Origin: a virus
Strand: one strand, 5' to 3'
Virus record (IMG/VR): IMGVR_UViG_3300027499_000007
Length of the DNA stretch: 64,000 nucleotides
Shown: positions 1 through 64,000 of the stretch, piece after piece
How the letters are laid out: each line of letters begins with the position of its first letter
Numbering within the stretch: position 1 is the stretch's first letter
Translations under genes and position numbers: made by a program
Notes under the pieces: generated by a model
The model's database searches: none
What the model saw: the letters and a program-made list of their open reading frames with translations, nothing else
Told to the model about the DNA's origin: nothing

Positions 1-1
1 T

Positions 2-154
2 CAGGCTAGAGAAATGATTGAAGCCGCCAACATGGAACAATGCGAAAAGTTCGCAGGCGACTATGCTCGTACAATTATTAACACTCAGATGCAGGCACAG
101 TTTCATTGTGTGAGCGACGAAGAGTATAGACTAGCACAGGATCCTGAAGTATGA
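2..154 (+). CDS. partial hypothetical protein (5' truncated by window)
   Basis: Open frame from window start to TGA 152-154; C-term HCVSDEEY resembles next ORF. Confidence 0.7.
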   Translation, partial: QAREMIEAANMEQCEKFAGDYARTIINTQMQAQFHCVSDEEYRLAQDPEV

Positions 155-360
155 AGTATTGGTTAATTATTTTCTTTTTTACTCCCGATGGTGGGTTTGT
201 TGAGAAGAAGGAAGTTCGATACAAGAACGAATTCTCATGTTATTATGAGATGGCAAAAGAATTAGAAAAGAAACAAAAGCTAGTTCCTCATATGTATTGT
301 GTCACTGATGATCATTATCAGGGCAGAAAACAAGATTACGGTATACCGCTAGAAATCTAA
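151..360 (+). CDS. small hypothetical protein with hydrophobic N-terminus
   Basis: ATGA overlap with upstream ORF; YCVTDDHY motif. Confidence 0.7.
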   Translation: MKYWLIIFFFTPDGGFVEKKEVRYKNEFSCYYEMAKELEKKQKLVPHMYCVTDDHYQGRKQDYGIPLEI

Positions 361-363
361 AAC

Positions 364-439
364 GGACCTTTAGCTCAGTAGGTAGAGCAGTAGACTTTTA
401 ATCTATTGGTCCCGGGTTCGAGCCCCGGAGGGTCCACCA
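364..439 (+). tRNA. tRNA-Lys(UUU)
   Basis: Cloverleaf, loop CT-TTT-AA, GTTCGA T-loop, encoded CCA. Confidence 0.97.
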
Positions 440-471
440 AGTTTGTAATTGATATTTGAAGGAAGTGTAAA

Positions 472-774
472 ATGAAAAGTATTGTATTAAACAGTTGGAA
501 TTTCATCTTTGACTATAATAAGAGTCCATTGCGTAATATTCCAGAAGGTAATATCCGACATATGGTCTATCAAATCCTAGGATGGATGTGGGCTATTGCG
601 TTTAGTGTTGCAATTGGAAGTTATACATTTCTTGCAGTAAGTTTGATTGGCCATGCCGTTCTTATCGGCGCCGCGGCTATGACAGTAGCAGTATACACTA
701 CTGCAACCGTGAAACCGGAACTTTTTGTTAAGAAGGCAGGTTGGGGTCGTAGTGTCGACGGTGAGCATATTTAA
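472..774 (+). CDS. hypothetical membrane protein
   Basis: RBS gaagga; two hydrophobic segments. Confidence 0.7.
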   Translation: MKSIVLNSWNFIFDYNKSPLRNIPEGNIRHMVYQILGWMWAIAFSVAIGSYTFLAVSLIGHAVLIGAAAMTVAVYTTATVKPELFVKKAGWGRSVDGEHI

Positions 775-974
775 TGCTTATATTCATAATTGTTCTTACA
801 GCAATTGCGGCAGTACTTACATTGTTTGCATTGCTTAGGGGACTTGTTTCTTTTTCACAAAATCAAACAACTGACTCACGTAACAAGCAAACACAAATGA
901 TGTTTGCACGAGTAAAGTGGCAAGCAATTGCTGTGTTATTGGTAGTAGTTGCTGCCGCTGTTGTAGCTAATTAA
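774..974 (+). CDS. HIG1-like twin-transmembrane small protein
   Basis: Two TM helices joined by QMMFARVKWQA, like the alphaproteobacterial HIG1 family. Confidence 0.65.
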   Translation: MLIFIIVLTAIAAVLTLFALLRGLVSFSQNQTTDSRNKQTQMMFARVKWQAIAVLLVVVAAAVVAN

Positions 975-981
975 AGTTAAC

Positions 982-1057
982 GGACTGTTAACTCAGTTGG
1001 TAGAGTAGCTGACTCTTAATCAGTAAGTCGTAGGTTCGATCCCTACACAGTCCACCA
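982..1057 (+). tRNA. tRNA-Lys(CUU)
   Basis: Cloverleaf, loop CT-CTT-AA, CCA. Confidence 0.97.
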
Positions 1058-1063
1058 GTTTAT

Positions 1064-1115
1064 GGGCCGGCGGTCTAGAACCCGTTGAGCATCGAAAGAT
1101 GTAGTCGGTCCACCA
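1064..1115 (+). ncRNA. 52-nt tRNA-like mini-RNA with Ala-type acceptor (G3.U70, A73, CCA)
   Basis: GGGCCGGC/GTCGGTCC-ACCA stem, two internal hairpins, flanked by the GTTTAT spacer also used between real tRNAs. Confidence 0.7.
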
Positions 1116-1121
1116 GTTTAT

Positions 1122-1267
1122 GTTCCTCCGGTATGGAGCAACCAGCGAGCTCTCAGTGACTCTGCTAGGTGTGGCACAAGGATCTCTCTGGTCACTGTAA
1201 CAGGCTAATGACCTGCTCTGCAAACCTGTCCTTGGTGTACAGTGGTGCAAGTCCACAAGGAACGCCA
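1122..1267 (+). ncRNA. 146-nt tRNA-like RNA with acceptor, T-arm and large insertion
   Basis: GTTCCT/AGGAAC-GCCA acceptor; GTGG-TGCAAGT-CCAC T-arm; internal stems CAGTGAC/GTCACTG and ACAGG/CCTGT. Confidence 0.65.
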
Positions 1268-1279
1268 GTTACCTGGTTA

Positions 1280-1354
1280 GCTCTTGTAGCTCAATGGTAG
1301 AGCTGACCGCTCATAACGGTTAGGTTGGAGGTTCGAATCCTTCCGGGAGCACCA
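1280..1354 (+). tRNA. tRNA-CAU (elongator Met or Ile2, undetermined)
   Basis: Cloverleaf, loop CT-CAT-AA, CCA. Confidence 0.9.
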
Positions 1355-1375
1355 GGTTAGAAAGAGAGAAGAAGT

Positions 1376-1792
1376 ATGTTAGAATGTTTGATTTTAGGCG
1401 ACAGCATTGCAGTTGGTACTAAGATGTTTGCTCCAACGGAATGTGTGTCGTATTCCAAGGGAGGATTTAACTCTTGGCAGTGGAATCAGCGTTGGGGTAT
1501 GAATCCTGTTCAAGCCGATACTGTTGTTATTAGTTTGGGCACCAACGATCACGCAGGTGTTAACACTGAAAAAGAATTACGTAAGATGCGTATGAGAGTC
1601 AAAGCAAAGCGTGTAGTTTGGATTATGCCTCCTTGCAACAAAAGATTTTGTAAGCCTAAGGTAAATGCTATTGTAGAAAGACTCGCACGTGAATACAAAG
1701 ATATTATTGTAAGTACGCCATATGTACAGCCGGATCAGATTCATCCTAGCTGGCGCGGTTACAAGGATTTAGTTAGCAAAGCAAAAATTTAG
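1376..1792 (+). CDS. SGNH/GDSL hydrolase-like protein
   Basis: ILGDS, SLGTND and DQIHP blocks. Confidence 0.8.
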   Translation: MLECLILGDSIAVGTKMFAPTECVSYSKGGFNSWQWNQRWGMNPVQADTVVISLGTNDHAGVNTEKELRKMRMRVKAKRVVWIMPPCNKRFCKPKVNAIVERLAREYKDIIVSTPYVQPDQIHPSWRGYKDLVSKAKI

Positions 1793-1866
1793 CAACGTAG
1801 CTCAGTTGGTAGAGCAGCGGTCTCATACGCCGCCCGTCGGCAGTTCGAGTCTGCCCGTTGCTACCA
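1791..1866 (+). tRNA. tRNA-CAU (undetermined identity, A1-U72)
   Basis: Cloverleaf, loop CT-CAT-AC, CCA. Confidence 0.9.
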
Positions 1867-1872
1867 GTTTAT

Positions 1873-1949
1873 GGTGTCGGTAGCTCAGTTGGTAGAGCCC
1901 CGGTTTGTGGTACCGGTTGTCGCGGGTTCGAATCCCGTCCTTCACCCCA
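1873..1949 (+). tRNA. tRNA-His(GUG) with G-1:C73
   Basis: Loop TT-GTG-GT; extra 5' G opposite C73; CCA; two acceptor mismatches. Confidence 0.9.
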
Positions 1950-1950
1950 G

Positions 1951-2028
1951 CGGCCCTTAGCTCAGTTGGATTAGAGCACACGGCTACGAACCGTGAGGTC
2001 GGGAGTTCGAGTCTCTCAGGGCCGGCCA
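1951..2028 (+). tRNA. tRNA-Arg(ACG)
   Basis: Loop CT-ACG-AA, CCA. Confidence 0.95.
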
Positions 2029-2034
2029 GAATTT

Positions 2035-2110
2035 GCCAAGATAGCTCAGTTGGTAGAGCACGGGACTGAAAATCCCGGTGTCGCCGGTTCGATCCCGGCT
2101 CTTGGTACCA
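2035..2110 (+). tRNA. tRNA-Phe(GAA)
   Basis: Loop CT-GAA-AA, CCA. Confidence 0.97.
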
Positions 2111-2119
2111 TAAGTTTAT

Positions 2120-2193
2120 TGCCTCTTCGTCTAGTGGTAGGACACCGGATTTTGATTCCGGCAGCCGAGGTTCGAATCCTTGAGGGGCAGCCA
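2120..2193 (+). tRNA. tRNA-Gln(UUG)
   Basis: Loop TT-TTG-AT, U1-A72, G73, CCA. Confidence 0.96.
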
Positions 2194-2200
2194 AATTTAA

Positions 2201-2314
2201 AAGATAAGTAAAGAGTTAATAGATTTGTGTGATACATACGGTAAACGTAAGGCAGCAGAAATATTAGGTATAAGTTTAAGTGCTTGCAGAAGTAGGTATC
2301 ACAGATTAAAATAA
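2201..2314 (+). pseudogene. start-less helix-turn-helix remnant
   Basis: Frame reads KISKELIDLCDTYGKRKAAEILGISLSACRSRYHRLK*, bounded by TAA 2198-2200, with no start codon. Confidence 0.55.
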
Positions 2315-2315
2315 T

Positions 2316-2399
2316 GCGGACGTGGTGGAATGGTATACACGATGGTCTTAGAAGCCATTGCCGAAAGGCTTGAGAGTTCGAGTCTCTCCGTCCGCACCA
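2316..2399 (+). tRNA. tRNA-Leu(UAG)
   Basis: Loop CT-TAG-AA, long variable arm, CCA. Confidence 0.96.
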
Positions 2400-2432
2400 A
2401 ATTTAGTTAGTGTCCATGGGCACCAATACAAA

Positions 2433-2524
2433 GGAAGAGTGGCAGAGCCCGGTTTATTGCACCTGACTTGAAATCAGACGTACCTGTGAGGGTACCGTGA
2501 GTTCGAATCTCACCTCTTCCGCCA
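2433..2524 (+). tRNA. tRNA-Ser(UGA)
   Basis: Loop CT-TGA-AA, long variable arm, GCCA. Confidence 0.96.
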
Positions 2525-2529
2525 GATAG

Positions 2530-2558
2530 TTGACAAATAGATAAGTTGATTGTATAAT
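2530..2558 (+). promoter_or_regulatory. sigma70-type promoter
   Basis: TTGACA-17-TATAAT upstream of tRNA-Ser(GCU). Confidence 0.85.
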
Positions 2559-2568
2559 TAACTTATAC

Positions 2569-2660
<92 letters not shown>

Positions 2661-2676
2661 GTTTAGGAAACACCCC

Positions 2677-3114
2677 ATGAGTTACACATTGTTTTTAGAT
2701 GACGAGCGTTCACCTAGTCAAGTAACTTGGGCAGTGTTTCCACGTAACAACCTAAGTATCGTTCGCAATTACGATCAGTTTGTTACACATATTAAGCAAC
2801 ATGGCTTACCAGGTTTTGTGTGTTTCGATCATGATTTAGCTGATGAGCATTATGCGGCAATGCTAAAAGAGAATGAATCATCTGACAATAAATTTACGAT
2901 TTGGATGCCAGGTGATGATCTCTCAGATGGTCTAAACATTACATTTGATTATGGTAATGAAAAGACCGGATATGATTGTGCTAAATGGCTAATTGATTAC
3001 TGTGAAAATAATGGATACAAGTTTCCGCAGTTTGTAGTGCATAGCATGAATCCTGCAGGTAAAGTACGTATTGAGCAGTACATAGCTAATGCCCAAAAAC
3101 ATTTAAATATCTGA
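2677..3114 (+). CDS. cyclic-phosphate-processing receiver-domain (cREC-like) protein
   Basis: LFLDDER, FDHDL, TGYDCAKWL and VHSMNP motifs. Confidence 0.75.
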   Translation: MSYTLFLDDERSPSQVTWAVFPRNNLSIVRNYDQFVTHIKQHGLPGFVCFDHDLADEHYAAMLKENESSDNKFTIWMPGDDLSDGLNITFDYGNEKTGYDCAKWLIDYCENNGYKFPQFVVHSMNPAGKVRIEQYIANAQKHLNI

Positions 3115-3117
3115 TGG

Positions 3118-3180
3118 TTGACAAGCAGTTTAAAGGCTGTATAATTGTTAACAAGTAAGCAGTAAACGTTCTTTAAAAAT
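3118..3180 (+). promoter_or_regulatory. sigma70 promoter followed by boxA-like element
   Basis: TTGACA-16-TATAAT, then CGTTCTTTAAAAAT at 3167-3180. Confidence 0.75.
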
Positions 3181-3181
3181 T

Positions 3182-3270
3182 GATAAGGGAAACTAGCGGC
3201 TATTAGGCCCTGCAATTCGCCCGGGTACTCCGCGCTTAGTTTTAAACGACAGCATTTTGTATCCCTTATC
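3182..3270 (+). ncRNA. candidate structured RNA/leader
   Basis: Closing stem GATAAGGG/CCCTTATC plus inner AACTAGCG/CGCTTAGTT-like pairing; no ORF. Confidence 0.4.
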
Positions 3271-3284
3271 GTTCATTTATTTAC

Positions 3285-3360
3285 GCACCATTCGTCTATC
3301 GGTTTAGGACAACGCCCTTTCACGGCGTAAAGAGGGGTTCGATTCCCCTATGGTGTACCA
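3285..3360 (+). tRNA. tRNA-Glu(UUC)
   Basis: Loop CT-TTC-AC, CCA. Confidence 0.96.
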
Positions 3361-3364
3361 AGAC

Positions 3365-3592
3365 GTTCCGGCTAATAACCGGATAGTGTGGTCCGCATAA
3401 TAAGAAGTAGAGTTATTACTACAGGACCTTACCATTTGGTGCAAATGGCGCTGGCTATGCGAGAATCCTTCCTGGTCGAGCAGCGGGTGGAGTCGTGCGT
3501 GATGCATAGAATCCCCAACCTTAGTTGAGTTGGAACAAGGATTAATCTATGTTGATGCGATATAATGAACCGCCGCAGGAAGGAAGCACCCT
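3365..3592 (+). ncRNA. candidate structured ncRNA between tRNA-Glu and tRNA-Tyr
   Basis: Stems CCTTCCTG/CAGGAAGG, TCCGG/CCGGA and CCATTT/AAATGG; no + strand ORF. Confidence 0.5.
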
Positions 3593-3597
3593 ATTAA

Positions 3598-3683
3598 GGA
3601 CAGGTGGGTGAGTGGTTAATACCAGCAGACTGTAAATCTGCCGCCTCCGGGCTACGCTAGTTCGAATCTAGCCCTGTCCACCA
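3598..3683 (+). tRNA. tRNA-Tyr(GUA)
   Basis: Loop CT-GTA-AA, long variable arm, CCA. Confidence 0.96.
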
Positions 3684-3693
3684 GGAATATAAA

Positions 3694-4217
3694 ATGAAAT
3701 ATCACAAATACACTAATTTTATTACAGCTGAAGATTGTGATGAGCTTGCGTCTTGGATAGTTAAAAATCAAAACTCAAAATATTTCCTAGACGCATATCA
3801 TCCTGGTGCAATAAGAAAAACAACTCGTTTTAGTAATGATGTTGTTTATCCTAAAACCGCATACAGAGTTCAAGAAAATATTGACAATGTTGTAAAAGAT
3901 TTATTCAAGTTGGACACTGTAAAACGAGTTCAGTCTTTTCCTAATGGAATGTATGCATCAATTGGTACTCCTGGTGACTGTTGTGAGGAGCACGTGGATC
4001 CTAGATATCTAGCAAATCATTATACATATCATTTCAATGTTATACTTAGTGATTATGAAAATGCGGATCTTTTCGTTGATAGACATCTAGTAACATTATC
4101 AAAATTAGACGGAATATTATACCCGGTTAGTGAATTATTACATTATACAACTAAGTTAACAAATACTAATTCTAGACTTTTTTGGTGTTTTGGATATTGC
4201 ATTCCTATTAAAAATGC

Positions 4218-4227
<10 letters not shown>
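3694..4227 (+). CDS. 2OG-Fe(II) oxygenase-like protein
   Basis: HVD...H...R pattern; stop codon lies inside the downstream tRNA. Confidence 0.6.
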
Positions 4228-4296
<69 letters not shown>

Positions 4297-4304
4297 TATG
4301 TAGT

Positions 4305-4525
4305 TTTGGAATACCCCGCTTTACACTTTGAGCGCTACCGAAAGTGGGCGATTGTCGCTGCCATACAGACACGGTAAGATTGTTATTGACCGCAAGGCCC
4401 GCTTTACATGGGCGACTTGAGACACACAGTCGGGCAGAAGCTAAACTGACCTAGATGCAAATATAGACGGACAGGGTAACAACTCAGTTTGGGGCTCAAA
4501 TGGGTAGAGTAGCCGAACACTTACG
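4305..4525 (+). ncRNA. candidate structured ncRNA with tandem duplicated module
   Basis: CCCGCTTTACA...TGGGCGA occurs twice (4315, 4398); several hairpins; no ORF. Confidence 0.5.
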
Positions 4526-4533
4526 AATTTAAT

Positions 4534-4610
4534 GGCCTGGTAGCTCAGTTGGTTAGAGCATCCGCCTGTCACGCGGAAGGCCGAGGGTTCAAGTCCCTTC
4601 CAGGTCGCCA
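4534..4610 (+). tRNA. tRNA-Asp(GUC)
   Basis: Loop CT-GTC-AC, GCCA. Confidence 0.97.
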
Positions 4611-4629
4611 ATTTAAATTCTTGCGTTAG

Positions 4630-4658
4630 TTGACATACCTAAGATTATATAGTAAAAT
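4630..4658 (+). promoter_or_regulatory. sigma70-type promoter
   Basis: TTGACA-17-TAAAAT. Confidence 0.75.
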
Positions 4659-4682
4659 ATAATTTTAGACGCAGGGAGGCAC

Positions 4683-5801
4683 ATGTCTAAACGTGAGATA
4701 ACTGTAGAGAAATTTAAAAACAAATTTGCAGACGTCATTCGCCATACCAGAATGGAACCGGTGGAGATTGTTGTTGCACTAGAGAAAATGGATCCTACCA
4801 AGAACTTGCAGTATGTTCCTTGGTTGGCCAAGCAATTAATTAACAACCAATTTAAGTTTGAAGACACAGCTCGTGTTAAGACTGTGCTAGAAAACTTCGA
4901 CAAGCTAAAACCTCGTTTGGAAAAGCGAGACATTAACCAATTTAGTTTTTACGAACTAGATGAGACTATTGACCGGATTCTTAATCCTGAGATTAAGGAA
5001 GTACTGGTAACTAAAACAGTAAAAGAAAAAGGTGCCTTTCCAATTATTAAAGGCACTAAGATATTGTACAATGGTCCCTTTGGACAGTTAGCAAGCCCGC
5101 AAACAGCCGCGGCAGCAAGACATTTAGGTGCAGGTACAAAGTGGTGTACCACTAATGCTGACACCTTTAAAATGTATAAAAATGATGGCGAGCTGTATGT
5201 TTGGCGAGACCGCAATGGTAGCAAGTACCAATACCAAATTAGAAATAACTATGCTGGCAGAATTGTAATAATGGATGCCAGAGACAGGGCTATAAATTTT
5301 TTAGAGCAAGAGAAATTTGAACAGCATCCTATTATTGGTAAAATTCTAAAACAGCAGGACCAACTGTATAGAGAATACCTAACTAAGCAACAGGAAGCAC
5401 AACGTGAGCACGACAGAATCTATGACATGGTCAAATATGTTTTGGATACTACAGGCATTAACGTTAAGCACGTTAAAAAGATTAAGAGCTATCCAGGAGG
5501 CCTAACAGGCTTCTGTAAGGACGTAATGGATAAGAAATGGGACCTAGTAGAACCTCAGATGGCATTGGGTCCGCGCAGTAGCCAAGAATACGCTATGTTT
5601 ATTAAGAAGGCAAGATGGCCGGAGCAGGAGTCTTTAATTGCAACACATGCAGTAAGCTGGACAATGTACAGCAGAGAGATCCTTGGTACAAATAACAGAA
5701 CTAGCGAAGGTCGTAAGGCACGAGATAAGATGCGTAGAGAAGCATTAAAGACAGTTGGTCTCAAACTTACTGCTAAAATGAAAAAGCTACCTTCATGGTG
5801 A
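4683..5801 (+). CDS. conserved-looking large-phage hypothetical protein
   Basis: 372 aa, RBS ggagg; DPTKNLQYVPWL and GTKWCTT motifs; function unknown. Confidence 0.8.
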   Translation: MSKREITVEKFKNKFADVIRHTRMEPVEIVVALEKMDPTKNLQYVPWLAKQLINNQFKFEDTARVKTVLENFDKLKPRLEKRDINQFSFYELDETIDRILNPEIKEVLVTKTVKEKGAFPIIKGTKILYNGPFGQLASPQTAAAARHLGAGTKWCTTNADTFKMYKNDGELYVWRDRNGSKYQYQIRNNYAGRIVIMDARDRAINFLEQEKFEQHPIIGKILKQQDQLYREYLTKQQEAQREHDRIYDMVKYVLDTTGINVKHVKKIKSYPGGLTGFCKDVMDKKWDLVEPQMALGPRSSQEYAMFIKKARWPEQESLIATHAVSWTMYSREILGTNNRTSEGRKARDKMRREALKTVGLKLTAKMKKLPSW

Positions 5802-5805
5802 TAAC

Positions 5806-6630
5806 ATGGCAACAAAGAAAACACAAACGCAAACTAAGATAGACTTAGACCTTAATAACATTTTTAAGGCTAAGGCAGATCAACCTGTTGCCAAACATAC
5901 CAAAGCTAAAGCAAAGCCCGAAGCTGAGCCTAAGGCTAAGCCTACGCAAAAAATTAAAACAGCTAGCTTTGCTAAGACATTGGATGCCACTAGCAAAATT
6001 AGACCTACACAGGCTATGCTAGACATGATGGATAGGATTCTAGACATAGAGCTAGATGCAGACCTGCCCAGCTATGAGGCCAGTTGTCAGGTAGAAGTTA
6101 GAACTGTGCAAGTGCCAATTGAGCGAGAAATCTTTGGTGGTGTAGAGCCCCAACCTCCAGACTTGGTACCCGCTGTTAAAGTTAATACTACAACATTGGC
6201 TACTGTAGCAGAACATGCGCTACGCAAAGCAGGTTACCTAGTGCCAGACTTCCATCAGGTAGCGGCACTGCCTGGTAACATTAAAGACCAGATTAGACAG
6301 TTAGGTCGTAGCTTGTTTAAGTCTATGACTACTACGCCTACTAACAAGATATATGTAGTAGCTAACTTGGGCGGTATGGGTCCTAACACTAATAGGGAAG
6401 TACAAAGTGTTGCCAATTGGATTAGAGAGAACGGTGAGGACTACGGTGATGGCACCATAGACTTTGACAGGTCTATTCCTGGCTACACAGCAGAAACGTA
6501 CATGTATACAGCTTCAGGCATAACTTGGTTGCTGGTCAATGACTTTGCAGGACAGTACATATATGCTTGGCCAGAGCAAGACAGTTTGTTTAAAATTGCT
6601 GTATCTAAAATAGCATATAAAAACACTTGA
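5806..6630 (+). CDS. hypothetical protein, Lys/Ala/Pro-rich N-terminus
   Basis: 274-aa ORF in tandem with neighbours. Confidence 0.8.
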   Translation: MATKKTQTQTKIDLDLNNIFKAKADQPVAKHTKAKAKPEAEPKAKPTQKIKTASFAKTLDATSKIRPTQAMLDMMDRILDIELDADLPSYEASCQVEVRTVQVPIEREIFGGVEPQPPDLVPAVKVNTTTLATVAEHALRKAGYLVPDFHQVAALPGNIKDQIRQLGRSLFKSMTTTPTNKIYVVANLGGMGPNTNREVQSVANWIRENGEDYGDGTIDFDRSIPGYTAETYMYTASGITWLLVNDFAGQYIYAWPEQDSLFKIAVSKIAYKNT

Positions 6631-6681
6631 CAACTATGGTGTAGTAGTGTATAGTTAAAACTTGAACTAGAGAGAACAGCA

Positions 6682-6942
6682 ATGACTGACCGAGAAATTA
6701 AAATTGTATTTCAACCTGGCTGCTTCGATGACTTTGAAGGCAGTCAAGAAGAGTTGGACAACCTAGTTAAGGAAATTCAAGACATGGTCGCAGATGGATC
6801 ATTGTTTGAAAATTCTACATTCTTAACTGAAGATGACTTGGACGATCTTCCACCAGAAGTACTTGCATCTATTGCAAGAGACTTGGAAATCATTGAAGAT
6901 ATAGACAGCGTAGAAGAAATAAGAAATCGCAAATTAAATTAA
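6682..6942 (+). CDS. acidic hypothetical protein
   Basis: 86 aa, very Asp/Glu-rich. Confidence 0.7.
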   Translation: MTDREIKIVFQPGCFDDFEGSQEELDNLVKEIQDMVADGSLFENSTFLTEDDLDDLPPEVLASIARDLEIIEDIDSVEEIRNRKLN

Positions 6943-6950
6943 AAAAGTAG

Positions 6951-7018
6951 TTGACAAACATTTTAATTCGTGTATAATGATAACATAAGCTAAGAAATTA
7001 GCAACGTTCTTTGAAAAG
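6951..7018 (+). promoter_or_regulatory. sigma70 promoter plus boxA-like element
   Basis: TTGACA-16-TATAAT; CGTTCTTTGAAAAG at 7005-7018. Confidence 0.8.
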
Positions 7019-7024
7019 TAAAAA

Positions 7025-7872
7025 TTGGGCGGCATAACGTCCTTAGGGTAACTACAGCAATGTAGCCAAAGCAGGAAAGCCTACGCACCTGCGCTCGCAA
7101 GAGTCCATTTATGCAAGCCTGGGTCAGGGTTGACTCGCCGTAAGGCGAAAGCAACCCTCGTCACTGTAATGGTTGGCGATAGGCAGTAAGTGAGTGATAT
7201 AAGTCCGAAAGGATACGAACAGAGCCAGTCGGTGAGTTCTAATAGGCTGTGGTGGTCTAGCTGTATCGAACCAAACTCGCGAATGCTGATGATCAACAGG
7301 TAGGTATAGGGTTCGACTGTTCGCGCAGAAGGGCTGAGTACTAGTTTGATAGTTGAACCGATGAGGGGAGACTTGAAAAACCGTTGAGTAGCCCGCAAGG
7401 CAAAAGGCATGAGGTGTGTTGTATTCTGTATCTAACAAGGTATGGAGCAACTGGATCAGCACATCTTGGTAGGTTCGCAAATTGCCTAATGGTAAGGCAA
7501 CAGTCTCTTAAACTGTCGAATCTGGGTTCAATTCCCAGTTTGTATAACAAAAGCGAAAGACTGATCCGGTATGTTGTGAAAGGTGCTTAATACCTGACAC
7601 GCAAGTGAATTGGGTTCACAGAAGCTCGCAAGGCAGAAGTGATTGTTCGGATAGAAGACGTAGACTGTTAGCGCAGTCGAATAGCTCGCAAGGCTAGCGG
7701 AAGATAGATGGACGAATAGCAACATACGACGAGAGAAACGCCACTCTCCAAAAAAGGCAGCACTGAGTGTTACTAGGATAGTCGCAAGGCACCTAGTGGA
7801 TAACGGCTCAACCTTCCTCGCAAGGGACAGGGTACAAGTCAAAGACACTCGTTCAAAGCTGTAATCTCAGGC
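7025..7872 (+). ncRNA. GOLLD-like giant structured RNA
   Basis: About 850 nt, no credible ORF, many GCAA/GAAA-capped hairpins, long-range pair 7117-7123/7866-7872; size, tRNA-island context and embedded tRNA match GOLLD (family call not verified by search). Confidence 0.75.
7475..7546 (+). tRNA. degenerate tRNA-Lys(CUU) embedded in the giant RNA, no CCA
   Basis: D-arm GCCT/AGGC, anticodon arm ACAGT-CTCTTAA-ACTGT, T-arm CTGGG-TTCAATT-CCCAG; only 5-bp acceptor. Confidence 0.8.
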
Positions 7873-7882
7873 TTGGTTAGAT

Positions 7883-8140
7883 GACTTATTAGATGAACAC
7901 ACTGCCCGTCACTAAGCGGGAGGTTCATGAACCCAGTGTGTTCTTCTAATAAGTTTTGGCAGTATGCTAGCAATAGTAAACTGCCCGGAGTTGGGGAAGA
8001 GACGAGAACCAACACACCTGTATGTTTTATACATACTCCGTACAGCAAAAGAGCTTGAAACTCTTGTTGCTTGTGTGCTCTAGTCCTTTCGATTAAGAAC
8101 AACTTTGTGTTTTGTTGACTAGACATAAACGAGCCTTTGT
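7883..8140 (+). ncRNA. candidate structured RNA downstream of the GOLLD-like RNA
   Basis: Two perfect 10-bp helices (7884-7893/7945-7954; 7895-7904/7934-7943) capped by two hairpins, then further stems. Confidence 0.5.
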
Positions 8141-8260
8141 GCATTGTTCTTATGCGGCTTGTTTGTAGGGTTTCCGAAATGGATCCCGGTGTTTATTGTT
8201 AAGTTGGCAACTCACTTTCCCTCTCCGTTTCTATTATGGCAAAACAAAAGGAATAGGCAA

Positions 8261-8827
8261 ATGAACATTACACTACGCAAGGCATCAGCCCTACAAAACT
8301 CAATCAACGAAACACTCAAAGGTCTCGAAGTAACCTCTACTGTTACAGTAGATGAGTTCCAGAACGCAGGTTCTGTAATCGCAGCCAAACGCGACGAAGT
8401 CACTAAGACTATTGTACGCAAGACATCACTGCTAGACGTGCTGTACGCTGTTCGTAAGGGTGTAGCGATTGCTAACGCGGCTGCTGGCATCACAGAGTTA
8501 CTAGCAGACGTAGCACAGCTGGAAAAGCGTATTCAGCTACAAAGTCAGCTAGCCGGCGCAACAGTTCAGCTAGAACCTGCTGTGCTAGATGGGCGTCTAA
8601 ATCGTCTACGTGAGCAGACTGGCGAGACACGTCTGTACCGTTCCACCAGCGGTGTTGAAACTGGTGTGTTCACTGAAGAAGAGGTTAGCAGAGCTAAGGC
8701 AAACCTAGCCGATCTTAAGAAGCTCAAGCAGACTCTACAGGATCGCTTGCTAGAACTTAATGTAAGCACAACAATTAATCTTAGCGAAAAGTCAGTAATC
8801 GTGCTACAGCAAGAAGGTCTTGTATAA
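8261..8827 (+). CDS. coiled-coil hypothetical protein
   Basis: Start MNITLRKA behind RBS; helical heptad character. Confidence 0.8.
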   Translation: MNITLRKASALQNSINETLKGLEVTSTVTVDEFQNAGSVIAAKRDEVTKTIVRKTSLLDVLYAVRKGVAIANAAAGITELLADVAQLEKRIQLQSQLAGATVQLEPAVLDGRLNRLREQTGETRLYRSTSGVETGVFTEEEVSRAKANLADLKKLKQTLQDRLLELNVSTTINLSEKSVIVLQQEGLV

Positions 8828-8836
8828 GTAAATTAT

Positions 8837-8912
8837 CGCGGGATAGAGCAGTCGGCAGCTCGTTAGCCTCATAAGCTAAAGGTCGGAGGTTCAAATCCTT
8901 CTCCCGCAACCA
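8837..8912 (+). tRNA. initiator-like tRNA-fMet(CAU) with atypical anticodon stem
   Basis: C1.A72 mismatch and CGCGGG...CCCGCAACCA as in fMet; stem TTAGC/GCTAA lacks the three G-C pairs. Confidence 0.88.
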
Positions 8913-9110
8913 AATGCGAAAGCCCTCTACACCCATAGACCGAGTGATCACGGTAGGTAACATATGGTGATAGTGCATCAACTGCGAGGGACTAGGGGTG
9001 GAGATATAACCCTGGATTAGGTGGGAGCCCTAAAACTTTTTATGTGCCCGGTTATTGCAAAGATAGCTAATTTTGGTAGACCAATACTAAATACTAGTGG
9101 AGGCCTACCT

Positions 9111-9530
9111 ATGAAAGTATATAATTGTTTAGAATGTGGTGCTGAGTGCAAGTGGGGTCATAGCAAGACTAATAAGTTTTGCAACAATACATGTCAAGCA
9201 GCATATAAATGGAAAAATGAAACAGTGCCGCGCATTGAGAGCGGAACAAGATCTGACCCTTCCACGCTTAAGAAGTATTTTGTTGAAAAGAGGGGCAATG
9301 ATTGCGAAGAGTGCGGCCAAGGTCCAATTTGGAATGGTAAGCCACTGATTTTACAACTAGATCACATAGATGGAAACAGTGACGACAATAGACCTTCTAA
9401 CATTAGATTATTGTGTCCATCTTGTCATTCGCAAACCGATACCTTCGCTGCTAAGGGTCAAGGTTCAAGATATTTGAAAAAAAATACAAAACGTAATAAG
9501 TATCTACAGCAATATAAAACGGGAGATTAG
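9111..9530 (+). CDS. HNH endonuclease
   Basis: RBS GGAGG; CEECG, LDHIDGNSDDN, LLCPSCHSQT. Confidence 0.9.
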   Translation: MKVYNCLECGAECKWGHSKTNKFCNNTCQAAYKWKNETVPRIESGTRSDPSTLKKYFVEKRGNDCEECGQGPIWNGKPLILQLDHIDGNSDDNRPSNIRLLCPSCHSQTDTFAAKGQGSRYLKKNTKRNKYLQQYKTGD

Positions 9531-9595
9531 CTCAGGGGTAGAGCGCCTGCTTTACACGCAGGATGTCCGGGGTTCGAAACCCTGATCTCCCACCA
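9521..9595 (+). tRNA. tRNA-Val(UAC)
   Basis: Loop TT-TAC-AC, CCA. Confidence 0.96.
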
Positions 9596-9607
9596 TTTCT
9601 TAATATT

Positions 9608-9781
9608 ATGAAGAAAACTTATCTAGTAGAAGACTTGTTTAGTGATATACAAGACGATCCTGATCACGTGCTATTAACTTTTCCACCTGAAGTTATCGAA
9701 AGCACAGGATGGAAACCAGGCGACACACTTAATATTGAAGTTAAAGACGGTTGCATATATATTAACAGGGTAGATGAATAA
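9608..9781 (+). CDS. AbrB/MazE/SpoVT-like small protein
   Basis: LTFPPEVIESTGWKPGDTLNIEV pattern. Confidence 0.6.
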   Translation: MKKTYLVEDLFSDIQDDPDHVLLTFPPEVIESTGWKPGDTLNIEVKDGCIYINRVDE

Positions 9782-9789
9782 ATAGTTTT

Positions 9790-9854
9790 ATCAGTTGTTG
9801 ACAGCTGACAATAAAAGCGGCAAGACCCCGGGGCAGTACCGGGCAGGTCCACCA
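9790..9854 (+). ncRNA. ssrA: tmRNA acceptor piece (permuted two-piece gene)
   Basis: T-arm CCCGG-GGCAGTA-CCGGG then CAGGTCC-ACCA; late promoter ATAAATA 9778-9784; 5' end approximate. Confidence 0.9.
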
Positions 9855-9867
9855 TAAGGAAATTGCT

Positions 9868-10068
9868 ATGACCCAAGACGAAGAGCGTTTGTATTGGAGA
9901 GGCTATCATTTTCCAGGTACGCTCTCCGACGAGGAGTTAGCGGAATGGCATAAGATAGTTGACAAGCACCACGGAAGAGATATTCCTAGCGAAAGCGAAC
10001 AGGAATATTGGGGTCGTGCGCTACTTGCATTTGCTATCGTGCTTGTGCTAGTAGCAGTTTTTTTATGA
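9868..10068 (+). CDS. 66-aa tail-anchored membrane protein inside the tmRNA intervening segment
   Basis: RBS AAGGA; C-terminal hydrophobic helix; fills the gap between the tmRNA pieces. Confidence 0.7.
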   Translation: MTQDEERLYWRGYHFPGTLSDEELAEWHKIVDKHHGRDIPSESEQEYWGRALLAFAIVLVLVAVFL

Positions 10069-10069
10069 T

Positions 10070-10230
10070 GGGCCTGACATAGGATCGATTGACGTGGAAT
10101 AGGAATGCCGAGACTGATTGACTGGCAAAGTGCCAAACAAAGTAACTGCAAACGATAACTTTGCATATGAGGAACTTGCCCTAGCGGCATGATTCTTCGG
10201 GGTAGGAAATACCTAGCAACAGAAAACACC
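10070..10230 (+). ncRNA. ssrA: tmRNA coding piece, tag ANDNFAYEELALAA
   Basis: 5' GGGCCTG pairs with CAGGTCC (G3.U70); tag frame 10148-10192 ends in TGA. Confidence 0.92.
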
Positions 10231-10259
10231 AATAGGAGCCTTCGGGCTCCTATTTTTTT
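10231..10259 (+). terminator. rho-independent terminator
   Basis: AATAGGAGCC-TTCG-GGCTCCTATT plus T run. Confidence 0.92.
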
Positions 10260-10357
10260 GACTAAAATTTGCCACTTTATTTGCTGATAATGTTGTAGAG
10301 CAATAAATACATATAGAGTGTTTTACGATATGCTCTACTGCACACAAAGAGGACACT

Positions 10358-10705
10358 ATGAACGCTTGCTTTACCTGTCTAAACTGTGGTAAGAATAACC
10401 CAGTTAAAGGACACAGTTATACTAACAAATACTGTAACAACAGTTGCCAACAGCAACATCGCAGTAGGTCGTTAGTTAACGAATGGAAACAGCATCCTGA
10501 AACTACAGCGTGGAGACAGGTACCTGAATGGGTTAAGAAATATCTCATTGAGGCCAGAGGTCATAGTTGTCAAGTCTGTGGCAGTAGAACGCATAACGGA
10601 AAGGAAATACCATTAGCGATTGATTATGCTGATGGCAATACTCACAACAGTGCCGAGGAAAACCTGGTACTGATCTGTCCAAATTGTAAGGCACAGAAAC
10701 ATTAA
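10358..10705 (+). CDS. degenerate HNH-family, Cys-rich protein
   Basis: CLNC, CQVCG and ICPNC kept; DHIDG motif altered to DYADG; late promoter at 10303. Confidence 0.75.
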   Translation: MNACFTCLNCGKNNPVKGHSYTNKYCNNSCQQQHRSRSLVNEWKQHPETTAWRQVPEWVKKYLIEARGHSCQVCGSRTHNGKEIPLAIDYADGNTHNSAEENLVLICPNCKAQKH

Positions 10706-10716
10706 GGAGAAACTAA

Positions 10717-11262
10717 ATGAAAACAGTTGGTGATAAAATTGAAACTTTTGCAGTAACAGGTGTTAAGCCAGGCGCACTAACACCAGATGGTGCTTTTGAG
10801 ACCATCACAGAAAAGAGCTTTGAAGGTAAATGGAAGGTAATTGTGTTCTATCCAAAGGACTTTACTTTTGTTTGCCCAACAGAAATCGTAGCCTACGACA
10901 AGCTCAACAACGACTTTGCTGATCGCGATGCGGTACTATTAGTTGGCAGCACAGACAATGAGTTCTGTAAGCTAGCTTGGCGTGCAGCTCATGAGGATCT
11001 AAAGAAAACAAACAGTTGGATGTTTGCTGACGTTGCTCGTGACGAACTAAGTCTTGCTGATCAGCTAGGCATCTTCTATGCACCAGCTGGCGCCGCACTT
11101 CGTGCTACATTCGTTGTTGACCCAGACAACGTTATCCAGCACGTTACTGTTAACAACCTAGACGTTGGTCGTAGCCCAGAAGAAACACTTCGTATACTAG
11201 ATGCATTACAGACTGGCGAACTATGCCCATGCAGTCGTCCTATTGGTGGTGACACATTATGA
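10717..11262 (+). CDS. ahpC: alkyl hydroperoxide reductase C (peroxiredoxin)
   Basis: FYPKDFTFVCPTE and GELCPC. Confidence 0.95.
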   Translation: MKTVGDKIETFAVTGVKPGALTPDGAFETITEKSFEGKWKVIVFYPKDFTFVCPTEIVAYDKLNNDFADRDAVLLVGSTDNEFCKLAWRAAHEDLKKTNSWMFADVARDELSLADQLGIFYAPAGAALRATFVVDPDNVIQHVTVNNLDVGRSPEETLRILDALQTGELCPCSRPIGGDTL

Positions 11263-11768
11263 ATTGGCTAGAAGGGTTCAAGGCAGCATTGCCTGACTAT
11301 GCCAAGGACACTAGACTAAACTTGGATGGAGTTCTACTACGTTCAAGTTTAGATCCAGTTGTTGCAGAAGGATGTGCATTAGCTGCCGCAGTTGCCACAG
11401 GCAATGGAAAGATTGTTGGCATTATTTTAGGTGGCATGGCCAACGAGCAAGAGCGTAATGCAGCAATGACAGCCGCTAGCATCATGGCTCAAAACAACAT
11501 TTGGTACCCATACAACGAAATGGTAGATGACGCATTCAAAGGCATGAGCCCTGGACTACGTATGAATGCTATTGCTACACATGGCGGCACGTCAAAGGAA
11601 AACTTTGAAGCATACAGTCTAGCAGCCAGCATTGTGGGCAAGTGTCACTTCTGTGTAAAGAGTCATTTCAATACACTAAAGGAAGCTGGTTACAGCTTAG
11701 ATCAGCTTAAAGACATTGGCCGTATCGCTAGCGTTATGAACAGTGTTTGTAAGGTTCTAGTAGGTTAA
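11259..11768 (+). CDS. ahpD: alkyl hydroperoxide reductase D
   Basis: SIVGKCHFCVKSH CxxC motif; coupled to ahpC. Confidence 0.9.
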   Translation: MNWLEGFKAALPDYAKDTRLNLDGVLLRSSLDPVVAEGCALAAAVATGNGKIVGIILGGMANEQERNAAMTAASIMAQNNIWYPYNEMVDDAFKGMSPGLRMNAIATHGGTSKENFEAYSLAASIVGKCHFCVKSHFNTLKEAGYSLDQLKDIGRIASVMNSVCKVLVG

Positions 11769-11789
11769 TATAACATTTTAATCTTCAGG

Positions 11790-11816
11790 AAAAAGGCTCC
11801 TTCGGGAGCCTTTTTT
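11790..11816 (+). terminator. rho-independent terminator
   Basis: AAAAAGGCTCC-TTCG-GGAGCCTTTTT. Confidence 0.92.
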
Positions 11817-11829
11817 ATTAAATAACGAT

Positions 11830-12024
11830 ATGAGTAAGCACCTAAAAATTAGAAACACAACCTACATACCTCATTTTAAATTTGCATTTGGTGCAGGTAT
11901 AGTATTGCTCAAAGCTGGCGTTATAAGTGTGTTGCATTCGTTAATGCCTGACTTTATGCCCAGTTACGCTGAACGTAAAACGTTGGCGCTTGCACGACTT
12001 GCGAGAATGAAAAATGGAAAATAA
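11830..12024 (+). CDS. DUF6356-like small membrane protein
   Basis: KHL...YIPHFKFAF...VLHSLMP pattern. Confidence 0.55.
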   Translation: MSKHLKIRNTTYIPHFKFAFGAGIVLLKAGVISVLHSLMPDFMPSYAERKTLALARLARMKNGK

Positions 12025-13321
12025 GATTTTAACAGTATCACCCGACCTAATAATTAACGACCATAATGGTAGTCACACTCGAGATGAATTAGCAAAAGCC
12101 GTTTCATATTGGGAAGATAAGATTAACTCTGTAAGTGACCCAAGACCAATTGCAATTTGTTTTGGTGCCGGCAGTACAACATTTCAAACTGTTGCATTAT
12201 TACTTGCTATTATCTCATCTGGAAGAAATTACTATAAGTTCGATCAATTGTCGCCTGGTGCTATTAAGGAAGATATCAAGTATCCTAGAATAGAGGGAGG
12301 TGTATCTATTACTTTTATTGCAGGATCCGTTAAAACAGACTTTGATTACAGTAATGATCCTGATGTAGTTGAAATTGAATTAGAAAAGTTTTTGTCAGCG
12401 GCAAAGACATACGATCGATCACACAATCTAACATTTGAATTCAAGCAGTCTCAAAAAAGATTTAACAGCACTAGCGGTACAACTACAGGTTTTCCTAATT
12501 TAATAGAAGCAACAGTAGGCAATGATGGCCATAGCATTAAAACAGCAATGGACAATTATATATCAACAGATGATCATTGTGGATTCTCTCACAGCATGAG
12601 CCACATCGGTGTACATACCACAGCTATTTTACCAGCTGTCTTTAAAGCTAAGAAAGTTAGTTTTATAGAAACAGGTTTTGAATGGCAAGAAAAAGTTGCA
12701 GATGTAACTCATACACAATTTTTTTACACTATGATAGACTTGTATAATTTCCCTGATCAACATAATGTAAAAACTGTTACCACCGGCGGCGATTTCTTAA
12801 TGCCTAATCTTGTTAATAAATTATTAAGCGCAGGTGTAGAAAAAATTGTCGACATTTACGGTTTAACAGAAGCAGCACCACCTCTTGCTATTAGAGAAAT
12901 AACATGTTTAGATGATATGAGTAAACCTTTTAAATGGGTTAATGATGCATATGATTGCTACATTGATGAAAGAGGCACAGCAGTTGTAGTGAGACCCGAT
13001 GGTGTACATTGGCGAGCAAACGATCTAGCCCGTTATGACCGTGATACTAAAGAGTTTTATTACCTCGGCCGTTATGGTGCAGGACTAAGGGTTAGAATTC
13101 AAGGATTACTATTTGATACACACGATTTCAAAGAAAAGTTTGAAAGCGAAACAATGATATCAAATTATTTCTTAGACACAACATCAAACATTCCAAAGCT
13201 ATTGATAACAGCAAAAGATCAACTTACTGCTGAAAAGTTCATAAATGATTTTGAAGTAGCTGTTGAATTGCACATCACTGATCACTTCCGTACTAACGGC
13301 GGAATTAAGAATACAGCATGA
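12014..13321 (+). CDS. AMP-binding (ANL-family) adenylating enzyme, divergent
   Basis: STSGTTTG, YGLTEA, NDLA and YLGR motifs. Confidence 0.75.
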   Translation: MENKILTVSPDLIINDHNGSHTRDELAKAVSYWEDKINSVSDPRPIAICFGAGSTTFQTVALLLAIISSGRNYYKFDQLSPGAIKEDIKYPRIEGGVSITFIAGSVKTDFDYSNDPDVVEIELEKFLSAAKTYDRSHNLTFEFKQSQKRFNSTSGTTTGFPNLIEATVGNDGHSIKTAMDNYISTDDHCGFSHSMSHIGVHTTAILPAVFKAKKVSFIETGFEWQEKVADVTHTQFFYTMIDLYNFPDQHNVKTVTTGGDFLMPNLVNKLLSAGVEKIVDIYGLTEAAPPLAIREITCLDDMSKPFKWVNDAYDCYIDERGTAVVVRPDGVHWRANDLARYDRDTKEFYYLGRYGAGLRVRIQGLLFDTHDFKEKFESETMISNYFLDTTSNIPKLLITAKDQLTAEKFINDFEVAVELHITDHFRTNGGIKNTA

Positions 13322-14190
13322 CTACAAGACCACCACACTGGCCCGAACAAAAGAAAAATAGATTCTTTTCTTTTGGATGCAGTATGACATCATTTGCATG
13401 GCCAAGTTGGGCAGACTTAATTGCTTATCATAACAACGCCGACGCTTATTTTAATTCTGGCGGCCCTGGTACAGGCAACAGAACTATCATGCAAATGGTA
13501 CATGAAGCAGACAGCATCTGTGGTTTTAGACCCGAAGATACTGTACTAGTAATGCTCACTAGCCCTTGGCGCAATGATACTTTTATACGTGGAGAATGGC
13601 AACCAAGAGGTAGTGTGTTCAATGATGCTTTCGGAGATCATTATACACCTGATTGGAAATCAAAGTTTTGGTCTAATGAGATGGGAGTAATGAACACTTG
13701 GTTGGCAGCTAAATCTATTCATGATTTATTAACAGCTAGAAAAGTAAAATTTAAAATACTAACAGCATTACCTTATAAGGTTAGTCAACCTTCAGAGTTC
13801 TTTGATGGTTCAATCACAGATTATGACGTGACGTTTTATGAAACAGAAATAGAAAAATATTTAGACGTAAGTAGAACGTTGTGGCAATTTTCTAATGAAG
13901 GTCCGTATTATGCTAAGGACAGATATTGGTTCGATGATATGGGATGCCATGATGTGCATCCTACAATAATCCAACATGCACATTATGTTCGAGATTACTT
14001 GCCTGAATTTTATAACGAAGAACTTGAAAAATCTGCACAAGAATTGCACACTATGATCAAACCAGAGTCCCATAGAGTAAACTATTTTAAACCAGAACTG
14101 CAAAAGTACTTTGGTGTGAAGTTAGGCAGTATGACTTATGTCATAGATTCTAAAGTGAATCCGTATCCTAATTTTAATGATTATACATAA
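13318..14190 (+). CDS. SGNH-like protein
   Basis: SFGCSMT, N-x-G...GN and DVHP blocks. Confidence 0.6.
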   Translation: MTTRPPHWPEQKKNRFFSFGCSMTSFAWPSWADLIAYHNNADAYFNSGGPGTGNRTIMQMVHEADSICGFRPEDTVLVMLTSPWRNDTFIRGEWQPRGSVFNDAFGDHYTPDWKSKFWSNEMGVMNTWLAAKSIHDLLTARKVKFKILTALPYKVSQPSEFFDGSITDYDVTFYETEIEKYLDVSRTLWQFSNEGPYYAKDRYWFDDMGCHDVHPTIIQHAHYVRDYLPEFYNEELEKSAQELHTMIKPESHRVNYFKPELQKYFGVKLGSMTYVIDSKVNPYPNFNDYT

Positions 14191-15556
14191 CTTTACTGAA
14201 GGCAGCACTTAATGCTGCTATCTCATCTTGGTTCCAATCAGTGTTAACTAGCTTGTCATAATTATACATAATCTTTTCTTTAACACTATCTTGTTTGAAC
14301 CAAGCTGCTTTTTCTTCTTTGTTTAAGTTATAGAAATATTTTATAACACGATTAATATATTCTACACGCTTGCTTAAAGAATCTCCTGGGTGAGATTCAA
14401 CTAGAAGATCTTCATCAAATGTTTTGAAACCTAGTTCGTGAAGCAACCGTGTATTTCCTCTATGACCTAACACAATAAAAGGCATTTGATTTAGAATAGG
14501 CCAAAATACTTTTTCACTTAACACACCTGCTTGAACACTTTCTTTGGTATAATCGTGTGTTTCAGTTACTATTTCAAAAAACGATCCTAGTCGATATTTG
14601 TTTATACTTTTATTAGCAAGAACATGTTCTTGTTGTAGTTGTTTATCTTCATCTAACTCAATAGGCAACATCTCGAATGCGGCATCTATGTATTTTGAAT
14701 ACTCAATAAAATTTTCATCAGCTGTATCAGAGAAATACTTTAGTGATTCAAAGTATCCTTTTATTTGATCTGAGTCAAGTTTTACTGTAGCTGGCGCTTC
14801 GCACAAGAAAGAAAAGTAACCATTGTCTAAAGTATTGTGTCGTAACATACTTAACATCAACATACATCTAGCTTCTCTTGGTGCACGATTAGAACAAAAG
14901 AAAACTTTTTTGTTTTCTAAATTTTCTAAGTGATCATTGTATGTTAAAAAACCTCTAGATAAATTAGATGGTAGCTTGACATGTTCAATCCATTGTCTAG
15001 AATATACAGATTCAACATTACGTTGTTCTACTCCTAAATCCATGTATAATTTAGACATATTATGTATAATAATAGGATTTATTAATCCTTCTAACTTTAA
15101 TCGGAGGTCTAGATTAATCACTAACTGGCCGTACCATGCGCTATCAAAGTCTGTATCGAGCCATTCGAACCCAAATTCACCAGGTTGACTTAATAGGATA
15201 GGTATTCCTGTTTCCTTTAAAAAGTTGATTGTATTTTTTGGTAGCCAATACACCCAGTTAGTTTCAAACATTGTAGCAATATCTGAAATAGTAACTACAT
15301 AAAATGTCGGAGTTTTATGTACATCATCTGCTATAGCATACATTTGCTCATGTGAACACAGCTCTACATTGCCACCATTTATTAAACGTTTGAGTTGAAC
15401 TTTATTACCATGGGCCCAGTTTTGCCGCACATTTCCGGTAGAGAACTCTTGCATTTCTGTTAGCTTCATGCCAATGCAATTAAAGTCATAATCATCGCCT
15501 AGCGTATGCTTGCTAAACTTGTTATATTCTTGTACTATAAGACGAATTTTTTGCAT
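14174..15556 (-). CDS. putative glycosyltransferase-like phage protein
   Basis: FEIVTET...SEKVFWPI...MPFIVLG...LGFKTFD; same motif set as the C-terminal part of 41112-42929; minus-strand ATAAATA at 15574-15580. Confidence 0.55.
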   Translation of the reverse strand: MQKIRLIVQEYNKFSKHTLGDDYDFNCIGMKLTEMQEFSTGNVRQNWAHGNKVQLKRLINGGNVELCSHEQMYAIADDVHKTPTFYVVTISDIATMFETNWVYWLPKNTINFLKETGIPILLSQPGEFGFEWLDTDFDSAWYGQLVINLDLRLKLEGLINPIIIHNMSKLYMDLGVEQRNVESVYSRQWIEHVKLPSNLSRGFLTYNDHLENLENKKVFFCSNRAPREARCMLMLSMLRHNTLDNGYFSFLCEAPATVKLDSDQIKGYFESLKYFSDTADENFIEYSKYIDAAFEMLPIELDEDKQLQQEHVLANKSINKYRLGSFFEIVTETHDYTKESVQAGVLSEKVFWPILNQMPFIVLGHRGNTRLLHELGFKTFDEDLLVESHPGDSLSKRVEYINRVIKYFYNLNKEEKAAWFKQDSVKEKIMYNYDKLVNTDWNQDEIAALSAAFSKVMYNH

Positions 15557-15639
15557 GTGTGTACCTTATTTGATATTTATCTATAGCTTTAATTGTTCAT
15601 TTATGTTCAGGAACGTCTTTTAATACGATAAATAACACT

Positions 15640-16731
15640 ATGGTATCAGGAATAGTTACATTACTTACTTCGTTTTTGATTGCAGCAATAGCTGCCTACT
15701 TCAGCATTGCTGGTCTTATGGCAATCTTTAATGGTGCGTCTATGGCTGTAGCCGTTATGGCCGGCAGCTTAGAGCTAGGTAAATTGGTTACTGCTAGTTG
15801 GCTTTATCGTAACTGGAAAGAAACAAAATGGCTGCTTAAAAGTTATCTAACATTAGCAGTGGCTTTATTAATGTTTATTACTAGCTTAGGTATTTTTGGT
15901 TACCTAAGTAAAGCACATAGCGATCAAAGTTTAGTATCAGGCGGCGCCACTGAGCAAGTTGCATTGTTTGACGAAAAGATCAAATACCAGCGTGAGATTA
16001 TCGACACTAACCAAAAAGTTATTGCACAGATGGACGACGTGGTTAATCAAACACTAAGTCGTACTACAGATGCCAAAGGCGCTGAACGTGCGCTACAGGT
16101 ACGTAGAAGCCAAAGCAGAGACCGTCAGCGTCTAGTTACAGAAATCAGCACAGCACAAGCAGAAATACAAAAGCTAAATGAGCAACGTGCGCCATTAGCA
16201 GTTGAACTTAAAAAGGTTGAAAGCGAAGTTGGCCCTATTAAGTACGTGGCTGCACTTATATACGGTGACAACCCAGAAGCAAATCTAATGGAACGTGCTG
16301 TTCGATGGATGATAATATTACTAGTAGTAGTATTTGATCCGTTAGCAGTTGCATTATTAATTGCAGCCAACCAAACTTTAAACAGAAAAAAATTAGAACC
16401 AGGAGATAAGCCACATGGAGATAAATCCAGTGAGCCTCTCAATGATTCCGCCAACACCACAGACACATCAGGGGCAGTTGAACACACAGCCCAATCCCAG
16501 GGAGGAACCCTTGATGAAGGTAACAACATTCAGAACGGTGAGCGATCACCAGACAGCCCAGACAGTATATTACTACAACAGCCTGGGGCAACTAGTGACG
16601 AGCCAGAAGTCGACGATAGACATGCTAGCTTAGAAGAAGAAACAACAGTCCAAAAAAAAAGATCAGTGAACTCCAAAAAGAAGTCGCCCGTCTCAAAAAA
16701 GAAAATAACAGCAAACCAAAAGAAGTTGTAA
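15640..16731 (+). CDS. membrane-anchored coiled-coil protein, N-terminal part
   Basis: Three N-terminal TMs, coiled coil, TM, acidic linker; late promoter 15628. Confidence 0.8.
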   Translation: MVSGIVTLLTSFLIAAIAAYFSIAGLMAIFNGASMAVAVMAGSLELGKLVTASWLYRNWKETKWLLKSYLTLAVALLMFITSLGIFGYLSKAHSDQSLVSGGATEQVALFDEKIKYQREIIDTNQKVIAQMDDVVNQTLSRTTDAKGAERALQVRRSQSRDRQRLVTEISTAQAEIQKLNEQRAPLAVELKKVESEVGPIKYVAALIYGDNPEANLMERAVRWMIILLVVVFDPLAVALLIAANQTLNRKKLEPGDKPHGDKSSEPLNDSANTTDTSGAVEHTAQSQGGTLDEGNNIQNGERSPDSPDSILLQQPGATSDEPEVDDRHASLEEETTVQKKRSVNSKKKSPVSKKKITANQKKL

Positions 16732-17222
16732 AGGAAGTTATAGTTGAGGTTCCTATTGAGAAGGTTGTTGAAAAGCCTGTCGAAATTATAAAAGAAGTGG
16801 AAGTTATCCGAGAAGTACTTGGACCAGAGAGAATTGTTCAGGTAGAAGTTCCAGTAGTTCGCGAAGACACTGCTAAGATAGAACAACTAAGTAAAGACAA
16901 CGCAGCATTAAAAGGTAGAATACGATACTTAGAAAAAGAAGTTAGTGTTCAGCCTAAAATTATAGAAAAAATTGTAGAAGTAGAAAAAGAAGTTCCTGTA
17001 GAAGTTGAGCGTGCTGCTACAAAAGATTTGCGAGAAGCAGCTAGGTTAATGGCCAGGAGTGTGCTAAATAAAGAGGACTTAACAGAAGAAGAAATCTTTG
17101 GTTTATTACAAAAGGCTTCGGAAGCTGATGTCAAGAAGCGATTAGGTTTTTGGGCAGTACCATTACCTAAAAGCGGTGATCAAACAGACACAACAAACAA
17201 ACGATACATAGGTAAGAAATGA
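16629..17222 (+). CDS. frameshifted continuation of 15640 ORF (V/E/K-rich repeats)
   Basis: -1 frame open from 16629 across the A9 run 16652-16660; reads KKISELQKEVARLKKE...EVVKEVIVEVP. Confidence 0.7.
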   Translation, partial: LRRRNNSPKKKISELQKEVARLKKENNSKPKEVVKEVIVEVPIEKVVEKPVEIIKEVEVIREVLGPERIVQVEVPVVREDTAKIEQLSKDNAALKGRIRYLEKEVSVQPKIIEKIVEVEKEVPVEVERAATKDLREAARLMARSVLNKEDLTEEEIFGLLQKASEADVKKRLGFWAVPLPKSGDQTDTTNKRYIGKK

Positions 17223-18505
17223 CCGAAAAGAAAAATTTAAGCTGTAGCTTTTGTGGTAAGAATCGCGAAGCTGTAGACAAATTAATCGCTGGCCCAAGCG
17301 TTTATATTTGCAATGAATGTATTACACTCAGTTACAATATTATTGTTAATGAGAAACCGGTCAAAGATGATGATGAGCTTTCATTAGAAAATTTGCCCCA
17401 GCCACTAGAAATAAAACAATTTCTAGATGAATATATAGTTGGGCACGAAAACGCTAAAGAACTGTTTGCTGTTAGTGCATATAATCATTATAAAAGAATC
17501 TTTTACCCCGAACAAGACGAAATTGAACTAGAAAAGTCAAACATACTTCTAGTTGGTCCTACCGGTACAGGCAAGACATTGTTTGCTAAAACACTTGCTA
17601 AAAAATTAAATGTACCATTTGCTATTGCAGATGCTACTACGCTCACTGAAGCAGGCTACGTAGGTGATGACGTAGAGAGTGTTATCGAGCGTTTGCTTAC
17701 ACTAGCAGATTATGATATCGACTTAGCTCAGCGTGGCATCGTTTATATTGATGAAGTAGATAAAAAAGCTAGACGCAGCGAATCAAATGTTGCTACTCGT
17801 GATGTGAGCGGCGAAGGCGTACAGCAAGCATTGCTTAGACTTGTTGAAGGAACAAATATCAAGGTTAAACTTGGTAACAGTAAAAAGTTCAGCGACGACT
17901 ACATCGAGTTCGATACATCAAACGTACTGTTTATCTTAGGCGGAGCGTTTGTTGGTGTTGATAAGACCATTGAGAAGCGTCTTAAAAAATCTAGCACAAT
18001 TGGTTTTAACGCAACAGTTATTGATGCAGATTCTAAAAATAATCTATTGTCAAAACTATTACCAGAAGATGTAATTGACTATGGCTTAATACCTGAACTA
18101 GTTGGCAGACTTCCGATTCTAATCTCGCTTGAGAATCTAACAGAATCTCAATTAAAACAAGTTCTAACAGTTAAGAATAACTCAGTCGACCAAGTTAAAA
18201 CATTGTTGGCTATTGATAAATTAGAATTAGAATTCACAGAAAAGTTTTATAGTGATGTTGCTAAAATTGCTATAAAACAAAAACTTGGAGCTCGTAGCGT
18301 AAAGAGTATTGTAGAATATAGTGTAATGAATATTATGTACAGGGCACCAGAGCTCCAAAAAAGTGGAGTGACTAAGATAGTGTTTGATAACTATCCTATA
18401 TCACTCGACAAGGTGCCCACGCTAGTCTACAGTGATGGAAAGAATCACAAAGATACAGAGTATAAGATCTACAGAGGATTAAATGAAAAAGCAACATTGG
18501 AATAA
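17219..18505 (+). CDS. clpX: ATP-dependent Clp protease ATPase subunit ClpX
   Basis: CSFC..C4 zinc finger, GPTGTGKT, GYVG, DEVDK, RDVSGEGVQQALL, IGF loop. Confidence 0.97.
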   Translation: MTEKKNLSCSFCGKNREAVDKLIAGPSVYICNECITLSYNIIVNEKPVKDDDELSLENLPQPLEIKQFLDEYIVGHENAKELFAVSAYNHYKRIFYPEQDEIELEKSNILLVGPTGTGKTLFAKTLAKKLNVPFAIADATTLTEAGYVGDDVESVIERLLTLADYDIDLAQRGIVYIDEVDKKARRSESNVATRDVSGEGVQQALLRLVEGTNIKVKLGNSKKFSDDYIEFDTSNVLFILGGAFVGVDKTIEKRLKKSSTIGFNATVIDADSKNNLLSKLLPEDVIDYGLIPELVGRLPILISLENLTESQLKQVLTVKNNSVDQVKTLLAIDKLELEFTEKFYSDVAKIAIKQKLGARSVKSIVEYSVMNIMYRAPELQKSGVTKIVFDNYPISLDKVPTLVYSDGKNHKDTEYKIYRGLNEKATLE

Positions 18506-18887
18506 CAAAAACGATTATAATCGGGCGTCAGAAGGCCAAGGTGATGACATTGCTACTCATATTCGTGGCTCTAAAGTTGAAGTGCGAAATGGTGATGTTA
18601 ATTATGCACTAAGAAAAATGAAAAAAATCTTAGAACGTAATGATTGGCAAAAAGATTTAGCCAAGCATGAATTCTTTGAGAAGGGTAGTGTTAAGCGCAA
18701 GCGCAGTAAAGAGGCTGCTAAAAAGCGTTGGCAAAAAGAAGTAACTAGCCAGAAGTTATCTGGTAAGTGGACTGCGACCCGCTCAGGTGATCAAAAGTTT
18801 ATGAAGAGCAAGCGTAAAAGACGCCAGCGTCTAGATGAAGAATCACTATTACAGAGAATGCGCCGCCGCAATGGAAATAATCGATAA
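18483..18887 (+). CDS. rpsU: ribosomal protein bS21 with terminal extensions
   Basis: VEVRNGDVNYALRKMKK...HEFFEKGSVKRKR. Confidence 0.85.
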   Translation: MKKQHWNNKNDYNRASEGQGDDIATHIRGSKVEVRNGDVNYALRKMKKILERNDWQKDLAKHEFFEKGSVKRKRSKEAAKKRWQKEVTSQKLSGKWTATRSGDQKFMKSKRKRRQRLDEESLLQRMRRRNGNNR

Positions 18888-19665
18888 AATAGCAGTCGTC
18901 AGTGGCGGCTTTGACCCTGTACACAGTGGTCATATTAATCTGTTCCGTTCAGCTTACGAGTTATTCAATCGTAAAATAGTTGTACTACTTAATAGCGATG
19001 AGTGGCTTACTCGTAAAAAAGGTAAGCCATTTCTTCCTGCAGAAGAACGCAAGACTATTTTAGAAGCAATGAGTATGGTTGACAGAGTTGTTTTGTTTGA
19101 CGACAAAGACAACTCATGTTGTGATGGGCTCGAACGTGTTAAACAACTTTATCCTATGGACACAGTTGTATTTTGCAATGGTGGTGATCGCACTAAGGAA
19201 AACATTCCTGAAATGCGTGTCGAAGGCATTGAGTTTAAGTTTGGCATTGGTGGCGAACACAAGGCTAATAGTAGCAGTTGGATCTTACGCGATGCAATTG
19301 CCACATATACTGAAGAGCGTGTATGGGGGAAGTTTGCAGACCTTTATACCACAACAGGTTGTAAGGTCAAAGAGCTTGTAGTCAAACCTGGGCAAGGTAT
19401 CAGCTATCAAAAGCATAACAAGCGCAGTGAAGTATGGTTTGTTAAGAGTGGCAAGGGTGTAGTAAAACATTCCAAAGACCCGGAACCACTAAAGAACTAT
19501 GCACTCATTGACATTTATAAGCATGATATTTTTGTTGTTAAGGTAGGTGAGTGGCATCAACTGTACAACGAAAGCAAAGACGATTTAGTTATTATTGAAA
19601 TACAATATGGCAGCGAAACAAATGAACAAGACATTGAAAGGCTAGAATATTATGGAACTACTTAG
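18871..19665 (+). CDS. cytidylyltransferase fused to mannose-6-P-isomerase-type cupin
   Basis: SGGFDPVHSGH, NGGDRT, SSSWIL; C-terminal ERVWG...SYQKHNKRSEVW...WHQL. Confidence 0.85.
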   Translation: MEIIDKIAVVSGGFDPVHSGHINLFRSAYELFNRKIVVLLNSDEWLTRKKGKPFLPAEERKTILEAMSMVDRVVLFDDKDNSCCDGLERVKQLYPMDTVVFCNGGDRTKENIPEMRVEGIEFKFGIGGEHKANSSSWILRDAIATYTEERVWGKFADLYTTTGCKVKELVVKPGQGISYQKHNKRSEVWFVKSGKGVVKHSKDPEPLKNYALIDIYKHDIFVVKVGEWHQLYNESKDDLVIIEIQYGSETNEQDIERLEYYGTT

Positions 19666-19870
19666 AAAGAATTTAATCAGAGCCAGTGCTGCTCACTTTG
19701 AATCACATATTCAGAAGCACAAGATGAATGTTGAAGTCATTCTTAGTAACCCAATTGCAATTCATGATCACACAGATATTATGACTGCAATTGAACTTGA
19801 ACTGGCACATATTGCTGAGTACGAAGATAAATTGGAAGCACTTAAGAAGTATTTTCCATTAGCTGAATGA
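19652..19870 (+). CDS. hypothetical protein
   Basis: Coupled ORF, 72 aa. Confidence 0.7.
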   Translation: MELLRKNLIRASAAHFESHIQKHKMNVEVILSNPIAIHDHTDIMTAIELELAHIAEYEDKLEALKKYFPLAE

Positions 19871-20160
19871 AAGCATTAATTACTTCCACAGTCGATTACA
19901 TTCGTGAGGACTGGGCAGAGAATAAGATACGAACAGTATTAGAAGTCACTGCCTGGTTTACCAGTATTGGGTGTGCAGTAGTAATGGCACTAACATTGCC
20001 GAACCCGCCCTTTCTAATTTTATATCCGTTATTCATCAGTCACTGTGCAGTATTTGCTTACTGTGCATACACTCGCGGCAGCACAGGCATGCTAGCCAAC
20101 TATCTAATGTTAACCACTATCGATACCTTTGCTCTTGTTAGATTAATTTATAACGGTTGA
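19867..20160 (+). CDS. hypothetical membrane protein
   Basis: Three hydrophobic segments. Confidence 0.7.
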   Translation: MKALITSTVDYIREDWAENKIRTVLEVTAWFTSIGCAVVMALTLPNPPFLILYPLFISHCAVFAYCAYTRGSTGMLANYLMLTTIDTFALVRLIYNG

Positions 20161-20191
20161 CAAAAATACACATAGGCGTTATTATTACAAT

Positions 20192-20614
20192 ATGATGCTA
20201 AAACTCTTAGAGCGTATTGGACGCAAACGTGTTATCTTAGATCGGGAAAGTGATGCCCCGTATCTTACTCGTTATTATCTATTTCTAAAAGATCGTACTT
20301 GGTTCCCATTTAACATCTTTTTGCACAACTTTCACAAGAGTGACCCCGATGACTTGCACGACCATCCGTGGCCGTTCATTACTATCATCCTTAAGGGCGG
20401 CTATTGGGAACATACACCCAAAGGCAAGTTTTGGAGAGGTGCAGGCACAATTAATTGGGCTCGCTCAACATCACTACATCGTGTAGAGTTAGAGCCAGGA
20501 GTTGACACTTGGACACTGTTTATCCCCGGGCCAAGTGTGCGAGAATGGGGATTCATTGACAAAGGAATTTGGAAACGTCATGATCAATATCTTGCAGAAC
20601 GTTACAAAGGATAG
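20192..20614 (+). CDS. cupin-fold hypothetical protein
   Basis: LHDHPW...GGYWEH...LHRVEL. Confidence 0.7.
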   Translation: MMLKLLERIGRKRVILDRESDAPYLTRYYLFLKDRTWFPFNIFLHNFHKSDPDDLHDHPWPFITIILKGGYWEHTPKGKFWRGAGTINWARSTSLHRVELEPGVDTWTLFIPGPSVREWGFIDKGIWKRHDQYLAERYKG

Positions 20615-20885
20615 TGTACTACTACAACTAAAACGTATTGCCGTAGGTGCAACAGTATTAGTACCCGTAGCATTAATTGTTGGCTCTATAGTATATCTTA
20701 TTTCTAACGGATACATTAACGCTAACACAGCATTCACTGTATTTCAAGTTATTACAGGTTTGTTTATGCTTTGGACTATTGGTGGTGCATATGAATCATA
20801 TAGTGATATGAAGCGCAATCAAAAAGAATATGAAGAGCGCAAAACACTTCGAGCATTTGAAAGGTTAGGTAATGGAAACACATAA
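20580..20885 (+). CDS. hypothetical membrane protein (start uncertain)
   Basis: Two TM helices. Confidence 0.55.
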   Translation: MINILQNVTKDSVLLQLKRIAVGATVLVPVALIVGSIVYLISNGYINANTAFTVFQVITGLFMLWTIGGAYESYSDMKRNQKEYEERKTLRAFERLGNGNT

Positions 20886-21075
20886 AAGAACAATTGTAAG
20901 AATGATTAGCTATCGAATTACTGCATGGCTATTCACTATTCTGTGGACATATTTGTTTACTGGTGATATTGGTTCAGCTACAGGATTCGCTACAGCACTA
21001 CACATTCTACTGAGCATTGATTATTACATTCACGAACGTATTTGGCTTAAAATTAAATGGGGTAAAACCGAATGA
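20872..21075 (+). CDS. DUF2061-family membrane protein
   Basis: ETHKRTIVRMISYR...YYIHERIW; paralog of 58310. Confidence 0.75.
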   Translation: METHKRTIVRMISYRITAWLFTILWTYLFTGDIGSATGFATALHILLSIDYYIHERIWLKIKWGKTE

Positions 21076-21506
21076 GTATGCATCTTGTAGGTCCGTATCT
21101 TACAACTACTAACTATCGTAAGCGTAAGACTAAGGTTACACAGGCACAGATGAATAGTTGGATGGAAGGCTGGCGTGAGAAGTGTAAGCAGAACAAGCGG
21201 CTCGGCATTGCCAAACCTACATTTGAAGAATACATTGATGCACTGCATGGTCGTGTAAAAACCGATAGGCCAAAGTTTGTACCATTACAGATAAAGTCAG
21301 ACGAAACAATGGATCGCATTCGTCAGCACAAGGAAATGTATCCTAGCGGCAACGGCTTCGGCACTGCTAATAGTACAGCTAAGAAAGAACCGCAGATGTA
21401 CACAGGTACGCTGATTAAGGGTATTGCTACCATGCATAAAAGCAATGCAGTACCCGTTATTGATCAGAAGCAAGCAATTGAGATTGCTAATATGCGCCGA
21501 AGCTGA
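21072..21506 (+). CDS. hypothetical protein (T4-like phage type)
   Basis: YTGTLIKGIATMHKSNAVPV motif. Confidence 0.7.
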   Translation: MSMHLVGPYLTTTNYRKRKTKVTQAQMNSWMEGWREKCKQNKRLGIAKPTFEEYIDALHGRVKTDRPKFVPLQIKSDETMDRIRQHKEMYPSGNGFGTANSTAKKEPQMYTGTLIKGIATMHKSNAVPVIDQKQAIEIANMRRS

Positions 21507-21509
21507 TCC

Positions 21510-21872
21510 ATGTTATACCCTACAAACAATCCCTTAGTCAACGATCTGTGTAAGTTCTTCTATGAACGACTACCTACCGCAATCTGCAAACCAATTTCAG
21601 CATATGACGATAAACCTTCTCTCGCTGAAGATTGGTGGGTAGAAGAGAAGATCAAACTGGGGTATGTAGTACCTAGCGTGAATGATAATGAACAAGGATT
21701 GCGTAATATCTACCGCTGGGGTAGGCATATCGCAATCGAACAAGGTGACTGGTTCTTTATTGACTACCATAAGGAGTTGTTATTGCACCAAGTTACAGAG
21801 TTAATTCCTGCGCTATTTTTAAAGGCGGATAACATACAGCAAGAGCAGCGTACAATTGTGAGTCAAAACTAA
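21510..21872 (+). CDS. hypothetical protein
   Basis: 120-aa ORF in tandem array. Confidence 0.6.
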   Translation: MLYPTNNPLVNDLCKFFYERLPTAICKPISAYDDKPSLAEDWWVEEKIKLGYVVPSVNDNEQGLRNIYRWGRHIAIEQGDWFFIDYHKELLLHQVTELIPALFLKADNIQQEQRTIVSQN

Positions 21873-21978
21873 TGGGCTGTCTGTTTCTAATCGCTGCAAT
21901 ATTGCTGTTCCCCAGTTACCCGTGGTTGGTAGCACTTTGCTTGATTCTTGCTTATTTGACTGCAAGAGATGGTGAGGA

Positions 21979-22467
21979 ATGGAAATGAGTTCTGGCGCTT
22001 TTTCATCTGTTAAAAACTTTATAACTGTTGATGAATGTAATAAGATCATCAACAGTTTACCAGTACTGGATCTAAATGAATGCACAGTTCAATTAAAACC
22101 AGCTGAATTAGGTACTTGGTATAAAAATGATATTACAGATAAACGTATTGCTTTGCCTGTCGATGAAACTTTAGAAAATAGAATACGCAAAGAAGTTATT
22201 GGTGAGCAGTTTGTTAGTACAGGAAAAATGTATATAACGAAATACGAAGCAGGTGAGTTTTGTAAAAGACATTTCGATCCTGTTGATATAACAGTAATAA
22301 TTTTATTAAATAATGATTTTACTGGTGGGAATTTTATCTTAGAACGTTTCAAACCAAAACTAAATGCAGGTGATATGATAGTATTCGATAAGGGAACCTA
22401 TCATAATGTTACAGAAGTTACATCAGGGTGTAGATACGCTCTAAGCATCTGGTTTAATAAACAATAA
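21979..22467 (+). CDS. 2OG-Fe(II) oxygenase
   Basis: HFD...LLNNDFTGG...HNVTEVTSGCRY. Confidence 0.85.
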   Translation: MEMSSGAFSSVKNFITVDECNKIINSLPVLDLNECTVQLKPAELGTWYKNDITDKRIALPVDETLENRIRKEVIGEQFVSTGKMYITKYEAGEFCKRHFDPVDITVIILLNNDFTGGNFILERFKPKLNAGDMIVFDKGTYHNVTEVTSGCRYALSIWFNKQ

Positions 22468-22496
22468 AAATAACTAGCAACAGCAGGACAAAAACA

Positions 22497-22826
22497 GTGC
22501 CCTTAACAGATGATGAAATAATTACAACAGCAGATGGTAGAAAGTTTACAGTAGCACAATTAAAAAGCTCGCACAGTATTACACCCAAAGGTGATATCAC
22601 TTGGTATATCAAATGGATTGCAAGTATTATTACATTGTTTGCGGTGAGTGTAAGGGCAACAGGTATTCCTGAACTGCATTGGATTGATATGGTAGGCAGT
22701 TGGATCGGTGCTGTTGGATGGTTTGTAGTAGGCTTTATGTGGAAGGACCGCGCACTTATTATTCTGAACGGGGTGATCGGTGTCATTCTATTCTCCGGTT
22801 TATTAAAAATTCTTTTTGGAACGTAA
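22497..22826 (+). CDS. hypothetical membrane protein
   Basis: Three TM helices. Confidence 0.7.
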   Translation: MPLTDDEIITTADGRKFTVAQLKSSHSITPKGDITWYIKWIASIITLFAVSVRATGIPELHWIDMVGSWIGAVGWFVVGFMWKDRALIILNGVIGVILFSGLLKILFGT

Positions 22827-22827
22827 C

Positions 22828-23628
22828 ATGAGTAGATATGCTGTAATAGGTGACAGTTATGCTGTCGTTGATGATGATAATAGTCATTGGGCTAAAATCT
22901 GGGGTGAACAAAATGGCCACACTGTAGACTTCTTTGGACTTGAGGGTGGCAACCTTGTAAACATTTCCTATCTATTTGAGAATATTCCTGTTGAACGTTA
23001 TGATGGTTTTATTATTCATTACACTAGTGCGCTAAGAGCCGAAGGCTCGATTACACAAGGCGAACAATCAACAAAAAAATTATCTACTATTGTGCATATG
23101 TCTGATGTGTACACAGACGAACCTAAACCAATTTTCAAATACATTCATCCAAATGGTAGAAATGTGGATAAAATTGAAGGCATAAGTTTACCTAAGAATT
23201 TTGAGTTTCAATATTATAACGAAGGTGACGTTAAATTTTTACTTAACTATTATAATATGATGCCGCATTGGTACGATAGCTTTGAACTAATCGATGGCGA
23301 TACCAGCAGTTATGATTATATAATGACTCAACTTTGCAATAAATTTTACGATAGTGTAAGTATCCGTTGGTTATTGCGAGCTAACTTTTTAGCCTATCGA
23401 AACATTATCCTAACACTTGAATCAAAGAGAATTAAAAATATTACGGTGTTCCCAATTTGCGGCGGGTTCAGACAAACGCTAGATCATATCAAAGCAAAAT
23501 ACCCGGACACTAAATTTTGGGATCAAAGCAAGATTATGAAAGTTCATCCCAAACAAGTCCAATCTCGTAACCACGTTAGTTTAGATCACGCTCAAACATT
23601 AGCTTCCAAATTTTCATTTGACTTGTAA
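22828..23628 (+). CDS. SGNH-like protein
   Basis: VIGDSY N-terminus, C-terminal NH. Confidence 0.55.
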   Translation: MSRYAVIGDSYAVVDDDNSHWAKIWGEQNGHTVDFFGLEGGNLVNISYLFENIPVERYDGFIIHYTSALRAEGSITQGEQSTKKLSTIVHMSDVYTDEPKPIFKYIHPNGRNVDKIEGISLPKNFEFQYYNEGDVKFLLNYYNMMPHWYDSFELIDGDTSSYDYIMTQLCNKFYDSVSIRWLLRANFLAYRNIILTLESKRIKNITVFPICGGFRQTLDHIKAKYPDTKFWDQSKIMKVHPKQVQSRNHVSLDHAQTLASKFSFDL

Positions 23629-23695
23629 GTCATTGATTTTATTGGATATAATAAAGGTTGACAAACCGCGTATTTCTGCTACACTGTAACAGTAA

Positions 23696-24109
23696 TTGAT
23701 AGATATGGAGCCTAAAATGGATCCTTTAGCGATTGGTAATACTGTTACAATTAAGGTTGAGAATATTCTCTGGCCCAGCAGACATCTGTATGCTGCCGGT
23801 GTCGTTGGTTCACAGTACAACTACTACACCGGAACCATTATGCGTGAGAAGTGGTTTGCCGTTGACGAGATTGGCATTACTACTGGCAACCCGGACTTTT
23901 CTTTTCGACGCATACGTCGTGAACGCATCGTTGAAGTTAACGGAGCAGGTGTTGTGTTTAGCCCGCCACCTAAGGTAGAACGTATCGAAAAGACCATAGA
24001 AGGTTCTAAGGGCAATACCTATACTGTGATCAAAGAAGGTAGCCGTGCTACTTGTACCTGCCCTGGGTATAGTTTCCGCAAGACTTGTAAACACTTAACA
24101 ATGGTGTAA
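23696..24109 (+). CDS. SWIM zinc-finger protein
   Basis: CTCPGYSFRKTCKH. Confidence 0.8.
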   Translation: MIDMEPKMDPLAIGNTVTIKVENILWPSRHLYAAGVVGSQYNYYTGTIMREKWFAVDEIGITTGNPDFSFRRIRRERIVEVNGAGVVFSPPPKVERIEKTIEGSKGNTYTVIKEGSRATCTCPGYSFRKTCKHLTMV

Positions 24110-24110
24110 T

Positions 24111-24575
24111 ATGGAAATCAACGTATATGGTACTGCTAGCAAAAAGCTAAAGACAGAACTTTCTGAAGCCGCAGAGTTTTTTGCACGTTGTCTTATGCAC
24201 CGTCGTATGGTAGACAACCTAGAGCTAGACATTGAGATCGAAAACAAGTTAGATGTCCAAGGCATGTGTATCAATGAGGATGATACTAGCCGTAGTCGTT
24301 TCTTTACTGTACAGTTACGCAAGGATACGATCGATGATATGATCCAAACCCTTGCACACGAAATGATTCACGTGAAACAATATGCTAAGAATGAGCACGT
24401 TAAGAAGCATTTAACTACTAAGGGTGGCCTAAAGATTCAAAGCTATTGGTTAGGTGAACTTTGGAAACCCATTAAGGATGAAGTAGATTATTATGATTCT
24501 CCTTGGGAAATCGAAGCGTATGGGCGAGAAGTGGGGCTAATGCACCGCTGGATTAGGCATAAAGAAAAAGCCTAA
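24111..24575 (+). CDS. HExxH metallopeptidase-like protein
   Basis: TLAHEMIHVKQ...PWEIEAY. Confidence 0.8.
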   Translation: MEINVYGTASKKLKTELSEAAEFFARCLMHRRMVDNLELDIEIENKLDVQGMCINEDDTSRSRFFTVQLRKDTIDDMIQTLAHEMIHVKQYAKNEHVKKHLTTKGGLKIQSYWLGELWKPIKDEVDYYDSPWEIEAYGREVGLMHRWIRHKEKA

Positions 24576-24629
24576 TAAAATCAACAACTTAGCGGCCCTT
24601 GTAAGTCATTGATTTATAAGGGCTTTTTT

Positions 24630-24684
24630 GTTGCTAAAAAACAACATTTTGGGAGGTTGACAACTGCCCAAACGATGTTAAACT
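24630..24684 (+). promoter_or_regulatory. early promoter with GTTG-N8-CAAC and TGCCCAAA boxes
   Basis: Palindrome 24630-24645; TTGACA 24657; TAAACT 24679. Confidence 0.7.
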
Positions 24685-24713
24685 ATACATATAGTTAGAA
24701 ATTAGGAGCTCAT

Positions 24714-25166
24714 ATGAACTGTGATGTAACACTAAAAGCTGAAGAGTTTAAGACAATTCACAATAGTCTTTATTATTTAGATTGTTTAGACGATCCTAAG
24801 GTTAGCGAGCTTGTGGAAACAATGCGTGATGCACTTAAAGGTGCGTATGATCAAGAAAACGGTGATTTTGATCGCAAGTATGCATATTTCAGTCAAGTCA
24901 AAGAAGAACTTGGTGCCCAATCAATTTGGAGCATCTACGAAACACCTGATTTAGATCAGCCCCATCCATATCCTTCCGGAGTATTTGTAACTTATAAGGA
25001 TCATTGGGGTACTAAAGCTCAGCATTGTGCGGTCTATGGTAACACTTGGCGAGATCTTTATAAAGCCGCTGATAATTGCATTCGCAATTCGGGCGATGAG
25101 CACCACATTTTTATCGAGAGTTTTAAGCTAGTTGGCAACGATTTATTGCTTATTACGGGTAGCTAA
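24714..25166 (+). CDS. hypothetical early protein
   Basis: RBS aggag; downstream of early promoter. Confidence 0.75.
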   Translation: MNCDVTLKAEEFKTIHNSLYYLDCLDDPKVSELVETMRDALKGAYDQENGDFDRKYAYFSQVKEELGAQSIWSIYETPDLDQPHPYPSGVFVTYKDHWGTKAQHCAVYGNTWRDLYKAADNCIRNSGDEHHIFIESFKLVGNDLLLITGS

Positions 25167-25277
25167 GTTGTTGTTTTTAAACAACTTTTTAGCCCTAAAA
25201 AAGTGCCCAAAAAGTGGTTGACAAGTGCCCAAAATCTGTTATACTACATATGTAGGATGAGAAATAAGGAGCGATAA

Positions 25278-25628
25278 ATGGCTTACATGAATCAGGAAAA
25301 GAAGGCGAAAATTGCAACGAAGATCAAACCTCTGCTTAAGCGGTATGGTTTGAAAGGTTCGCTGGCTGTTCGTAATCACAGTACAATTGTGCTGAATCTC
25401 AAAAGCGGTAAGATTGACTTTGGCGGGGATAATATCCAGATTAACACTTACTGGGCTCACGAACACTACGAAGGTAAGGCTAAGGAATTCCTTGTGCAGG
25501 CAATCAAAGCCCTCAAGAGTGCAGACTGGTACGATGAGAGCGATGCCCAAGTGGACTATTTCAACACCGCTTACTATGTGGACATCAATGTTGGGCAATG
25601 GGATAAACCATACCAAATTATTGCATAA
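25278..25628 (+). CDS. hypothetical early protein
   Basis: Own promoter and RBS taaggag. Confidence 0.75.
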   Translation: MAYMNQEKKAKIATKIKPLLKRYGLKGSLAVRNHSTIVLNLKSGKIDFGGDNIQINTYWAHEHYEGKAKEFLVQAIKALKSADWYDESDAQVDYFNTAYYVDINVGQWDKPYQIIA

Positions 25629-25693
25629 AGTGGTTGACAAGTGCCCAAAATTTGCTATAATGTATATGTAGGATGAGAAATAAGGAGTTAAAG

Positions 25694-26041
25694 ATGACTA
25701 TTGCAGTTTCCCCCGAAATGGTTCCCCAAATTGTTGCAGAAGCCCAAGCGGCAGCTCAGACTGCGGCCGCTAAGTTCTTCCAAGAGCGTTTGGGTGGCAA
25801 GGATCAATACGCCTGTGGCTTTGCTTGGGTTGAGATTTACGGCATTAAAGGTAACACTAAGTTGGGCAAGGCACTTGCCGCTTGTGGTATAAAGAAAAGC
25901 TATAGCGGTGGCTTGCAGATGTGGAACCCTTCTAAGATGATGGTACAGAACATCGACACGCTAGAAGCAGGTGCTGATGCGGCGGCGGCTGTGTTTAAGA
26001 GCTATGGCTTTACCGCTTACTCAGGTTCGCGTTTGGATTAA
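25694..26041 (+). CDS. hypothetical early protein
   Basis: Own promoter and RBS; ACGFAWV motif. Confidence 0.75.
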   Translation: MTIAVSPEMVPQIVAEAQAAAQTAAAKFFQERLGGKDQYACGFAWVEIYGIKGNTKLGKALAACGIKKSYSGGLQMWNPSKMMVQNIDTLEAGADAAAAVFKSYGFTAYSGSRLD

Positions 26042-26152
26042 GGAGTTGAACATGGAGTTTATGATTAAAGATACTCTAAAGATGTTAGCATATGGTGTTC
26101 TAACTTATGCTATTCCACTCACACTGTTTTGGACTTTTGTAGGATAATTGAA

Positions 26153-26458
26153 ATGACTAATCTTTCTATTAATGACGTTAACACCGCTATTATGTTTGGC
26201 GACTTCAATGATGAGCAGTTGCGCTCAATTGGACAGGCTGTTACATACCGTCGTAATCAGATCCTCAAGGCTAACAAGCGTGAGATGGCTGTGGGCAGTC
26301 AAGTTAAGTTCGTTGGTCGTCAAGGCCGTACAGTTGTTGGCGAAGTTACTAAGATCAATCGCAAGTTTATTATTGTCAAAGAACAGCCCAGCAGTTTCAA
26401 TGGTGGTATCTTTGCTACTAACTGGCGTGTTCCTGGTAACATGCTTGAGCTGGTATGA
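26153..26458 (+). CDS. hypothetical early protein
   Basis: SH3-like C-terminus (VGSQVKF...WRVP). Confidence 0.65.
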   Translation: MTNLSINDVNTAIMFGDFNDEQLRSIGQAVTYRRNQILKANKREMAVGSQVKFVGRQGRTVVGEVTKINRKFIIVKEQPSSFNGGIFATNWRVPGNMLELV

Positions 26459-26618
26459 AATTTAGAGCTTGGTTAATAGAGATATGGCAGGAGCACTCTG
26501 AAGAAGTGCTAGCATGGACTGGGAAGCTACCTACTTATACTGCTAGTGATTACTTTCAAAAGTATAAGTGGTGGCTTCGTAGAGAATATAAACATTTTTT
26601 AAGTAAGGAAAAGTAATT

Positions 26619-27113
26619 ATGGCTACTCGTTCAACTATTGGTGTCCTTAACACGGACGGTTCGGTTACTGCGGTATACTGTCATTGGGATGGTTACCCAG
26701 AGCACAACGGTAAGATTCTGATTGAGAATTACACTACAGAAGAAAAGGTACGTGAGCTCATCGGCTTTGGTAGTATTAGCTCACTAGGTGCCAGCATCGG
26801 TGAACAGCATCCGTTCAGCAAGTTTGAGCTCAAAGAGGAAGCACCGGACTTTGACGAGTTGATGGCTTTGTATGCAAAGTCTCAGTCAGAGGGTTGGACA
26901 ACCTTTTACGGTCGCGACCGCGGTGAAACTGATGTTAATGCAAACACTTTTCCTAATGTAGCAGAGTTTGTAAGCGAGTTCAGTGAAGAGTATAACTACT
27001 TGTTCATTAATGGTACTTGGTTTGTAAACGATCACGGTGCTATGCAGTTGGATCAGCCGTTGTTTGATATGATTGATATTGTTCTTGCTCAGCGAGAAGC
27101 CGAGGACGCTTGA
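26619..27113 (+). CDS. hypothetical early protein
   Basis: MATRSTIG...VYCHWDGYP motif. Confidence 0.75.
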   Translation: MATRSTIGVLNTDGSVTAVYCHWDGYPEHNGKILIENYTTEEKVRELIGFGSISSLGASIGEQHPFSKFELKEEAPDFDELMALYAKSQSEGWTTFYGRDRGETDVNANTFPNVAEFVSEFSEEYNYLFINGTWFVNDHGAMQLDQPLFDMIDIVLAQREAEDA

Positions 27114-27409
27114 TGAAAGTTTTAGATGTACGTTGGTTCTGTGCTGGTCACGGTAACGTCGGTATTGTAAAAGCATTTGATGAATACGAAGGCACCAATT
27201 ACTATGTTGGCCAGTGCTCAGGTTCAGATGCTGAGTACGATGCTCAGTGGGTTGCTGACTGGGGTAGTCGCTTTCCTACAGAAGCAGGTAATGCTTTGTT
27301 TGGGGAAGATGAACTACGCAATGGTACGGCTGTACAAATTCCTACTAACGAGAAGCAAGCCCGCTTAATGGTCTTGCTCGGTGAACGATTCCTCATGGAG
27401 TGTAAATGA
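27110..27409 (+). CDS. hypothetical protein
   Basis: Coupled ORF. Confidence 0.65.
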   Translation: MMKVLDVRWFCAGHGNVGIVKAFDEYEGTNYYVGQCSGSDAEYDAQWVADWGSRFPTEAGNALFGEDELRNGTAVQIPTNEKQARLMVLLGERFLMECK

Positions 27410-27609
27410 ATCAACGGGACCGTGATAATCTAGACTTTCTACTTAATGCTAGTCCTGAGGTAATTCAGGATTGGTATAATAAGGTAGAGGACGACGATAT
27501 CCTATACGCATTTGAATTGTTGGAAATGGCAAAAGAAGAATTAATTGAACAACAGATGGCAGGCAACGATTTATCGGAAGCTCGTTCTATCATCTCAAAA
27601 TATATTTAA
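27406..27609 (+). CDS. hypothetical protein
   Basis: Coupled acidic ORF. Confidence 0.65.
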   Translation: MNQRDRDNLDFLLNASPEVIQDWYNKVEDDDILYAFELLEMAKEELIEQQMAGNDLSEARSIISKYI

Positions 27610-27618
27610 AGGATAGTC

Positions 27619-27891
27619 ATGGAAGGCATATGCCCAGTTTGCAATGGTAGTGGTAAGGTTCCGCTTACAGCAGATGAACTAAAGTATAGCTGGAACAAAG
27701 ATAAAACAGAACGCGAATGTGGTAACTGTGGCGGTCAGAAAATGTATGGCAGAGGAACTGGTAAAGTTCGTTTGAACAAAAGCGGCGAACCCTGTGTACA
27801 CAAATATGTTAGTTGTACAGTAGGGCGATGCCTAACAGAATACACCTGCTCTGAATGTGGGGACACATTTCAGGTTGACAGTGGTGGCTAA
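27619..27891 (+). CDS. zinc-finger protein (CxxCxGxG repeats)
   Basis: CPVCNGSG, CGNCGG, CSECG. Confidence 0.7.
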   Translation: MEGICPVCNGSGKVPLTADELKYSWNKDKTERECGNCGGQKMYGRGTGKVRLNKSGEPCVHKYVSCTVGRCLTEYTCSECGDTFQVDSGG

Positions 27892-27909
27892 TGGTGCTAT
27901 TATAATACT

Positions 27910-28413
27910 ATGATGAACACAGTTGAAAGAGCTAGAATTTTTGCTACTGCGGCCCATGCAGCCGTAGGGCAGACTCGCAAGTACACCGGTGAGCCGTATG
28001 TGGTTCACCCCATCGAAGTATCAGAGATAGTTGCATCAGTAGGCGGTACTGACGCAATGGTTGCGGCTGCTCTACTGCACGATGTATTAGAAGACACTGG
28101 TGTAACCTTTGATGTACTTGAAGCTGAGTTTGGTTCTGAGGTTGCAGAACTAGTGCTGTGGCTAACTGATGTTAGCAAGCCCGAAGATGGTAATCGTAGT
28201 ACTCGTAAGGCGTTGGATCGTCAGCATAGTGCGGCGGCGCCAGCTGAAGCACAAACCATCAAGGTTGCTGACTTAATCAGTAACACTAGAAGCATTGTTG
28301 CACACGACCCGGGCTTTGCAAAGTTGTACTTAGAAGAGAAGCGTATGCTTCTAGAGGTGCTTACCAAAGCAGATCCTACTTTACTCAACCAAGCCCAAGA
28401 ACAGGTAGGCTAA
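27910..28413 (+). CDS. stand-alone RelA/SpoT-type HD hydrolase (Mesh1-like)
   Basis: AHAAVGQTRKYTGEPYVVHP, LLHDVLEDT, IKVADLISN. Confidence 0.88.
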   Translation: MMNTVERARIFATAAHAAVGQTRKYTGEPYVVHPIEVSEIVASVGGTDAMVAAALLHDVLEDTGVTFDVLEAEFGSEVAELVLWLTDVSKPEDGNRSTRKALDRQHSAAAPAEAQTIKVADLISNTRSIVAHDPGFAKLYLEEKRMLLEVLTKADPTLLNQAQEQVG

Positions 28414-28414
28414 T

Positions 28415-28648
28415 ATGGATAACATTGATCTAAAAGGTAAAAAGTATTTTATGCTTAACGACTACGGGAACCTTTGTGTTCCTGCTAGTCTAGTTAACAA
28501 GATTGCAGAAGAATGTTTTATTGCTAGCACTACCTGGAAGGATGGCGTAGACATGGTTGACAAGGTTAAGCCTATTACAGGGTTCAGGGTCATTGATGTA
28601 GATGACATTAAGGCTGCTATTGTACAGCAAAAACTTGAGAACGCATGA
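28415..28648 (+). CDS. hypothetical protein
   Basis: ORF in tandem array. Confidence 0.6.
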   Translation: MDNIDLKGKKYFMLNDYGNLCVPASLVNKIAEECFIASTTWKDGVDMVDKVKPITGFRVIDVDDIKAAIVQQKLENA

Positions 28649-28941
28649 TCAAGCAACTACCTGTTATTTCTTGTGCAATAGCAGATAGCAGTGACTACGA
28701 CTACATGGTGGACAATGCTATATACAATACACTTGGGCCGCTATGGTCTTGGGCCGAAGAGCAGGGCGTAAAAATCAGCTTTGAAAAAAACATAGATAAT
28801 GATTTAGATACGATGTCGTTACGACTAAAGGTCACTGCATTGTTTGACGAACCAGCTCATTACGCCCTGTTTAAACTTTCTTTCAACGAGTTACCTTACC
28901 AAAAGTTCTCTATGGAAGACATGCAACCTATTTTTAGTTAG
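28645..28941 (+). CDS. hypothetical protein
   Basis: Coupled ORF. Confidence 0.6.
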   Translation: MIKQLPVISCAIADSSDYDYMVDNAIYNTLGPLWSWAEEQGVKISFEKNIDNDLDTMSLRLKVTALFDEPAHYALFKLSFNELPYQKFSMEDMQPIFS

Positions 28942-28956
28942 ACAGCATTTAGGTTG

Positions 28957-28964
28957 TATAAATA
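28957..28964 (+). promoter_or_regulatory. T4-type late promoter
   Basis: Exact TATAAATA upstream of hsp20; ATAAATA recurs at 9778, 10303, 15628, 31083, 32128, 42970, 43668, 61195 and 62316. Confidence 0.8.
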
Positions 28965-29040
28965 AATGTGTAACAAGCAATACGCCATATGGGTGTTGCA
29001 ATTGTTACAGAACAATCTTGCTTAATAAAGGAGATATACA

Positions 29041-29499
29041 ATGAATAAGCAATTACGTATCACATCGGACCTAATCAATAGTCCACTATATAAAGTAGCA
29101 GTAGGGTTTGATCGTCTATTTGACGACATGTTTGATAACCCAACATTTATCAGCACAGGCTATCCTCCATACAATGTTGCCCGCATCTCAAAAGAAGGTG
29201 CCGAAGACATTTATGAAATTACACTTGCGGTAGCAGGGTTTACTCAAGAGGATATTGAGGTTACTGTTGAAAACAATCAACTAAAGATTTCAGGCAAGAG
29301 TGCTGTGCTTGCAGAAGAAGTTGACACTAATGTTGAATACCTACACAAAGGTATCGCAGAACGCAACTTTGTTCGCACCTTCAAACTAGCTGAACATGTT
29401 GAAGTTGAATCTGCTGCTCTTAAGGACGGCATCCTTAAGGTTCGTTTAGTTCGCAATATTCCTGAGGCTGCAAAGCCAAAGCGTATTGCAATTAAGTAA
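29041..29499 (+). CDS. small heat-shock protein Hsp20 (IbpA-like)
   Basis: GFDRLF, YPPYN, LAVAGF, YLHKGIAERNF, DGILKV. Confidence 0.95.
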   Translation: MNKQLRITSDLINSPLYKVAVGFDRLFDDMFDNPTFISTGYPPYNVARISKEGAEDIYEITLAVAGFTQEDIEVTVENNQLKISGKSAVLAEEVDTNVEYLHKGIAERNFVRTFKLAEHVEVESAALKDGILKVRLVRNIPEAAKPKRIAIK

Positions 29500-29514
29500 C
29501 GCTGTTCACGAAAA

Positions 29515-29536
29515 GGGGGAGGGGCAACTCTCCCCC
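29515..29536 (+). terminator. GC-rich hairpin after hsp20
   Basis: GGGGGAGGG-CAA-CTCTCCCCC-type stem; no clear U tract. Confidence 0.45.
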
Positions 29537-29564
29537 GCTAAGTATATTATACAGGAATTATTAA

Positions 29565-29873
29565 ATGGCTAAGAGTAATGTAAAGACTAAAGTGTCTAGC
29601 AAAACACGAGCAGATATCTATTATCCAGATAGATTCAATGTGGTGTTTATCAACGACGATTTCACTCCTATGGAGTTTGTTATCCATCTGTTGATCGAGA
29701 TCTTTAACAAGAGTATCAATCAGGCCAAAGACATTACCTTAACTATTCACCAAGAAGGTCGAGCTATTGCTGGCACATACAATCATGAGATTGGTGAGCA
29801 GAAGGTACAGGAAGCAACTGTAATCAGCCGACACAACGGACATCCTTTGCAAATTATCCTAGAGAAGGTATAA
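29565..29873 (+). CDS. clpS: Clp protease adaptor ClpS
   Basis: VVFINDDFTPMEFVI...IHQEGRAIAG...HPL. Confidence 0.93.
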   Translation: MAKSNVKTKVSSKTRADIYYPDRFNVVFINDDFTPMEFVIHLLIEIFNKSINQAKDITLTIHQEGRAIAGTYNHEIGEQKVQEATVISRHNGHPLQIILEKV

Positions 29874-29874
29874 T

Positions 29875-31086
29875 GTGATCGGCAACTTTTTTAGCCTCGA
29901 AGAATTTCCGACGCTAAAAAACAATCCTAATTTAGTCTATTTAGACAATGCGGCAACTACTCAGACACATCGCTGGGTAGTTGATCGCATGAATACCTAT
30001 TACAATTATAACCGTGCTACAAGTCACAGAGGTGATTATCCTTTGTCGCATCTAGTTACTGATGACTATGTTACTGCTCGCAGTCAAGTAGCAAGCCTCA
30101 TAAATGTAGAAGCTGATAAGGTTATGTTTACATCAGGTGCTACACAAGGTCTAAACTATGTAGCTGAATGGTGTAAAGATGTGCCTGTCGTTATCATTTC
30201 CGGAGCAGAACATAGTTCAAATATTCTTCCTTGGCTAGCACAAGGCCGCAGTATTGATAATGGCAGACTAAAAGTTATTCCTATCAAAGCCTACACTGAT
30301 GGCAGTCAAGGCTTTGACCTAGAAGTAGCACAGAAGATTATCGAACAGCACCCTGAATCGGTACTTAGTATTACTACTACCTCTAACGCAACAGGGTTTG
30401 ATACAGAATGGCATACATTGCTCGACATGGCTCATGCTGTAGGTACAAGGGTATGCTTAGATATAACACAGAGCGTTGCACACAAACAAATTGACTTGAC
30501 TAAGTATTCGGCTGAATGGGCAGTGTTCAGCGCACATAAGATGTATGGTCCTACAGGTGTAGGTGCGCTATATTGTCGCTTTGGTTTTGAAAACATGAGA
30601 CCTTTGCAATATGGCGGCGGCCAAATTGATCACTTAGATTTTAATAGTGCGCTATTTAAAAATTCAATTGAACGTATGGAGCCCGGTACACAAAATATTG
30701 CAGGCATATTAGGGTTCGGTGTGGCAGCAGAATTTATTAACTATGTTACCTATGATGAAATTAGACTTATCGAACTCAACTTATATGAACATTTTATTAG
30801 TAATAAAGATATCAACAGCCTTGATGAACTTGATAGACTATTCTCACAGAAAGACGTAACTAATATCTTTAGCTTTAGAAGCAACAAGTATAGTCCCTAC
30901 GACCTAGCAACTATATTAGGAAGTAAAGGTATTGCAGTGAGATCGGGGAGAGTATGCGCTCATCCCTTTGTAAACAATCTAAGCAACAATGGCATACTTA
31001 GAATTAGCCTAGCACCTTATAATACCGTAGAAGAAATTGAATTACTAGGTTCAAAACTAAGCGAAGCAATAAACTTACTCAAATAA
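29875..31086 (+). CDS. sufS: SufS-type cysteine desulfurase
   Basis: YLDNAATTQ, FSAHKMYGPTG, RSGRVCAHP. Confidence 0.9.
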   Translation: MIGNFFSLEEFPTLKNNPNLVYLDNAATTQTHRWVVDRMNTYYNYNRATSHRGDYPLSHLVTDDYVTARSQVASLINVEADKVMFTSGATQGLNYVAEWCKDVPVVIISGAEHSSNILPWLAQGRSIDNGRLKVIPIKAYTDGSQGFDLEVAQKIIEQHPESVLSITTTSNATGFDTEWHTLLDMAHAVGTRVCLDITQSVAHKQIDLTKYSAEWAVFSAHKMYGPTGVGALYCRFGFENMRPLQYGGGQIDHLDFNSALFKNSIERMEPGTQNIAGILGFGVAAEFINYVTYDEIRLIELNLYEHFISNKDINSLDELDRLFSQKDVTNIFSFRSNKYSPYDLATILGSKGIAVRSGRVCAHPFVNNLSNNGILRISLAPYNTVEEIELLGSKLSEAINLLK

Positions 31087-31117
31087 ATATCACACACAAG
31101 AACACAGGAAGAATAAC

Positions 31118-31657
31118 ATGGCAACATTTAGAATTGTAGCACCTATCGTAACTTTTAGATGCAGAATACCCAGTGACGAATCACCCGGATTCGAATGGAA
31201 AGATGTAACCAGCGTTGATTTGTTTAAAGGGAAGCGAGTAGCACTACTTGCACTACCAGGGGCATTCACACCTACATGTAGTAGCACACACCTTCCAGGT
31301 TATGAAGCAGAGTATCGTACACTACGAGAACTAGGTGTAGACGAAGTATATTGCTTAAGCGTAAACGATAGTTTCGTTATGAATGCCTGGTTCAAGAGTT
31401 TAGATATTCGTAATGTTAAACCGATTCCGGATGGCAACGGCGAGTTTAGTCGTAAGATTGGATTCTTAGTTAAGAAAGAAAACTTAGGGTTTGGACATCG
31501 TAGCTGGCGCTATAGTATGATTATTAATGACGGTGTTATTGAAATGATGTGGGTCGAACCTGGTGTTGAGGATGATAAAGCAACCGACCCATTTTATGTA
31601 TCAGATGTTGGAACAATGATTAAATGGTTGAAAGAAAATCCTAAAGAAGAGTCTTAA
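31118..31657 (+). CDS. peroxiredoxin, Prx5/redoxin type
   Basis: LPGAFTPTCS, SVND, DGNGEF, RSWRYSM. Confidence 0.93.
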   Translation: MATFRIVAPIVTFRCRIPSDESPGFEWKDVTSVDLFKGKRVALLALPGAFTPTCSSTHLPGYEAEYRTLRELGVDEVYCLSVNDSFVMNAWFKSLDIRNVKPIPDGNGEFSRKIGFLVKKENLGFGHRSWRYSMIINDGVIEMMWVEPGVEDDKATDPFYVSDVGTMIKWLKENPKEES

Positions 31658-32108
31658 TCACATAGATATTTGCTTCTGAAGTTTCAGTACCAAAGAAATC
31701 GCCCACTGTCTCAAAGCCAAAACGCTCATAGGCAGGTAGGGCGGTTTTTCTTGGAATACTCCATACAGCATCACATCCTTCTAGTCTAGCTTGTGTTTCA
31801 GTTGAACCAAACAGCAATTGTGCTATGCCTTGTTTTCTGTAATTTGGGTCAACCCACAGACCCCTGCTTCTATATAAATTATCCTTGGTCTTATGCCCGC
31901 TGTTAACACCGATTAATTTGTCGTTATCGTATACAGCAAAAAATGTTGCAGGGTAATTGAATATAGCCATATCATATTCGATAGGGTTCTTATCATGTGG
32001 CCAAGTCATCGCACTGTGAGTTTCTATAGCACTGGTTCTACCGGGCCATAGTTTTTCACGCCATACTGCTTCTATTGTTTTAAACTCTATCAAACCAAGA
32101 CTTATCAT
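31641..32108 (-). CDS. GNAT-family acetyltransferase
   Basis: RGLWVDPNYRKQGIA...YERFGF; minus-strand ATAAATA 32115-32121. Confidence 0.85.
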   Translation of the reverse strand: MISLGLIEFKTIEAVWREKLWPGRTSAIETHSAMTWPHDKNPIEYDMAIFNYPATFFAVYDNDKLIGVNSGHKTKDNLYRSRGLWVDPNYRKQGIAQLLFGSTETQARLEGCDAVWSIPRKTALPAYERFGFETVGDFFGTETSEANIYVIKTLL

Positions 32109-32172
32109 AGTTTTATTTATGGAGTAATAAATATTTTCAACTGCAAAGCGGATTTCACACAGAGGAAAAATA

Positions 32173-33330
32173 ATGAGCTATCCAAACGAACTCGATCCCC
32201 GTTGGGACAACCAAACACTAAACTATGATTTGTCGAAACACAATTGGCCAGAGTATTGGCTAGGTGTTGCAAAACAAAAGTTTCCGCAGATCACAAGCCT
32301 AGAAACTGTACATGAAGTACTAACTACACAAGAAATTTCTGAGCTAGGCAAACACTGTCAACGTGCGTGTGATACTCCTGAGTTTATTGCACGAGCAGAT
32401 GCTTATTATCGTGATGCACTAGACGGACAGGTAGATGACGAGTGGATGGTTCAGCGCAGTTTTACTATTCGTATTGTTATCCCAAACCAAGCTAAGGTTG
32501 GTAGACTGTTGGCTTTCCACCAAGGCATTTGGGTAGGCAACGGGATTGGCTTACGCACTATATGGACACCATTTACTCGTTGTTACGGCAATAACAGTAT
32601 GCAGATTATGGGCTGGAAGGAAAGTGATGATCTAACTCAGAGTTGCTATAATGAGCAATGGAGTTATGATAAGCTACAAGAAGAATGCAGTAAACATACT
32701 TGGCCTGTTACACTAGAACCAGGCCAGGCCCACTTGTTCCAGCAGCATCACATTCATGGTAACTTCAACAACGATACAGAAATTACTCGTTGGAGTATGG
32801 ATGGCCGTGTTCTAGTAAAAGGTGGTTACTATGGTCGTAAAGTGCCGGGCGGTTATTTCCGCTTTCCGGGAGAAGAAGAAGATACTCGTCCAGTGGATAC
32901 TAGCAAACGTTGGATCAGCTATGCAGGATGGAATACCAAGTTCAGCAGTCCTATCCCACTACCAATGCAGAGAGCGATTGTAGATCAATATTGCGGTAAG
33001 CACGGCATTCGTATCAACGACTATCAGTTTGAAAATGAATTCCTAGACTGGTTACCGGGACTAGAGAAGTATATCACAGGCTACAACATTGATGCTATTG
33101 TGATGTGCAGTATCTTTAACCTACCAGACGATGCTGATCGACGTTACGAACTACTGAAGCTAGCAGTTGATAGCGGCGTAGAACTACATTTTGCTAACGA
33201 AGTATGCAGTGTTCGCGCACACAAAGACATCGAACACATCAAGCATGTGTTTGAATTTGTAAACGAGAATCCAGATCCTAATTTGTTCTTAGGATTCACA
33301 GGTGCAAAGAAGACTGGCTGGGCTGTTTAA
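32173..33330 (+). CDS. 2OG-Fe(II) oxygenase (StrG-like) fused to LIC12192-like domain
   Basis: FHQG...HGN...RWSMDGR; C-terminal QRAIVDQYC...IFNLPDD..RR...LHFANE. Confidence 0.65.
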   Translation: MSYPNELDPRWDNQTLNYDLSKHNWPEYWLGVAKQKFPQITSLETVHEVLTTQEISELGKHCQRACDTPEFIARADAYYRDALDGQVDDEWMVQRSFTIRIVIPNQAKVGRLLAFHQGIWVGNGIGLRTIWTPFTRCYGNNSMQIMGWKESDDLTQSCYNEQWSYDKLQEECSKHTWPVTLEPGQAHLFQQHHIHGNFNNDTEITRWSMDGRVLVKGGYYGRKVPGGYFRFPGEEEDTRPVDTSKRWISYAGWNTKFSSPIPLPMQRAIVDQYCGKHGIRINDYQFENEFLDWLPGLEKYITGYNIDAIVMCSIFNLPDDADRRYELLKLAVDSGVELHFANEVCSVRAHKDIEHIKHVFEFVNENPDPNLFLGFTGAKKTGWAV

Positions 33331-33911
33331 TGAGCTCTAGATTTATCCATCCCACTACACTTATAGTAGTAGCATTGGAAATGGAACTTCCTACCTTTTG
33401 GGGAGGGCCAATCTTGTTTACTGGTGTAGGTAAAGTAAGAGCAGCGGCAGCATTATCACGATACTTAGCAGTCAATCCACATATCGATACTGTTATAAAC
33501 TACGGCACCGCCGGAGGCATCAAAGGTGTAACCAAAGGACACATTTATCCTGTTAATAGGTTTATTGAAAGTGACTTCCGCAGTTGTGCAGTTAATCTTC
33601 CTCACAAGGACATGATCGAAGTTGACACTTGGTTAGACCACGAACACTTTTGTTGTAGCACACAGGATCACTTTGTAACTGATCCGACTGAACTAGATGA
33701 TGCGCCTTTTGGCGATAGTGTTAATCTAGTTGATATGGAAAGCTATGCTCTAGCATTTGTATGCTTACAACACGGTGTAGCGTTTAAATGCTACAAATAT
33801 GTAAGCGATGATGCAGATGACAATGCTGCCACTGAGTGGGTAGAAAATGTTCATGGCGGCGAAGATCAGTTTATGGAAATGTTAGTAAAGTATCATGGTT
33901 ATACAAGATAA
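33330..33911 (+). CDS. MTA/SAH nucleosidase-like (PNP_UDP family)
   Basis: TGVGKV, INYGTAG, STQDHF, VDMESYA, KYVSD. Confidence 0.85.
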   Translation: MSSRFIHPTTLIVVALEMELPTFWGGPILFTGVGKVRAAAALSRYLAVNPHIDTVINYGTAGGIKGVTKGHIYPVNRFIESDFRSCAVNLPHKDMIEVDTWLDHEHFCCSTQDHFVTDPTELDDAPFGDSVNLVDMESYALAFVCLQHGVAFKCYKYVSDDADDNAATEWVENVHGGEDQFMEMLVKYHGYTR

Positions 33912-34129
33912 TGAATGAAACGCTAGTTAATAACATACTAAACGAAGCTGAGTTCAAGCAGGGTGGTATGGTATGGAAACATGTCAAGAGCGGACGTAGT
34001 GATCCTCTAGTGTCTGTTCGCAGTGCTGTGGATCGTATGCGAGAACTACATGACATACCTGATAATCAATTTAATCAGGTATGTCACGAAGTGTTAAAAG
34101 GTGTGCAAGCTAGAGTAGCTGGCTTTTAG
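33911..34129 (+). CDS. hypothetical protein
   Basis: Coupled ORF converging on the large minus-strand gene. Confidence 0.55.
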   Translation: MNETLVNNILNEAEFKQGGMVWKHVKSGRSDPLVSVRSAVDRMRELHDIPDNQFNQVCHEVLKGVQARVAGF

Positions 34130-36855
34130 TATAGTCTCTCTATACAAATAAAGTTGTCATTGTGAAGTGGGCCTATCATCAGGGTTACACGATACATTCT
34201 GTTATTAGTCTTATCAAATATATTGTAAGTTGAAGTATCACCTTCACCTAGAAAATTCCAGTCAAATGCCGATGCTGATGCAGTGGTAGTGTAGGTTTGA
34301 TTATTAGTTGCGCTACCATTAACACCGCCAGAAACACTATAGAATGCACCTATATTAGCAGTAAAGTTTGTGCTCACAGCACCTATGCTTAATCCACGAT
34401 TACTACTGGTAGTAACACCTACTTTGAGATTGTCCATAGTAACATATGTGCCAGCATTAACTACGGCAGTGACCTTCCATGCTAACTCACCAGCTACATC
34501 GGCTGGTGCTTTAGAAAGATCAACATATACACCCCTAGAGCTGCCGCCGCCTTCAAAGATTCTTATTCTATCATTATAGGAATCGATAACAGCACCACCT
34601 GTGATAGTTGCGTTTGCTGATTTTGCTAATTGTATTTCACCACCTTCATTACCAACACTATTAGTTGATATCAGAGTAGATCCGGTAATATTACCAATAG
34701 CAACAACTTCTCCGCTAGCATTGAACGAGCCAGATGTTGTATCAACGTTGCCCGAAGCAGTAACACTTCCAGGTAGTGTTGTTATACCACTATTATCAAA
34801 TTTCCAAGTATAGGTTTGACCCCCGGATCTAATGAATATGTCTTGCGATCCGTCTAAGGATAGTGTACGTCTGCTATCGTTGTTGTCAAACATACGTAAG
34901 AAACCGTAATCATTGCCCTGTGTACTATTGTAAAATACTAATTCACCGCTATCATTAAATCTGTATTCGTGACTATAACTGTCACTGGTAAAATTGTAAC
35001 CTACTCTTATTCTTGTATCGTCGTCAGATCTAATAATAACATCATCCCCTAGCGCATCTAAGAATAAATCATCAGGAGATTTGATGTACATATCATTGCC
35101 ACCGGTTCCAGACAGCTCTAAAGTATCGCCATTAAAAACAAAGTTACCAATATCGACACCAGACTCATTAGTAGCACCGTAGAGAGAGCCAGTTTCACCA
35201 ACACCAAACCCGTCAAAACCACTGCCGCCAGCGGTACCTAACGTATTAATATCAGCACCAGTTGCAAACACACCAAAGATACTGTCTTGGTAAGTTACTA
35301 CATAATCGCCGCCGCCAAAGGCTGAGCTACTGGTAACAACGTTACCACTGTTATAGCTAATATTTGTATCTAAGTCAGTGTTGATATAGTTACCTGTATC
35401 GTATTCGTCACTGCCGCCATCGCCAATATTGTTACTAGGCCATACCACTGCGGGTCTCGGCAGCGTACCCGTTACAGTATAAGTTTGAATCCAACCATCA
35501 GCAACGCCAGTGATTGTTACTGTAATATCGTTATCGGGTGTTAATAGGAAATTGCCATTAGCATCTTGAATGGTGTTACCTGGAATCACATGCACGTCGT
35601 TGACTTGATGCGTGTTAGGTGCGCCCTGCCCCCAACTGCCTAGGTCTAGCGTATCGTTGTCCATGTTATAGGATATGCCACTAAATGTAGCGCCATCACC
35701 GGTGCTGTATTGAGGGCTGATACTGAATTGATTATTAACACTGAAGAATTCAAGATTAGCTTTTCTATCTGTAACTGTGGCACTAAATGTGTTGAAGTTA
35801 TCATAGAACGCTTGCTTCATATCACTGATAGTGTTAACACTACCTTCAACCCCACCGTTGAGTATCACGTTGTCAATTATTGATTCTGCAAAGGTTTTTA
35901 ATTCAGTTGTCGGAGTTTGGTTAACATTTTCGCCAACAACTACCAGCATAGCAACAACATCGCTGCCGCTTAAACCTGTAACAGTAAATGTATCGTCATT
36001 TGTTGCTGTATCAATTGTACTGGAAGGTGTAACTGTATCCTTGTAAATTACGATTTTATTGATTGGACCGTTAGGATCATCACTGTTGTTGTACATGCTG
36101 CCATAGTGAGCCTTAAAGCCTTTATATGCAGGGTCGCCACCTGATCCCCCACCTGAGCCGCTACCAACATCAGCTGGTGTAAATGTAAACACACCCGTGG
36201 TATCGTTATATGTTAAACTACCATTTCCGCTTGGGCTTGCTGTTGTAACACTAAGATCAGTTAGGCCAATTCCTGTATCAACCCCACCGTAATTAATAGT
36301 GCCGCCGTTAACAACAGGCCCATCAACTACACTTACTATAATCTTACCGGTACCTGCTGTTGCGCCACCCTGTGTAACATAAATGTTTAGGCTAGTATCG
36401 CTAGCGAACTCGAATAAACCTGTGGTTTGATAACTGCCTGTTACTTCAATTTCTGCATAACTGTCGCTCATCAGCAAACTATTGTCGTCGCCGGTACCAA
36501 CTGTTATTATTGCATTACCATCAAATGCTGTGTCAACTTCAAAAGTAGTGATAATTGTTTTAGTACCAGCAGTGATGTTGCCTAGCAGGATTGGACTGCT
36601 ACTATTGTAGTTTACATTAGCAAGAAACTGTGCTTCAGTGTAAACAACATCTAGCTGTGCTTTGGTAATAAAATGTTCTGGACTAGATGCGTTAGCACCG
36701 CCCATTGTTGTTAGCGTCGCCGCGTCTTGTAGCGTAACGGTAAAACTATCCGTATCAGCATTACCTACAAGAACAGGACCTTGCTTACCCAATTGTAGTG
36801 TACGATGCACACCACTTAAACCGTAATTTTTGACTTCAGCCACGTTTACTCCCAA
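34126..36855 (-). CDS. large Gly/Thr/Asn-rich putative virion (fibre-like) protein
   Basis: 909 aa, beta-rich composition; minus-strand late promoter at 36881-36887. Confidence 0.7.
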   Translation of the reverse strand: MGVNVAEVKNYGLSGVHRTLQLGKQGPVLVGNADTDSFTVTLQDAATLTTMGGANASSPEHFITKAQLDVVYTEAQFLANVNYNSSSPILLGNITAGTKTIITTFEVDTAFDGNAIITVGTGDDNSLLMSDSYAEIEVTGSYQTTGLFEFASDTSLNIYVTQGGATAGTGKIIVSVVDGPVVNGGTINYGGVDTGIGLTDLSVTTASPSGNGSLTYNDTTGVFTFTPADVGSGSGGGSGGDPAYKGFKAHYGSMYNNSDDPNGPINKIVIYKDTVTPSSTIDTATNDDTFTVTGLSGSDVVAMLVVVGENVNQTPTTELKTFAESIIDNVILNGGVEGSVNTISDMKQAFYDNFNTFSATVTDRKANLEFFSVNNQFSISPQYSTGDGATFSGISYNMDNDTLDLGSWGQGAPNTHQVNDVHVIPGNTIQDANGNFLLTPDNDITVTITGVADGWIQTYTVTGTLPRPAVVWPSNNIGDGGSDEYDTGNYINTDLDTNISYNSGNVVTSSSAFGGGDYVVTYQDSIFGVFATGADINTLGTAGGSGFDGFGVGETGSLYGATNESGVDIGNFVFNGDTLELSGTGGNDMYIKSPDDLFLDALGDDVIIRSDDDTRIRVGYNFTSDSYSHEYRFNDSGELVFYNSTQGNDYGFLRMFDNNDSRRTLSLDGSQDIFIRSGGQTYTWKFDNSGITTLPGSVTASGNVDTTSGSFNASGEVVAIGNITGSTLISTNSVGNEGGEIQLAKSANATITGGAVIDSYNDRIRIFEGGGSSRGVYVDLSKAPADVAGELAWKVTAVVNAGTYVTMDNLKVGVTTSSNRGLSIGAVSTNFTANIGAFYSVSGGVNGSATNNQTYTTTASASAFDWNFLGEGDTSTYNIFDKTNNRMYRVTLMIGPLHNDNFICIERLY

Positions 36856-36950
36856 CGAAAAAATAATCTACCATTAGTTATATTTATCATTGACAAGCTA
36901 AAGTAAATATGTTAGAATAACATATAAAAATACAGAAGAATAGGTATAAA

Positions 36951-37715
36951 ATGGAACTAAAAACCGAACAGAATGGATATCTAGTACTAGGAGATGTTCA
37001 TGCTGTTTATAGCCCGTTTGCTAGGGCCGTAGACTATGCTGTAGAAAATAATCTAACACTAGTTGCTGTAGGTGATCTAGTAGACAATGGTAATGAAGGC
37101 GATATGGTAGTTGATGCCATGCTTGAACTTATCTTTGCCGAACAAGCTCATGCGGTATGGGGCAACCACGAATGGAAAGTACGCCGTTGGCTTGCTGATA
37201 ATAATCACCCTGTGGGCTGGCCTAGCAAAATTACTATCAGTCAGTTTCACGATGATCGTCAGTTTCAGCAAGCATTCCTAGAGTTGTGCAACAGGCTGCA
37301 CGACTTTGTAAGTTTTAATGTTAACGGCACGTCATTCTTTGTTGCTCACGCAGGCTTTCATCCCCGCTTTTGGGAGGGCGAGCTAGGCGACGAAGTTATG
37401 AGCACGTTCAGAAATGGTATGGCAGATTATTCTAAACAATACGAATGGAAAGATCAGATTTATCCGCTACGTGTATACAGCTGGACTGATTATATTCCTG
37501 AAGGTGTAACAGTTTTTGTAGGACACGATCCTACTCCATTACGCCCAGAACCTATTTGGGATCAGTTTCAAGGTCGGCCTACAGTTGTTACTAATCACCA
37601 AAATGGTAAAACAGTTTTTCTAGATTGCGGCAGCGGCAAGGGCGGTGACCTTTGGGGTGCTGTAATTAGAAAAGACAACGATAAAGAAATCGAATACATT
37701 AACTTTGGAAGGTAA
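36951..37715 (+). CDS. calcineurin-like metallophosphoesterase
   Basis: GDVH, GDLVD, GNHE, HAG, GH and DCG motifs. Confidence 0.9.
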   Translation: MELKTEQNGYLVLGDVHAVYSPFARAVDYAVENNLTLVAVGDLVDNGNEGDMVVDAMLELIFAEQAHAVWGNHEWKVRRWLADNNHPVGWPSKITISQFHDDRQFQQAFLELCNRLHDFVSFNVNGTSFFVAHAGFHPRFWEGELGDEVMSTFRNGMADYSKQYEWKDQIYPLRVYSWTDYIPEGVTVFVGHDPTPLRPEPIWDQFQGRPTVVTNHQNGKTVFLDCGSGKGGDLWGAVIRKDNDKEIEYINFGR

Positions 37716-37723
37716 ATTTTAAA

Positions 37724-37957
37724 ATGGCATATCGTACGATTTATACAGAAGTAGAAGTAGATGTAGACATGGGCGATTTCAGTGATGAGGATCTACTGGA
37801 AGAGCTTGAACGTAGAAATATTCAACCCGTTGGTTGGGACGACCTAGAACGTACAAAAGAACTAATTTATAAGATGTATGAAAAGGCTTGCCTCAATAAA
37901 AATGTTGACGAAGAACTACGAGAATTTTTTTGGCGTACCATTGGTAGGAACCTATAA
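37724..37957 (+). CDS. hypothetical protein
   Basis: ORF in array. Confidence 0.65.
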   Translation: MAYRTIYTEVEVDVDMGDFSDEDLLEELERRNIQPVGWDDLERTKELIYKMYEKACLNKNVDEELREFFWRTIGRNL

Positions 37958-38187
37958 TGGAACCTCCGGAAGCCTGTTACGATACCGGTATCCATATTCA
38001 GTTTATGCCACGTTGGACATTTAGTAAGCAGTTTGCATTATTGCCCCATCGTTGCAGTGACACAGGTGAACTGATTTGGTTGAAAAATGCTTACCGTGCA
38101 GTATTCGAAGAACACTGGGGACATTTTGATATTGAGTGGCTTACTCATGATGCTTATGTGATGCGTAGATTAAGGGGAACTGCATAA
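37957..38187 (+). CDS. hypothetical protein
   Basis: TAATG coupling. Confidence 0.65.
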   Translation: MEPPEACYDTGIHIQFMPRWTFSKQFALLPHRCSDTGELIWLKNAYRAVFEEHWGHFDIEWLTHDAYVMRRLRGTA

Positions 38188-38489
38188 TGGCTTATTGGAT
38201 GTACAGAGAACGGGACCAGCGCGGCGACAGTGGCGGCATGAGTATGGCGCTTGTTCCTGCTTATGACGAGAACGGCAAGGTTGCTGATGTGCAATATGTG
38301 CATAATGCACGACCACAGGTTGGCTATGTGATGCGTGTGGGCAGTCACTATGCGCGAAGTTTTTCCGCACAGGATTGGTGGCAGACTACTGTGATTACAG
38401 AAATACTGGAAGATAAAATTAACGAGGATGGCAGCGAATATGTCAAGTTTAGGACCGGCAACAGCATATATGAATGGCGCAAAGATTAA
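38187..38489 (+). CDS. hypothetical protein
   Basis: TAATG coupling. Confidence 0.65.
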   Translation: MAYWMYRERDQRGDSGGMSMALVPAYDENGKVADVQYVHNARPQVGYVMRVGSHYARSFSAQDWWQTTVITEILEDKINEDGSEYVKFRTGNSIYEWRKD

Positions 38490-38517
38490 GCGACCCAAAC
38501 GAAAGGAAACAAATAGA

Positions 38518-38802
38518 ATGTGGAAATGGTTTGCAAAGAAGATGCGTAACGCATTACGAGAAGTTGAACGTGAATATGAAGTAGATGTGGCACCGTCGCG
38601 CGATTACGTTACCAAAGACCGTCACAGCGATGAGCGTATCACATTGCGCTTAGACAAGGCCATTGGCGGGCATATTGTACAAGTATCTAAGTATAATGGC
38701 AAGATTGATCGTCACCGTGATAACACTTATATCATCCGCGATGATGACAACCTAGAAGAAGCACTAACCGCAGTATTCATTCAAGAAAAAATCTCGCAAT
38801 GA
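38518..38802 (+). CDS. hypothetical protein
   Basis: RBS aagga. Confidence 0.65.
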   Translation: MWKWFAKKMRNALREVEREYEVDVAPSRDYVTKDRHSDERITLRLDKAIGGHIVQVSKYNGKIDRHRDNTYIIRDDDNLEEALTAVFIQEKISQ

Positions 38803-39161
38803 TACAAAACATTTCAGGAGGCCCCGGTATTGTAGTACAAGGCGGCAACTCTACTCAATTTTATCTACAGCCATCGCAACCCGGTACTGCTATTCCGGCA
38901 GGACAAATGCGCTACAACAATAACATGATTGAAGTGTTTGACGGTTCAAGCTGGCGTGTTGCTTCAAATTCATATACAAATATTAGTTTGGATGTTGGAA
39001 TGATAGAAGCTATTGAATGGGCTCGCAAGAAGATGCAGGAAGAAAAGGAACTGGAAGAATTAGCCAAGCAGTATCCTATTCTCGAAGATGCTATGCGTGA
39101 CCTAGAAGTAATTAAAGTTCTTGTGAGAGGCAAGCGTAACAATGATATTCAACAAAGTTAA
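38799..39161 (+). CDS. hypothetical protein
   Basis: GQMRYNNNMIEVFDGSSW motif then helical C-terminus. Confidence 0.65.
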   Translation: MIQNISGGPGIVVQGGNSTQFYLQPSQPGTAIPAGQMRYNNNMIEVFDGSSWRVASNSYTNISLDVGMIEAIEWARKKMQEEKELEELAKQYPILEDAMRDLEVIKVLVRGKRNNDIQQS

Positions 39162-39618
39162 ACAACTAAAAAACGAAGGCAAAACTATTGGAATTACATT
39201 CAGTACCTTTGATCTATTTCACGCTGGTCATATTGCTATGCTCAGCGAAGCAAAGAATCATTGCGATTATTTGATTGTGGGACTGCAAACTGATCCTACT
39301 ATTGATCGCCCTGATTCAAAGAATCCTCCAGTACAAAGCATTGTGGAGAGGCAGATTCAAGTAAGTGCATGTCGCTTTGTGGATGAGATTGTGGTTTACC
39401 AAACCGAAAAGGATTTGGAAGATATCCTTTTGACCTTACCGCTTGATGTACGCATACTTGGCATTGAGTATGAAAAACAGAACTTTACAGGCAGAAAGAT
39501 TTGTGAAGACCGCGGTATCGAATTGATCTTTAACGGCAGAGATCATAGTTTCAGTAGCAGTAACTTACGCGAACGTGTTTGGCGAGCAGAAAATATTAAA
39601 CGTGAACGTAAAAACTAA
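39142..39618 (+). CDS. TagD-like cytidylyltransferase
   Basis: STFDLFHAGH, RDHSFSSS. Confidence 0.88.
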   Translation: MIFNKVKQLKNEGKTIGITFSTFDLFHAGHIAMLSEAKNHCDYLIVGLQTDPTIDRPDSKNPPVQSIVERQIQVSACRFVDEIVVYQTEKDLEDILLTLPLDVRILGIEYEKQNFTGRKICEDRGIELIFNGRDHSFSSSNLRERVWRAENIKRERKN

Positions 39619-39680
39619 TTGACAACATTAATTGTTTCGTATATAATGAACATATAGAAACATATTTAAGGATTTAAAAA

Positions 39681-40751
39681 GTGGCGTACTTTCTTAAGAA
39701 TGGCAGTAGTTATCGTGTAGCAACCGAAGAGTCTCTAGACATTCATCGGCAACTACCCCCAGGTAATTTTATTGTAAAGGCTGACCAATTTGGCAACCTA
39801 TACCTAGAGCATATCGAGAGTTTCAAGTCTCTTGATCGTTACTACGGTGATACACTACGCAACACAGATCGTATTCTGCGTACCTTTATGGATCGTGAAG
39901 CTAGCACAGGCGTAATGCTTACTGGTGAAAAGGGCAGTGGTAAGACTCTGCTGGCTAAGAACCTTTGCATTGAAGGTGCAAAGCAGGGTATGCCCACAAT
40001 CGTCATCAACAACAGTTGGCACGGTGATGCGTTCAACAAGCTGATCCAAGATATTGATCAACCCGCCATTATCCTCTTTGATGAGTTCGAAAAGGTATAC
40101 GACAGCCAAGAACAGGAAAGCATTCTAACTCTGCTCGACGGTGTGTTCCCCAGCAAGAAGCTGTTTGTGCTTACCTGCAACGACAAGTGGCGCATTGACC
40201 GCCATATGCGTAACCGTCCTGGTCGTATCTTCTATATGCTAGACTTCAAAGGCCTAACAGCAGAATTTATTACAGAATACTGTAATGAGAATCTGCGTGA
40301 GAAGAAGTACATTGCACAGATCTGCAAGATTGCGGCACTGTTTACTGAGTTCAACTTTGACATGCTTAAGGCACTGGTCGAGGACATGAACCGCTACGGT
40401 GAAAGCCCACAGGAAGCAATGGAACTACTAAATGCCAAGCCTGAATATGACAACGACAGCGGCGGCAAGTTCAAAGTTGATCTAGTAGTGGATAAGAAGC
40501 CTATCAAGGAAAGCAATCTCTACGACAAGACATGGAAGAGCAATCCGCTGAGCCATCGAGTGATTACAATTGAGTACGAGCTAGACACTGATACCGATAA
40601 CGATGACTATCACTCAGTGCAGTTTGAGCCCACTGATCTACGCAACATCAATGGCGACACCGGCGAGTTTGTGTACATCAACAGCCGCGGCGATCAGCTA
40701 AAGCTAACTCGTGAACGTGCAGAGAACTTTAATTACTGGAAAGCGTTTTGA
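39681..40751 (+). CDS. AAA+ ATPase
   Basis: GEKGSGKT, LFDEFEK, NRPGRI. Confidence 0.9.
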   Translation: MAYFLKNGSSYRVATEESLDIHRQLPPGNFIVKADQFGNLYLEHIESFKSLDRYYGDTLRNTDRILRTFMDREASTGVMLTGEKGSGKTLLAKNLCIEGAKQGMPTIVINNSWHGDAFNKLIQDIDQPAIILFDEFEKVYDSQEQESILTLLDGVFPSKKLFVLTCNDKWRIDRHMRNRPGRIFYMLDFKGLTAEFITEYCNENLREKKYIAQICKIAALFTEFNFDMLKALVEDMNRYGESPQEAMELLNAKPEYDNDSGGKFKVDLVVDKKPIKESNLYDKTWKSNPLSHRVITIEYELDTDTDNDDYHSVQFEPTDLRNINGDTGEFVYINSRGDQLKLTRERAENFNYWKAF

Positions 40752-40755
40752 GCCT

Positions 40756-41115
40756 ATGGCTACTAAAATATTATTAGTAGACTTAGATAAAGATTATATT
40801 CGTCGTGTTGAAAACAGCGCAGATTTTAGGTTAAAGCATGACCTGTTTCAAGAAGCTGTAGGTAATCTACAGCAGGATATTAAATATTGGACTGATACTA
40901 GTGGCATAAATCTGGAGCTCGAAACTGTTAATGAGACTGAAGTTGAGCATGTGCAACAAGGTACACTGACTAAGACCCATACTAGAGTTTATGCTAAACT
41001 AGACAGCGAAGATGATCTCGCATGGATTAATCTTAGCATTGGTAATATTAAGCCAGCTAGGAAACTAGCACACGGTGCCAACCGCGGTTGGCAATTTGAT
41101 TGGGGAAATATATGA
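40756..41115 (+). CDS. hypothetical protein
   Basis: ORF in array. Confidence 0.6.
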   Translation: MATKILLVDLDKDYIRRVENSADFRLKHDLFQEAVGNLQQDIKYWTDTSGINLELETVNETEVEHVQQGTLTKTHTRVYAKLDSEDDLAWINLSIGNIKPARKLAHGANRGWQFDWGNI

Positions 41116-42929
41116 AAGAAAAGCACTTAGATGCTTTTATGGATACAGCTTATCGTTTCGCTGAACTAAGCACAGCAGTCCGCGCCCAAGTAGGCGCTAT
41201 CATTGTGAAAGATCGTCGTATCATCAGCATCGGCTATAATGGTATGCCCAGCGGTTGGGACAATTGTTGCGAAGATACAGTTTATCAACAAGACGGTAGT
41301 ACTGCATTAAAGACCAAGCCCGAGGTGCTTCATGCTGAAGCAAATGCTATTGCTAAACTAGCACAAAGCCCTGAGAGCGCACGTGATGCCGTATTGTTCT
41401 GCACTCACATGCCCTGTATGGAATGCGCTAAACTAATTCATCAAAGTGGTATTCGTACAGTATACTACGGCGAACGTTACGAAGCAGCCAAGGGTAGCGG
41501 CGAGCAGTTTCTTTGTAGTAGCGGTATTACTCTGGAATGGTTGCCACCAAAGCCCAAACCCGTCGAAACTGTTGAACGTATAGTAGAAAAAACTGTTGAA
41601 CGTATTGTAGAGTTAGAACATCCTAAACTGTTCAAGTATGGTAAGCTATTGCCGCCGGAACACATGTACATTCTTAACAACAGAAGTGATGCTAAAGGAG
41701 ATATTTTTACTGCATCAGTTTTTGAGAAGATTGCGTTCCTTACTGTCAGCGCAAGATACAACTGGGACAATCTATACAACGATATCCGTGCAGTACATAA
41801 TTTGTTTGATATTGATGATTGGGTTATAGATTATAGCTATGAAGCACACATAATGCAAGCATTTGATCATAGCAAAGGTACAGTATTTTCTGCAATTCAT
41901 AGAACAATTAAACAAATAAATGATGAATTTGGTATTGGTTTCAACCAGTTTCACCTAATTCACGGAAACTATTTCATTAAAACTACATATGACACATGGA
42001 GAACTGCAAACAATATTGCAGAAACTCTAGCCAGCGTAGAGAATTTACCCACATTATTCTTTCACAGATATTTTAGAAGTGCGCTAAAACAATATAAGCC
42101 ATTAGAATTTAGAAGAAACTTAACTAATAATTCTGCTAAACATTATTGTACCTTTAATGGCAGAGCAGGTTACGACCGTGTAGAATTATTAAAATTCCTA
42201 CACCGCGAAGAGTTATTAGAAAAAGGTTACAGCACCTGGCACTTCGATCCAGAAAGCTGGGAGATAATTCACAGCGAAGGTTTAGGTATTGAACGAGTCA
42301 ATCGCCTACCAGAGGGTAATGTGAAACCAGATAACTTTAGTGCTGTTACTGTTGAGTGGGGCAAGCGTAAAGAACAAGAAGTAATAGACACATATAACAA
42401 CAGCGCATTTGAAATTGTTGTAGAAACCATTACCAACATTGAGCAGGAAAGCTATAATTGGGACTGCAAAACAGAAGGCCGTCCAAATATTAAATGGATC
42501 ACTGATCAAATTCCAGATGCTAACACAGTGTTCTTCACAGAAAAGACTGCGAGACCTTTACTGTGGGGTATGCCATTCTTCCTACATGCAGGGCAATATG
42601 CATTACAAAGTTTGCGTGAACTAGGATTCAAAACATTTGATGCGCTATGGGATGAAAGTTACGACAGAATTTATGACCCAGCTGAACGTGCTCGTGCAAT
42701 GCATGCCAGCATTAAAGAAGTATTGAGCAGACCTTTAGATGATCTAGATCATCTAATTCAAGAAAATATTCACATACTCAAACATAATCAAAAACACTAT
42801 AATGATCTAGCTTCCATTAGACCTGTTCACTTGTGGATTGAAATGTATAATGCCAAGAGTATAGGACATGCCAGTCGTACTATACTCACACAGTTAAAAG
42901 AACCTAATCAGCATATCAGAATCAAATAA
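41112..42929 (+). CDS. dCMP deaminase fused to glycosyltransferase-like domain
   Basis: IGYNG, HAEANAI, PCMEC; linker PKPKPVETVERIVE; C-terminal FEIVVET...TEKTARP...LGFKTFD. Confidence 0.8.
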   Translation: MKEKHLDAFMDTAYRFAELSTAVRAQVGAIIVKDRRIISIGYNGMPSGWDNCCEDTVYQQDGSTALKTKPEVLHAEANAIAKLAQSPESARDAVLFCTHMPCMECAKLIHQSGIRTVYYGERYEAAKGSGEQFLCSSGITLEWLPPKPKPVETVERIVEKTVERIVELEHPKLFKYGKLLPPEHMYILNNRSDAKGDIFTASVFEKIAFLTVSARYNWDNLYNDIRAVHNLFDIDDWVIDYSYEAHIMQAFDHSKGTVFSAIHRTIKQINDEFGIGFNQFHLIHGNYFIKTTYDTWRTANNIAETLASVENLPTLFFHRYFRSALKQYKPLEFRRNLTNNSAKHYCTFNGRAGYDRVELLKFLHREELLEKGYSTWHFDPESWEIIHSEGLGIERVNRLPEGNVKPDNFSAVTVEWGKRKEQEVIDTYNNSAFEIVVETITNIEQESYNWDCKTEGRPNIKWITDQIPDANTVFFTEKTARPLLWGMPFFLHAGQYALQSLRELGFKTFDALWDESYDRIYDPAERARAMHASIKEVLSRPLDDLDHLIQENIHILKHNQKHYNDLASIRPVHLWIEMYNAKSIGHASRTILTQLKEPNQHIRIK

Positions 42930-43027
42930 GATATCTTGCCATAAAAATACATTTATATTGCAGTGCAGCATAAATACATTGTCGCTGAAATTCAGGACAA
43001 AAACTCTGTCAGTAAGAGGAGAAACAC

Positions 43028-43132
43028 ATGACACATGCAGATAAAGTGGTACTGGTTAGTAGAGTAGGTCACTTCATAGGGCTTTCATCAATGTTAGCAC
43101 TTACATGGGCCTTTATCTTTTCAGTACTTTAA
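43028..43132 (+). CDS. 34-aa membrane peptide (not in ORF track)
   Basis: RBS GAGGAG; MTHADKVVLVSRVGHFIGLSSMLALTWAFIFSVL; late promoter 42970. Confidence 0.5.
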   Translation: MTHADKVVLVSRVGHFIGLSSMLALTWAFIFSVL

Positions 43133-43159
43133 CAATTCGCTTAAGGAAAGGAATCCAAA

Positions 43160-43417
43160 ATGTTATCATATTATCTAAATCAAACCGTAGACGCAGTTCA
43201 AACTGCAAAGAAGAAATTCGTAGACAGCACAGTATTCGATGCAGCACTAGCTGGTCATATGAATAAGTTTGTTGAAACACAAACCGAATACACCAAAGCT
43301 GCTCTCAACAACTTTGAATCTTTTGGTATGGCAATGGCTGGTTACACTTGGGGCAAGACTCAAGAAACAGCTAAAAACACAACTGAATGGGTTAAGAAGT
43401 TTACTCCAAAGGCTTAA
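43160..43417 (+). CDS. helical, phasin-like hypothetical protein
   Basis: RBS aagga; amphipathic helices. Confidence 0.55.
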   Translation: MLSYYLNQTVDAVQTAKKKFVDSTVFDAALAGHMNKFVETQTEYTKAALNNFESFGMAMAGYTWGKTQETAKNTTEWVKKFTPKA

Positions 43418-43636
43418 TTATGGACAAGTTCACCCTAGCTGAAAAGCTCAGTGAGCAGTTTCCTCTAAGTCGTTATTGGACCAGCTTATATACTACACTA
43501 TGTGTTATAGAAAGGAGCAAACATGGCGCGAGCTTTAGCATTGCTTATTGAACTATATCGCATATTCGCATATCTTGTAAGAGATACTCGAGATTTACAA
43601 AAAATGTACAGTAAACACGTATATTGGGATTAAACT

Positions 43637-43666
43637 AAAATAGCACCTTAACGGTGCTATTTTTTT
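43637..43666 (+). terminator. rho-independent terminator
   Basis: AAAATAGCACC-TTAAC-GGTGCTATTTT plus T run. Confidence 0.88.
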
Positions 43667-43681
43667 AATAAATATCACAGA

Positions 43682-44278
43682 ATGTACAGCAACACCAATT
43701 ACACTAAACTAACACCGGGCTGGCACACTTTGTTAAGGCTCGACAGTACAACTGTATACGTGCCTATACCTAAGAATGCTCACACATGGATGCTACGCAG
43801 TTTTAATCCTGTGTCGGAAACCCAAACGGATCTAAATGATAGATATTTGGTAATACTACGTGATCCCATAGAAAGATGGATCACTGGTATTGGTACCTAC
43901 TGCGGTAATAATCATTATTTCAAAAGAGAATTTCATAGTAATCATCAACCCAACTGGAAACTATTTTTCAGTTATACCCTAATACCAGATGGCCATACTG
44001 TACCACAAGCATATTTTCTCCGAAATGTCACACCACAGAGCATGGATATTTTCACAGTAAATAATAATCTACACTCACAAATAGCAACATATCTAAATCG
44101 TAAGCCATTGATTCGTCAAGCTAATGTGGCTGAGAACAGTGGATATCACCGATATATAATTGATAATCTACGAGTGTATTTGAACTCTAATCCCCAAGTA
44201 TTAGCTGAACTGCACAAAATTTACGCTGAAGATTTCCAATTAATACGTACTCAAAAAGCCATTGACAACGCTAGCTAA
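43682..44278 (+). CDS. sulfotransferase-family protein
   Basis: IPKNAHT (5'-PSB-like), LRDPIERWITG (3'-PB-like), H..PQ, YAEDF. Confidence 0.75.
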   Translation: MYSNTNYTKLTPGWHTLLRLDSTTVYVPIPKNAHTWMLRSFNPVSETQTDLNDRYLVILRDPIERWITGIGTYCGNNHYFKREFHSNHQPNWKLFFSYTLIPDGHTVPQAYFLRNVTPQSMDIFTVNNNLHSQIATYLNRKPLIRQANVAENSGYHRYIIDNLRVYLNSNPQVLAELHKIYAEDFQLIRTQKAIDNAS

Positions 44279-44317
44279 AACTGTTATACTATATGCAGTA
44301 ATAATAAGAGAGTAATT

Positions 44318-44635
44318 ATGAAGAAAATCCTACTAGCACTAGCATTGGCACTGACAGCATCACCCAGCTTTGCCACAACCAATGCTGTTCAATGTCAGCA
44401 ATCCACGGAACAAAATCTCATTGAGCGCACCCGTGAACGCTTCAGTGATCCAAAGAATTTTCAACTTAAAAGTGTGGGCAAGTTCAGTACCAAAGACCGA
44501 GACACTTATACAATAACTGTATATTATGAAAATACCCTTACACGCAATAGGGGTATGACCACTGCCAAACTACGGGCCAGTAGCTCAGAATGCGTATTGT
44601 TAGAAGTAAATTTCTACGAGTTTAACCGCTTATAA
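44318..44635 (+). CDS. secreted hypothetical protein
   Basis: Signal peptide MKKILLALALALTASPSFA. Confidence 0.7.
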   Translation: MKKILLALALALTASPSFATTNAVQCQQSTEQNLIERTRERFSDPKNFQLKSVGKFSTKDRDTYTITVYYENTLTRNRGMTTAKLRASSSECVLLEVNFYEFNRL

Positions 44636-44644
44636 GCCCAAAAA

Positions 44645-44712
44645 GTTGCGAAAATACAACAAAAATACCGCTCAAAACCCCTTGACAACCTGCTCAAAAC
44701 TGTTAAAATATA
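44645..44712 (+). promoter_or_regulatory. early promoter with GTTG-N8-CAAC and TGCTCAAAA boxes
   Basis: Palindrome 44645-44660; TTGACA 44682; TAAAAT-type -10. Confidence 0.7.
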
Positions 44713-44740
44713 AGCATAGAGTAAGGAAAAAGGGATTAAC

Positions 44741-44935
44741 ATGCAAGCTCGTTTTATTAACTATGACACCCAAGAGGATTTTGGCTCTCGAGAAGTAGTA
44801 GTTCAAAGTCTGCGTTTGGACAGTGAAAACCGCCCCTACGCTATTGTAAGTGATCCAATCACCCTTAACGATTCTGCTAGAGCTGAATACATGCAGTATG
44901 ACGGCCAAACGCAATGGGTAGTTGATTTAGCCTAA
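44741..44935 (+). CDS. hypothetical early protein
   Basis: RBS and promoter upstream. Confidence 0.65.
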   Translation: MQARFINYDTQEDFGSREVVVQSLRLDSENRPYAIVSDPITLNDSARAEYMQYDGQTQWVVDLA

Positions 44936-45140
44936 GGAGCAAGTATGATTGAAGTACGCAGAAATTTAGATACCAAATTAGTACAGTTACAACTGTTATT
45001 GGACCAGCATTTTGAAGAAAATGATGCTGTGCAAGATGCTTTCAATGAGCTGGTTTTCGCCATCGACATGGAATTTGAAGACTTGACCTAAGCTAAAAAA
45101 CACTGTATAATATACACTTATTCGCAAGAAAGGTGTAGAA

Positions 45141-45428
45141 ATGCAAGCTGTTAACTATGTAAACAAGTACACGGGCCCTAAAGGCAAGGGCTTTATACAG
45201 CCCTATGACCGTGTAAAAGCCACAGAAAAATGGGTAGAGTATAGCCTAGACATAAGGGACATGAGCCGCATTATAATGCAGTCAGACTTTAATACAAAAT
45301 GGAAACTAGCAGCCGCATTAGAAGTAGCAGAACGCAAACGTGCTTATATGTACAAGCACAAGAATTTTGACCTAAGACGTGCTACACAAATTTTTGAAGC
45401 TGTAAAAGACATTCCCAAAACACTATAA
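45141..45428 (+). CDS. hypothetical early protein
   Basis: RBS aaggt; promoter upstream. Confidence 0.7.
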   Translation: MQAVNYVNKYTGPKGKGFIQPYDRVKATEKWVEYSLDIRDMSRIIMQSDFNTKWKLAAALEVAERKRAYMYKHKNFDLRRATQIFEAVKDIPKTL

Positions 45429-45437
45429 AGGAAGTAT

Positions 45438-45839
45438 ATGCAATGGCAAGTTGAAGCAGGACCCGCAACCAAGCGTTACATAGAGTGCATATTGCCCAGC
45501 ATCACAGCTCAGTTGGGACTAAGCCGTAGCCGCAAATATCTAATGATCAAAGTGGATCGAGAACTAGAAGAACAGGGCACCACCATCCCTCTTATGGGAT
45601 TGGATACGATTTTAGTAGTGCTCAAACCCACTCGCAATCTAGTTAACTTGGGCATTACACTAGCACACGAGCTAGCACACGTAGCACAATTTGCCAACGG
45701 CACACTGCAACTAACCCCTAAAGGCAAGCGTTGGAAGGGCAAGTTCTACCCCACAGACTATCCGTATTTAGAACAGCCTTGGGAAGTACAAGCCTTTGCA
45801 CGACAGGAAATACTCTTCCGACGTGCCATAGAACTATAA
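45438..45839 (+). CDS. HExxH metallopeptidase-like protein
   Basis: TLAHELAHVAQ...PWEVQA; paralog of 24111. Confidence 0.78.
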   Translation: MQWQVEAGPATKRYIECILPSITAQLGLSRSRKYLMIKVDRELEEQGTTIPLMGLDTILVVLKPTRNLVNLGITLAHELAHVAQFANGTLQLTPKGKRWKGKFYPTDYPYLEQPWEVQAFARQEILFRRAIEL

Positions 45840-45879
45840 GCTACGAGCCTAGCAGAAACGGTGGGCCCGTATTACACTA

Positions 45880-45910
45880 TAGCGAGTAGCGAGCGTAGCG
45901 AGCGACAGCG
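45880..45910. repeat. tandem TAGCGAG(CG) microrepeat
   Basis: TAGCGAG-TAGCGAGCG-TAGCGAGCG-ACAGCG in an intergenic gap. Confidence 0.7.
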
Positions 45911-46017
45911 CCCGAGTCCACTCTAGCAATTCTATCCCTAAAATGCACCCAAAATGTCTTGACAAACTGCTCAAAAATGTTATACTGTAAGTACAGTAAT
46001 AGAAAGGAGCCCCTAAT

Positions 46018-46212
46018 ATGCCAGAAGTCAAACTAACTAAGAAACTGTACAAAGTCACAATGACTGAGTATGAACGAGGTTACGGTCAACGCGATATGGG
46101 CACCAAGCTGTACGACAATGAGGAAGAAGCTAAAGAATATTGCCGTAAGTATAATGAAGATTTGGGCGACCCAGACTGCTATTATCGTGCAAGCTATCAA
46201 CGTATAGTATAA
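46018..46212 (+). CDS. hypothetical early protein
   Basis: RBS aaggag; promoter upstream. Confidence 0.7.
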   Translation: MPEVKLTKKLYKVTMTEYERGYGQRDMGTKLYDNEEEAKEYCRKYNEDLGDPDCYYRASYQRIV

Positions 46213-46223
46213 AGGAATTATAT

Positions 46224-46487
46224 ATGTTTCGTATTAATGACAACAAAGGTTTTCAAATCAAACTGGAGAACGGCTATATGGTAAGCGTACAGTTTGGTCC
46301 AGGCAATTACGGTAGCAACTATAGCTTGGGGTTTGAAGAAATGGGACGCCCAATGATTGCTGCCAGTGCGGAAACAGCTCTTATTGCTCCAGACGGCAGC
46401 TTCGTAACGTATAAAGACGATGACGTACAGGGTCATCAAACTGCTAACGATGTTCTAGAACTACTGAACTACGCTAGTAAGCTATAA
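46224..46487 (+). CDS. hypothetical early protein
   Basis: RBS aagga. Confidence 0.7.
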   Translation: MFRINDNKGFQIKLENGYMVSVQFGPGNYGSNYSLGFEEMGRPMIAASAETALIAPDGSFVTYKDDDVQGHQTANDVLELLNYASKL

Positions 46488-46499
46488 AGTATTACACTA

Positions 46500-46663
46500 A
46501 AGGTATAATGCGAACGCATTATACCCACATACGTAGTGGTAGATCAATGGCTTATACGCTACGTATAGTGTGCTAATCGTGGGAAAATATTTTCGGAGAA
46601 ATTGGTAAAAATACCTTTTTGACGCCTTCCATTAAGCTAACCGCCACTGTAGACGTCAAAATC
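46500..46663 (-). ncRNA. candidate leftward small RNA
   Basis: Downstream of the minus-strand promoter; inverted repeats TTTTGACG/CGTCAAAA and TACGTAG/CTACGTA; ends at 11-bp palindrome 46502-46525. Confidence 0.45.
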
Positions 46664-46669
46664 GCGCCA

Positions 46670-46698
46670 ATTGTAACACCACTAAGCATGGTTGTCAA
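46670..46698 (-). promoter_or_regulatory. leftward sigma70 promoter
   Basis: Minus strand TTGACA-17-TACAAT. Confidence 0.7.
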
Positions 46699-46866
46699 CA
46701 CTGTAGTATTTTCGCCGAAAACCCTGCACTACATACTGTATACGCATACAGTGCTAAGTCATTGATCTATATAGTGAAAAAAACCGAAAAAAGATGCTCA
46801 AAAAGGCTTGACAACTGCTCAAAATTTGCTATACTACATATGTAGAGTAAGGAAACAGGGACTAAT

Positions 46867-47319
46867 ATGAAGCTGGTAATTCAAACTCAGTACTGCGAGA
46901 ACTACGGTGACGAGGATCAACCCCACTGGAAGTTCAAGGGCGGTAGCACTTATATAGTGCAGGACATTACCCCTAAGCAGGCCCAGCGCATTGCTAGCGG
47001 CGGCATCCCTACTCTTACTCAGCTTATTGAGTATGATAACCCTGTGACCCGTGAGTACATTCTAGACTATAGTGTACGTGAGGATGACTTTGCAGTATGC
47101 GAGCCCTGGGAAACCCCTGTGGTATGCCGCTATGCTGAGGGTCAGTGGTATGCTAGTGAAGAAGTCCTTAATGGTGAATATGGATACTTGCGCGGTGATA
47201 TCGGTCGCAAGTTGAGCGTTTGGACCATGCTACCCCTGGGTGAGCGTGGGGATTACGCTGTAGAGTATTATGATCGAGATGGTAAAGTAATGGTGTTAGA
47301 GGTCTTGACAACACCCTAA
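46867..47319 (+). CDS. hypothetical early protein
   Basis: TQYCENYG...HWKFKGG motif; promoter at 46808. Confidence 0.75.
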   Translation: MKLVIQTQYCENYGDEDQPHWKFKGGSTYIVQDITPKQAQRIASGGIPTLTQLIEYDNPVTREYILDYSVREDDFAVCEPWETPVVCRYAEGQWYASEEVLNGEYGYLRGDIGRKLSVWTMLPLGERGDYAVEYYDRDGKVMVLEVLTTP

Positions 47320-47416
47320 ACTGTGCTATACTATATTATGAGTTGAGGGCATAACGCCCAAGAGCTAGGCCGCTGGGCTCGTTCAACAAGCGGTAATGTG
47401 TAATGAGGAAATTGTT

Positions 47417-47725
47417 ATGTCTACTAAGTTGTTTACTATTGCTGGTTATTCTAATCTCAACGGTCGTGTTAAGTTGCGTGTTGCTACTGGCACTGTAGCG
47501 CGACGTACCGCTGTGCTTAAGAGTGCAGGTCACACTGACATTAACCTTGTAGAGCTGCCCCAGCCCATGACTCGCGCGGATGCGACTGCGTTCGTAGAGG
47601 CGAAGTTTGCAGGCGTTGAGCTGTTCAAGAGTAAGGTTGCTGTACCCAAGGGTGTAGCTGTTGACATGGAACAGATCAGTGACAGTGCTTTTGCAGACGT
47701 TGTTGAAGACGCACTAGAGGCTTAA
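47417..47725 (+). CDS. hypothetical early protein
   Basis: RBS gagga. Confidence 0.7.
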   Translation: MSTKLFTIAGYSNLNGRVKLRVATGTVARRTAVLKSAGHTDINLVELPQPMTRADATAFVEAKFAGVELFKSKVAVPKGVAVDMEQISDSAFADVVEDALEA

Positions 47726-47976
47726 TGCACCACAGGGCGGGGGAGATCACCTCCCCCGAGTCCCTCCCCCCACTAGCTTATCGTAGGAATATGAAAAAGC
47801 CTAAACTACCGCCTGGCGCCCATCGTGAATTGTGGGACCAGGATTCGCCGTTTCGATACAATCGTGTTGAACGAGAGCGCCAACAGGACCGACGAGAAAC
47901 CAAATATCGCAAGCGTCCTGACGAATATCTAGAAGATGACGACGATTGGGACAACGATTACCCCAGTAATCGCTAG
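47725..47976 (+). CDS. charged hypothetical protein
   Basis: TAATG coupling; start may be 47791. Confidence 0.55.
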   Translation: MHHRAGEITSPESLPPLAYRRNMKKPKLPPGAHRELWDQDSPFRYNRVERERQQDRRETKYRKRPDEYLEDDDDWDNDYPSNR

Positions 47977-48077
47977 TGTTGTTTTTATGCAACACCCCTA
48001 AAACTGTGCCCAAAACCGGTTGACACTGTGAGCATAGATGCTATTATATACATATAGTGTTTAACAAGGAGCCAAAG

Positions 48078-48347
48078 ATGAGTGCATTGACCCAGTTCGT
48101 AGCCCAGAAGAATCACTGGAACAGTTTCTTTAATGGCGAGCAGTATGAGATCAAGACACCACAGGGTCGCCAGCGTGTTGCTGATATGATTGATGCGGCA
48201 CTGAGCCCCGAGAACCTAACCTGCGATGGCGAACTGCCCCGCGCAGAAGTTAACCGCCGCTATCGTGAATTGATGGGTGCGGCTCGTGCGCTGAAGCGTC
48301 TAGACCCCAGCGTAACGTTCTACGAGTGGGGTGAAGAGATTGCCTAA
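48078..48347 (+). CDS. hypothetical early protein
   Basis: LSPENLTCDGEL motif; RBS aaggag; promoter 48020. Confidence 0.75.
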   Translation: MSALTQFVAQKNHWNSFFNGEQYEIKTPQGRQRVADMIDAALSPENLTCDGELPRAEVNRRYRELMGAARALKRLDPSVTFYEWGEEIA

Positions 48348-48414
48348 TGCCCATTAGTGGTTGACAGTTGGGCATATGATGTTATTATGTACATATAGTG
48401 TTTGATAAGGAGCA

Positions 48415-48765
48415 ATGATGCTGTTCACCGTACTGCAAATCCAGATCTCAGATCGTGTGTACAATCGTGTAAACGCACTGGGTCATGAACTGGCCGCAGA
48501 AGAGTTCCCCGAGTATCGTGCATACATGGACACTATGTTCAAGGGCAGTGACGGCTACAAACTCGAGTACGCCAAGTACTACAAGCCTGTATGCACCATC
48601 ACTGCTCCTAACCTAAACCGTGTGTTTGACATAGGTAACTGTGGCCCAGAAGAATCAATTACGCGACTTGGTCAGATGCACAGCATCAGTGTTGGTGATA
48701 TCATTGAGGACCCACAGGGCACACAGTATATGGTAGACCGAGTGGGCTTCAAGGAGTTAGTGTAA
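48415..48765 (+). CDS. YodL-like domain protein
   Basis: LNRVF...MHSISVGDII...YMVDRVGF. Confidence 0.6.
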   Translation: MMLFTVLQIQISDRVYNRVNALGHELAAEEFPEYRAYMDTMFKGSDGYKLEYAKYYKPVCTITAPNLNRVFDIGNCGPEESITRLGQMHSISVGDIIEDPQGTQYMVDRVGFKELV

Positions 48766-48913
48766 TGCGTAAACTTAAACAGTTATTCACACAGTTAGGT
48801 GAGCAAATAGATCGCTTAGGCTATACTCTAATTGAACGTGTAGGTGGCCCTAAGATGGCTATGGCCTGCGTGTTTGCTGTTAACTATATACTTTATGAAC
48901 TGGTCAAGTACTT

Positions 48914-49153
48914 ATGAACAACGACATTAACTGGCGCTGGGTGTGCATAGGCTTTGTGACCTTTATAGTATTAGCCGGACTTGCGGGCCGTGTGGACTAT
49001 GAAGAAGAGCTGCGAGCAGAGCAGGCTTACTGTGACAACGTAAAGCTGTACAAGGACACCCAGGGCAAGCAGGGTTGGCCCGACTACCGAGAGCTGTATA
49101 ACACTATGTGTGTGCAGAATCGTAACAATAATCAAAACTTTTCAAATACTTAA
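48914..49153 (+). CDS. hypothetical membrane/secreted protein
   Basis: N-terminal TM; YC...GWPDY. Confidence 0.65.
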   Translation: MNNDINWRWVCIGFVTFIVLAGLAGRVDYEEELRAEQAYCDNVKLYKDTQGKQGWPDYRELYNTMCVQNRNNNQNFSNT

Positions 49154-49161
49154 AAAACTGG

Positions 49162-49181
49162 TGGGGTAGGTGGTTCAAACG
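49162..49181 (+). repeat. 20-bp direct repeat, copy 1
   Basis: TGGGGTAGGTGGTTCAAACG, identical at 50068. Confidence 0.9.
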
Positions 49182-49320
49182 AGTAGACGAAAAATATCGG
49201 GTAGGCCTGGCTATACCGGAATCAAATTTTTTCAAGATCTTACTGTAGAACCACCTTTTAGCATGTTATTCAAGATCTTTGCACAGAACCGTCTTTTAGC
49301 GTACATAAAGTATTAACACT

Positions 49321-49554
49321 ATGCAATTAACCAAGATCACACTTAGCGATAGTCAGTTTAGGAACTTTGAACAATGGTTCTTAACTCACTATAACTATAA
49401 GCTACGGGGTATTAATATTGCCACTGTAAATCGCTTTCTAGGACATCATTGGGGTGTAACCATGCTCAATTGGCCTGAACAAACGTTTGTTACGCTGTCA
49501 CCCGCTAATGCAGGGTTCTTTATACTAGCTATGAGTGGTAACTCAGGGGATTAA
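49321..49554 (+). CDS. hypothetical protein
   Basis: ORF between the repeats. Confidence 0.55.
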   Translation: MQLTKITLSDSQFRNFEQWFLTHYNYKLRGINIATVNRFLGHHWGVTMLNWPEQTFVTLSPANAGFFILAMSGNSGD

Positions 49555-49556
49555 TT

Positions 49557-49907
49557 ATGACTAAGAATGCATATTTGTTTAGTTGGGATTGCACAGGGGT
49601 AGAAGCAGTTATTCCTATTACTCAATACGAGGATTGGGATACTGTTAATGCTTTTGCTGTACTAGAGGGTAAAACACCTAGCCCAAGTCCTCTTAACAGT
49701 ACAATTAATGCTATACTGTTGCGAGCACGGTTCAATGCTCAACGATTCTACGAAGTATATGCTGTGGACTGCGATCCGGGTATTACTGAACAGGATTGGC
49801 GTGATATGTGGGAGGCCAGTCCACAGATGTGTGCGGATATGATTCGTAAGCGTGGTGTTAAGCTGTGGGGCGAGGGTATGGGCAAGCAGAGTGCTGTTAT
49901 TGTTTAG
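49557..49907 (+). CDS. hypothetical protein
   Basis: ORF between the repeats. Confidence 0.65.
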   Translation: MTKNAYLFSWDCTGVEAVIPITQYEDWDTVNAFAVLEGKTPSPSPLNSTINAILLRARFNAQRFYEVYAVDCDPGITEQDWRDMWEASPQMCADMIRKRGVKLWGEGMGKQSAVIV

Positions 49908-50067
49908 TGTTACTCAAGCCTACAGTGATGCTGTCAATGAATGCGTTTTGCTTACTTTGATCTTGACTAGTATCACGGCGTAGGTATGCAGCCACTGCGG
50001 CTATGCCAAGTGTTATTAGTATTGTGCTTAATATTGTGTTCATATAGTGTATATATCACAATATGCT

Positions 50068-50087
50068 TGGGGTAGGTGGTTCAAACG
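50068..50087 (+). repeat. 20-bp direct repeat, copy 2
   Basis: Identical to 49162-49181. Confidence 0.9.
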
Positions 50088-50165
50088 GCAAGATGGCATA
50101 ATGTCGGGAACCGTTTGAAATAGGCGCACATATTTTTTGAGATTTTAGTGTAAGGGTGGTTTTTA

Positions 50166-50366
50166 GTGATAGAAGTATACTTAAGTGATTTAGACTGTGC
50201 AAACTTTGCAGAGCCTGATCGTTGGGCTCGTGAATGCTGTGCTAGCTATGCGGGCGTTAATATTGTGGATACCAGCGATGTGTACATTGCTGATGAGATT
50301 GCTACATATAGTTTTGGTAACAGTGCGGATGCGGCTTTCTTTACACTAACTTGGAAAGCTGTATAG
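50166..50366 (+). CDS. hypothetical protein
   Basis: 66-aa GTG-start ORF. Confidence 0.55.
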   Translation: MIEVYLSDLDCANFAEPDRWARECCASYAGVNIVDTSDVYIADEIATYSFGNSADAAFFTLTWKAV

Positions 50367-50490
50367 AACCCACTCGGCCGCGGGGCGGCTTCGCCGCTAT
50401 TATCTTGTAATAGCGGCACCGCTGATTAAATATCACTTGACAAAGTCTGTGATATCGCTTATACTAGCGTATTGAATAAGGAAATTCAAC

Positions 50491-50619
50491 ATGTGGGAAG
50501 TAATCCTTGCTGTGTACATTCTAGCACTGGCGTTTATGCTGTATCTAATTCATACTGCACCCCTGGGCTATGAAGATGAACTGGGATTTCATTACGGGAA
50601 GCCCAACGATGAATCTTGA
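50491..50619 (+). CDS. 42-aa membrane peptide with GYEDELGFHYG motif (not in ORF track)
   Basis: RBS taagga; N-terminal TM; promoter upstream. Confidence 0.65.
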   Translation: MWEVILAVYILALAFMLYLIHTAPLGYEDELGFHYGKPNDES

Positions 50620-50938
50620 ACTTGAACGCTATGCAGGCGAGCTTGCAGAACTTCGTGAGAAGGTTGATGTCTATGAGCAACTGCTACACCGTATACAAAT
50701 GAACGCAGAAGTAGTCATGGATCACGAAGTAGTAGGTGATCTTATTACCAACATATGTCGTTGGAGTTATAGCCACCGCTGTGGTAATGGCGAAAACTCA
50801 GAAGCAGAACAGGATGCTATTGTTCGACGTGCATTTGACCATCTACTGATAACTCGCGAACCATGGCGGGTTCGCAATAAAAAATTAAAGGAACAAAATG
50901 AAAAAGACTCTACTAGCAACACTGCTGGCACTGTGTAG
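50609..50938 (+). CDS. hypothetical protein
   Basis: WSYSHRCGNGE motif. Confidence 0.65.
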   Translation: MNLELERYAGELAELREKVDVYEQLLHRIQMNAEVVMDHEVVGDLITNICRWSYSHRCGNGENSEAEQDAIVRRAFDHLLITREPWRVRNKKLKEQNEKDSTSNTAGTV

Positions 50939-51542
50939 TGCTACAGCACAAGCAGGTACAACCAAAGTTAATCTAGGTGCTAATATCATTGACGGAAAAG
51001 ATATTACATCTAACATCAACGTTGAACACATTCATGAGAGTGGCCGCTGGCGTCAGGAGTACGAAGCTGAACACGACTATCAGAACGTAACAGGTAAGGT
51101 TGGTAAGAACGACATCTATGGTCTAGCCAAAGCCAACTATGCACTGGACAAGAAGAATTACGTACTAGGTGTGGTTAAGTATGAATACGATCACTTTCTA
51201 AGCAATCAACACAATGCTGTGGCTGCGGTGGGCTATGGCCACAAGATATTGCGTACTGACTCTCTACGTGTGAGCAACGAAGTATCGGCTGGTGTGATGC
51301 GTACTGATACTGACACTAAGCCTGTGCTACGCAACAGTTTGTGGATTCGCTATGATGACAAGAAGTATGTGTTTATCAACAAGATGTTGCTAGAGTATAC
51401 CGACTTCATGTATGTGCGTAACCAAACAGAACTTGGCTATAAAGTAACCAATCGTGTTACCATAGGCATCAGAAATGTTTTTACACGTAACACACAGCGA
51501 GATTCTAACGTAACACTTATTAACCTTGGTCTAACACTTTAA
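50898..51542 (+). CDS. DUF481/YdiY-like outer-membrane beta-barrel protein
   Basis: Signal peptide; alternating aromatic/hydrophobic strands; AVGYGHKIL; ends LINLGLTL. Confidence 0.7.
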   Translation: MKKTLLATLLALCSATAQAGTTKVNLGANIIDGKDITSNINVEHIHESGRWRQEYEAEHDYQNVTGKVGKNDIYGLAKANYALDKKNYVLGVVKYEYDHFLSNQHNAVAAVGYGHKILRTDSLRVSNEVSAGVMRTDTDTKPVLRNSLWIRYDDKKYVFINKMLLEYTDFMYVRNQTELGYKVTNRVTIGIRNVFTRNTQRDSNVTLINLGLTL

Positions 51543-51545
51543 AAT

Positions 51546-52001
51546 ATGAACTCAACAGTATATGATCAACTGCCCAACAGTGATTGGCAACGTGATCGGA
51601 TCGGTAATGCATCCAATCGTTATCAGGGCAAGTACAAGCGTGTACTAGCTGTATGCAGTGGCGGATTGCTTCGCAGTCCAACTATTGCTCATACATTGGC
51701 CGCCGAACCTTACAATTACAATACTCGCAGTGTGGGCATTGACGAGACCTATGCCCTTAATATTCTAGATCAGGTACTGCTTGAATGGGCAGACGAAATT
51801 GTATGTGCTGACACTGAACACGAAGTTACAGTTAGACTTAAGTTAATGGATATTGGTATTACTCTCAAACCCGTTGTAAATCTCAAACTGCCAGATGTAT
51901 ATCCATATCGTGATCGCAAACTGGTACACTTGATTAAAAAGCGTTACGACCAATACCTTGCAGGCCAACAGCCTGTAAACTATGAAGATGAAAATGAATA
52001 A
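51546..52001 (+). CDS. low-molecular-weight phosphatase (CX5R)
   Basis: VLAVCSGGLLRSPT, LPDVY. Confidence 0.8.
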   Translation: MNSTVYDQLPNSDWQRDRIGNASNRYQGKYKRVLAVCSGGLLRSPTIAHTLAAEPYNYNTRSVGIDETYALNILDQVLLEWADEIVCADTEHEVTVRLKLMDIGITLKPVVNLKLPDVYPYRDRKLVHLIKKRYDQYLAGQQPVNYEDENE

Positions 52002-52218
52002 AATAGAAGAACTAATCAAACAAGCTGGAACAGATTCTAGCGGTAAGTGGATAAGTGTTGACAATGCACAAGACTTTGCTATAATGTTATTAAACGAATG
52101 CTACATTGCTATTGAGAATACAAACACTAGTCATGTATACACAACCTTTGACCGAGATCAATTTAAGGCTACTATCAGTAAATGCAAGGACGCTGTAAAG
52201 CAACACTTCGGAGTTTGA
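51982..52218 (+). CDS. hypothetical protein, HFGV paralog family
   Basis: IEELIKQAG...FAIMLLNEC...QHFGV. Confidence 0.7.
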   Translation: MKMKMNKIEELIKQAGTDSSGKWISVDNAQDFAIMLLNECYIAIENTNTSHVYTTFDRDQFKATISKCKDAVKQHFGV

Positions 52219-52219
52219 T

Positions 52220-52474
52220 ATGACCATTGCCAGTGAAAGAACACGAGCTGTTAATTATACATACGATTTTTTGCGAGACCTAAGTGATCCAAAGAAAACA
52301 CCTAGGGTTCCGGCAGACGTTAGACATAAAGCAAGATCGTTGCTTAGACATTATCCTAGTCGTTGGGATATGGATATGGTAGTAAGCGAAGGCAGTAGTC
52401 GTTTCGGTGATGATAAGAATCCGTTTGGAACTAAGAGCTTAGAAGCTCAACTAAGAGGACAAGGACATGCGTGA
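52220..52474 (+). CDS. BPSL0761-like small protein
   Basis: ERTRAV...FL.DL...TPRVP..VR.KARSLLRHYP. Confidence 0.6.
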   Translation: MTIASERTRAVNYTYDFLRDLSDPKKTPRVPADVRHKARSLLRHYPSRWDMDMVVSEGSSRFGDDKNPFGTKSLEAQLRGQGHA

Positions 52475-53039
52475 AGAACTAGATAAGAAGTTGTGCGCCA
52501 AGTACCCTAAGATTTTTATGAATCGTTATTCATCTCCTCGAGATACTTGCATGTGTTGGGGATTTGAACACGGCGATGGTTGGTATAACATTATTGATCA
52601 GATGTGTGCTAACATTCAGAGTCATATCAATCATTCGCGTCGTCGACGTCATGATGCGCTAGTGTACAATCGTGCGCTGAGTCGTGCTATCAAAGGCGAC
52701 TTTAGCTCATACGGTCGTCTAAGCAAATGGCAACAAAAGAGCATCGATGAGGATTTGTTGGATCCTGAACCACAGCTAAGATCAGTACCTGAAGTATGTT
52801 TACAGGTAATTGCTATTCAGGTTAAGGAAAAGTTTGGTACACTGCGTTTCTACTATGGCGGCGGCGATGATGTTGTCAGCGGAATTGAGCGTATGGCTGA
52901 AAGCATGAGTGCTGTTACTTGTGAGACCTGTGGTGCGCCAGGTGCAACTCGCAGTGGTGGTTGGATCCAAACATTGTGTGACACACATGCGGCTGAAGCA
53001 GGCAAACCTGATATTATGGAATGGAAGACAATGCCATGA
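52467..53039 (+). CDS. hypothetical protein
   Basis: GDGWYNII...QVKEKFGTLRFYY...CETCG. Confidence 0.75.
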   Translation: MREELDKKLCAKYPKIFMNRYSSPRDTCMCWGFEHGDGWYNIIDQMCANIQSHINHSRRRRHDALVYNRALSRAIKGDFSSYGRLSKWQQKSIDEDLLDPEPQLRSVPEVCLQVIAIQVKEKFGTLRFYYGGGDDVVSGIERMAESMSAVTCETCGAPGATRSGGWIQTLCDTHAAEAGKPDIMEWKTMP

Positions 53040-53236
53040 TCGAACGAAGTAAAGATTTACTCAATGATGTTATGACATATGTCTGGATCTATCTTTTGAT
53101 GTTTGTTAACACATACGGACATGCATTTGTTAGCATCTCCACTAACCCTCAAGCCAATGATTTAGGTATGCTAATTGGTGCGTTGGTCAGTGCGGCGTTT
53201 TGGCCATTGTATTGGTCTGTGCAGATGTGGAGTTGA
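53021..53236 (+). CDS. hypothetical membrane protein
   Basis: Two TM helices. Confidence 0.6.
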   Translation: MEDNAMIERSKDLLNDVMTYVWIYLLMFVNTYGHAFVSISTNPQANDLGMLIGALVSAAFWPLYWSVQMWS

Positions 53237-53239
53237 ATA

Positions 53240-53476
53240 ATGAGTTACAGTGACCTAATCTCAGATGGTGGAATGGATCCACGTGAACGCAAACTAATTG
53301 GCTACACTGAACGTGAAGAAGGATTTTATCCTTTGTATGCACCTGGCGAAGGTTATATTGTCACTCATGCATTTATTCTTTGCAAGTACTGTAATGGTGC
53401 AGTTTATCATTGTATGGGTCCACGTTCGGATGCAGTATGTTTAACATGTTATGAAAAGGATCCTGATGTCAGATAA
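53240..53476 (+). CDS. hypothetical Zn-binding protein
   Basis: CKYC...CLTC. Confidence 0.6.
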   Translation: MSYSDLISDGGMDPRERKLIGYTEREEGFYPLYAPGEGYIVTHAFILCKYCNGAVYHCMGPRSDAVCLTCYEKDPDVR

Positions 53477-53563
53477 GGCATTCTACGGAACTATATTGGC
53501 TATGTTTGTAGCATTTACAGGACACCCTTGGATTGCCCTTTTTATATTTTGGTTGAGTATTAT

Positions 53564-53740
53564 ATGAACGAACGAATTAAAGAAATTGCACTAGAGTGCT
53601 ATAATCCATATACGGAATTTGATCACGAGAAGTTTGCTATCTTGATTATTAAAGAATGTGCTGAACAGGTTGATTGGATACTTGCCGAGGGCGGCAAGAC
53701 GCAAGGTGATTTGATTAAACAACATTTTGGAGTTGAATAA
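53564..53740 (+). CDS. hypothetical protein, HFGV paralog family
   Basis: MNERIKEIA...KFAILIIKEC...QHFGVE. Confidence 0.7.
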   Translation: MNERIKEIALECYNPYTEFDHEKFAILIIKECAEQVDWILAEGGKTQGDLIKQHFGVE

Positions 53741-53913
53741 TGAATAAGTTATTTGAATGGACTGACCGTAATCGTAAAACAATTAGCTACACAATCGGGG
53801 CATTAAATCTGCTAGCAGGTATTAGCAATCTAGTTAACAACAACTATACACTTGCTGTAGTAAATCTTGTTATTGCTGTTGTTCTTATTGCTGATGCTTG
53901 GAGAGCCAAATGA
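53740..53913 (+). CDS. 57-aa membrane protein (not in ORF track)
   Basis: TAATG coupling; two TMs; ATGA overlap with next ORF. Confidence 0.6.
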   Translation: MNKLFEWTDRNRKTISYTIGALNLLAGISNLVNNNYTLAVVNLVIAVVLIADAWRAK

Positions 53914-54287
53914 ACGATAATGTAAAGAACTTAGTAAAGCGAGCAGGATTTATCTTGTGGGAGGATGAAGAATGGAATCCAGGTGATGTAGTTGATTGGG
54001 GTAGTCGCTACGACAATGAACTCCTAGAGTATACTCGCCTACTTGTAAAAGAAGTGCTAGAGCTACAAGCCGCGGGAACCGATGTACCCGCACACTTTGG
54101 CATTACTGAAACAGACGGCAAGGAGTCAATTGAAGTTGACTTTGACGACGAAGAGTTGCTCACCTACATGAAGATTGCACACGAGCGAGACATTACTTTT
54201 AACAAGTTCATTGAACTGGCTCTACGTAAAGCTATTGAAGAACACGATTTAAAGGAAAAGAACAATGAAAGCCCAGAAGCCAGCTGA
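53910..54287 (+). CDS. HFG-family domain plus C-terminal RHH-like segment
   Basis: AHFGITE...IAHERDITFNKFIELAL. Confidence 0.65.
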   Translation: MNDNVKNLVKRAGFILWEDEEWNPGDVVDWGSRYDNELLEYTRLLVKEVLELQAAGTDVPAHFGITETDGKESIEVDFDDEELLTYMKIAHERDITFNKFIELALRKAIEEHDLKEKNNESPEAS

Positions 54288-54609
54288 AGGTATTATGCTA
54301 TCTAAAGAATGGGTTGGTGCCAAGATTCATCACATTGAATGTGATTGCACTGACCCAGACCATGCAGTAGAAATGTGGATTGAAACCGAAGCTGATGAAG
54401 ATTTGAATGATACGGTTTCAATTACTTTTTATGTAAAGACCACTAATCAATATTGGCCTGATGGTTATAGTCGCATTCGTGCCGCTTGGGATATTCTCAC
54501 TAAAGGTGTACACATTCAAAGCAATAACTTGCTGTTGAGCAAACAAGCGGCACTTAACTTTGCAGAAACAATCAAGACCACAGTAAAAGAGTTGACAATA
54601 TCTAAATAA
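54265..54609 (+). CDS. hypothetical protein
   Basis: CDCTDPDH motif. Confidence 0.7.
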   Translation: MKAQKPAEGIMLSKEWVGAKIHHIECDCTDPDHAVEMWIETEADEDLNDTVSITFYVKTTNQYWPDGYSRIRAAWDILTKGVHIQSNNLLLSKQAALNFAETIKTTVKELTISK

Positions 54610-54625
54610 TTTGCTATAATATAGC

Positions 54626-55114
54626 ATGGCTGGTAATAACGGATTTCATGTGAAAAAGATTTACTACGAAAAGGTTGGTCGTCGATATATCCCTGTAAGT
54701 GAATATGACAACGAGCTACTGGACAGTTTTCCAAAAGGTAACCATTTAGTAATGTGTTATCCGGGCGGCACCAGTCGCAGATTTAATATTGATCCTAACT
54801 ATGCGGCTATGATTGCCGCTGGCCGTGTAGCCGAAGAGGCTATGTGTAAGGCAATGAACAAAGCTAGCGAGCTACGACCTGCTAAGACACCTATTACTCC
54901 CGCACAACAGGCAGCATGGAAGAAACTTGCAGAAGCGTTTGGTGATGAGCTTGCTACACTACACGGTTCGAGCATCAACGATATTGCACAAGCAGGTGTT
55001 AATGTTATGATGGAAGAAGCAGATAAGCTAATGCAGAATCCAAACGTGCGTGAAGCGTTTGACCACTTTATTGTAGTATGTAAACTTACAAAGGAACAAA
55101 CAAATGAAAGTTAA
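54626..55114 (+). CDS. hypothetical protein
   Basis: Promoter upstream; YYEKVGRRY motif. Confidence 0.7.
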   Translation: MAGNNGFHVKKIYYEKVGRRYIPVSEYDNELLDSFPKGNHLVMCYPGGTSRRFNIDPNYAAMIAAGRVAEEAMCKAMNKASELRPAKTPITPAQQAAWKKLAEAFGDELATLHGSSINDIAQAGVNVMMEEADKLMQNPNVREAFDHFIVVCKLTKEQTNES

Positions 55115-55847
55115 TGTAGGCCCATATACAAGATGGTTTGGACCATATCAGCTAGCAGAAAAACTATGCTTCTGGGCCAAGCCCGTCAAAGACGATTGGG
55201 GCATCGAAAGCAATCCAGATTGGGTTCACAACTTTGGTGAATGGCTTGCACATGGTAGTGTGCTACCTGATCCTACACCGGAGAACCCTTTTAGTCAACG
55301 AGACGATCGCCCAAACACTTGGCTTTACAAGTTTCTCCTGTGGGTTGAAAGTAAAAAGAAACGTAAGTTACAAGTACGCATTGATCCTTGGGATACCTGG
55401 GGTATGGATCATACTCTAGCATATATCGTTTTGCCTATGCTGGAGCAACTGCAAAAGACCAAGCATGGTTCACCTTTTGTAGATGACAAGGATGTACCTA
55501 AAGAATTGCGTAGCACTAGCGCACCAGCACTCAGCGAAAAAGATAAGGACTGTGGTGCTGTAGATGACTTGCACTTCAAACGCTGGGAGTGGGTACTAGA
55601 CGAAATGATCTTTGCCTTCCGCAGTAAGGTAGATGACAACTGGCAAGATCAGTTTACAAGTGGTGAACCTGATTGGGGTAGCAAGGTAACTGAATTTGAT
55701 GAGAATGGCAAGCCTAAGCTGTATCAACTTGTTAAAGGCCCTAACGACACGTACAAGATTGATATGAAAGGTATGCAAGCATACCAGAAGCGTATCAGTA
55801 ATGGCTTTAGACTTTTTGGCAAGTACTACGAAAATCTTTGGGATTAA
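55104..55847 (+). CDS. hypothetical protein
   Basis: DTWGMDHTLA...GFRLFGKYYENLWD. Confidence 0.8.
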   Translation: MKVNVGPYTRWFGPYQLAEKLCFWAKPVKDDWGIESNPDWVHNFGEWLAHGSVLPDPTPENPFSQRDDRPNTWLYKFLLWVESKKKRKLQVRIDPWDTWGMDHTLAYIVLPMLEQLQKTKHGSPFVDDKDVPKELRSTSAPALSEKDKDCGAVDDLHFKRWEWVLDEMIFAFRSKVDDNWQDQFTSGEPDWGSKVTEFDENGKPKLYQLVKGPNDTYKIDMKGMQAYQKRISNGFRLFGKYYENLWD

Positions 55848-55864
55848 TTTAAAAGGAGATATAA

Positions 55865-56092
55865 ATGGCAACAGCAAGTGTAATAGCAAATAAACTTCGA
55901 CCCGAAGTTGAGTTTGATCCCTCTAACCCAGAGCATCGACGCCTATACGGTTTGTTCTTAAAGAATCATAGTTGGCGCCATTCTCCAATTCGATTTATTA
56001 CACGGCCGAGCTACGGGATCGACAAAGGTGTAATCGATCGTAAACTGTTAGAGTATTACACTAAGGCTGAATTTTCTAGCAGCCATGAATAG
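55865..56092 (+). CDS. hypothetical protein
   Basis: RBS aaggag. Confidence 0.7.
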   Translation: MATASVIANKLRPEVEFDPSNPEHRRLYGLFLKNHSWRHSPIRFITRPSYGIDKGVIDRKLLEYYTKAEFSSSHE

Positions 56093-56139
56093 TAACACCA
56101 CATACTGTTTGCTTGTAAATAGAGCTGATAGGATAACAT

Positions 56140-56361
56140 ATGGCTGTTAAGAGTACAACACAAATGACTAAAAATGAGCTTATTAATTTCTTGCGAGAGA
56201 AAGATAAGATCATCGCTGATCTTAACGCTAGGATTGATGATCTAGAAAGTTTGGCTATCACTAGTCAAGCTATTCCTTTAGACACAGATAGCAGTCGATT
56301 ACTCACATTAATGAATCAACGCATTAAAGCATTAGAAGAACAGATAAATGCAAACAAGTAA
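56140..56361 (+). CDS. coiled-coil hypothetical protein
   Basis: Heptad pattern. Confidence 0.65.
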   Translation: MAVKSTTQMTKNELINFLREKDKIIADLNARIDDLESLAITSQAIPLDTDSSRLLTLMNQRIKALEEQINANK

Positions 56362-56737
56362 AGTTTTTGTTTACGGCACTCTCAAGAAGGGAGATAGCTG
56401 TCGAGGCCTTGATCGTTGGGCAACTGGAGTACAGTTTATAGGTCCCGCAGTTACATCGAGCTCTTCATTTAGTCTATACGATCTAGGTGCATTTCCTGCG
56501 ACAACACTTAACGGCAATTCACATATTTCGGGAGAAGTATGGATCGTTGATCAAGATACTATGCATGACCTAGATCGCATCGAAGGCTATCCTGCATTTT
56601 ATAAAAGAACTCAAGTAGATACAACACAGGGCCGAGCCTGGATGTATTTTATTCCCGACATTGAAAACTATCAAGCAGAATTAATTAAACCTAACACTAA
56701 CAACACAGTATCATGGAGAGCATATGAGCCAAGTTGA
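56348..56737 (+). CDS. gamma-glutamylcyclotransferase (AIG2-like)
   Basis: VFVYGTLKKG, GEVW, DRIEGYP. Confidence 0.88.
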   Translation: MQTSKVFVYGTLKKGDSCRGLDRWATGVQFIGPAVTSSSSFSLYDLGAFPATTLNGNSHISGEVWIVDQDTMHDLDRIEGYPAFYKRTQVDTTQGRAWMYFIPDIENYQAELIKPNTNNTVSWRAYEPS

Positions 56738-57140
56738 TTTAAACAGGTACATGAAATTTGTACAAGCAGTAACCAGTAAAGAATCTGATAATTACGATTA
56801 CTTGCACAAACGTATTGAAGAACTACGCAATCAAGAATCACCGGTATTCAATCCAGCCTTGCTAATGACCGCGGTTATTGGCCTAGGCAGTGAAGGAGGT
56901 GAGTTACAGGAAATTGTTAAAAAGATTCTGTTCCAAGGTAAGCCCATTGATGATGACACTGTGTTCCATATGAAGCGTGAACTAGGAGACATCATGTGGT
57001 ATTGGGTTAATGCTTGCCGTGCGTTGAATTTAGACCCAAATGATGTTATCGCAGAAAATGTTCGCAAACTAGAAGCACGTTATCCAGGTGGACAGTTTGA
57101 TGTACACTACAGCGAGAATCGAAAAGCCGGCGATCTGTAA
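56724..57140 (+). CDS. MazG-like nucleotide pyrophosphohydrolase
   Basis: EGGELQEIVKK, RELGDIMWY, NVRKLEARYP. Confidence 0.9.
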   Translation: MSQVDLNRYMKFVQAVTSKESDNYDYLHKRIEELRNQESPVFNPALLMTAVIGLGSEGGELQEIVKKILFQGKPIDDDTVFHMKRELGDIMWYWVNACRALNLDPNDVIAENVRKLEARYPGGQFDVHYSENRKAGDL

Positions 57141-57142
57141 AA

Positions 57143-57517
57143 ATGGAAACAATGCTTTTACTTATAACCTTGTTATTAGTTAAGCATGCCATTGCAGATT
57201 TCTTTCTGCAACGGGCTTTCATGTTTAAAGACAAACATGTGTATGCTGGCCCTGGTGGCATCTCTCACGCCAGCATACACGGATTTTTAACATTCCTTGC
57301 TGTTGTTATCTGCTTACCGAACTTATGGTTATTTGCTATCTTGTTTGGTTTGTTTGATGCAGTAGCACATTATCACATTGATTACGTTAAGAGCAGTTGG
57401 AATGTTAAGACGCAGGCCGCACCCAGTGAAACAAGATACTGGTATGCATTTGGTTTGGATCAAATGGCACATTCCTTAACGTATGTGTTAATTGTTTATA
57501 TTATTTTCTTAAGGTAA
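57143..57517 (+). CDS. DUF3307-family membrane protein
   Basis: HAIADFFLQ, HASIH, HYHIDYVK, LDQMAH. Confidence 0.8.
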   Translation: METMLLLITLLLVKHAIADFFLQRAFMFKDKHVYAGPGGISHASIHGFLTFLAVVICLPNLWLFAILFGLFDAVAHYHIDYVKSSWNVKTQAAPSETRYWYAFGLDQMAHSLTYVLIVYIIFLR

Positions 57518-57521
57518 AACC

Positions 57522-58313
57522 ATGAAACGTATTTTATTATGCGGACTGCCAGGCTCCGGTAAAACAACTCTGGCCAAGCGACTAGTTGAAACACTAGGCA
57601 ATGCTGATTGGTATAATGCTGACAGTGTACGAGAACAGTTTGACGATTGGGATTTTAGTCCCGAGGGACGAGCTCGACAAATGAAGCGTATGCAGGACTT
57701 TACTAGAAAGAGTGTAGCCAAAGGTCGTTATGGTATTGCAGACTTTGTTTGTCCGACTCAAGCACTACGCGATGAGTTCAGAGGCGACTATGTTATCTGG
57801 ATGAACACTATTAAGGAAGGACGCTTTGAAGATACAAACCAAATGTTTGAAGCACCTGTTGATGTTGATATGGAAATTGCCGCAGACGAATGGTGGACTG
57901 ATGAATGGGTAGAACACTGGGCTCGACTGCTAGCTGTTGACATCAAGGATCATGAATTCCAAACCAAACTACCAACCACACAGATGCTAGGTCGTTTCCA
58001 ACCATTCCATCCAGGACATCGTGCGCTGTTTGAGCGAGCTCTAGCCAAGCATGGACAAGTTGCTATTCTAATCCGTGACATGCCCATCACAGAAAGCAAC
58101 CCTTGGCAACAAGATGATATTGCTACAAACATTGAAAAAGAATTATACGAGTACGCAGGTAAGTTTAGAATCTATCCAGTACCTAACATCATGAACATTA
58201 CATATGGACGCGATGTAGGTTATAAGATTGAGCAAGAAGTATTCGACGACACTATTCACAACATCAGTGCTACAAAGATTCGTGAACAGATGAGGAAAGA
58301 AGGTAAACTTTGA
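57522..58313 (+). CDS. APS-kinase-like P-loop kinase fused to HxGH nucleotidyltransferase
   Basis: GLPGSGKTT, NADSVR, FEAP; C-terminal GRFQPFHPGH and ISATKIR. Confidence 0.75.
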   Translation: MKRILLCGLPGSGKTTLAKRLVETLGNADWYNADSVREQFDDWDFSPEGRARQMKRMQDFTRKSVAKGRYGIADFVCPTQALRDEFRGDYVIWMNTIKEGRFEDTNQMFEAPVDVDMEIAADEWWTDEWVEHWARLLAVDIKDHEFQTKLPTTQMLGRFQPFHPGHRALFERALAKHGQVAILIRDMPITESNPWQQDDIATNIEKELYEYAGKFRIYPVPNIMNITYGRDVGYKIEQEVFDDTIHNISATKIREQMRKEGKL

Positions 58314-58513
58314 ATGATTCGTCAAAACGTAGTCTTGCAAAAACGCTCAGCTGGCGTATAACAGGCAGTGCATCTACATTTACTATTACATATCTTGTTA
58401 CAGGCAGTGCAGGCATAAGCACCGGCGTTGCTGTAATACAGATGATTGCTAACACATTTTTATATTGGTTTCACGAACGACTATGGAATAAAATTAATTG
58501 GGGCCGCGAATAA
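58310..58513 (+). CDS. DUF2061-family membrane protein
   Basis: SKRSLAKTLSWR...YWFHERLW. Confidence 0.8.
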   Translation: MNDSSKRSLAKTLSWRITGSASTFTITYLVTGSAGISTGVAVIQMIANTFLYWFHERLWNKINWGRE

Positions 58514-58578
58514 CAGTTGACAAACTGTTCTAACTAGCATATACTTAATTTATAAATCTTACAATAAGGATCATCACT

Positions 58579-58779
58579 ATGGCTAAAGTAACTAAAATTT
58601 CAGATAAACTTTCAAAGGTAAACGACAACTTTACCGTTAACATGTACGACAACGGATACATGCTAGAGATTGGCGGACGTAACAAAGACGACGATTGGGC
58701 AACTGCTAAGATTATGTGCAACTCAGCAGACGAACTAGTAGCTCTTATCAATGAAGCATCTGCCATGGAGCGCGAATAA
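58579..58779 (+). CDS. hypothetical protein
   Basis: YDNGYMLEIGGR motif; promoter upstream. Confidence 0.7.
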   Translation: MAKVTKISDKLSKVNDNFTVNMYDNGYMLEIGGRNKDDDWATAKIMCNSADELVALINEASAMERE

Positions 58780-58780
58780 G

Positions 58781-59203
58781 ATGGCTGTGTGGGCATTGGC
58801 TCCTGCCTACAAAAAGAGCATCCAAGAAATCGAATTTTGGACCAAGGATGGGAAAGTAATTCAATACAGTGTCTGGTGGCGCGGCGGTAATGTCAATCTT
58901 ACTACCGCCACTGATGAAGCACCTGAAATCGATCTAGAGAACGACGATGCTGACGGATTGGATGTGTATTCCCTAGCAGACGGTGAAACTATTTTAGACG
59001 TAGAAATGGATAGCTTTTGGGACGGTGACAGTACCGAATGGCTAGCGGTTTCTCCCGATGTAACAGAAGAAGAGCTACAGGAAGTCATTGATGCCTGGGA
59101 AGAAGAGTGGAGCGAAGGCGTAGAAAATCTTGGTTGGGAACTTGATGATAACGAAGTATATTTCCACGGCGAACTAACGCTAGAGCGAATCAAAGAAAAT
59201 TAA
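58781..59203 (+). CDS. acidic hypothetical protein
   Basis: Very Asp/Glu/Trp-rich. Confidence 0.7.
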   Translation: MAVWALAPAYKKSIQEIEFWTKDGKVIQYSVWWRGGNVNLTTATDEAPEIDLENDDADGLDVYSLADGETILDVEMDSFWDGDSTEWLAVSPDVTEEELQEVIDAWEEEWSEGVENLGWELDDNEVYFHGELTLERIKEN

Positions 59204-59206
59204 TAT

Positions 59207-60265
59207 ATGCGAATTGAACGAGACGTAAAACTCGATTATAGTGATGTGCTGTTTCGCCCTAAGCGTAGCACAATGGGCAGTAGAAGTGAAGTTGACTTAA
59301 AGAGAACTTATACATTTAGGAACAGCCAACAAACCTATACAGGCATCCCCATCATGGCTGCTAATATGGATGGTGTTGGTACTTTTGATATGAGTTTGGC
59401 ATTGGCAAAGCAGGGCTTGTTTACATGCTTGGCTAAGAGTTATCAACCAGCTGATATTCACGAATGGCTTAATACTAGTGAATATAAAGATGACCTAGTA
59501 AAAGCTATTGCAGTTAGTACAGGCATTACTGATGTTGATAGCGAACGTATTGAAGCTACACTTAAGTTTAGTCGCAGTATCAAATACGTTTGTATCGATG
59601 TTGCTAATGGCTATAGCGAAAAGTTTATCGACTATGTAGCACGTTTTAGAGAACGTTTCCCGCACGTAACTATTATTGCAGGCAACGTAGTAACGCCTGA
59701 CGTAACAGAGGAGTTAATTTTACGTGGAGCAGATATTATTAAAGTGGGCATTGGCCCAGGCAGTGTTTGCACTACTCGCATTAAGACTGGCGTGGGTTAC
59801 CCGCAGTTGTCCGCGGTCATCGAATGTGCGGATGCTGCACACGGTCTTGGTGGGCATATCATTGCTGACGGCGGGTGTACTTGCCCTGGCGATGTTGCCA
59901 AGGCTTTTGGAGCAGGCGCCGATTTTGTCATGCTTGGAGGAATGCTCGCTGGATGTGATGAAGGTGGAGGAGAAGTTGACCCCAGCGACAACACAATCAC
60001 CTTCTACGGAATGAGTTCTACTGCGGCACAGGACAAACACGGCGGCCGCAAGACTTACAGGGCCAGTGAAGGGCGTGTAGCTAATATTCCTTATCGCGGC
60101 ACGGTTGAGCCTGTGGTTCAAGATATCCTTGGTGGTGTACGTAGTACGTGTACATATGTAGGTGCTAAAAGTTTGAAAGAATTAAGCAAGCGTACAACCT
60201 TTATACAGGTTAATAACGGGAAACAATTTAACACAGTATACGAAAGCAGTACTGTAGGTAGCTAA
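59207..60265 (+). CDS. guaC: GMP reductase
   Basis: [34 protein letters not shown]. Confidence 0.95.
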
Positions 60266-60266
60266 A

Positions 60267-61187
60267 ATGAACACAATAGATAAAATTTTTAAGTACAATA
60301 GAAGTCCTGTTATTTCTGATTTCTTTAAAGAAAAACTAAATGAACTAATTGGTTTTGGGACCTATCATAACGAAATAGAAAAGGTTCGTGACGGTATTGT
60401 TCAAGAGCTAGTTAACTACAGAGAAAAATATAAAATTACAAATGTAGTTATTGGTATGAGCGGAGGCCTCGATAGCGCACTAACAGCAAGTCTGTACAAA
60501 GCCGCTGGTTATCATGTTATTGGTGTTACACTGCCTATCCATCAGAATCCAGACGAAACTGCTCGAGGTATTGAAGCAATTAAAGCATTGAGCTTAGACC
60601 ATAAGCATATTGATTTAACACAGGCGTATGATAACTTAGTTGGGTTTTATCAAACAGACAATGCTGACCTCACAGACAACGATAAACCTACACTAATGCG
60701 TAAAGGTAATATCAGAGCTCGCCTACGTATGATTACACTATATAATCTTGCAGGTAGGTATAAGGGCTTTGTTGCTAGCACCGATAACTTCAGTGAACTC
60801 GCCGCAGGCTTTTGGACGCTACATGGTGATGTAGGTGATGTTGCTCCTATCCAGAGCTTAACAAAAAGCTGGGAAGTACCTGCTATGGCAGAGTTACAGG
60901 GCGTACCGCAGAGTACTGTTTATGCTGTACCTACAGACGGCTTAGGTATTGCTAATGGTGATGAAGATCAATTTGGGTTCAGCTACTTAGAGTTTGATAT
61001 TGCTGTGTTTACTCTTATTAAAGGATTAAGCCTAGCAAATGCTAATGAGCAGGATATCCAAATTATTAATAGTGTTAAGCATCGTATTAAAGGATCTGCG
61101 TTTAAACGTGCGAATCCTTATAACTTATTTCATCCGTTGTTCGGCGCTAGATTTGATGAGCTCAGAATGCTTGATGAAACATTATAA
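60267..61187 (+). CDS. nadE: NH3-dependent NAD+ synthetase
   Basis: GMSGGLDS, GNIRARLRM, STDNFSE, HGD, PTDGL. Confidence 0.88.
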   Translation: MNTIDKIFKYNRSPVISDFFKEKLNELIGFGTYHNEIEKVRDGIVQELVNYREKYKITNVVIGMSGGLDSALTASLYKAAGYHVIGVTLPIHQNPDETARGIEAIKALSLDHKHIDLTQAYDNLVGFYQTDNADLTDNDKPTLMRKGNIRARLRMITLYNLAGRYKGFVASTDNFSELAAGFWTLHGDVGDVAPIQSLTKSWEVPAMAELQGVPQSTVYAVPTDGLGIANGDEDQFGFSYLEFDIAVFTLIKGLSLANANEQDIQIINSVKHRIKGSAFKRANPYNLFHPLFGARFDELRMLDETL

Positions 61188-61236
61188 CTATCATATAAAT
61201 AACGTGTGTAATACACATTCATAACAGGAGACTAAA

Positions 61237-61551
61237 ATGGGTATCGAACTTTTAATCGCAATAGTTGTACTTGGCGGCGTTGCTGTATGGTACTTCAATA
61301 GAGGTGCTAAGTCATTGGACCTAAACAGTGATGGTAAGACTGATGTTGCTGATGCTAAGGTTGCAGTTGAAAACGCAGTTACTGGCGTAAAAGCTGTTGC
61401 TGATGTTAACAATGACGGCAAGCTAGATTCAGCTGATGTTAAGGTTGTTGCTGAAAAGGCTAAGAAGACTGCTAAGAAGGCAGTTGGTAAGGCTAAGGCT
61501 GCTACAGCTAAGGCTACTACAGCTAAGAAGCCAAGACCTAAAAAGCAGTAA
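61237..61551 (+). CDS. membrane-anchored protein with two EF-hand/dockerin-like loops and Lys/Ala tail
   Basis: DLNSDGKTDVAD and DVNNDGKLDSAD; TATAAATA at 61194. Confidence 0.7.
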   Translation: MGIELLIAIVVLGGVAVWYFNRGAKSLDLNSDGKTDVADAKVAVENAVTGVKAVADVNNDGKLDSADVKVVAEKAKKTAKKAVGKAKAATAKATTAKKPRPKKQ

Positions 61552-61560
61552 GTAACTTCT

Positions 61561-62307
61561 GTGTTTTTTGCGTTTGACGTAGACGGCACATTAACGCCGA
61601 GTAGGCAACGAATTGACCCAAATTTTGAGCAGTGGTTCATTGAATGGATGAGCATTGTTCAAGATAAGGGTCATTCTGTTCTTTTAGTCACAGGAAGTGA
61701 TTACGATAAGACAGTTGAACAGCTGGGATCAGCTATCACTGAATCTGTTGACTATTGCTGTAATTGCTTAGGTAATCATGTATTACATAAAGGGCAATTA
61801 ATCGAATCCTATACATTCGAACCAAGCAACAATCTAATTGAATTCCTAGAATCAGAACTAGCATCTAGTCCATACACAGAACGATATGGAAATCATATCG
61901 AGCATCGCGGTAGTATGATTAATTTTAGTGTAGTTGGGCGTAACGCTTTTGGTGAACAGCGCAAACGCTACTATGACTGGGATAGATTTAGTTGCGAGCG
62001 TCTAACCTTAGCAGAAAAGATTAACACCCTCTTTCCCGATGTATCTGCACAAGCAGGTGGCGAGACAGGTATAGATATTATACCTAATGGCCGCGACAAA
62101 CGGCAAGTAATCAAGTATACCGGAGATCAAAAGGTTTGGTTCTTTGGTGATAGGTTGGATGACGGCGGCAACGATAAACCTTTAGCAGATGCATTGCTAG
62201 CATCCGGTACTAACTCTGAAGCGTTCCATGTGAAGTCGTGGCATGAGACTTGGGAAATGTTACAGGATATAACTATTAACGATTTAAAGATTACAATACA
62301 TAAGTGA
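61561..62307 (+). CDS. HAD-IIB phosphomannomutase (eukaryotic PMM type)
   Basis: FDVDGTLTPSR, VTGSD, IEHRGSMINFS, FFGD..DDGGND. Confidence 0.88.
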   Translation: MFFAFDVDGTLTPSRQRIDPNFEQWFIEWMSIVQDKGHSVLLVTGSDYDKTVEQLGSAITESVDYCCNCLGNHVLHKGQLIESYTFEPSNNLIEFLESELASSPYTERYGNHIEHRGSMINFSVVGRNAFGEQRKRYYDWDRFSCERLTLAEKINTLFPDVSAQAGGETGIDIIPNGRDKRQVIKYTGDQKVWFFGDRLDDGGNDKPLADALLASGTNSEAFHVKSWHETWEMLQDITINDLKITIHK

Positions 62308-62352
62308 AAAAATAGATAAATACACTTATATAACTTATTTTAGGAGTTCACC

Positions 62353-62703
62353 ATGGGGACAGTTACATATCCAGCAGGCGCAACAACATGGAGCGTTGCT
62401 GATAGAGAAGCACAAAAAGAATTTGCCGCAAAGCTACACGGTATTGCCGTAGAAGATCTAGTTGTCGGCGTACACATTGGTCCTGAAGAATCAAATGGGA
62501 TAGGACTGCCAGAAGACTTTGAAGGTCTTCGTCCCTTCCACAAAGTTGATAATCCTGCGGATGGATGGAACAATGGTGCCAAATACGTAGTGTATTTTGA
62601 AAATGAAGCAGGTGAAGTATTCAAAGCAATTAATGCTGATCCTGCAACAATTTCTGCACTAACAGAAGGCCCAGAGTTTGAGTCGGTAATTTCTTATAAG
62701 TAA
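62353..62703 (+). CDS. late hypothetical protein
   Basis: Late promoter 62316; RBS aggag. Confidence 0.7.
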   Translation: MGTVTYPAGATTWSVADREAQKEFAAKLHGIAVEDLVVGVHIGPEESNGIGLPEDFEGLRPFHKVDNPADGWNNGAKYVVYFENEAGEVFKAINADPATISALTEGPEFESVISYK

Positions 62704-62744
62704 TTCTTGACTTTCATTAATAAAGGCATTATACTTAATGTATT

Positions 62745-63152
62745 ATGTCAACAAATACTCTAGAAACTTATATCGAAACTATAAACGATATAAAAGATTA
62801 CAGCGAATTTGTAGAGTGGATTAACTCGTTATCTAAACAGCTAACGGTTGATCCCTCTATTAGAACACCCGAACATTTTGTCTATGGTTGCCAAGTGTCT
62901 ACTTGGTTTAAGTGTTCTATTGATGATAATAAACTTTTCTTTTCCTTCGACAGTGATTCAAATTTTGCTAAAGGTGTAGTAAAAATACTACTCGATATTA
63001 TCAATGGATCAACGGCAGAAAAAATTAAAAAGTTATCATTTTATGATCTAAGACAAATTAGTCGTCACTTGCCCACAGAACGACAACGCACACTACAAAT
63101 TATCTTAAATAAAGCGCATGAACTTGCAAACACAACAGGAGAAACACAATGA
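62745..63152 (+). CDS. sufE: SufE-family sulfur acceptor
   Basis: [20 protein letters not shown]. Confidence 0.8.
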
Positions 63153-63736
63153 ACTTTGTACCATATGTAATTGAAAAGACCAGCCAGGGTGAACGCAGCT
63201 ATGACATTTATAGCCGCTTGCTCAAAGAACGCATTGTGTTTCTCAATGGAGAAGTAAACGATGCAGTCAGTAACAGCATTTGTGCTCAGTTGCTGTTCCT
63301 AGAAGCAGAAGATCCAGATGCAGATATTAGTTTTTATATTAACAGCCCAGGCGGAGTAGTAACCTCTGGCATGGCTATGTATGACACTATGCAGTACATC
63401 AAGCCAGATGTAAGCACTATTGTTATGGGCCAGGCATGTAGTATGGGTTCGCTACTAGCACAAGCAGGTACCGCAGGTAAGCGCAAGATGCTGCCAAATG
63501 CACGTCACATGATTCACCAACCTTCGGGCGGCGCGGGCGGCCAAGCCACAGACATGGAAATCCAAGTACGCGAAATCCTAGCCATGAAGAAGAACCTCAC
63601 AGAGATTTATGTAAAGCATAACAGCCGCGGCAAGACTTTTGAGGACCTTAGCCGAGACATGGAGCGTGACTATTTTATGAGCGCAGATGAAGCACTAGCA
63701 TACGGTCTAGTGGACGAAATTATTGCTGGCCGATAA
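63149..63736 (+). CDS. clpP: Clp protease proteolytic subunit
   Basis: [32 protein letters not shown]. Confidence 0.97.
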
Positions 63737-63758
63737 AGGTTTATAGTTAAATAGTGTT

Positions 63759-64000
63759 ATGCAAATAGAAAAACATTCACCTAACAAAGAGCTAATCGTA
63801 TTTACAGAATCGGCACAAGAGCACTTTAAGCAAGTTGCCGGATCCGCAAATGCGTTAGGCGTCCGCCTTGCATTAGGTGGCGGCGGCTGTGCAGGATTTA
63901 GTTATAAGTGGGAATTAATTAAAACACCCAGCGAAATTGACGCTAGCGATTATTCTCGAGCATACGATGGTTGGACATTTTGGTTAGATAAAACTTCTGA
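63759..64000 (+). CDS. IscA/HesB A-type Fe-S carrier (runs off window)
   Basis: FTESA...GVRL...GGGCAGFSY. Confidence 0.85.
   Translation, partial: MQIEKHSPNKELIVFTESAQEHFKQVAGSANALGVRLALGGGGCAGFSYKWELIKTPSEIDASDYSRAYDGWTFWLDKTS

What the first reader, a model, noticed from the sequence alone, without database searches (positions are those of the whole stretch)
1064..1115. 52-nt natural mini-tRNA with alanine identity and no anticodon arm
Seen: GGGCCGGC pairs with GTCGGTCC followed by ACCA, giving G1-C72, G2-C71, G3.U70 and A73. Inside are only a GGT-CTAGA-ACC hairpin and a GCATC-GAAA-GATGT hairpin. It is flanked on both sides by the same GTTTAT spacer (1058-1063, 1116-1121) that separates real tRNAs at 1867-1872, and its acceptor is nearly identical to this phage's tmRNA acceptor (GGGCCTG/CAGGTCCACCA). 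Established: G3.U70 with A73 is the AlaRS identity set and minihelices can be alanylated. Inference: a processed, alanylatable RNA that cannot decode. It could be an Ala donor for non-ribosomal transfer, a tag-less ribosome-rescue RNA, or a decoy for tRNA-sensing or tRNA-cleaving defences. I know of no named family.
Basis: partly seen in the sequence, partly recalled or inferred. Interest (0 to 1): 0.88.

Follow-up and report, generated by a model that had tools for sequence, protein, structure and literature searches.

The report
Conserved anticodon-less phage mini-tRNA gene
A 52-base gene in the tRNA cluster of a large freshwater phage encodes a tRNA-shaped RNA that has an alanine-type acceptor end but no anticodon. 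It is real, it is kept almost letter for letter in at least five different phages, and it fits no described RNA family, but its job is unknown.

Summary
Window 1064-1115 folds as described: an 8-bp acceptor helix with G3.U70, A73 and CCA, plus two small hairpins and no anticodon arm.

It is not a chance hairpin or a decaying tRNA. I found four further sequence types in other uncultured freshwater phage tRNA arrays, each between different tRNAs. Homology starts exactly at G1 and stops exactly at CCA.

The acceptor helix varies but always stays paired. It shows C-G/U-A at pair 5 and GU/AU/GC at pair 7. The 33-nt interior is almost invariant. Between arrays the mini is 87-98% identical. Same-anticodon tRNAs have median identities of 66-76%.

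Its distribution is patchy. Close relatives lack it or carry a tRNA-Gly in its slot, so it behaves as an exchangeable cassette.

The alanine reading is only partly supported. Four types keep G3.U70 and A73. One type, seen in two independent assemblies, has A3-U70 and U73 with the body intact. Every array also has a normal tRNA-Ala.

Rfam, ARAGORN, GenBank phages and GTDB genomes give no match.

My best reading is a processed tRNA acceptor-end mimic whose invariant body binds an unknown partner. This copy is probably alanylatable.

Earlier notes of this scan report analogous, sequence-unrelated mini-tRNAs in other phages.

The parts
1064..1115 (+). the 52-nt mini tRNA-like RNA gene (mature RNA predicted to run from G1 to CCA)
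   Evidence: Fold. Homology with four other sequence types begins and ends exactly here. Covariance models R1 and R2 score 84-87 bits.
1064..1071 (+). 5' strand of the 8-bp acceptor helix (GGGCCGGC); G1066 is G3
   Evidence: Pairs with 1104-1111. Pairs 3, 5 and 7 vary among homologues and always stay paired.
1072..1082 (+). hairpin 1, GGU-CUAGA-ACC
   Evidence: The stem is invariant. In L117 the loop changes to UUUAA, which adds a U-A pair.
1083..1088 (+). 6-nt junction CGUUGA
   Evidence: Only its fourth base (1086) varies, as U, A or G.
1089..1103 (+). hairpin 2, GCAUC-GAAA-GAUGU, plus the single unpaired A1103
   Evidence: Invariant in all five sequence types. It could stack on the acceptor helix to give about 13 bp, close to the 12 bp of an acceptor/T-arm minihelix (inference).
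1104..1111 (+). 3' strand of the acceptor helix (GUCGGUCC); U1109 is U70
1112..1115 (+). discriminator A73 and the encoded CCA
   Evidence: The end is ACCA in four types and UCCA in the L120/G047 type. All tRNAs of the array also encode CCA.
1058..1063 (+). GTTTAT spacer after tRNA-Lys(CTT)
   Evidence: The corresponding spacers in other arrays are GATTAT, ATTTAT, TTTAT and TTTAC.
1116..1121 (+). second GTTTAT spacer. With the mini it forms the 58-nt unit that is absent from L003.
982..1057 (+). tRNA-Lys(CTT), the upstream neighbour
1122..1267 (+). second non-canonical, CCA-ended tRNA-like element ('X'). It is an independent cassette and not part of the mini.
Evidence: L003 has a shorter X without the mini. 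L002, L112 and L113 lack both.
1280..1354 (+). tRNA-Met(CAT), the next canonical tRNA

Best explanation
This is a genuine gene for a non-decoding tRNA mimic, and it belongs to an undescribed family. That part I hold at about 0.9. It is co-transcribed with the tRNA array. Because it has a tRNA-like acceptor helix, a discriminator base, an encoded CCA and the same short spacers as its neighbours, it is probably cut out by the enzymes that mature tRNAs: RNase P at G1 and 3' trimming to CCA.

The product would be a compact three-way junction. The 8-bp acceptor helix can stack on the GAAA-capped hairpin and so imitate the acceptor/T-arm half of a tRNA. A 3-bp stub sits where the rest of a tRNA would branch off.

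The acceptor helix is constrained only to pair. The interior is constrained letter by letter. I therefore infer that the interior is a specific handle for a protein or RNA partner, and that the CCA end is what is presented to that partner.

In this phage the end carries the complete alanine identity set, so the host AlaRS very likely charges it. However, the family's conserved function does not require alanine. The specific role I think most likely, at about 0.3, is a high-affinity bait or competitor for a factor that grips tRNA acceptor/CCA ends, such as an immune toxin or nuclease that attacks tRNA tails. The confidence of 0.4 is for the mechanism as a whole (an acceptor-end mimic that acts off the ribosome through a partner-binding body).
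For: The structure is present and is the dominant fold.

Five sequence types occur in five different tRNA-array contexts:
- window: Lys(CTT) | mini | X
- L114/L115: Leu(TAG) | mini | Val
- G046/L118: Met | mini | Phe
- L117: Ala | mini
- G047/L120: Arg(ACG) | mini | Leu(TAG)
Homology is limited to G1...CCA.

All 80 pair cells are standard pairs. Pair 5-44 is C-G in two types and U-A in three. Pair 7-42 is GU, AU or GC. Pair 3-46 is GU or AU. Slid controls give only 25-48% paired.

Hairpin 2, the GAAA loop and A40 are invariant.

The mini is 0.865-0.98 identical between arrays. Same-anticodon tRNAs have median identities of 0.66-0.76, and the mini beats 199 of 204 tRNA comparisons. The phages themselves are distant: G046 shares 11 of 200 ORFs with G000, at a median of 39% amino-acid identity.

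Four of the five sequence types were recovered in independent assemblies or samples; L117 rests on a single contig. The mini's 31-mers occur in 22 runs from 16 studies, nearly all freshwater, river or lake metagenomes plus two subsurface ones.

There is no private promoter or terminator.

The A3-U70/U73 type keeps the body intact.

From the literature: immune effectors that act on tRNA tails accept minimal acceptor-stem-plus-CCA substrates (Cas12a3, PMC12851939). Other toxins inspect or extend acceptor ends (FaRel2, PMC11245113; MenT, PMC10435456).
Against: There is no expression or end-mapping data. The one RNA run laid had no contig over 1062-1223, and 52-nt RNAs are lost from ordinary libraries.

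Covariation rests on five sequences and is modest on its own: 40 of 500 shuffles reach the observed score.

The patchy distribution means the very high identity could reflect recent lateral spread rather than long purifying selection. The mini is absent from L002, L003, L112 and L113, from 45 related IMG/VR records, and from the G047 relatives L138, L141 and L142.

No partner is identified. The held fragments contain no SmpB, CCA-adding enzyme, FemAB, AlaX-type domain or RtcB.

A stoichiometric decoy would have to compete with the whole tRNA pool.

Four of five types do keep G3.U70 with A73, which a pure bait model does not require.
Confidence: 0.4

Rival explanations
1. It is a dedicated alanine carrier. 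AlaRS charges the mini, and because it cannot decode, its Ala is kept off the normal elongation cycle. The Ala is then handed to a non-ribosomal acceptor, such as an aminoacyl-tRNA-dependent transferase, which recognises the invariant body.
For: The window copy and three other types have G1-C72, G2-C71, G3.U70 and A73. AlaRS charges acceptor minihelices that carry G3.U70 (established knowledge; reviewed in PMC9976931). The design of an invariant body with a variable helix suits a carrier with a fixed docking partner.
Against: The G047/L120 type has A3-U70 and U73, which abolishes alanine identity, yet its body is intact and it recurs in a second sample. Every array already has tRNA-Ala(TGC). 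No Fem-type transferase or AlaX domain was found in the held fragments. G.U to A-U and G.U to G-C changes also occur at pair 7, so the G.U at pair 3 may be ordinary helix drift.
Confidence: 0.2
2. It is a selfish or near-neutral cassette. This would be a tRNA-derived fragment that spreads between co-infecting phages by recombination at the shared CCA/spacer ends of tRNA arrays, helped by homing endonucleases, and that has no function for the phage.
For: The distribution is patchy even among close relatives. In the window it is a 58-nt indel flanked by a 14-nt direct repeat. In G047 it occupies the slot that holds tRNA-Gly(GCC) in L138, L141 and L142, and it shares that tRNA's U73-CCA end, which looks like a recombination joint. 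The mini distances do not follow the tRNA distances: L117 and G047 are closest by their tRNAs and farthest by the mini. HNH and GIY-YIG (SegE-like) ORFs lie in these arrays. Seg endonucleases drive tRNA-region exchange in T4-like phages (PMC13096335, abstract).
Against: None of the substitutions breaks a pair, and hairpin 2 is untouched. The unit is exactly the mature-RNA-shaped segment, which recombination alone does not explain. It persists in five lineages and 16 studies. In one assembly the neighbouring tRNA-Lys carries a 50-nt deletion while the mini stays intact.
Confidence: 0.15
3. It modulates trans-translation in the manner of a tag-less tmRNA. It would bind SmpB or enter stalled ribosomes like the TLD-only tmRNA of mycobacteriophage DS6A, either donating one Ala without a tag or titrating SmpB.
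For: It has an Ala-type acceptor that matches the phage's own tmRNA over the first five pairs. DS6A carries little more than a tmRNA tRNA-like domain (TLD), and a similar molecule inhibits tmRNA whether or not it is chargeable (PMC4131195). The window phage and G046 both encode a permuted tmRNA.
Against: There is no T-loop (a GAAA tetraloop stands in its place), no D-loop analogue and no helix-2 stub. The Rfam tmRNA models and ARAGORN do not see it. The G046 tmRNA acceptor differs from its mini. No smpB was found in the held fragments. The phage's own intact tmRNA makes an inhibitor of that pathway odd.
Confidence: 0.07
4. It is only a processing signal. A tRNA-shaped punctuation mark would recruit RNase P or RNase Z to cut the polycistronic transcript, as mascRNA does for MALAT1, for example to free the neighbouring element X.
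For: It has a tRNA-like acceptor helix and lies in a co-transcribed array. In the window it sits directly 5' of the non-canonical element X.
Against: In L114/L115, G046 and G047 it lies between two canonical tRNAs only 5-6 nt away, where extra punctuation is redundant. X occurs without it in L003. A cutting signal needs shape, not a letter-perfect interior.
Confidence: 0.06

Closest known systems
Synthetic minihelix-Ala / microhelix-Ala substrates of AlaRS (own knowledge; reviewed in PMC9976931)
   Same: An acceptor helix with G3.U70, A73 and CCA closed by a short hairpin. There is no anticodon, and a stacked helix of about 12-13 bp is possible.
   Different: This one is natural, is encoded in phage genomes and has an extra 3-bp stub hairpin and a 6-nt junction. 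Its interior is sequence-invariant, which AlaRS recognition does not require. One natural member lacks G3.U70.
TLD-only ('tag-less') tmRNA of mycobacteriophage DS6A (Hudson et al. 2014, PMC4131195)
   Same: A phage-encoded, anticodon-less RNA with an alanine-type acceptor, made of little more than a tRNA-like domain.
   Different: The DS6A RNA is recognisably a tmRNA tRNA-like domain with a T-arm. The mini has a GAAA tetraloop hairpin instead, is not detected by tmRNA models, and coexists with a complete two-piece tmRNA.
mascRNA and other tRNA-like processing signals (Rfam RF01684)
   Same: A small tRNA-like fold that tRNA-maturation enzymes are expected to excise.
   Different: mascRNA is a cloverleaf with a T-loop that marks the 3' end of a long RNA. 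There was no Rfam hit on the mini. Here the neighbours are themselves tRNAs.
Bacterial Y RNA YrlA (tRNA-like module with Ro/Rsr)
   Same: A non-decoding tRNA mimic found in bacteria and phages, often near RNA-repair genes. A cREC_REC gene lies 1.6 kb away, at 2677-3111.
   Different: In YrlA the ends form the Ro-binding helix and the tRNA-like part has D- and T-arm mimics. The mini's ends form an acceptor helix with CCA. There was no Rfam match.
Phage T4 stable RNAs C and D ('species 1 and 2') in the T4 tRNA cluster (own knowledge, not checked here)
   Same: Small stable non-tRNA RNAs of unknown function, encoded inside a phage tRNA gene cluster and matured with the tRNAs.
   Different: They are much longer (about 120-140 nt), and no sequence relation was tested. 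They are a closer analogue of element X than of the mini.
Armless mitochondrial tRNAs of nematodes (42-54 nt; own knowledge)
   Same: The same size range, with a reduced arm set.
   Different: They keep the anticodon arm and decode. The mini has none.

Membership tests
Canonical tRNA (Rfam RF00005) | Acceptor helix, discriminator base and 3' CCA | tested here: met
   8-bp helix, A73 and encoded CCA.
Canonical tRNA (Rfam RF00005) | Anticodon arm with a 7-nt loop | tested here: not met
   The only loops have 5 nt (CUAGA) and 4 nt (GAAA).
Canonical tRNA (Rfam RF00005) | T-arm with a T-loop and a D-arm, detected by tRNA models | tested here: not met
   No RF00005 hit even at E<=10. ARAGORN gives no call in standard, relaxed or mitochondrial modes.
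AlaRS substrates (tRNA-Ala, tmRNA, minihelix-Ala) | G3.U70 wobble pair in the acceptor helix | tested here: met
   G1066.U1109 in the window copy. Across the family it is GU in 4 types and AU in 1.
AlaRS substrates (tRNA-Ala, tmRNA, minihelix-Ala) | A73 discriminator with G1-C72 and G2-C71 | tested here: met
   Present in the window copy. It is A73 in 4 types and U73 in 1.
AlaRS substrates (tRNA-Ala, tmRNA, minihelix-Ala) | Actual aminoacylation with alanine | not testable with these tools
   This needs an in vitro charging assay or acid-gel Northern blots.
TLD-only tmRNA (DS6A type) | tmRNA-type T-arm with T-loop and a D-loop analogue that bind SmpB | tested here: not met
   Hairpin 2 is capped by GAAA, and there is no single-stranded D-loop analogue.
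TLD-only tmRNA (DS6A type) | Detection by tmRNA models | tested here: not met
   Rfam tmRNA families and ARAGORN find only the two-piece tmRNA at 9754-10283.
tRNA-like processing signals (mascRNA type) | Placed so that its excision creates the end of a larger functional RNA | tested here: not met
   In three of five contexts it lies between canonical tRNAs 5-6 nt away.
tRNA-like processing signals (mascRNA type) | Cleavage by RNase P or RNase Z | not testable with these tools
   No end-resolved RNA data are available. The runs holding it are kept as contigs.
YrlA / bacterial Y RNA | Terminal Ro-binding helix plus an internal tRNA-like module | tested here: not met
   The termini form an acceptor helix with CCA, and there is no Rfam hit.

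The most novel reading that the evidence does not exclude
The mini is one member of a wider, undescribed class of phage 'constant body plus exchangeable acceptor end' RNAs. The invariant three-way junction would dock to a fixed partner. The acceptor end would be retuned between lineages: an Ala identity set in four, and A3-U70/U73 in one (U73 is the main CysRS determinant and is also the tRNA-Gly discriminator). Such RNAs would act either as RNA decoys that neutralise immune effectors attacking tRNA CCA tails or acceptor stems, or as amino-acid carriers for a non-ribosomal reaction.
Probability: 0.25. Interest if true: 0.85.

Novelty: new variant of a known kind. Interest (0 to 1): 0.62.

Why it matters
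Phage tRNA arrays are now read mainly as codon-usage aids or as replacements for tRNAs cut by host immunity. A gene in these arrays that cannot decode, yet is better conserved than almost all the real tRNAs around it, shows that the arrays also carry tRNA-shaped RNAs with another job.

If it is charged, it is a natural minihelix substrate of AlaRS. If it is a bait, it would be an RNA counter-measure to defences that attack tRNA tails. Either way it is small enough (52 nt) for direct biochemical and structural tests.

It also supplies a covariance model for finding further members, and a clean example of cassette exchange at the CCA/spacer joints of tRNA arrays.

Tried and rejected
Known families:
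- Rfam (gathering thresholds and E<=10) and ARAGORN (standard, relaxed and mitochondrial modes) call nothing at 1064-1279.

Collection searches that found nothing useful:
- blastn of the mini against 50,697 GenBank phage records gave no match.
- The exact 21-mer containing G7 gave 0 hits in viral contigs and 0 in metagenome contigs, because other members differ at position 7.
- A gapped pattern on the acceptor arms gave 15 hits, all chance matches in GC-rich coding DNA.
- A degenerate architecture pattern gave, besides the two real members L117 and L118, one chance hit in viral contigs (L116). In GTDB genomes it gave only a chance hit (L119, no tRNAs nearby).
- A crude structural scan of 1.18 Mb of related loci for G3.U70 minihelices found only the known copy plus unconvincing hits.

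Relatives without the mini:
- Covariance models R1 and R2 found no further copies in 1.2 Mb of held loci, in 45 whole related IMG/VR records, or in loci around homologues of a neighbouring nuclease gene.
- Homologues of the adjacent ORFs (GDSL-like, and a 100-aa membrane ORF) mostly lie in other contexts.

Ideas tested and dropped:
- A deletion derivative of the adjacent tRNA-Lys or of the tmRNA. Only the terminal GUCCACCA is shared.
- Co-variation of the mini's acceptor with the tmRNA acceptor. It is not kept in G046.
- A partner gene in the held fragments. No SmpB, CCA-adding enzyme, FemAB, tRNA_SAD or RtcB was found. The fragments are only 4-56% of their genomes, so this says little.

Expression:
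- One metatranscriptome's contigs do not cover the mini, and no RNA run holds its 31-mers. This is uninformative for a 52-nt RNA.

Literature:
- Searches for a described phage mini-tRNA or minihelix found none.

Full report
**What is there.** The window is the reverse strand of an 80.6-kb IMG/VR contig that CheckV rates 21% complete, so it is a fragment of a very large phage. Its first 10 kb hold a tRNA array interleaved with small ORFs, all on the + strand. The array also contains a GOLLD RNA and a permuted two-piece tmRNA.
- The minimum-free-energy fold equals the centroid. It is an 8-bp terminal helix with G3.U70 and G7.U66, a GGU-CUAGA-ACC hairpin directly abutting the helix, a 6-nt junction, a GCAUC-GAAA-GAUGU hairpin, one unpaired A, then A73 and CCA. 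The energy is -19.9 kcal/mol and z is -2.3.
- The GTTTAT spacers and the likeness to the tmRNA acceptor (GGGCCUG/CAGGUCC-A-CCA) are also correct.
- No tRNA or tmRNA finder and no Rfam family sees it, even at E<=10 or in ARAGORN's relaxed and mitochondrial modes.
- There is no private promoter or terminator.

**Local history.** The nearest relative, L002, is 93-97% identical in the flanks. There tRNA-Lys(CTT) is followed after 12 nt by tRNA-Met, so window 1061-1264 is missing. L112 and L113 are the same. L003 has tRNA-Lys, a GTTTAT spacer and a shorter version of the neighbouring element X, but no mini.
- The mini plus one spacer is therefore a 58-nt indel flanked by a 14-nt direct repeat, and it is independent of X.
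- Logan contigs from the probable source sample and from other studies reproduce the window arrangement.
- Their unitig structure (a shared piece 1071-1116 with branches at 1070 and 1117) first showed that the mini also exists in other contexts.
- The identical Lys-mini-X-Met region occurs in further ENA and JGI assemblies. One assembly has a 50-nt deletion inside tRNA-Lys(CTT) while the mini is intact.

**Homologues.** Pattern scans guided by that unitig found four more sequence types, all in tRNA arrays of uncultured freshwater phages.

| Type | Context |
|---|---|
| L114/L115 | Leu(TAG) - GATTAT - mini - GATTAT - Val |
| L118 = G046 | Met - ATTTAT - mini - TATTAT - Phe |
| L117 | Ala(TGC) - TTTAC - mini |
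| L120 = G047 | Arg(ACG) - TTTAT - mini - ATCAAT - Leu(TAG) |

- In every case similarity begins at G1 and ends at CCA, and the flanks are unrelated.
- The G046 and G047 types were each found again in an independent assembly from another sample.
- The mini's 31-mers occur in 22 runs from 16 studies, nearly all freshwater, river or lake metagenomes plus two subsurface ones.

**Pattern of variation.** The variation falls into three groups:
- Acceptor helix. Pair 5-44 is C-G in two types and U-A in three. Pair 7-42 is G.U, A-U or G-C. Pair 3-46 is G.U in four types and A-U in one. All 80 pair cells are standard pairs, against 25-48% when the partners are slid.
- Interior. Both hairpin stems, the GAAA loop and A40 never vary. 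The only interior changes are three loop bases of hairpin 1 in L117, which add a U-A pair, and one junction base.
- Statistics. With five sequences the formal covariation signal is modest: 40 of 500 shuffles reach it. I therefore treat covariation as support for the acceptor helix only.

**Conservation relative to the tRNAs.** This is the stronger observation. Between the five arrays the mini is 86.5-98% identical. The best same-anticodon tRNA pairs have medians of 66-76%, and the mini is the more conserved in 199 of 204 comparisons. The phages are far apart: G046 shares 11 of 200 ORFs with G000, at a median of 39% amino-acid identity.

**Two readings of that conservation.** Both remain open.
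- One is letter-by-letter purifying selection on the interior.
- The other is recent lateral spread of the cassette. Several results favour spread:
  - The distribution is patchy. There is no copy in 45 related IMG/VR records, three of them at least 86% complete, or in relatives of G047.
  - The mini distances do not track the tRNA distances.
  - In L138, L141 and L142 the slot between tRNA-Arg(ACG) and tRNA-Leu(TAG) holds tRNA-Gly(GCC). That tRNA's U73-CCA end matches the odd U73 of the G047 mini, so U73 there may be a recombination joint.
  - HNH and GIY-YIG endonuclease ORFs sit in these arrays. Seg-type endonucleases are known to drive exchange of tRNA regions (PMC13096335, abstract).
- Neither reading makes the mini a decaying remnant. 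No substitution breaks a pair, and the unit that moves is exactly the mature-RNA-shaped segment.

**Alanine identity.** The window copy has the whole AlaRS set (G1-C72, G2-C71, G3.U70, A73). AlaRS charges minihelices with G3.U70 (established knowledge; PMC9976931). So for this copy alanylation is a sound inference, which I put at about 0.55-0.6. At family level the claim weakens.
- The G047 type has A3-U70 and U73, which removes alanine identity, yet its body is intact and it persists in two samples.
- G.U also drifts to A-U and G-C at pair 7.
- Every array has its own tRNA-Ala(TGC).
- The tmRNA acceptor of G046 (GGGGGUG) is unlike its mini.
- Hairpin 2 is not a T-arm, and no smpB was found in the held fragments, so the tag-less-rescue idea has no structural backing.

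**Most likely mechanism.**
- Shown: a discrete unit bounded like a tRNA, a helix that is kept paired, an invariant interior, an encoded CCA, and a position in co-oriented arrays.
- Inferred: maturation by RNase P and 3' trimming; coaxial stacking of the acceptor helix on hairpin 2 to imitate the acceptor/T-arm half of a tRNA; a partner that reads the interior; and charging by AlaRS in this phage.
- I commit to an acceptor-end mimic that works off the ribosome by binding a partner (0.4).
- The most likely specific role is a bait for an effector that attacks tRNA ends. Cas12a3 cleaves CCA tails and accepts minimal acceptor-stem substrates (PMC12851939), and toxSAS and MenT toxins act on acceptor ends (PMC11245113, PMC10435456).
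- The rivals are a dedicated Ala carrier (0.2), a selfish cassette (0.15), a tmRNA/SmpB modulator (0.07) and a mere processing signal (0.06).

**Comparison with what is known.** The mini works like a natural minihelix-Ala. Its nearest published relative in kind is the TLD-only tmRNA of mycobacteriophage DS6A (PMC4131195, read). It fails the defining structural tests of tRNA, tmRNA TLD, mascRNA and YrlA (see the membership table). Literature searches found no description of such a phage gene. Earlier notes of this scan report analogous anticodon-less mini-tRNAs in other phages. None is a sequence look-alike of this one. Those notes are unchecked leads, not support.

**Verdict.** This is a new, small, conserved family of non-decoding tRNA mimics in freshwater phage tRNA arrays, and its function is unknown. 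Interest is 0.62.

Noticed in passing
window 1122-1267 (+): A second non-canonical, CCA-ended tRNA-like element ('X'). It has the acceptor GUUCCU/AGGAAC, a T-arm-like GUGG-UGCAAGU-CCAC, G73 and CCA, with about 100 nt in place of the anticodon arm. L003 carries a shorter form that lacks the 1130-1170 hairpin. L002, L112 and L113 lack it. There is no Rfam hit.
   Followed up: partly
window 7411-7873 (+); also L115:835-1318 (-) and L003:14830-15290 (+): A GOLLD RNA (187.5 bits) with a tRNA-Lys(CTT) embedded at 7474-7548. In L115 the GOLLD gene ends about 270 nt upstream of the mini, separated from it by tRNA-Phe and tRNA-Leu. No GOLLD was found in the held parts of L117, L118 or L120.
   Followed up: partly
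window 9754-10283 (+): A permuted two-piece tmRNA (tag ANDNFAYEELALAA) whose intervening segment holds a 66-aa ORF (9868-10068). G046 has a similar tmRNA (tag ANDNNAYGAFALAA). The tags resemble those of Alphaproteobacteria.
   Followed up: partly
window 2677-3111 (+): An ORF inside the tRNA array with a cREC_REC domain (the cyclic-phosphate RNA-repair receiver; E = 6e-20).
   Followed up: no
L130:1672-2023: One JGI assembly of the same phage has a 50-nt deletion inside tRNA-Lys(CTT), while the mini and X are intact. This could be a real variant or an assembly artefact.
   Followed up: no
L114:1419-1492, L115:119-192 (-), G046 94603-94678; G047 11182-11259 (-): The mini-bearing arrays also carry suppressor-type tRNAs. 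Three have anticodon CUA (reads UAG) and G047 has UCA (reads UGA).
   Followed up: no
L141:2332-2556: Between tRNA-Arg(ACG) and tRNA-Gly(GCC) there is a stretch with a T-arm-like UUGG-UUCGAUU-CCAA followed by ...CCCCACCA. ARAGORN does not call it. It may be another truncated tRNA-like element.
   Followed up: no
L005:11863-11904, L006:11863-11904, L007:12064-12105, L076:11608-11649: A conserved 42-nt stretch with a 7-bp terminal helix (with G.U at pairs 2 and 3) ending GCCA, picked up by the crude minihelix scan. Its context was not examined.
   Followed up: no
window 2530-2558 (+): A perfect sigma-70 consensus promoter (TTGACA, 17 nt, TATAAT) immediately upstream of tRNA-Ser(GCU). It is the only 12/12 match in the first 3 kb.
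   Followed up: no
window 9021-9527 and 10358-10702 (+); L132:4589-5236: HNH endonuclease ORFs flank the tmRNA in the window, and a weak SegE-like GIY-YIG ORF lies 2.3 kb from the mini in G046. These are candidate drivers of cassette exchange in the arrays.
   Followed up: no

Follow-up and report, generated by a model that had tools for sequence, protein, structure and literature searches.

A 146-nt tRNA-shaped element in the tRNA array of an uncultured freshwater phage, probably a gene for a non-decoding small RNA of the T4 species 1 kind

The tRNA array of an uncultured phage has an inter-tRNA gap of 222 nt between tRNA-Lys(CUU) and tRNA-Met, in which a 146-nt element on the plus strand (1122-1267) has the ends of a tRNA and a body that is different. 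The question raised by this locus is whether the element is a gene and, if so, for what kind of RNA. The window considered in the current analysis, that is, the whole stretch of DNA that was analysed, is 64 kb long and comes from an 80.6-kb IMG/VR contig estimated to represent 21% of a phage genome. The window sequence is present in subsurface and freshwater/lake metagenomes, and phages of Alphaproteobacteria are indicated by the similarity of its GOLLD RNA.

The first 10 kb of the window comprises 18 tRNA genes, the GOLLD RNA and a two-piece tmRNA (9754-10233), with small ORFs interspersed. All the free-standing tRNAs of the array (17/17) have an encoded CCA, as has the 146-nt element, and the GTTTAT spacer that precedes the element is also found 3' of tRNA-Lys (1058) and of tRNA-Met (1867). 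The ORFs among the tRNAs include an SGNH/GDSL hydrolase, an HNH endonuclease and a protein with a cREC_REC RNA-repair-type domain. The last of these, an ORF of 145 aa (2677-3114, plus strand), matches the cREC_REC 'cyclic-phosphate processing receiver' (PF20274, E = 6e-20), a family linked to RNA damage/repair systems, and its occurrence in the array suggests an involvement of the array in tRNA-damage conflict. Another ORF, of 66 aa (774-974, plus strand), is situated between tRNA-Lys(UUU) and tRNA-Lys(CUU) and matches the HIG_1_N family of small membrane proteins (E = 4.5e-6). A promoter that matches the sigma-70 consensus perfectly (TTGACA, 17 nt, TATAAT) is located on the plus strand at 2530-2558, just upstream of tRNA-Ser(GCU). 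It is the only promoter in positions 1-3000, where no plus-strand terminator-like site is found; neither kind of site occurs inside the cassette described below.

The element forms the 3' part of a 210-nt cassette (1058-1267, plus strand) that is present or absent en bloc between tRNA-Lys(CUU) and tRNA-Met and is made up of a spacer, a mini tRNA-like element of 52 nt (1064-1115, plus strand), a second spacer and the 146-nt element. The mini-element ends in the sequence with CCA (1113-1115) and is followed by the spacer GTTTAT (1116-1121), of which T1121 is the base at -1 of a predicted RNase P cut, and G1122 is the first base of the element, right after the spacer as the first-pass annotation had placed it. 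That annotation had also taken the element, as a tRNA mimic ending in CCA, for a second non-canonical member of the array. The current analysis agrees, the 52-nt mini-tRNA next to it being another such member.

All the features of the element lie on the plus strand. The 5' strand of the acceptor, GTTCCT (1122-1127), is the exact complement of 1258-1263 and has a pairing probability of about 0.48. It is followed by a variable D-like region (1128-1174), which includes 41 nt (1130-1170) in place of 7 nt in a short version of the element; this insert folds mostly into an imperfect hairpin around 1141-1170. An irregular long arm of 58 nt (1177-1234) with the basal stem CAAGGAT/GTCCTTG stands in place of the anticodon arm. 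At its tip the hairpin CAGG/CCTG (1201-1215) is the most stable local feature of the element (pairing probability 0.82) and carries a 7-nt anticodon-like loop, CTAATGA (1205-1211), which in the RNA has the pattern of anticodon loops, namely a pyrimidine, U, three bases, a purine and A. The T arm (1242-1256; pairing probability 0.35) consists of GTGG (1242-1245), TGCAAGT (1246-1252) and CCAC (1253-1256), and after it come the 3' strand of the acceptor, AGGAAC (1258-1263), the discriminator G1264 and the encoded CCA (1265-1267). A trailer of 12 nt (1268-1279) reaches the 5' end of tRNA-Met. The T arm, the 6-bp acceptor with GTTCCT, the G at position 73 and the encoded CCA are thus all in the sequence as the annotation had read them. 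The acceptor/T stack has 11 layers (6 base pairs, the unpaired A1257 and 4 base pairs) against 12 in a canonical tRNA, and position 55 of the T-loop is occupied by G instead of U. The unusual T-loop UGCAAGU is not disqualifying, since the identical 15-mer T arm is also found inside 12 phage tRNAs called by ARAGORN at default settings in unrelated IMG/VR contigs.

The tRNA-Lys(CUU) to tRNA-Met junction is common to five IMG/VR contigs. In three of the five (L119, L201, L202) the cassette is absent, and CCACCA is joined to GTTAC.TGG with nothing between. Contig L120 has a 112-nt version of the element only. This short version shares its first 8 nt and last 97 nt with the long one, the 7 nt ATAAAGG replacing the 41 nt, and its D-like hairpin is CCAY/GTGG with the loop AAAGG. 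An alignment of the two versions by MAFFT put the short 5' end within the long insertion; the alignment preferred here keeps the shared GTTCCTCC at the 5' terminus. In L120 an 8-nt tandem duplication, GAACGCCA GAACGCCA (3878-3895), 3' of the short version gives two alternative CCA ends, and it is found neither in the window nor in the lake contigs. About 18 public runs show the share of words expected for the short version, and contigs confirm it in 3 of them; runs with small word shares unconfirmed by contigs are left out of this count. Filled and empty forms of the site coexist in the lake runs X23 and X14, where contigs of the empty form join 1054 to 1265 and skip 210 nt. The mini tRNA-like element is missing in L120 and in those lake contigs in which the short version is found, and it and the 146-nt element are therefore separable modules.

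The short version has a minimum free energy (MFE) fold in the form of a four-way junction made up of the acceptor, the D-like hairpin, the 58-nt arm and the T arm, with GCCA free. The long version can adopt a tRNA-like fold with this long arm and T arm at an energy within 1.5 kcal/mol of its MFE. The 58-nt arm belongs to the MFE fold of both versions, and its basal stem has pairing probabilities of 0.3-0.54. In the predicted shared fold, which is cloverleaf-like, the acceptor is joined by a small hairpin in the D-like position, the irregular 58-nt arm and the T arm. As the long arm and the T arm are shared by the folds of both versions, the D-like position appears to be a variable slot and the long arm with the CUAAUGA loop a constant body. 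With z = +0.45 in the long version and z = +0.06 in the short one, the folding energies are no better than those of shuffled sequences.

Three stems proposed earlier do not fit this fold. The D-like hairpin CTCC (1126-1129)/GGAG (1135-1138) takes C1126 and T1127 from the acceptor strand, so that hairpin and acceptor cannot both form fully, and the short version does not have it. The complementary letters of CAGTGAC (1154-1160)/GTCACTG (1191-1197) and of ACAGG (1200-1204)/CCTGT (1225-1229) are indeed present, but as stems they have pairing probabilities of 0.012 and 0.017 respectively, and the first arm of the former sits in the 41-nt segment that is missing from the 112-nt version.

The 97-nt core (1171-1267) is identical in the window and L120 (97/97). 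Around it the identity falls to 77.7% in the adjacent SGNH gene, the pair of short spacers 3' of the element agree together in 31/33 positions, and the bona fide tRNAs on either side of that gene are 97-100% identical. Lake contigs from three metagenomes of three studies have no differences in the core, and the 58-nt arm is 100% identical in L120 and these contigs. The longest lake contig (1171-1328) has 4 differences in 61 flanking bases, the 12-nt trailer and tRNA-Met accounting for 2 each. The identity with L120 reaches into the 12-nt trailer, and a recent block exchange could hence explain part of the conservation.

An RNA library has provided two contigs, 1115-1174 with 7 differences and 1171-1306, which establish the existence of a diverged long version. 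They are weak evidence of transcription, as their depth is 2-3 and carry-over of DNA is possible. The variant has A1258G and A1262G, each opposite U in the acceptor so that a wobble pair is kept, and G1234A, by which the long arm loses its outermost pair. A further substitution distinguishes L120 (CC-ATAAAGG-GTGG) from the lake contigs (CC-ACAAAGG-GTGG), U.G of the D-like stem becoming C-G. Three of the four substitutions among the variants, namely the latter, A1258G and A1262G, thus preserve a pair; with four variable positions known, there is no true covariation.

Searches for further copies have been carried out with several parts of the cassette. A blastn search of INPHARED with the cassette gave no match, and scans of IMG/VR gave the contig of L120 alone with the 3' 20-mer of the element, no match with a 22-mer of the mini-tRNA, and with a gapped 5' pattern a single chance match in coding DNA (L207). 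Three chance matches in unrelated coding DNA were obtained with the apical 20-mer in JGI metagenomes. The covariance model R1, built from the short version, recovered the two known copies from 85 sources and five whole related records, along with weak matches on ordinary tRNAs only. No internal repeats of the element have been identified within the window.

The 15-mer of the T arm is encountered in two other settings. About 22 IMG/VR contigs (L012, L020, L044, L067, L068, L080 and about 16 more) have a conserved non-tRNA context around it, in which AGCCTAAGCG.AAAGCGCACAGC precedes the 15-mer and GCATAGGCT follows; many of these contigs are of about 16 kb and they come mostly from one sample. 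This context looks like a three-way-junction RNA motif. In another group of IMG/VR contigs (L026, L037, L048, L050, L053, L081 and L093) the 15-mer belongs to a leader, where it is preceded by GGGGAAGCC and followed by AGGAGG-ATG; this leader resembles a riboswitch of the cobalamin type in front of a phage gene.

Rfam searches at the gathering threshold and at E<=10, as the first-pass annotation had suggested, give no family on the element in the window or in the short version of L120. In the case of canonical tRNA (RF00005, gathering threshold 29 bits) there is no match at E<=10, and ARAGORN at default settings is silent on both the window and L120. The element resembles canonical tRNAs in its position in the array, in its spacer register, in the encoded CCA after G1264 and in a T-loop of the U54...A58 type. 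A canonical tRNA needs a 7-bp acceptor and a 5-bp T stem, where the element has 6 bp, the unpaired A1257 and 4 bp; it is without a standard D arm, and the 7-nt loop CUAAUGA at the tip of the 58-nt arm does not stand at the standard distance from the acceptor. The 94 distinct array tRNAs compared with it show only generic similarity in the T arm, tRNA-Asp and tRNA-Ile being the best. The tRNA-like domain of tmRNA is comparable in its acceptor stem, T arm, CCA and large non-tRNA body. The element has no tmRNA family in Rfam, no call by ARAGORN -m and, as had been noted from the letters, no tag frame; the small frames are in different phases in the two versions because of the 34-nt difference in length, and no frame is conserved.

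A resemblance arising by chance in spacer DNA would agree with energy z-scores near 0. The geometry of the element (a 6-bp acceptor, a gap of 0-1 nt, a 4-bp stem, a 7-nt T.C.A.. loop and N-CCA) was scanned on both strands of the 64-kb window and is matched twice, against a mean of 0.73 in dinucleotide shuffles (about 0.7 per 128 kb), so that about 0.001 matches are expected in the 222-nt gap. A scan with the canonical 7/5 geometry recovers the tRNAs of the array and not the element. Since the element is additionally in register with the GTTTAT spacer of the array and is conserved across phages and lakes, a chance origin is scarcely credible. When introns are allowed and the threshold is lowered to 80%, ARAGORN offers the reading of a tRNA gene with a short intron, whose splicing would leave a tRNA of about 71-89 nt. 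In the window it calls tRNA-Val(GAC), the intron being 57 nt long, and in L120 it calls tRNA-Arg(CCT), for which the intron has 41 nt. These calls differ in both anticodon and intron despite the identical shared 97 nt, and the same setting adds about 116 calls in the 64-kb window, for which reasons they are rejected as evidence. The D arm of such a tRNA would be abnormal. A tRNA of the group I type would have in its anticodon loop an intron with the group I core, usually over 200 nt in size; inserts of 41-57 nt are far below this size, and no group I or II family of Rfam matches, in line with the earlier remark that the element is far smaller than typical group I introns. Families of RtcB and of CCA-adding enzymes are absent from the 80-kb contig, which says little as the contig is a fragment of about 21% of the genome. 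Splicing of the element is unlikely, and we consider an intron-bearing tRNA quite improbable.

Foremost among the rivals is a tRNA-derived module, neutral or in decay, i.e. a former tRNA that has been remodelled and is excised for its tRNA-like ends without a function of its own. The cassette is dispensable, being missing from 3 of the 5 related contigs and both filled and empty in the same lake runs, and such polymorphism favours decay, as do the 34-nt length difference in the D region, the 8-nt tandem duplication in L120, the non-canonical minihelix, the want of an Rfam tRNA match and z-scores near 0. The strict conservation of the interior disfavours it: the core has 0/97 differences where the neighbouring gene differs at 22%, and again 0/97 in three lake studies in which the flanks vary, and no parent is recognisable among 94 distinct array tRNAs. 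We regard this rival as rather unlikely. A role only in cis or at the level of DNA, in which the tRNA-like ends punctuate processing or provide junctions where recombination shuffles cassettes and the released RNA is idle in trans, would account for cassette borders lying exactly at CCA/GTT junctions, for modules that vary among relatives and for an HNH endonuclease gene within the array. Both the neighbours are, however, tRNAs that need no added processing signal, and the conserved part includes the interior arm and not the ends alone, making such a role improbable.

To the observed anatomy, non-chance origin, conservation and cassette-like presence or absence of the element, the reading preferred here adds a processing, a stability and a function that we infer. 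On balance the element probably encodes a small RNA of the T4 species 1 kind, tRNA-shaped and non-decoding, which would be processed and functional. It would be co-transcribed with the tRNA array, since the cassette has neither promoter nor terminator inside it. Bacterial RNase P is known to accept as its substrate an acceptor/T minihelix with 3' RCCA, U at -1 and G at +1. In the element the minihelix of acceptor and T arm would serve for recognition together with the 3' GCCA, and a cut by RNase P between T1121 and G1122 would free the 5' end. Release of the next tRNA would leave the 12-nt trailer, which exonucleases may trim back to the encoded CCA. The mature RNA of 146 nt (112 nt in relatives) would then consist of the top half of a tRNA, a D-like hairpin tolerant of insertions and the conserved 58-nt arm, with an anticodon-like loop probably too far from the CCA end for decoding on the ribosome.

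The best guess at the role of such an RNA is that of a tRNA mimic that may occupy a tRNA-recognising protein, the candidate partners being a host defence nuclease that targets tRNAs or an enzyme of tRNA processing or tRNA charging. The stack of 11 layers with its unpaired A and the T-loop with G55 imply that recognition by tRNA enzymes may be poor. A more specific proposal, which we put forward as speculative and rather unlikely, is that the element defines a family of CCA-ended 'tRNA-handle' RNAs of freshwater jumbo phages, which would either decoy or sense those defence nucleases of the host that target tRNAs, or be carriers that can be charged. The strictly conserved long arm would offer its anticodon-like loop as bait and the slot in the D region would take extra modules. 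The cREC protein of the array and the several copies of tRNA-Lys and tRNA-Met would fit such a tRNA-damage conflict.

Non-decoding tRNA-shaped RNAs in phage tRNA clusters go back to the species 1 and 2 RNAs of T4. The current analysis adds a version from uncultured freshwater jumbo phages; with a function that is putative, it leaves the knowledge of this kind of RNA unchanged. The natural long, short and empty alleles are a ready-made deletion series, and the strictly conserved long arm suggests where a partner would bind. Genes like the 146-nt element escape tRNA finders and Rfam.

Among known non-decoding RNAs, the bacterial and phage YrlA Y RNAs are tRNA-mimicking partners of Ro60/Rsr, and that of M. 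smegmatis is cut by RNase P and has CCA added (PMC4201824). YrlA is comparable with the element in its tRNA-like T arm, D-like arm and acceptor-like stem (PMC4201824). YrlA has its ends within the stem that binds Ro, and an acceptor-like stem that is closed by a loop, whereas in the 146-nt element the ends constitute the acceptor. The element is not assigned to this class, as there is no CGAA in 1122-1267, the G-N-CGAA motif thus being missing, and no match to a Y RNA in Rfam. A gene for TROVE/Ro60, the usual neighbour of Y RNA genes, is absent from the 80-kb contig, which is weak evidence as the contig is about 21% of the genome.

The species 1 and 2 RNAs of T4 were reportedly sequenced in the 1970s. 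Stable RNAs that are tRNA-shaped but oversized have thus been known from phage tRNA clusters since then, and the novelty implied in the first-pass annotation does not hold. Species 1 RNA (rnaC, 139 nt, NC_000866 70908-71046) and species 2 RNA (rnaD, 119 nt) share with the element the location in a phage tRNA cluster on the strand of the tRNAs (PMC2330249), and all three are without an Rfam family. The T4 locus L206 (NC_000866 70908-71171) was also searched, and rnaC scores there only a sub-threshold tRNA-Sec-like match of 17.5 bits. Differences are seen in the T arm, which in rnaC is canonical with 5 bp and UUCGAAU and in the element is part of a 6+4 minihelix with G55 in the loop, in the annotated 3' end of rnaC, which is not CCA, and in the folding energy, rnaC folding far better than shuffled sequences (z = -4.6) and the 146-nt element not. 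There is no sequence similarity to T4, and model R1 has no match in the T4 locus; judged by sequence, rnaC is an analogue of the element and not a homologue. In rnaC, as in the element, the 5' and 3' ends pair beside a T arm, with a body of about 100 nt where a tRNA has its D and anticodon arms, which in rnaC consists of hairpins, and by this analogy of form T4 species 1 RNA is the closest known analogue of the 146-nt element.

Follow-up and report, generated by a model that had tools for sequence, protein, structure and literature searches.

Genomic location of the GOLLD RNA

The first ~10 kb of the window (the whole 64,000-nucleotide stretch of viral DNA studied here, part of an 80.6-kb IMG/VR virus record) contain 17 free tRNA genes, a permuted tmRNA gene and two HNH endonuclease ORFs, and inside this tRNA island lies the gene of a giant RNA of the GOLLD family (Table 1). 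The location on an IMG/VR virus contig, beside tRNA genes, is the one expected of a phage GOLLD. GOLLD RNAs are among the largest bacterial and phage non-coding RNAs and their cage structure has been solved; we know of no function for them.

Four of the tRNA genes have a CAT anticodon and probably include initiator, elongator Met and Ile2 types. The tmRNA gene is of the permuted two-piece alphaproteobacterial type, with the tag peptide ANDNFAYEELALAA. In phages MD18, DSS3_MAL1 and DSS3P8 and in the IMG/VR contig L136 a tmRNA gene likewise follows downstream of GOLLD, at a distance between a few hundred bases and ~3 kb; in the phiCbK group it is found upstream of GOLLD on the other strand. The small HNH ORFs stand among the tRNA, GOLLD and tmRNA genes, and an HNH gene has been reported beside GOLLD in mycobacterial tRNA clusters (PMC6582537). 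The adjacent AhpC/TSA peroxiredoxin and CMD-family (AhpD-like) genes look like an auxiliary oxidative-stress pair. By Pfam no tRNA-related enzyme was found among the neighbouring ORFs, the matches being to HNH endonucleases and to the AhpC and CMD families, with several ORFs unmatched; the PHROGs comparison placed ten large ORFs mostly in families of unknown function. 'Plastid-psbl-rps4' candidates at 2470-2657 (-) were sub-threshold and antisense to the two tRNA-Ser genes, and were discarded as Rfam artefacts.

Table 1 Features of the GOLLD locus and its surroundings (positions in the window)
Feature	Position	Strand	Details
Free complete tRNA-Lys(CUU)	982-1057	+	7-bp acceptor, discriminator A, encoded CCA
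CAT-anticodon tRNA genes	1280, 1791, 4218, 8837	+	four genes
Sigma-70-type promoter	6951-6978	+	TTGACA-16 nt-TATAAT, 12/12 matches; transcript start would be near 6985
GOLLD 5' domain	7025-7410	+	variable half outside the Rfam model; aligns with 7 alphaproteobacterial-phage GOLLDs and 78 IMG/VR relatives; GNRA hairpins abundant
GOLLD conserved 3' domain, including linker	7411-7873	+	RF02032, 187.5 bits
Pseudoknot helix, 5' strand	7451-7459	+	9 bp; pairs with 7561-7569; GGATCAG/CTGATCC extended
GUAGGUU linker motif	7469-7475	+	directly 5' of the acceptor stub; each position kept in 85-93 of 94 relatives
tRNA-shaped domain, anticodon CUU, no CCA	7475-7546	+	Rfam tRNA 56.2 bits; ARAGORN tRNA-Lys(ctt)
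Acceptor stub	7477-7481 with 7539-7543	+	5 pairs, one G-U
D arm	7484-7498	+	
Anticodon arm	7500-7516	+	loop CUCUUAA; anticodon CUU at 7507-7509
T arm	7522-7538	+	
A-rich linker 3' tail	7549-7560	+	AAAAGCGAAAGA; nearly invariant in the subfamily; also in the Rfam GOLLD consensus
Pseudoknot helix, 3' strand	7561-7569	+	9 bp; pairing counted in 94 relatives
Long branched hairpin, then UUUU	7883-7957 (hairpin to 7954)	+	-39 kcal/mol, z = -6.1; 0/200 shuffles as stable
Stretch without convincing ORF	7960-8143	+	~180 nt, between the GOLLD 3' hairpin and the next ORF
ORF	8144-8827		227 aa; sub-threshold Pfam match only
Small HNH endonuclease ORFs	9021-9530, 10358-10705	+	
tmRNA gene, permuted two-piece	9754-10283	+	alphaproteobacterial type
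AhpC/TSA and CMD-family genes	10717-11768	+	adjacent genes

Identity, extent and transcription of the RNA

A covariance-model search with GOLLD had been proposed in the preliminary description, which recognized a GOLLD-type RNA from the sequence, and this search gave an end-to-end match to RF02032 (model positions 1-416 of 416; E = 3e-51) with a score above the curated gathering score of 150. The same search of the own genome, the whole IMG/VR record, returned the identical match. The Rfam model spans the conserved 3' half only. The extent was determined from an alignment with 7 phage GOLLDs and 78 IMG/VR relatives, in which homology runs from ~7027 to 7873 (849 nt, a giant size), so that the span of about 850 nt described earlier was right. 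The dense GNRA-capped hairpins were likewise confirmed: the GOLLD span has nine of them, and other 849-nt windows have 1.7 on average and 5 at most. Folded as a single sequence, the RNA in its full length was not more stable than shuffles (z = -1.1). We conclude that 7025-7873 encodes a true GOLLD RNA of a large phage with an alphaproteobacterial-type tmRNA.

The promoter that had been noticed is a perfect one, and in relative L117 the promoter and leader are identical to those of the window, while the L114 promoter is similar. The hairpin and U-run behind the RNA, an arrangement common to relatives L033 and L114, is likely an intrinsic terminator or a 3' protective stem, as predicted from its fold. 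Transcription of GOLLD seems to start at a promoter of its own and to stop at the hairpin and U-run. The 3' arm of this hairpin is formed by the element TTCTTCTAAT(G/A)AGT, which recurs just 5' of the GOLLD start, directly after a tRNA, in L017, L074, L071, L031 and L108; this looks like a hairpin or terminator module that is repeated and punctuates the RNA gene array.

A tRNA-shaped domain in the linker

The linker of this GOLLD has 93 nt, and its helix and A-rich tail are the conserved flanks at the junction of the two domains. Within it, the complete D, anticodon and T cloverleaf reported in the preliminary description was recovered by both Rfam and ARAGORN. These arms keep what gives a tRNA its L-shape, and they show U33, a purine at position 37 and the elbow nucleotides of a functional tRNA (G18 and G19 of the D loop, T54-T55-C56 of the T loop); an A stands at the discriminator position. 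The acceptor end is different: direct reading of the sequence confirmed the 5-bp acceptor without CCA, with mismatches at 1:72 (T/T) and 2:71 (C/A) in place of a 7-bp stem, and the 3' side is AACAAAAGCG and not NCCA, with AACA at 7546-7549 continuing into the conserved tail. The stub passes directly into conserved single strands, which are GUAGGUU on its 5' side and the A-rich tail on its 3' side. All 17 free tRNAs of the window encode CCA and the embedded element is the sole exception. The separate intact tRNA-Lys(CUU), also noted before, proved complete, so that decoding does not need the embedded copy.

The helix GGATCAG/CTGATCC that had been seen to enclose the cloverleaf was verified and extends to 9 bp. 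Its 5' strand sits in the bulge of the Rfam outer stem (7411-7418 with 7460-7467), which makes this linker-closing helix a pseudoknot outside the nested structure of Rfam.

Conservation and covariation among relatives

The nearest GOLLDs of GenBank phages are all from phages of Alphaproteobacteria (Phaeobacter MD18, DSS3_MAL1, Mesorhizobium Cp1R7A-A1, the Caulobacter phiCbK group, Sinorhizobium Phosso and Roseobacter DSS3P8). The seven relatives examined from alphaproteobacterial phages all reach the GOLLD cut-off, and six have a tRNA-like element at the same place. IMG/VR relatives were gathered by a sequence pattern derived from the invariant flanks. This pattern scan found linkers of 66-96 nt in at least 119 IMG/VR stretches, a shorter linker in 4 and a longer one in 13; as they were gathered by pattern, and at least 119 matches were listed, these relatives are not an unbiased census of GOLLD. 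Many of them are on contigs of 240-364 kb. Among the stretches listed there were 97 distinct linkers, in 80 of which ARAGORN called a tRNA.

We built a covariance model of the helix-enclosed module and aligned with it 94 distinct modules from IMG/VR and phages. Pairing was found in 98.3% of the cells of the pseudoknot helix, 98.4% of the inner acceptor stub (4 bp), 99.2% of the D stem, 99.4% of the anticodon stem and 99.1% of the T stem. For the outer three acceptor pairs the value was only 42.7%, with slid controls at 29-41%, so that across the 94 relatives these pairs are at chance level; acceptor positions 2 and 3 have no nucleotide in more than half of the modules. Changes on both sides of a pair were found in 642 cells against 183 in shuffles, and the covariation score of 0.618 (0.176 in shuffles) was reached by none of 500 shuffles. 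Three pairs of the pseudoknot helix change on both sides. The slid controls speak against the possibility that this covariation stems from the alignment having been fitted to the model. The elbow nucleotides G18, G19, T54, T55, C56 and A58 are kept in 93-100% of the embedded set. Free tRNAs of these contigs, 56 in number, served as an internal control: the three outer acceptor pairs are all formed in 52 of them and in a single one of the 94 embedded elements, and CCA is present in 43 of the 56 and in none of the 94.

The domain is absent from DSS3P8 and from four IMG/VR contigs, and is consequently dispensable for GOLLD itself. Two relatives, L129 and L130, have 63-nt linkers without a tRNA-like fold and keep GUAGGUU. 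GUAGG occurs once more at 7300-7304, and CCUAC is conserved at 7080-7084. A search for a pairing partner of GUAGGUU that included both of them established none; covariation is unable to reveal such a partner because the motif is invariant.

A different arrangement was found in three GOLLDs of the same subtype, L136:4702-4874 (+), L142:5356-5528 (-) and L139:7550-7724 (+), two of which were scanned with Rfam and gave 198.8 and 188.5 bits. Their linkers contain a circularly permuted tRNA-like element with the order T arm, acceptor 3' strand, ACCA, 8-11-nt loop, acceptor 5' strand, D arm and anticodon arm, and with a full 7-bp acceptor. The elements represent two distinct sequences with compensatory changes in every stem, and their order is the gene order of permuted two-piece tmRNA genes. 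Cutting of the loop, if it occurs, would divide GOLLD into two pieces and expose a free CCA end.

A single lineage with changing anticodon loops

When tRNA bodies were compared without the anticodon loop, the nearest neighbour was another embedded body for 93 of the 94 embedded elements. For all 76 embedded bodies that could be tested, an embedded element with a different anticodon was a closer match than any free tRNA sharing their anticodon. Judged by this similarity, embedded bodies with all kinds of anticodons belong to one lineage. The nine closest relatives of the element in the window have 83-90% body identity, with differences that are mostly compensatory stem changes, and their loops are CTCTTAA (five), TTTAGAT (two), TTTATGT (one) and TTATGGA (one). 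Bodies 86-90% identical to that of the window thus bear CUU, UAU, UAG or AUG, and the anticodon is not conserved among orthologues. A decoder whose anticodon was swapped on an unchanged body would be mischarged. One lineage with loops that switch among nearest relatives points to a non-decoding structural domain and not to a lysine-specific device.

Among the 80 ARAGORN calls the most frequent anticodons were Asn GTT (22), Lys TTT (13), Lys CTT (12) and Arg TCT (9), and there were also 'Leu' and 'Ser' forms without a long variable arm, CTA and TCA, and anticodons of 2 or 4 nt. In the 94 modules, C32 is found in 69, U33 in 87, U35 in 63, U36 in 79, A37 in 83 and A38 in 84, and position 34 varies almost freely (T 43, G 33, C 16). 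NUU anticodons (Asn or Lys) make up 58 of the 94, U33 is absent in seven and the loop has 8 nt in four. These counts indicate that the anticodon loop is still constrained across the subfamily and mostly of the canonical 7 nt, with a loop-specific function or a slow decay from a Lys/Asn ancestor as possible reasons. A free tRNA with the same anticodon was found in 35 of 72 partly sampled loci, against 25.0 +/- 3.1 in permutations (P about 0.002, with kinship ignored). A kissing-loop interaction was considered and abandoned: in a comparison of the anticodon loop with every column of a full-length MAFFT alignment of 78 sequences, whose quality is limiting, no covarying column stood out for position 34, and position 35 gave only weak scattered background matches (MI about 0.5).

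A probable retained structural domain without a decoding role

The best explanation of these data, and a likely one, is a GOLLD with a retained, non-decoding tRNA-shaped linker domain that is under selection for its structure. The pairing kept through compensatory changes, together with the nearly invariant elbow and flanks, shows purifying selection on the fold, and the linker domain is a selected tRNA fold. The suggestion in the preliminary description that the tRNA is a structural domain and is not used for decoding agrees with the degenerate acceptor, the missing CCA and the lack of anticodon conservation among orthologues. Its more specific proposal, a bait for lysine-specific anticodon nucleases, is not supported, given the nearly identical bodies with UAU, UAG and AUG and the free position 34. 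With an anticodon that orthologues do not conserve, the domain should not be specific for lysine.

Homology with the solved structures makes it probable that 12-14 copies of the RNA assemble by themselves into a closed RNA-only cage, with the linker toward the lumen. The domain can probably be neither matured nor aminoacylated, in which case it would stay covalently part of GOLLD, and in a closed cage with lumen-facing linkers each particle would bear a ring of tethered tRNA mimics inside. The function that we favour is a docking or decoy site for a factor that recognizes the tRNA shape, which might be a tRNA-binding enzyme, a nuclease or the ribosome. For any particular ligand our confidence is much lower than for the structural domain as such, and a role of the domain in folding or architecture is the main alternative. 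A more elaborate picture can be drawn, in which the L-shape of the mimics displayed by GOLLD cages captures a tRNA-binding host factor (the ribosome, a modification enzyme or a defence nuclease), loop switching between near-identical bodies tracks the specificity of this factor across hosts and the permuted ACCA form is a processed, possibly chargeable version; we would give this picture as a whole little chance of being correct.

Other readings of the embedded element have to be weighed against this one. It might be a true tRNA-Lys(CUU) that is kept inactive in the cage as a stored precursor and later processed by RNase P and at its 3' side, provided with CCA and charged, as proposed in a review for the tRNA-Phe of mycobacterial GOLLD (PMC12990946). 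The cloverleaf with U33, A37 and the A at the discriminator position would fit such a precursor, and both ARAGORN and Rfam do call a tRNA, but the window has mismatches at 1:72 and 2:71, outer acceptor pairing among the relatives does not exceed chance, more than half of the relatives have nothing at positions 2 and 3, and CCA is found in none of them while every free tRNA of the window encodes it. Furthermore, the virus already has a complete tRNA-Lys(CUU), and orthologues with nearly the same body show other anticodons, short 'Leu' and 'Ser' forms, G33 and 8-nt loops. No CCA-adding enzyme (PF01743) turned up in the 80.6 kb of the record, but this counts as weak evidence, the estimated completeness of the record being about 21%. 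Storage of a precursor is thus very improbable. That the element is a decaying relic, a tRNA gene once captured by a variable linker and now a functionless pseudogene, would account for the same-subtype GOLLDs without the domain and for the degeneration of the acceptor end and, partly, of the anticodon loop. Decay is scarcely credible, however, for four helices that are 98-99% paired through hundreds of compensatory changes, far beyond the both-side changes of the shuffles, and for elbow nucleotides and flanking motifs that are nearly invariant.

Two further possibilities give the tRNA shape an active partner. Known anticodon nucleases such as PrrC act on tRNA-Lys, and tethered tRNA mimics could soak up a host defence enzyme that cleaves tRNAs. 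The bias of the loops to CU-N-UU-AA, of Lys/Asn type, the position within a phage tRNA island and the excess of loci with a free tRNA of the same anticodon (again with kinship ignored) are in favour of such a decoy. We consider it unlikely, since the loop identity changes on near-identical bodies, which disfavours the lysine-specific version, position 34 is nearly free, some elements have no U33 or have 8-nt loops, and the linker faces a closed lumen according to the cryo-EM work, which would restrict the access of proteins. The domain might instead act as a processing signal recruiting RNase P or RNase Z to cut between the 5' and 3' domains and produce a two-piece RNA, in the way that the mascRNA element of MALAT1 works as a tRNA-shaped processing signal. 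RNase P recognizes the elbow, the T arm and the acceptor region, and the best-conserved parts here are the elbow, the T arm and the inner acceptor stub; the two halves of GOLLD are separate 3D domains in the cryo-EM work, and the rare permuted form of L136, L139 and L142, with its 7-bp acceptor and an ACCA closed by a loop, resembles the permuted tmRNA genes that are processed. Nevertheless, the helix adjoining the expected cleavage site is absent in the standard form, the 9-bp pseudoknot would keep the halves together anyway and the only published northern on a GOLLD pseudo-tRNA gave no separate product (PMC6582537), which together make processing distinctly unlikely.

The presence of tRNAs or pseudo-tRNAs in the GOLLD linker is already published (PMC12286853, PMC12990946, PMC6582537). 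In the literature covered by our search we found no systematic analysis of the embedded element, and the quantitative picture given here (the 4-bp stub, the GUAGGUU motif and the single lineage with loop switching) may be new detail, not a new class. The window alone would be the annotation of one more GOLLD gene. The interest lies in the linker being the only lumen-facing part of GOLLD, and one that is invisible in cryo-EM maps: in a large subtype (at least 119 viral contigs, many of them from phages of 240-360 kb) it is a strongly selected tRNA-shaped domain and not disordered filler. As this domain has lost the parts needed for charging, the hypotheses narrow to recognition of the tRNA shape and away from tRNA supply. 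The linker segment 7468-7555 provides a defined piece for constructs with and without the domain.

Comparison with known GOLLDs and tRNA-like RNAs

The reuse of the tRNA shape as a recognition module in non-decoding RNAs is known from the tRNA-like domain of tmRNA, the 3' tRNA-like structures of plant viruses and the mascRNA of MALAT1, and these modules have a functional acceptor end that is charged or processed. The embedded element differs from all of them in being internal and without a complete acceptor helix or CCA.

The RNA of the window is like the GOLLD family described by RF02032 in matching the full model above the cut-off, in its size of ~850 nt with a variable 5' and a conserved 3' half, in its location in a phage tRNA island and in the place that its linker, with the conserved A-rich 3' tail, takes in the model. 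The GOLLDs with solved structures are the env-38 14-mer (PDB 9MEE) and the Streptococcus agalactiae 12-mer (9L0R) (PMC12286853, PMC12990946). The linker of GOLLD is inside the cage, and tRNAs are present in it in some cases (PMC12286853). The env-38 linker is a disordered stretch of 42 nt without a tRNA, whereas that of the window is more than twice as long and has a tRNA-shaped fold. The RNA of the window, for which cage assembly is predicted, belongs to a subtype of phages with alphaproteobacterial-type tmRNA and of many large environmental phage contigs.

In Mycobacterium, Behra et al. (2019) described a 'pseudo tRNA gene' within GOLLD without a separate transcript on the northern (PMC6582537), and a passage of the 2026 review, citing Morgado 2020, has the tRNA-Phe in J13/15 pointing inward and proposes 'inhibited storage' (PMC12990946). 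The element studied here resembles the mycobacterial pseudo-tRNA in being a tRNA-like gene nested in the linker and judged non-functional, and differs from it and from the tRNA-Phe in the host clade and in the tRNA body. With the free tRNA-Lys(CUU) of the same virus it shares the cloverleaf, the loop CUCUUAA and the A at the discriminator position, but it has 4-5 acceptor pairs and not 7, has no CCA and passes without a break into the RNA that flanks it at either end. The bodies of the embedded and the free copy are unrelated, and that of the embedded copy clusters with the other embedded elements.

Follow-up and report, generated by a model that had tools for sequence, protein, structure and literature searches.

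The tmRNA is a textbook stable RNA, and in the Alphaproteobacteria it is encoded by circularly permuted two-piece genes (Keiler, Shapiro and Williams 2000, as cited in PMC9004378), an arrangement also carried by marine phages such as Melnitz (PMC9004378). The spacer of the permuted form, the intervening segment (IVS), has been treated as disposable. Among unusual IVSs, the 2025 tmRNA database report (PMC11915505) describes one that houses an intact tRNA-Ala gene and another with a repetitive element, and it places homing-endonuclease genes in group I introns that interrupt the tmRNA T-loop. In another stable RNA, the 23S rRNA of Coxiella burnetii, an IVS excised by RNase III carries an S23p ORF that appears untranslated and decaying (PMC4990558).

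Here, the spacer of a phage tmRNA gene is itself a selected protein gene. The window, that is, the whole stretch of 64,000 nucleotides analysed, carries at approximately 9793-10233 a phage-encoded tmRNA gene that, judged by sequence, looks functional and is of the circularly permuted, two-piece alphaproteobacterial type. It shares with the alphaproteobacterial and Melnitz genes the order acceptor piece, IVS and coding piece, the elements G3.U70, A73 and CCA, an ANDN...LAA tag and scores above gathering on both RF01849 and RF04321. It differs from the alphaproteobacterial genes in that its IVS is 215 nt long, coding and selected, whereas the bacterial IVSs sampled are non-coding, with a median of 29 nt. 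T4-type phage tRNA arrays have small ORFs interspersed between their tRNAs, and there too small protein genes share a transcript with stable RNAs, from which RNase P and 3' processing release them; the window's gene, in contrast, lies between two halves of one RNA, which must pair across it.

The other known systems compare as follows. The unusual IVSs of PMC11915505 likewise indicate that a permuted-tmRNA IVS tolerates foreign inserts, but no protein-coding IVS is mentioned in the part available, and the cargo of the window is a translated-type gene with its Shine-Dalgarno sequence and stop built into the closing stem. The group I introns also place within the tmRNA gene a protein gene that is removed from the mature RNA; the window has neither intron nor endonuclease there, and removal would be by end-processing of a permuted gene and not by splicing. 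The nearest analogue of the layout is the S23p ORF in the Coxiella IVS (PMC4990558), again an ORF in a stem-closed segment excised from a stable-RNA precursor. The window's ORF differs from it in being under strong purifying selection and encoding an unrelated protein, and tRNA-type processing is expected. A literature search returned no paper describing protein-coding tmRNA spacers.

A permuted tmRNA gene and the gene within it

At 9762-10283 ARAGORN reports a tmRNA, labelled 'Permuted', whose tag reads ANDNFAYEELALAA followed by a stop, and Rfam places the locus above gathering for both alpha_tmRNA (RF01849, 88.8 bits; gathering 50) and tmRNA_permuted (RF04321, 87.5 bits; gathering 47), so that the two checks proposed with the original prediction agree with it. 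The acceptor piece, the 3' tRNA-like half, occupies 9793-9854 on the plus strand, as delimited by the two Rfam alignments, the ARAGORN 3' tRNA domain and the sequence itself, and contains a T-arm analogue, CAGGUCC (9844-9850), the discriminator A9851 and an encoded CCA (9852-9854). The coding piece (10070-10233, plus strand; ARAGORN and Rfam) comprises the acceptor 5' strand GGGCCUG (10070-10076), a D-loop analogue and the tag reading frame at 10148-10192, which encodes ANDNFAYEELALAA from a GCA resume codon to a hydrophobic ...LAA degron end. GGGCCUG pairs with CAGGUCC to form the acceptor stem, and the alanine identity elements G3.U70, A73 and CCA are all present. The predicted junctions, CCA ending at 9854 and the coding piece starting at 10070, are exact by ARAGORN, Rfam and acceptor pairing alike. 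A strong intrinsic terminator (10231-10254, plus strand) follows, with a 10-bp stem holding five GC pairs and then TTTTTT.

Between the two pieces lies the IVS (9855-10069, plus strand; 215 nt), which separates the ARAGORN tRNA domains, is an insertion relative to both Rfam models and, we infer, is removed from the precursor at maturation. It consists of a 13-nt Shine-Dalgarno leader, a 66-codon ORF at 9868-10068 on the plus strand and one further base. The Shine-Dalgarno AAGGA sits 7 nt upstream of the ATG, and the TGA ends 1 nt ahead of G10070; the coordinates originally given for this filled gap, a ribosome-binding site and a 66-aa ORF ending one base before the coding piece, hold to the nucleotide. 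A group I intron with a homing endonuclease was considered and excluded, as the Rfam scan finds no intron family at the tmRNA and the insert lies between CCA and G1, outside the T-loop.

A search of 5.8 billion proteins returned homologues in eight clusters of 76-95% identity, all of 64-66 aa, and at each of the 12 loci fetched (12/12) the ORF occupies the same position inside a permuted tmRNA. Across 10 distinct DNA versions the variable sites at codon positions 1, 2 and 3 number 21, 10 and 47; pairwise Nei-Gojobori dN/dS lies at 0.05-0.24, with dS often above 1 and synonymous sites near saturation. The AAGGA, its 7-nt spacing, the ATG and the TGA are invariant in nine sequences. The conservation and dN/dS checks thus bear out the original prediction, and on this substitution pattern the ORF is a real gene under purifying selection, far beyond what chance would give. 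At these loci the mature tmRNA pieces show 85-100% identity; with the ORF under selection, the RNA halves and the ORF are both constrained, in different ways. ARAGORN missed six of the 12 loci of the window's clade, including those with an IVS of 296 nt. In the latter (L012 1400-1696, identical to L013 397-693) a variant of the window's tmRNA holds two genes in its IVS, a 23-aa hydrophobic mini-ORF (MDEVVKWLFG...) with a Shine-Dalgarno sequence in the stem head and, downstream, a 64-aa homologue of the 66-aa protein with a Shine-Dalgarno sequence of its own. Such overlaps matter for annotation, since one of the two features will be masked or missed by tmRNA finders and the other by gene callers.

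The protein is predicted to be a small tail-anchored membrane protein. AlphaFold, run on a shallow family alignment, models helices at 3-14, 21-34 and 44-65 (mean pLDDT 81), the C-terminal helix at pLDDT 85-91 and ending in the hydrophobic residues 51-66, ALLAFAIVLVLVAVFL. This helix, proposed at the outset as a transmembrane helix, is conserved in the family. The two YW(R/G)G repeats proposed alongside it fare less well: the family keeps only the first motif, LYW(R/K)GxxFPGTL, present here as LYWRGxHFPGTL in the N-terminal helical part, and of the second only the juxtamembrane Trp is conserved family-wide. The 66-aa protein matches no Pfam family at E <= 1 and nothing among the PHROGs below E = 0.15; features in the ESM Atlas score at most 0.86, all in unnamed clusters, and the best Foldseek hit among viral structures has E = 0.42. 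Identity with the S23p ORF was rejected on the Pfam and PHROG results.

A profile search of 1.84 billion representatives added ten more distant homologues of 64-72 aa, which share LYW(R/K)GxxFPGTL...E..W and the C-terminal helix. At the protein level the homologues reach down to 31-47% identity, some of them in other genomic contexts. One of 39% identity (P0013) lies again inside a near-identical tmRNA; those of types P0009, P0011 and P0016 are free-standing genes, two of them on IMG/VR viral contigs, and no tmRNA was found nearby at the free-standing loci L254, L255, L256, L258 and L261. The 66-aa protein therefore needs no surrounding tmRNA gene. Free-standing homologues (L254 463-1943; L261 2177-3642) adjoin Fe-SOD, overlapping the start of its gene, and lie near NifU/IscU: in L261 the P0009-type gene overlaps the start of an ORF matching the Fe-superoxide dismutase gene of L254, and an ORF at the IscU/NifU position lies downstream of this Fe-SOD-type ORF. 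In the window itself the tmRNA is closely followed by genes for AhpC (peroxiredoxin) and an AhpD/CMD-family protein (10717-11768), and a class-V aminotransferase (IscS-like) lies at 29875-31086. Hence the family may be tied to an oxidative-stress or Fe-S module (Fe-SOD, NifU/IscU, AhpC, AhpD, IscS-like). At L258, a 31-aa hydrophobic mini-ORF overlaps the start of the free-standing homologue; given the mini-ORF of L012 and L013, the two-gene cassette of hydrophobic mini-ORF and homologue may be ancestral.

The closing stem and the spacer as a slot for genes

The two ends of the IVS pair with each other. The 5' arm UAAGGAAAUUGC (9855-9866, plus strand), which includes the Shine-Dalgarno AAGGA at 9856-9860, pairs with the 3' arm GCAGUUUUUUUA (10054-10065, plus strand), which also serves as codons 63-66 (A V F L), in a stem of 12 bp, three of them G.U. 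In the minimum free energy fold the stem grows to 15 bp and stacks on the acceptor stem. The AUG and UGA of the ORF abut the stem, and the IVS as a whole forms a stem-closed rod that folds better than shuffled sequence (z = -3.35). Nine sequences agree at every nucleotide of the 13-nt leader and of the stretch from codon 63 through the stop to the final U, and with these at both arms; synonymous positions outside the last four codons vary freely. In the more divergent L257, G.U has become G-C and U.G has become C-G, which are one-sided compensating changes, and the C-terminus reads VSL in place of VFL. The ribosome-binding site and the stop codon of the ORF are thus part of what appears to be a processing stem.

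The ORF stop is the UGA of UGAU (10066-10069, plus strand), a 5' leader before the predicted RNase P site. Among the matches listed, UGAU stands directly before G1 in 72 of 97 viral IVSs, coding and non-coding. A closing stem in the window's register, with four unpaired 3' nucleotides, is also common, the mean run being 5.66 bp for the viral IVSs among the matches listed, against at most 1.95 bp in shifted registers. A stem of at least 6 bp closes 32 of 73 distinct viral IVSs, with 21 different head 8-mers (again among the matches listed), and the window's Shine-Dalgarno UAAGGA is a variant of the usual viral stem head UAAGCA or UAAACA. The stop falls one base before the coding piece because the UGA belongs to a pre-existing UGAU precursor leader. 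On these comparisons, the tight fit of ORF to IVS is explained by the structure of the precursor and needs no special link to trans-translation.

How phages and bacteria use this position was surveyed with our own mapper, which relies on acceptor-stem complementarity, requires a perfect 7-bp acceptor stem and was used instead of ARAGORN. The viral sample, drawn from contigs with an alpha-type acceptor motif, comprises at least 97 mapped genes outside the window's clade; the bacterial sample, found by the same motif and mostly alphaproteobacterial, comprises at least 111. Each of the two samples started from at least 120 loci. Among the matches listed, the viral IVSs (97 genes) have a median of 54 nt and a maximum of 264 nt; 16 reach 120 nt or more, and 12 of these 16 contain a Shine-Dalgarno-led ATG ORF. 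The viral ORFs, of 32-77 aa, fall into at least eight unrelated families, and the three with several members show dN/dS values of 0.20-0.24, 0.07 and 0.0, a sign of purifying selection. A 100-nt IVS (L098) encodes a 21-aa hydrophobic peptide. The IVSs of the 111 bacterial genes among the matches listed reach at most 139 nt, with a median of 29 nt, and contain no ORF above 21 aa, as anticipated by the original prediction that the bacterial spacer is usually short and non-coding.

The survey of phage IVS lengths and ORFs that had been suggested thus finds a position holding at least eight unrelated families of small ORFs, and on the best reading phages use the IVS over and over as a cassette slot for small genes of unrelated kinds, with none in the bacterial genes sampled. 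Reuse of the tmRNA spacer in this way adds a new kind of gene slot to phage genomes. The ORF of L036 (8591-8755 and beyond; 57 aa, basic) is peculiar in that its frame bypasses the stop in UGAU and continues for about 30 nt within the tmRNA coding piece. It crosses the predicted RNase P site and would therefore be left without a stop codon after cleavage.

Comparison of close relatives suggests that the cassettes are exchanged. L042 and L110 have mature pieces 97-100% identical, and the former has a 204-nt IVS with a 62-aa ORF, whereas the latter has a 29-nt hairpin without an ORF. L112 and L036 (mature pieces 93-94% identical) carry different ORFs. Conversely, L021 and L042 share a homologous ORF in IVSs 78% identical, with coding pieces only 67% identical and tags that differ. 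The window and L005 are 99-100% identical in the mature pieces and only 82% in the IVS, and in one RNA-library contig (record 19) mature pieces that differ from those of the window by 1 and 3 mismatches flank a 66-nt replacement IVS. In the aligned sequences, then, the presence, absence or identity of the ORF differs between near-identical tmRNAs. In a tree of the mature pieces, whose resolution is low because only 200 nt were used, ORF-bearing genes are scattered among short-IVS relatives. The conserved tmRNA halves could act as homology arms for cassette swapping between phages.

Expression of the cassette and its relation to trans-translation

Overall, the explanation that we consider likely is a permuted tmRNA in which the loop of the IVS has been replaced by a small protein gene, the slot serving mainly for expression. 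The promoter scan finds none inside the IVS, and no conserved internal promoter; the terminator scan finds none after the acceptor piece or the ORF, and none before 10231. A weak sigma-70-like site lies upstream of the tmRNA at 9735-9763. Contigs assembled from RNA libraries, which carry no read ends or strand and may include DNA carry-over, cross the CCA/IVS junction (X15 record 7, X17 record 18, X18 record 26) and the IVS/G1 junction (X17 record 20). From the scans and the junction-bridging contigs together, we infer that the ORF is co-transcribed with the tmRNA on one precursor.

In such a scheme, the precursor would end at the terminator (10231-10254) and start upstream, from a promoter at the 9735-9763 site or by read-through of the tRNA array. 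RNase P would cut before G10070 and 3' processing would stop at the CCA (9854), and the 215-nt RNA so released would be little more than an mRNA. The release of a 'mini-mRNA' by tmRNA maturation is, to judge from this layout, plausible. Ribosomes could translate the ORF while the precursor is still growing, ahead of synthesis of the 3' arm of the closing stem some 200 nt further on, or could use the excised 215-nt RNA. Once formed, the closing stem would mask the Shine-Dalgarno sequence and limit translation, and a ribosome sitting on the start or the end of the ORF would stand in the way of the acceptor stem; hence, translation and tmRNA folding should exclude each other on any one molecule. 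The locus would therefore offer a natural case of competition, within one molecule, between translation and the folding and processing of a stable RNA. The function of the 66-aa protein itself would not be tied to trans-translation.

The original prediction went further and proposed that the protein is coupled to trans-translation; on a functional reading of this, it would be made in step with the tmRNA and would act in, or be controlled by, the tmRNA/ClpXP pathway. The phage does encode a ClpX (17219-18505; zf-C4_ClpX and AAA_2), which together with the ...ALAA tag of the tmRNA suggests a phage-owned tag-and-degrade route, and the ORF stops 1 nt from the predicted RNase P cut. Moreover, none of the 10 versions in the window's clade has lost the ORF, nor has the 39%-identity branch, a persistence that leaves room for some benefit tied to location; the ORF could profit from its place in the tmRNA gene. 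Coupling of function nevertheless has several points against it. Homologues stand free beside Fe-SOD and NifU without a tmRNA, unrelated ORFs occupy the same slot elsewhere, close and even near-identical tmRNA relatives have no ORF or a different one, and the position of the stop is explained by a UGAU leader that non-coding spacers have as well. Taken together, we regard functional coupling as unlikely, and the reading of the IVS as an expression slot is retained.

A particular form of coupling would arise if the RNase P-excised mRNA, with its stop 1 nt from the 3' end in a weak A-U/G.U panhandle, became non-stop after the loss of 2-3 nt, the product then being tagged by its own tmRNA and degraded by the phage ClpXP. 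We think this quite improbable. If true, it would provide a built-in, self-limiting pulse of membrane protein, and the L036 ORF would yield a non-stop message every time its precursor is cut at the predicted RNase P site.

It is very unlikely that the two tmRNA pieces come from separate transcripts, with the ORF an ordinary gene between two RNA genes, which the original prediction had named as an outcome that would count against it. The ORF does contain a TTGACA hexamer (9959-9964), but as an internal promoter this was rejected, having no acceptable -10 partner and not being conserved, because codon 31 is GTT or GTA. The promoter scan is blank inside the IVS, there is no terminator after the acceptor piece or the ORF, the closing stem ties both IVS ends straight to the acceptor stem, and the RNA-library contigs bridge both junctions, all of which fits one precursor. 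That the open frame is untranslated, its conservation reflecting a spacer RNA structure needed for processing, is the reading to which we give least credence: the IVS fold (z = -3.35 against shuffled sequence) and the invariant IVS ends would suit it, but the substitutions concentrate at third positions (47 against 21 and 10; dN/dS 0.05-0.24), the interior is free at synonymous sites to a degree that an RNA structure would forbid, the Shine-Dalgarno and ATG are conserved, and homologues are recognisable at the protein level down to 31-47% identity, some in other contexts.

Genomic setting

The window comes from an IMG/VR viral record of 80.6 kb with a CheckV completeness of 21%, which at that length points to a very large phage. 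Its DNA is contained in runs from freshwater, riverine and subsurface metagenomes, and the region 9700-10300 has no blastn match among GenBank phages. SmpB (PF01668) was not found in the 80.6-kb record, which is rated 21% complete; the tmRNA may have the SmpB of the host as its partner.

The tmRNA follows a tRNA array, with 18 tRNA genes in 364-9595 and small ORFs between tRNAs. Within this array lies a GOLLD RNA (7411-7873; RF02032, 187.5 bits), inside which a tRNA-Lys(CUU) gene is nested at 7474-7548. Two HNH-endonuclease ORFs (9021-9530 and 10358-10705), with Pfam HNH E-values of 1.8e-5 (above the cut-off) and 3.9e-4 (just under it), flank the unit of tRNA-Val and tmRNA and are probably free-standing homing endonucleases. 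A 72-aa ORF (9563-9781) with a weak match to SpoVT-AbrB (AbrB/MazE-antitoxin-like) and a match to PHROG 661 separates tRNA-Val from the tmRNA, its stop about 10 nt before the 5' region of the latter.

Metatranscriptome contigs at 9500-9600 (tRNA-Val) match at 85-90% and represent the tRNAs of many other organisms, so that depth over this interval is uninformative on the phage of the window. Finally, a related phage contig (L002) has a COG2908 RNA motif (RF02939, 70 bits) at 4151-4195, directly after tRNA-Thr.
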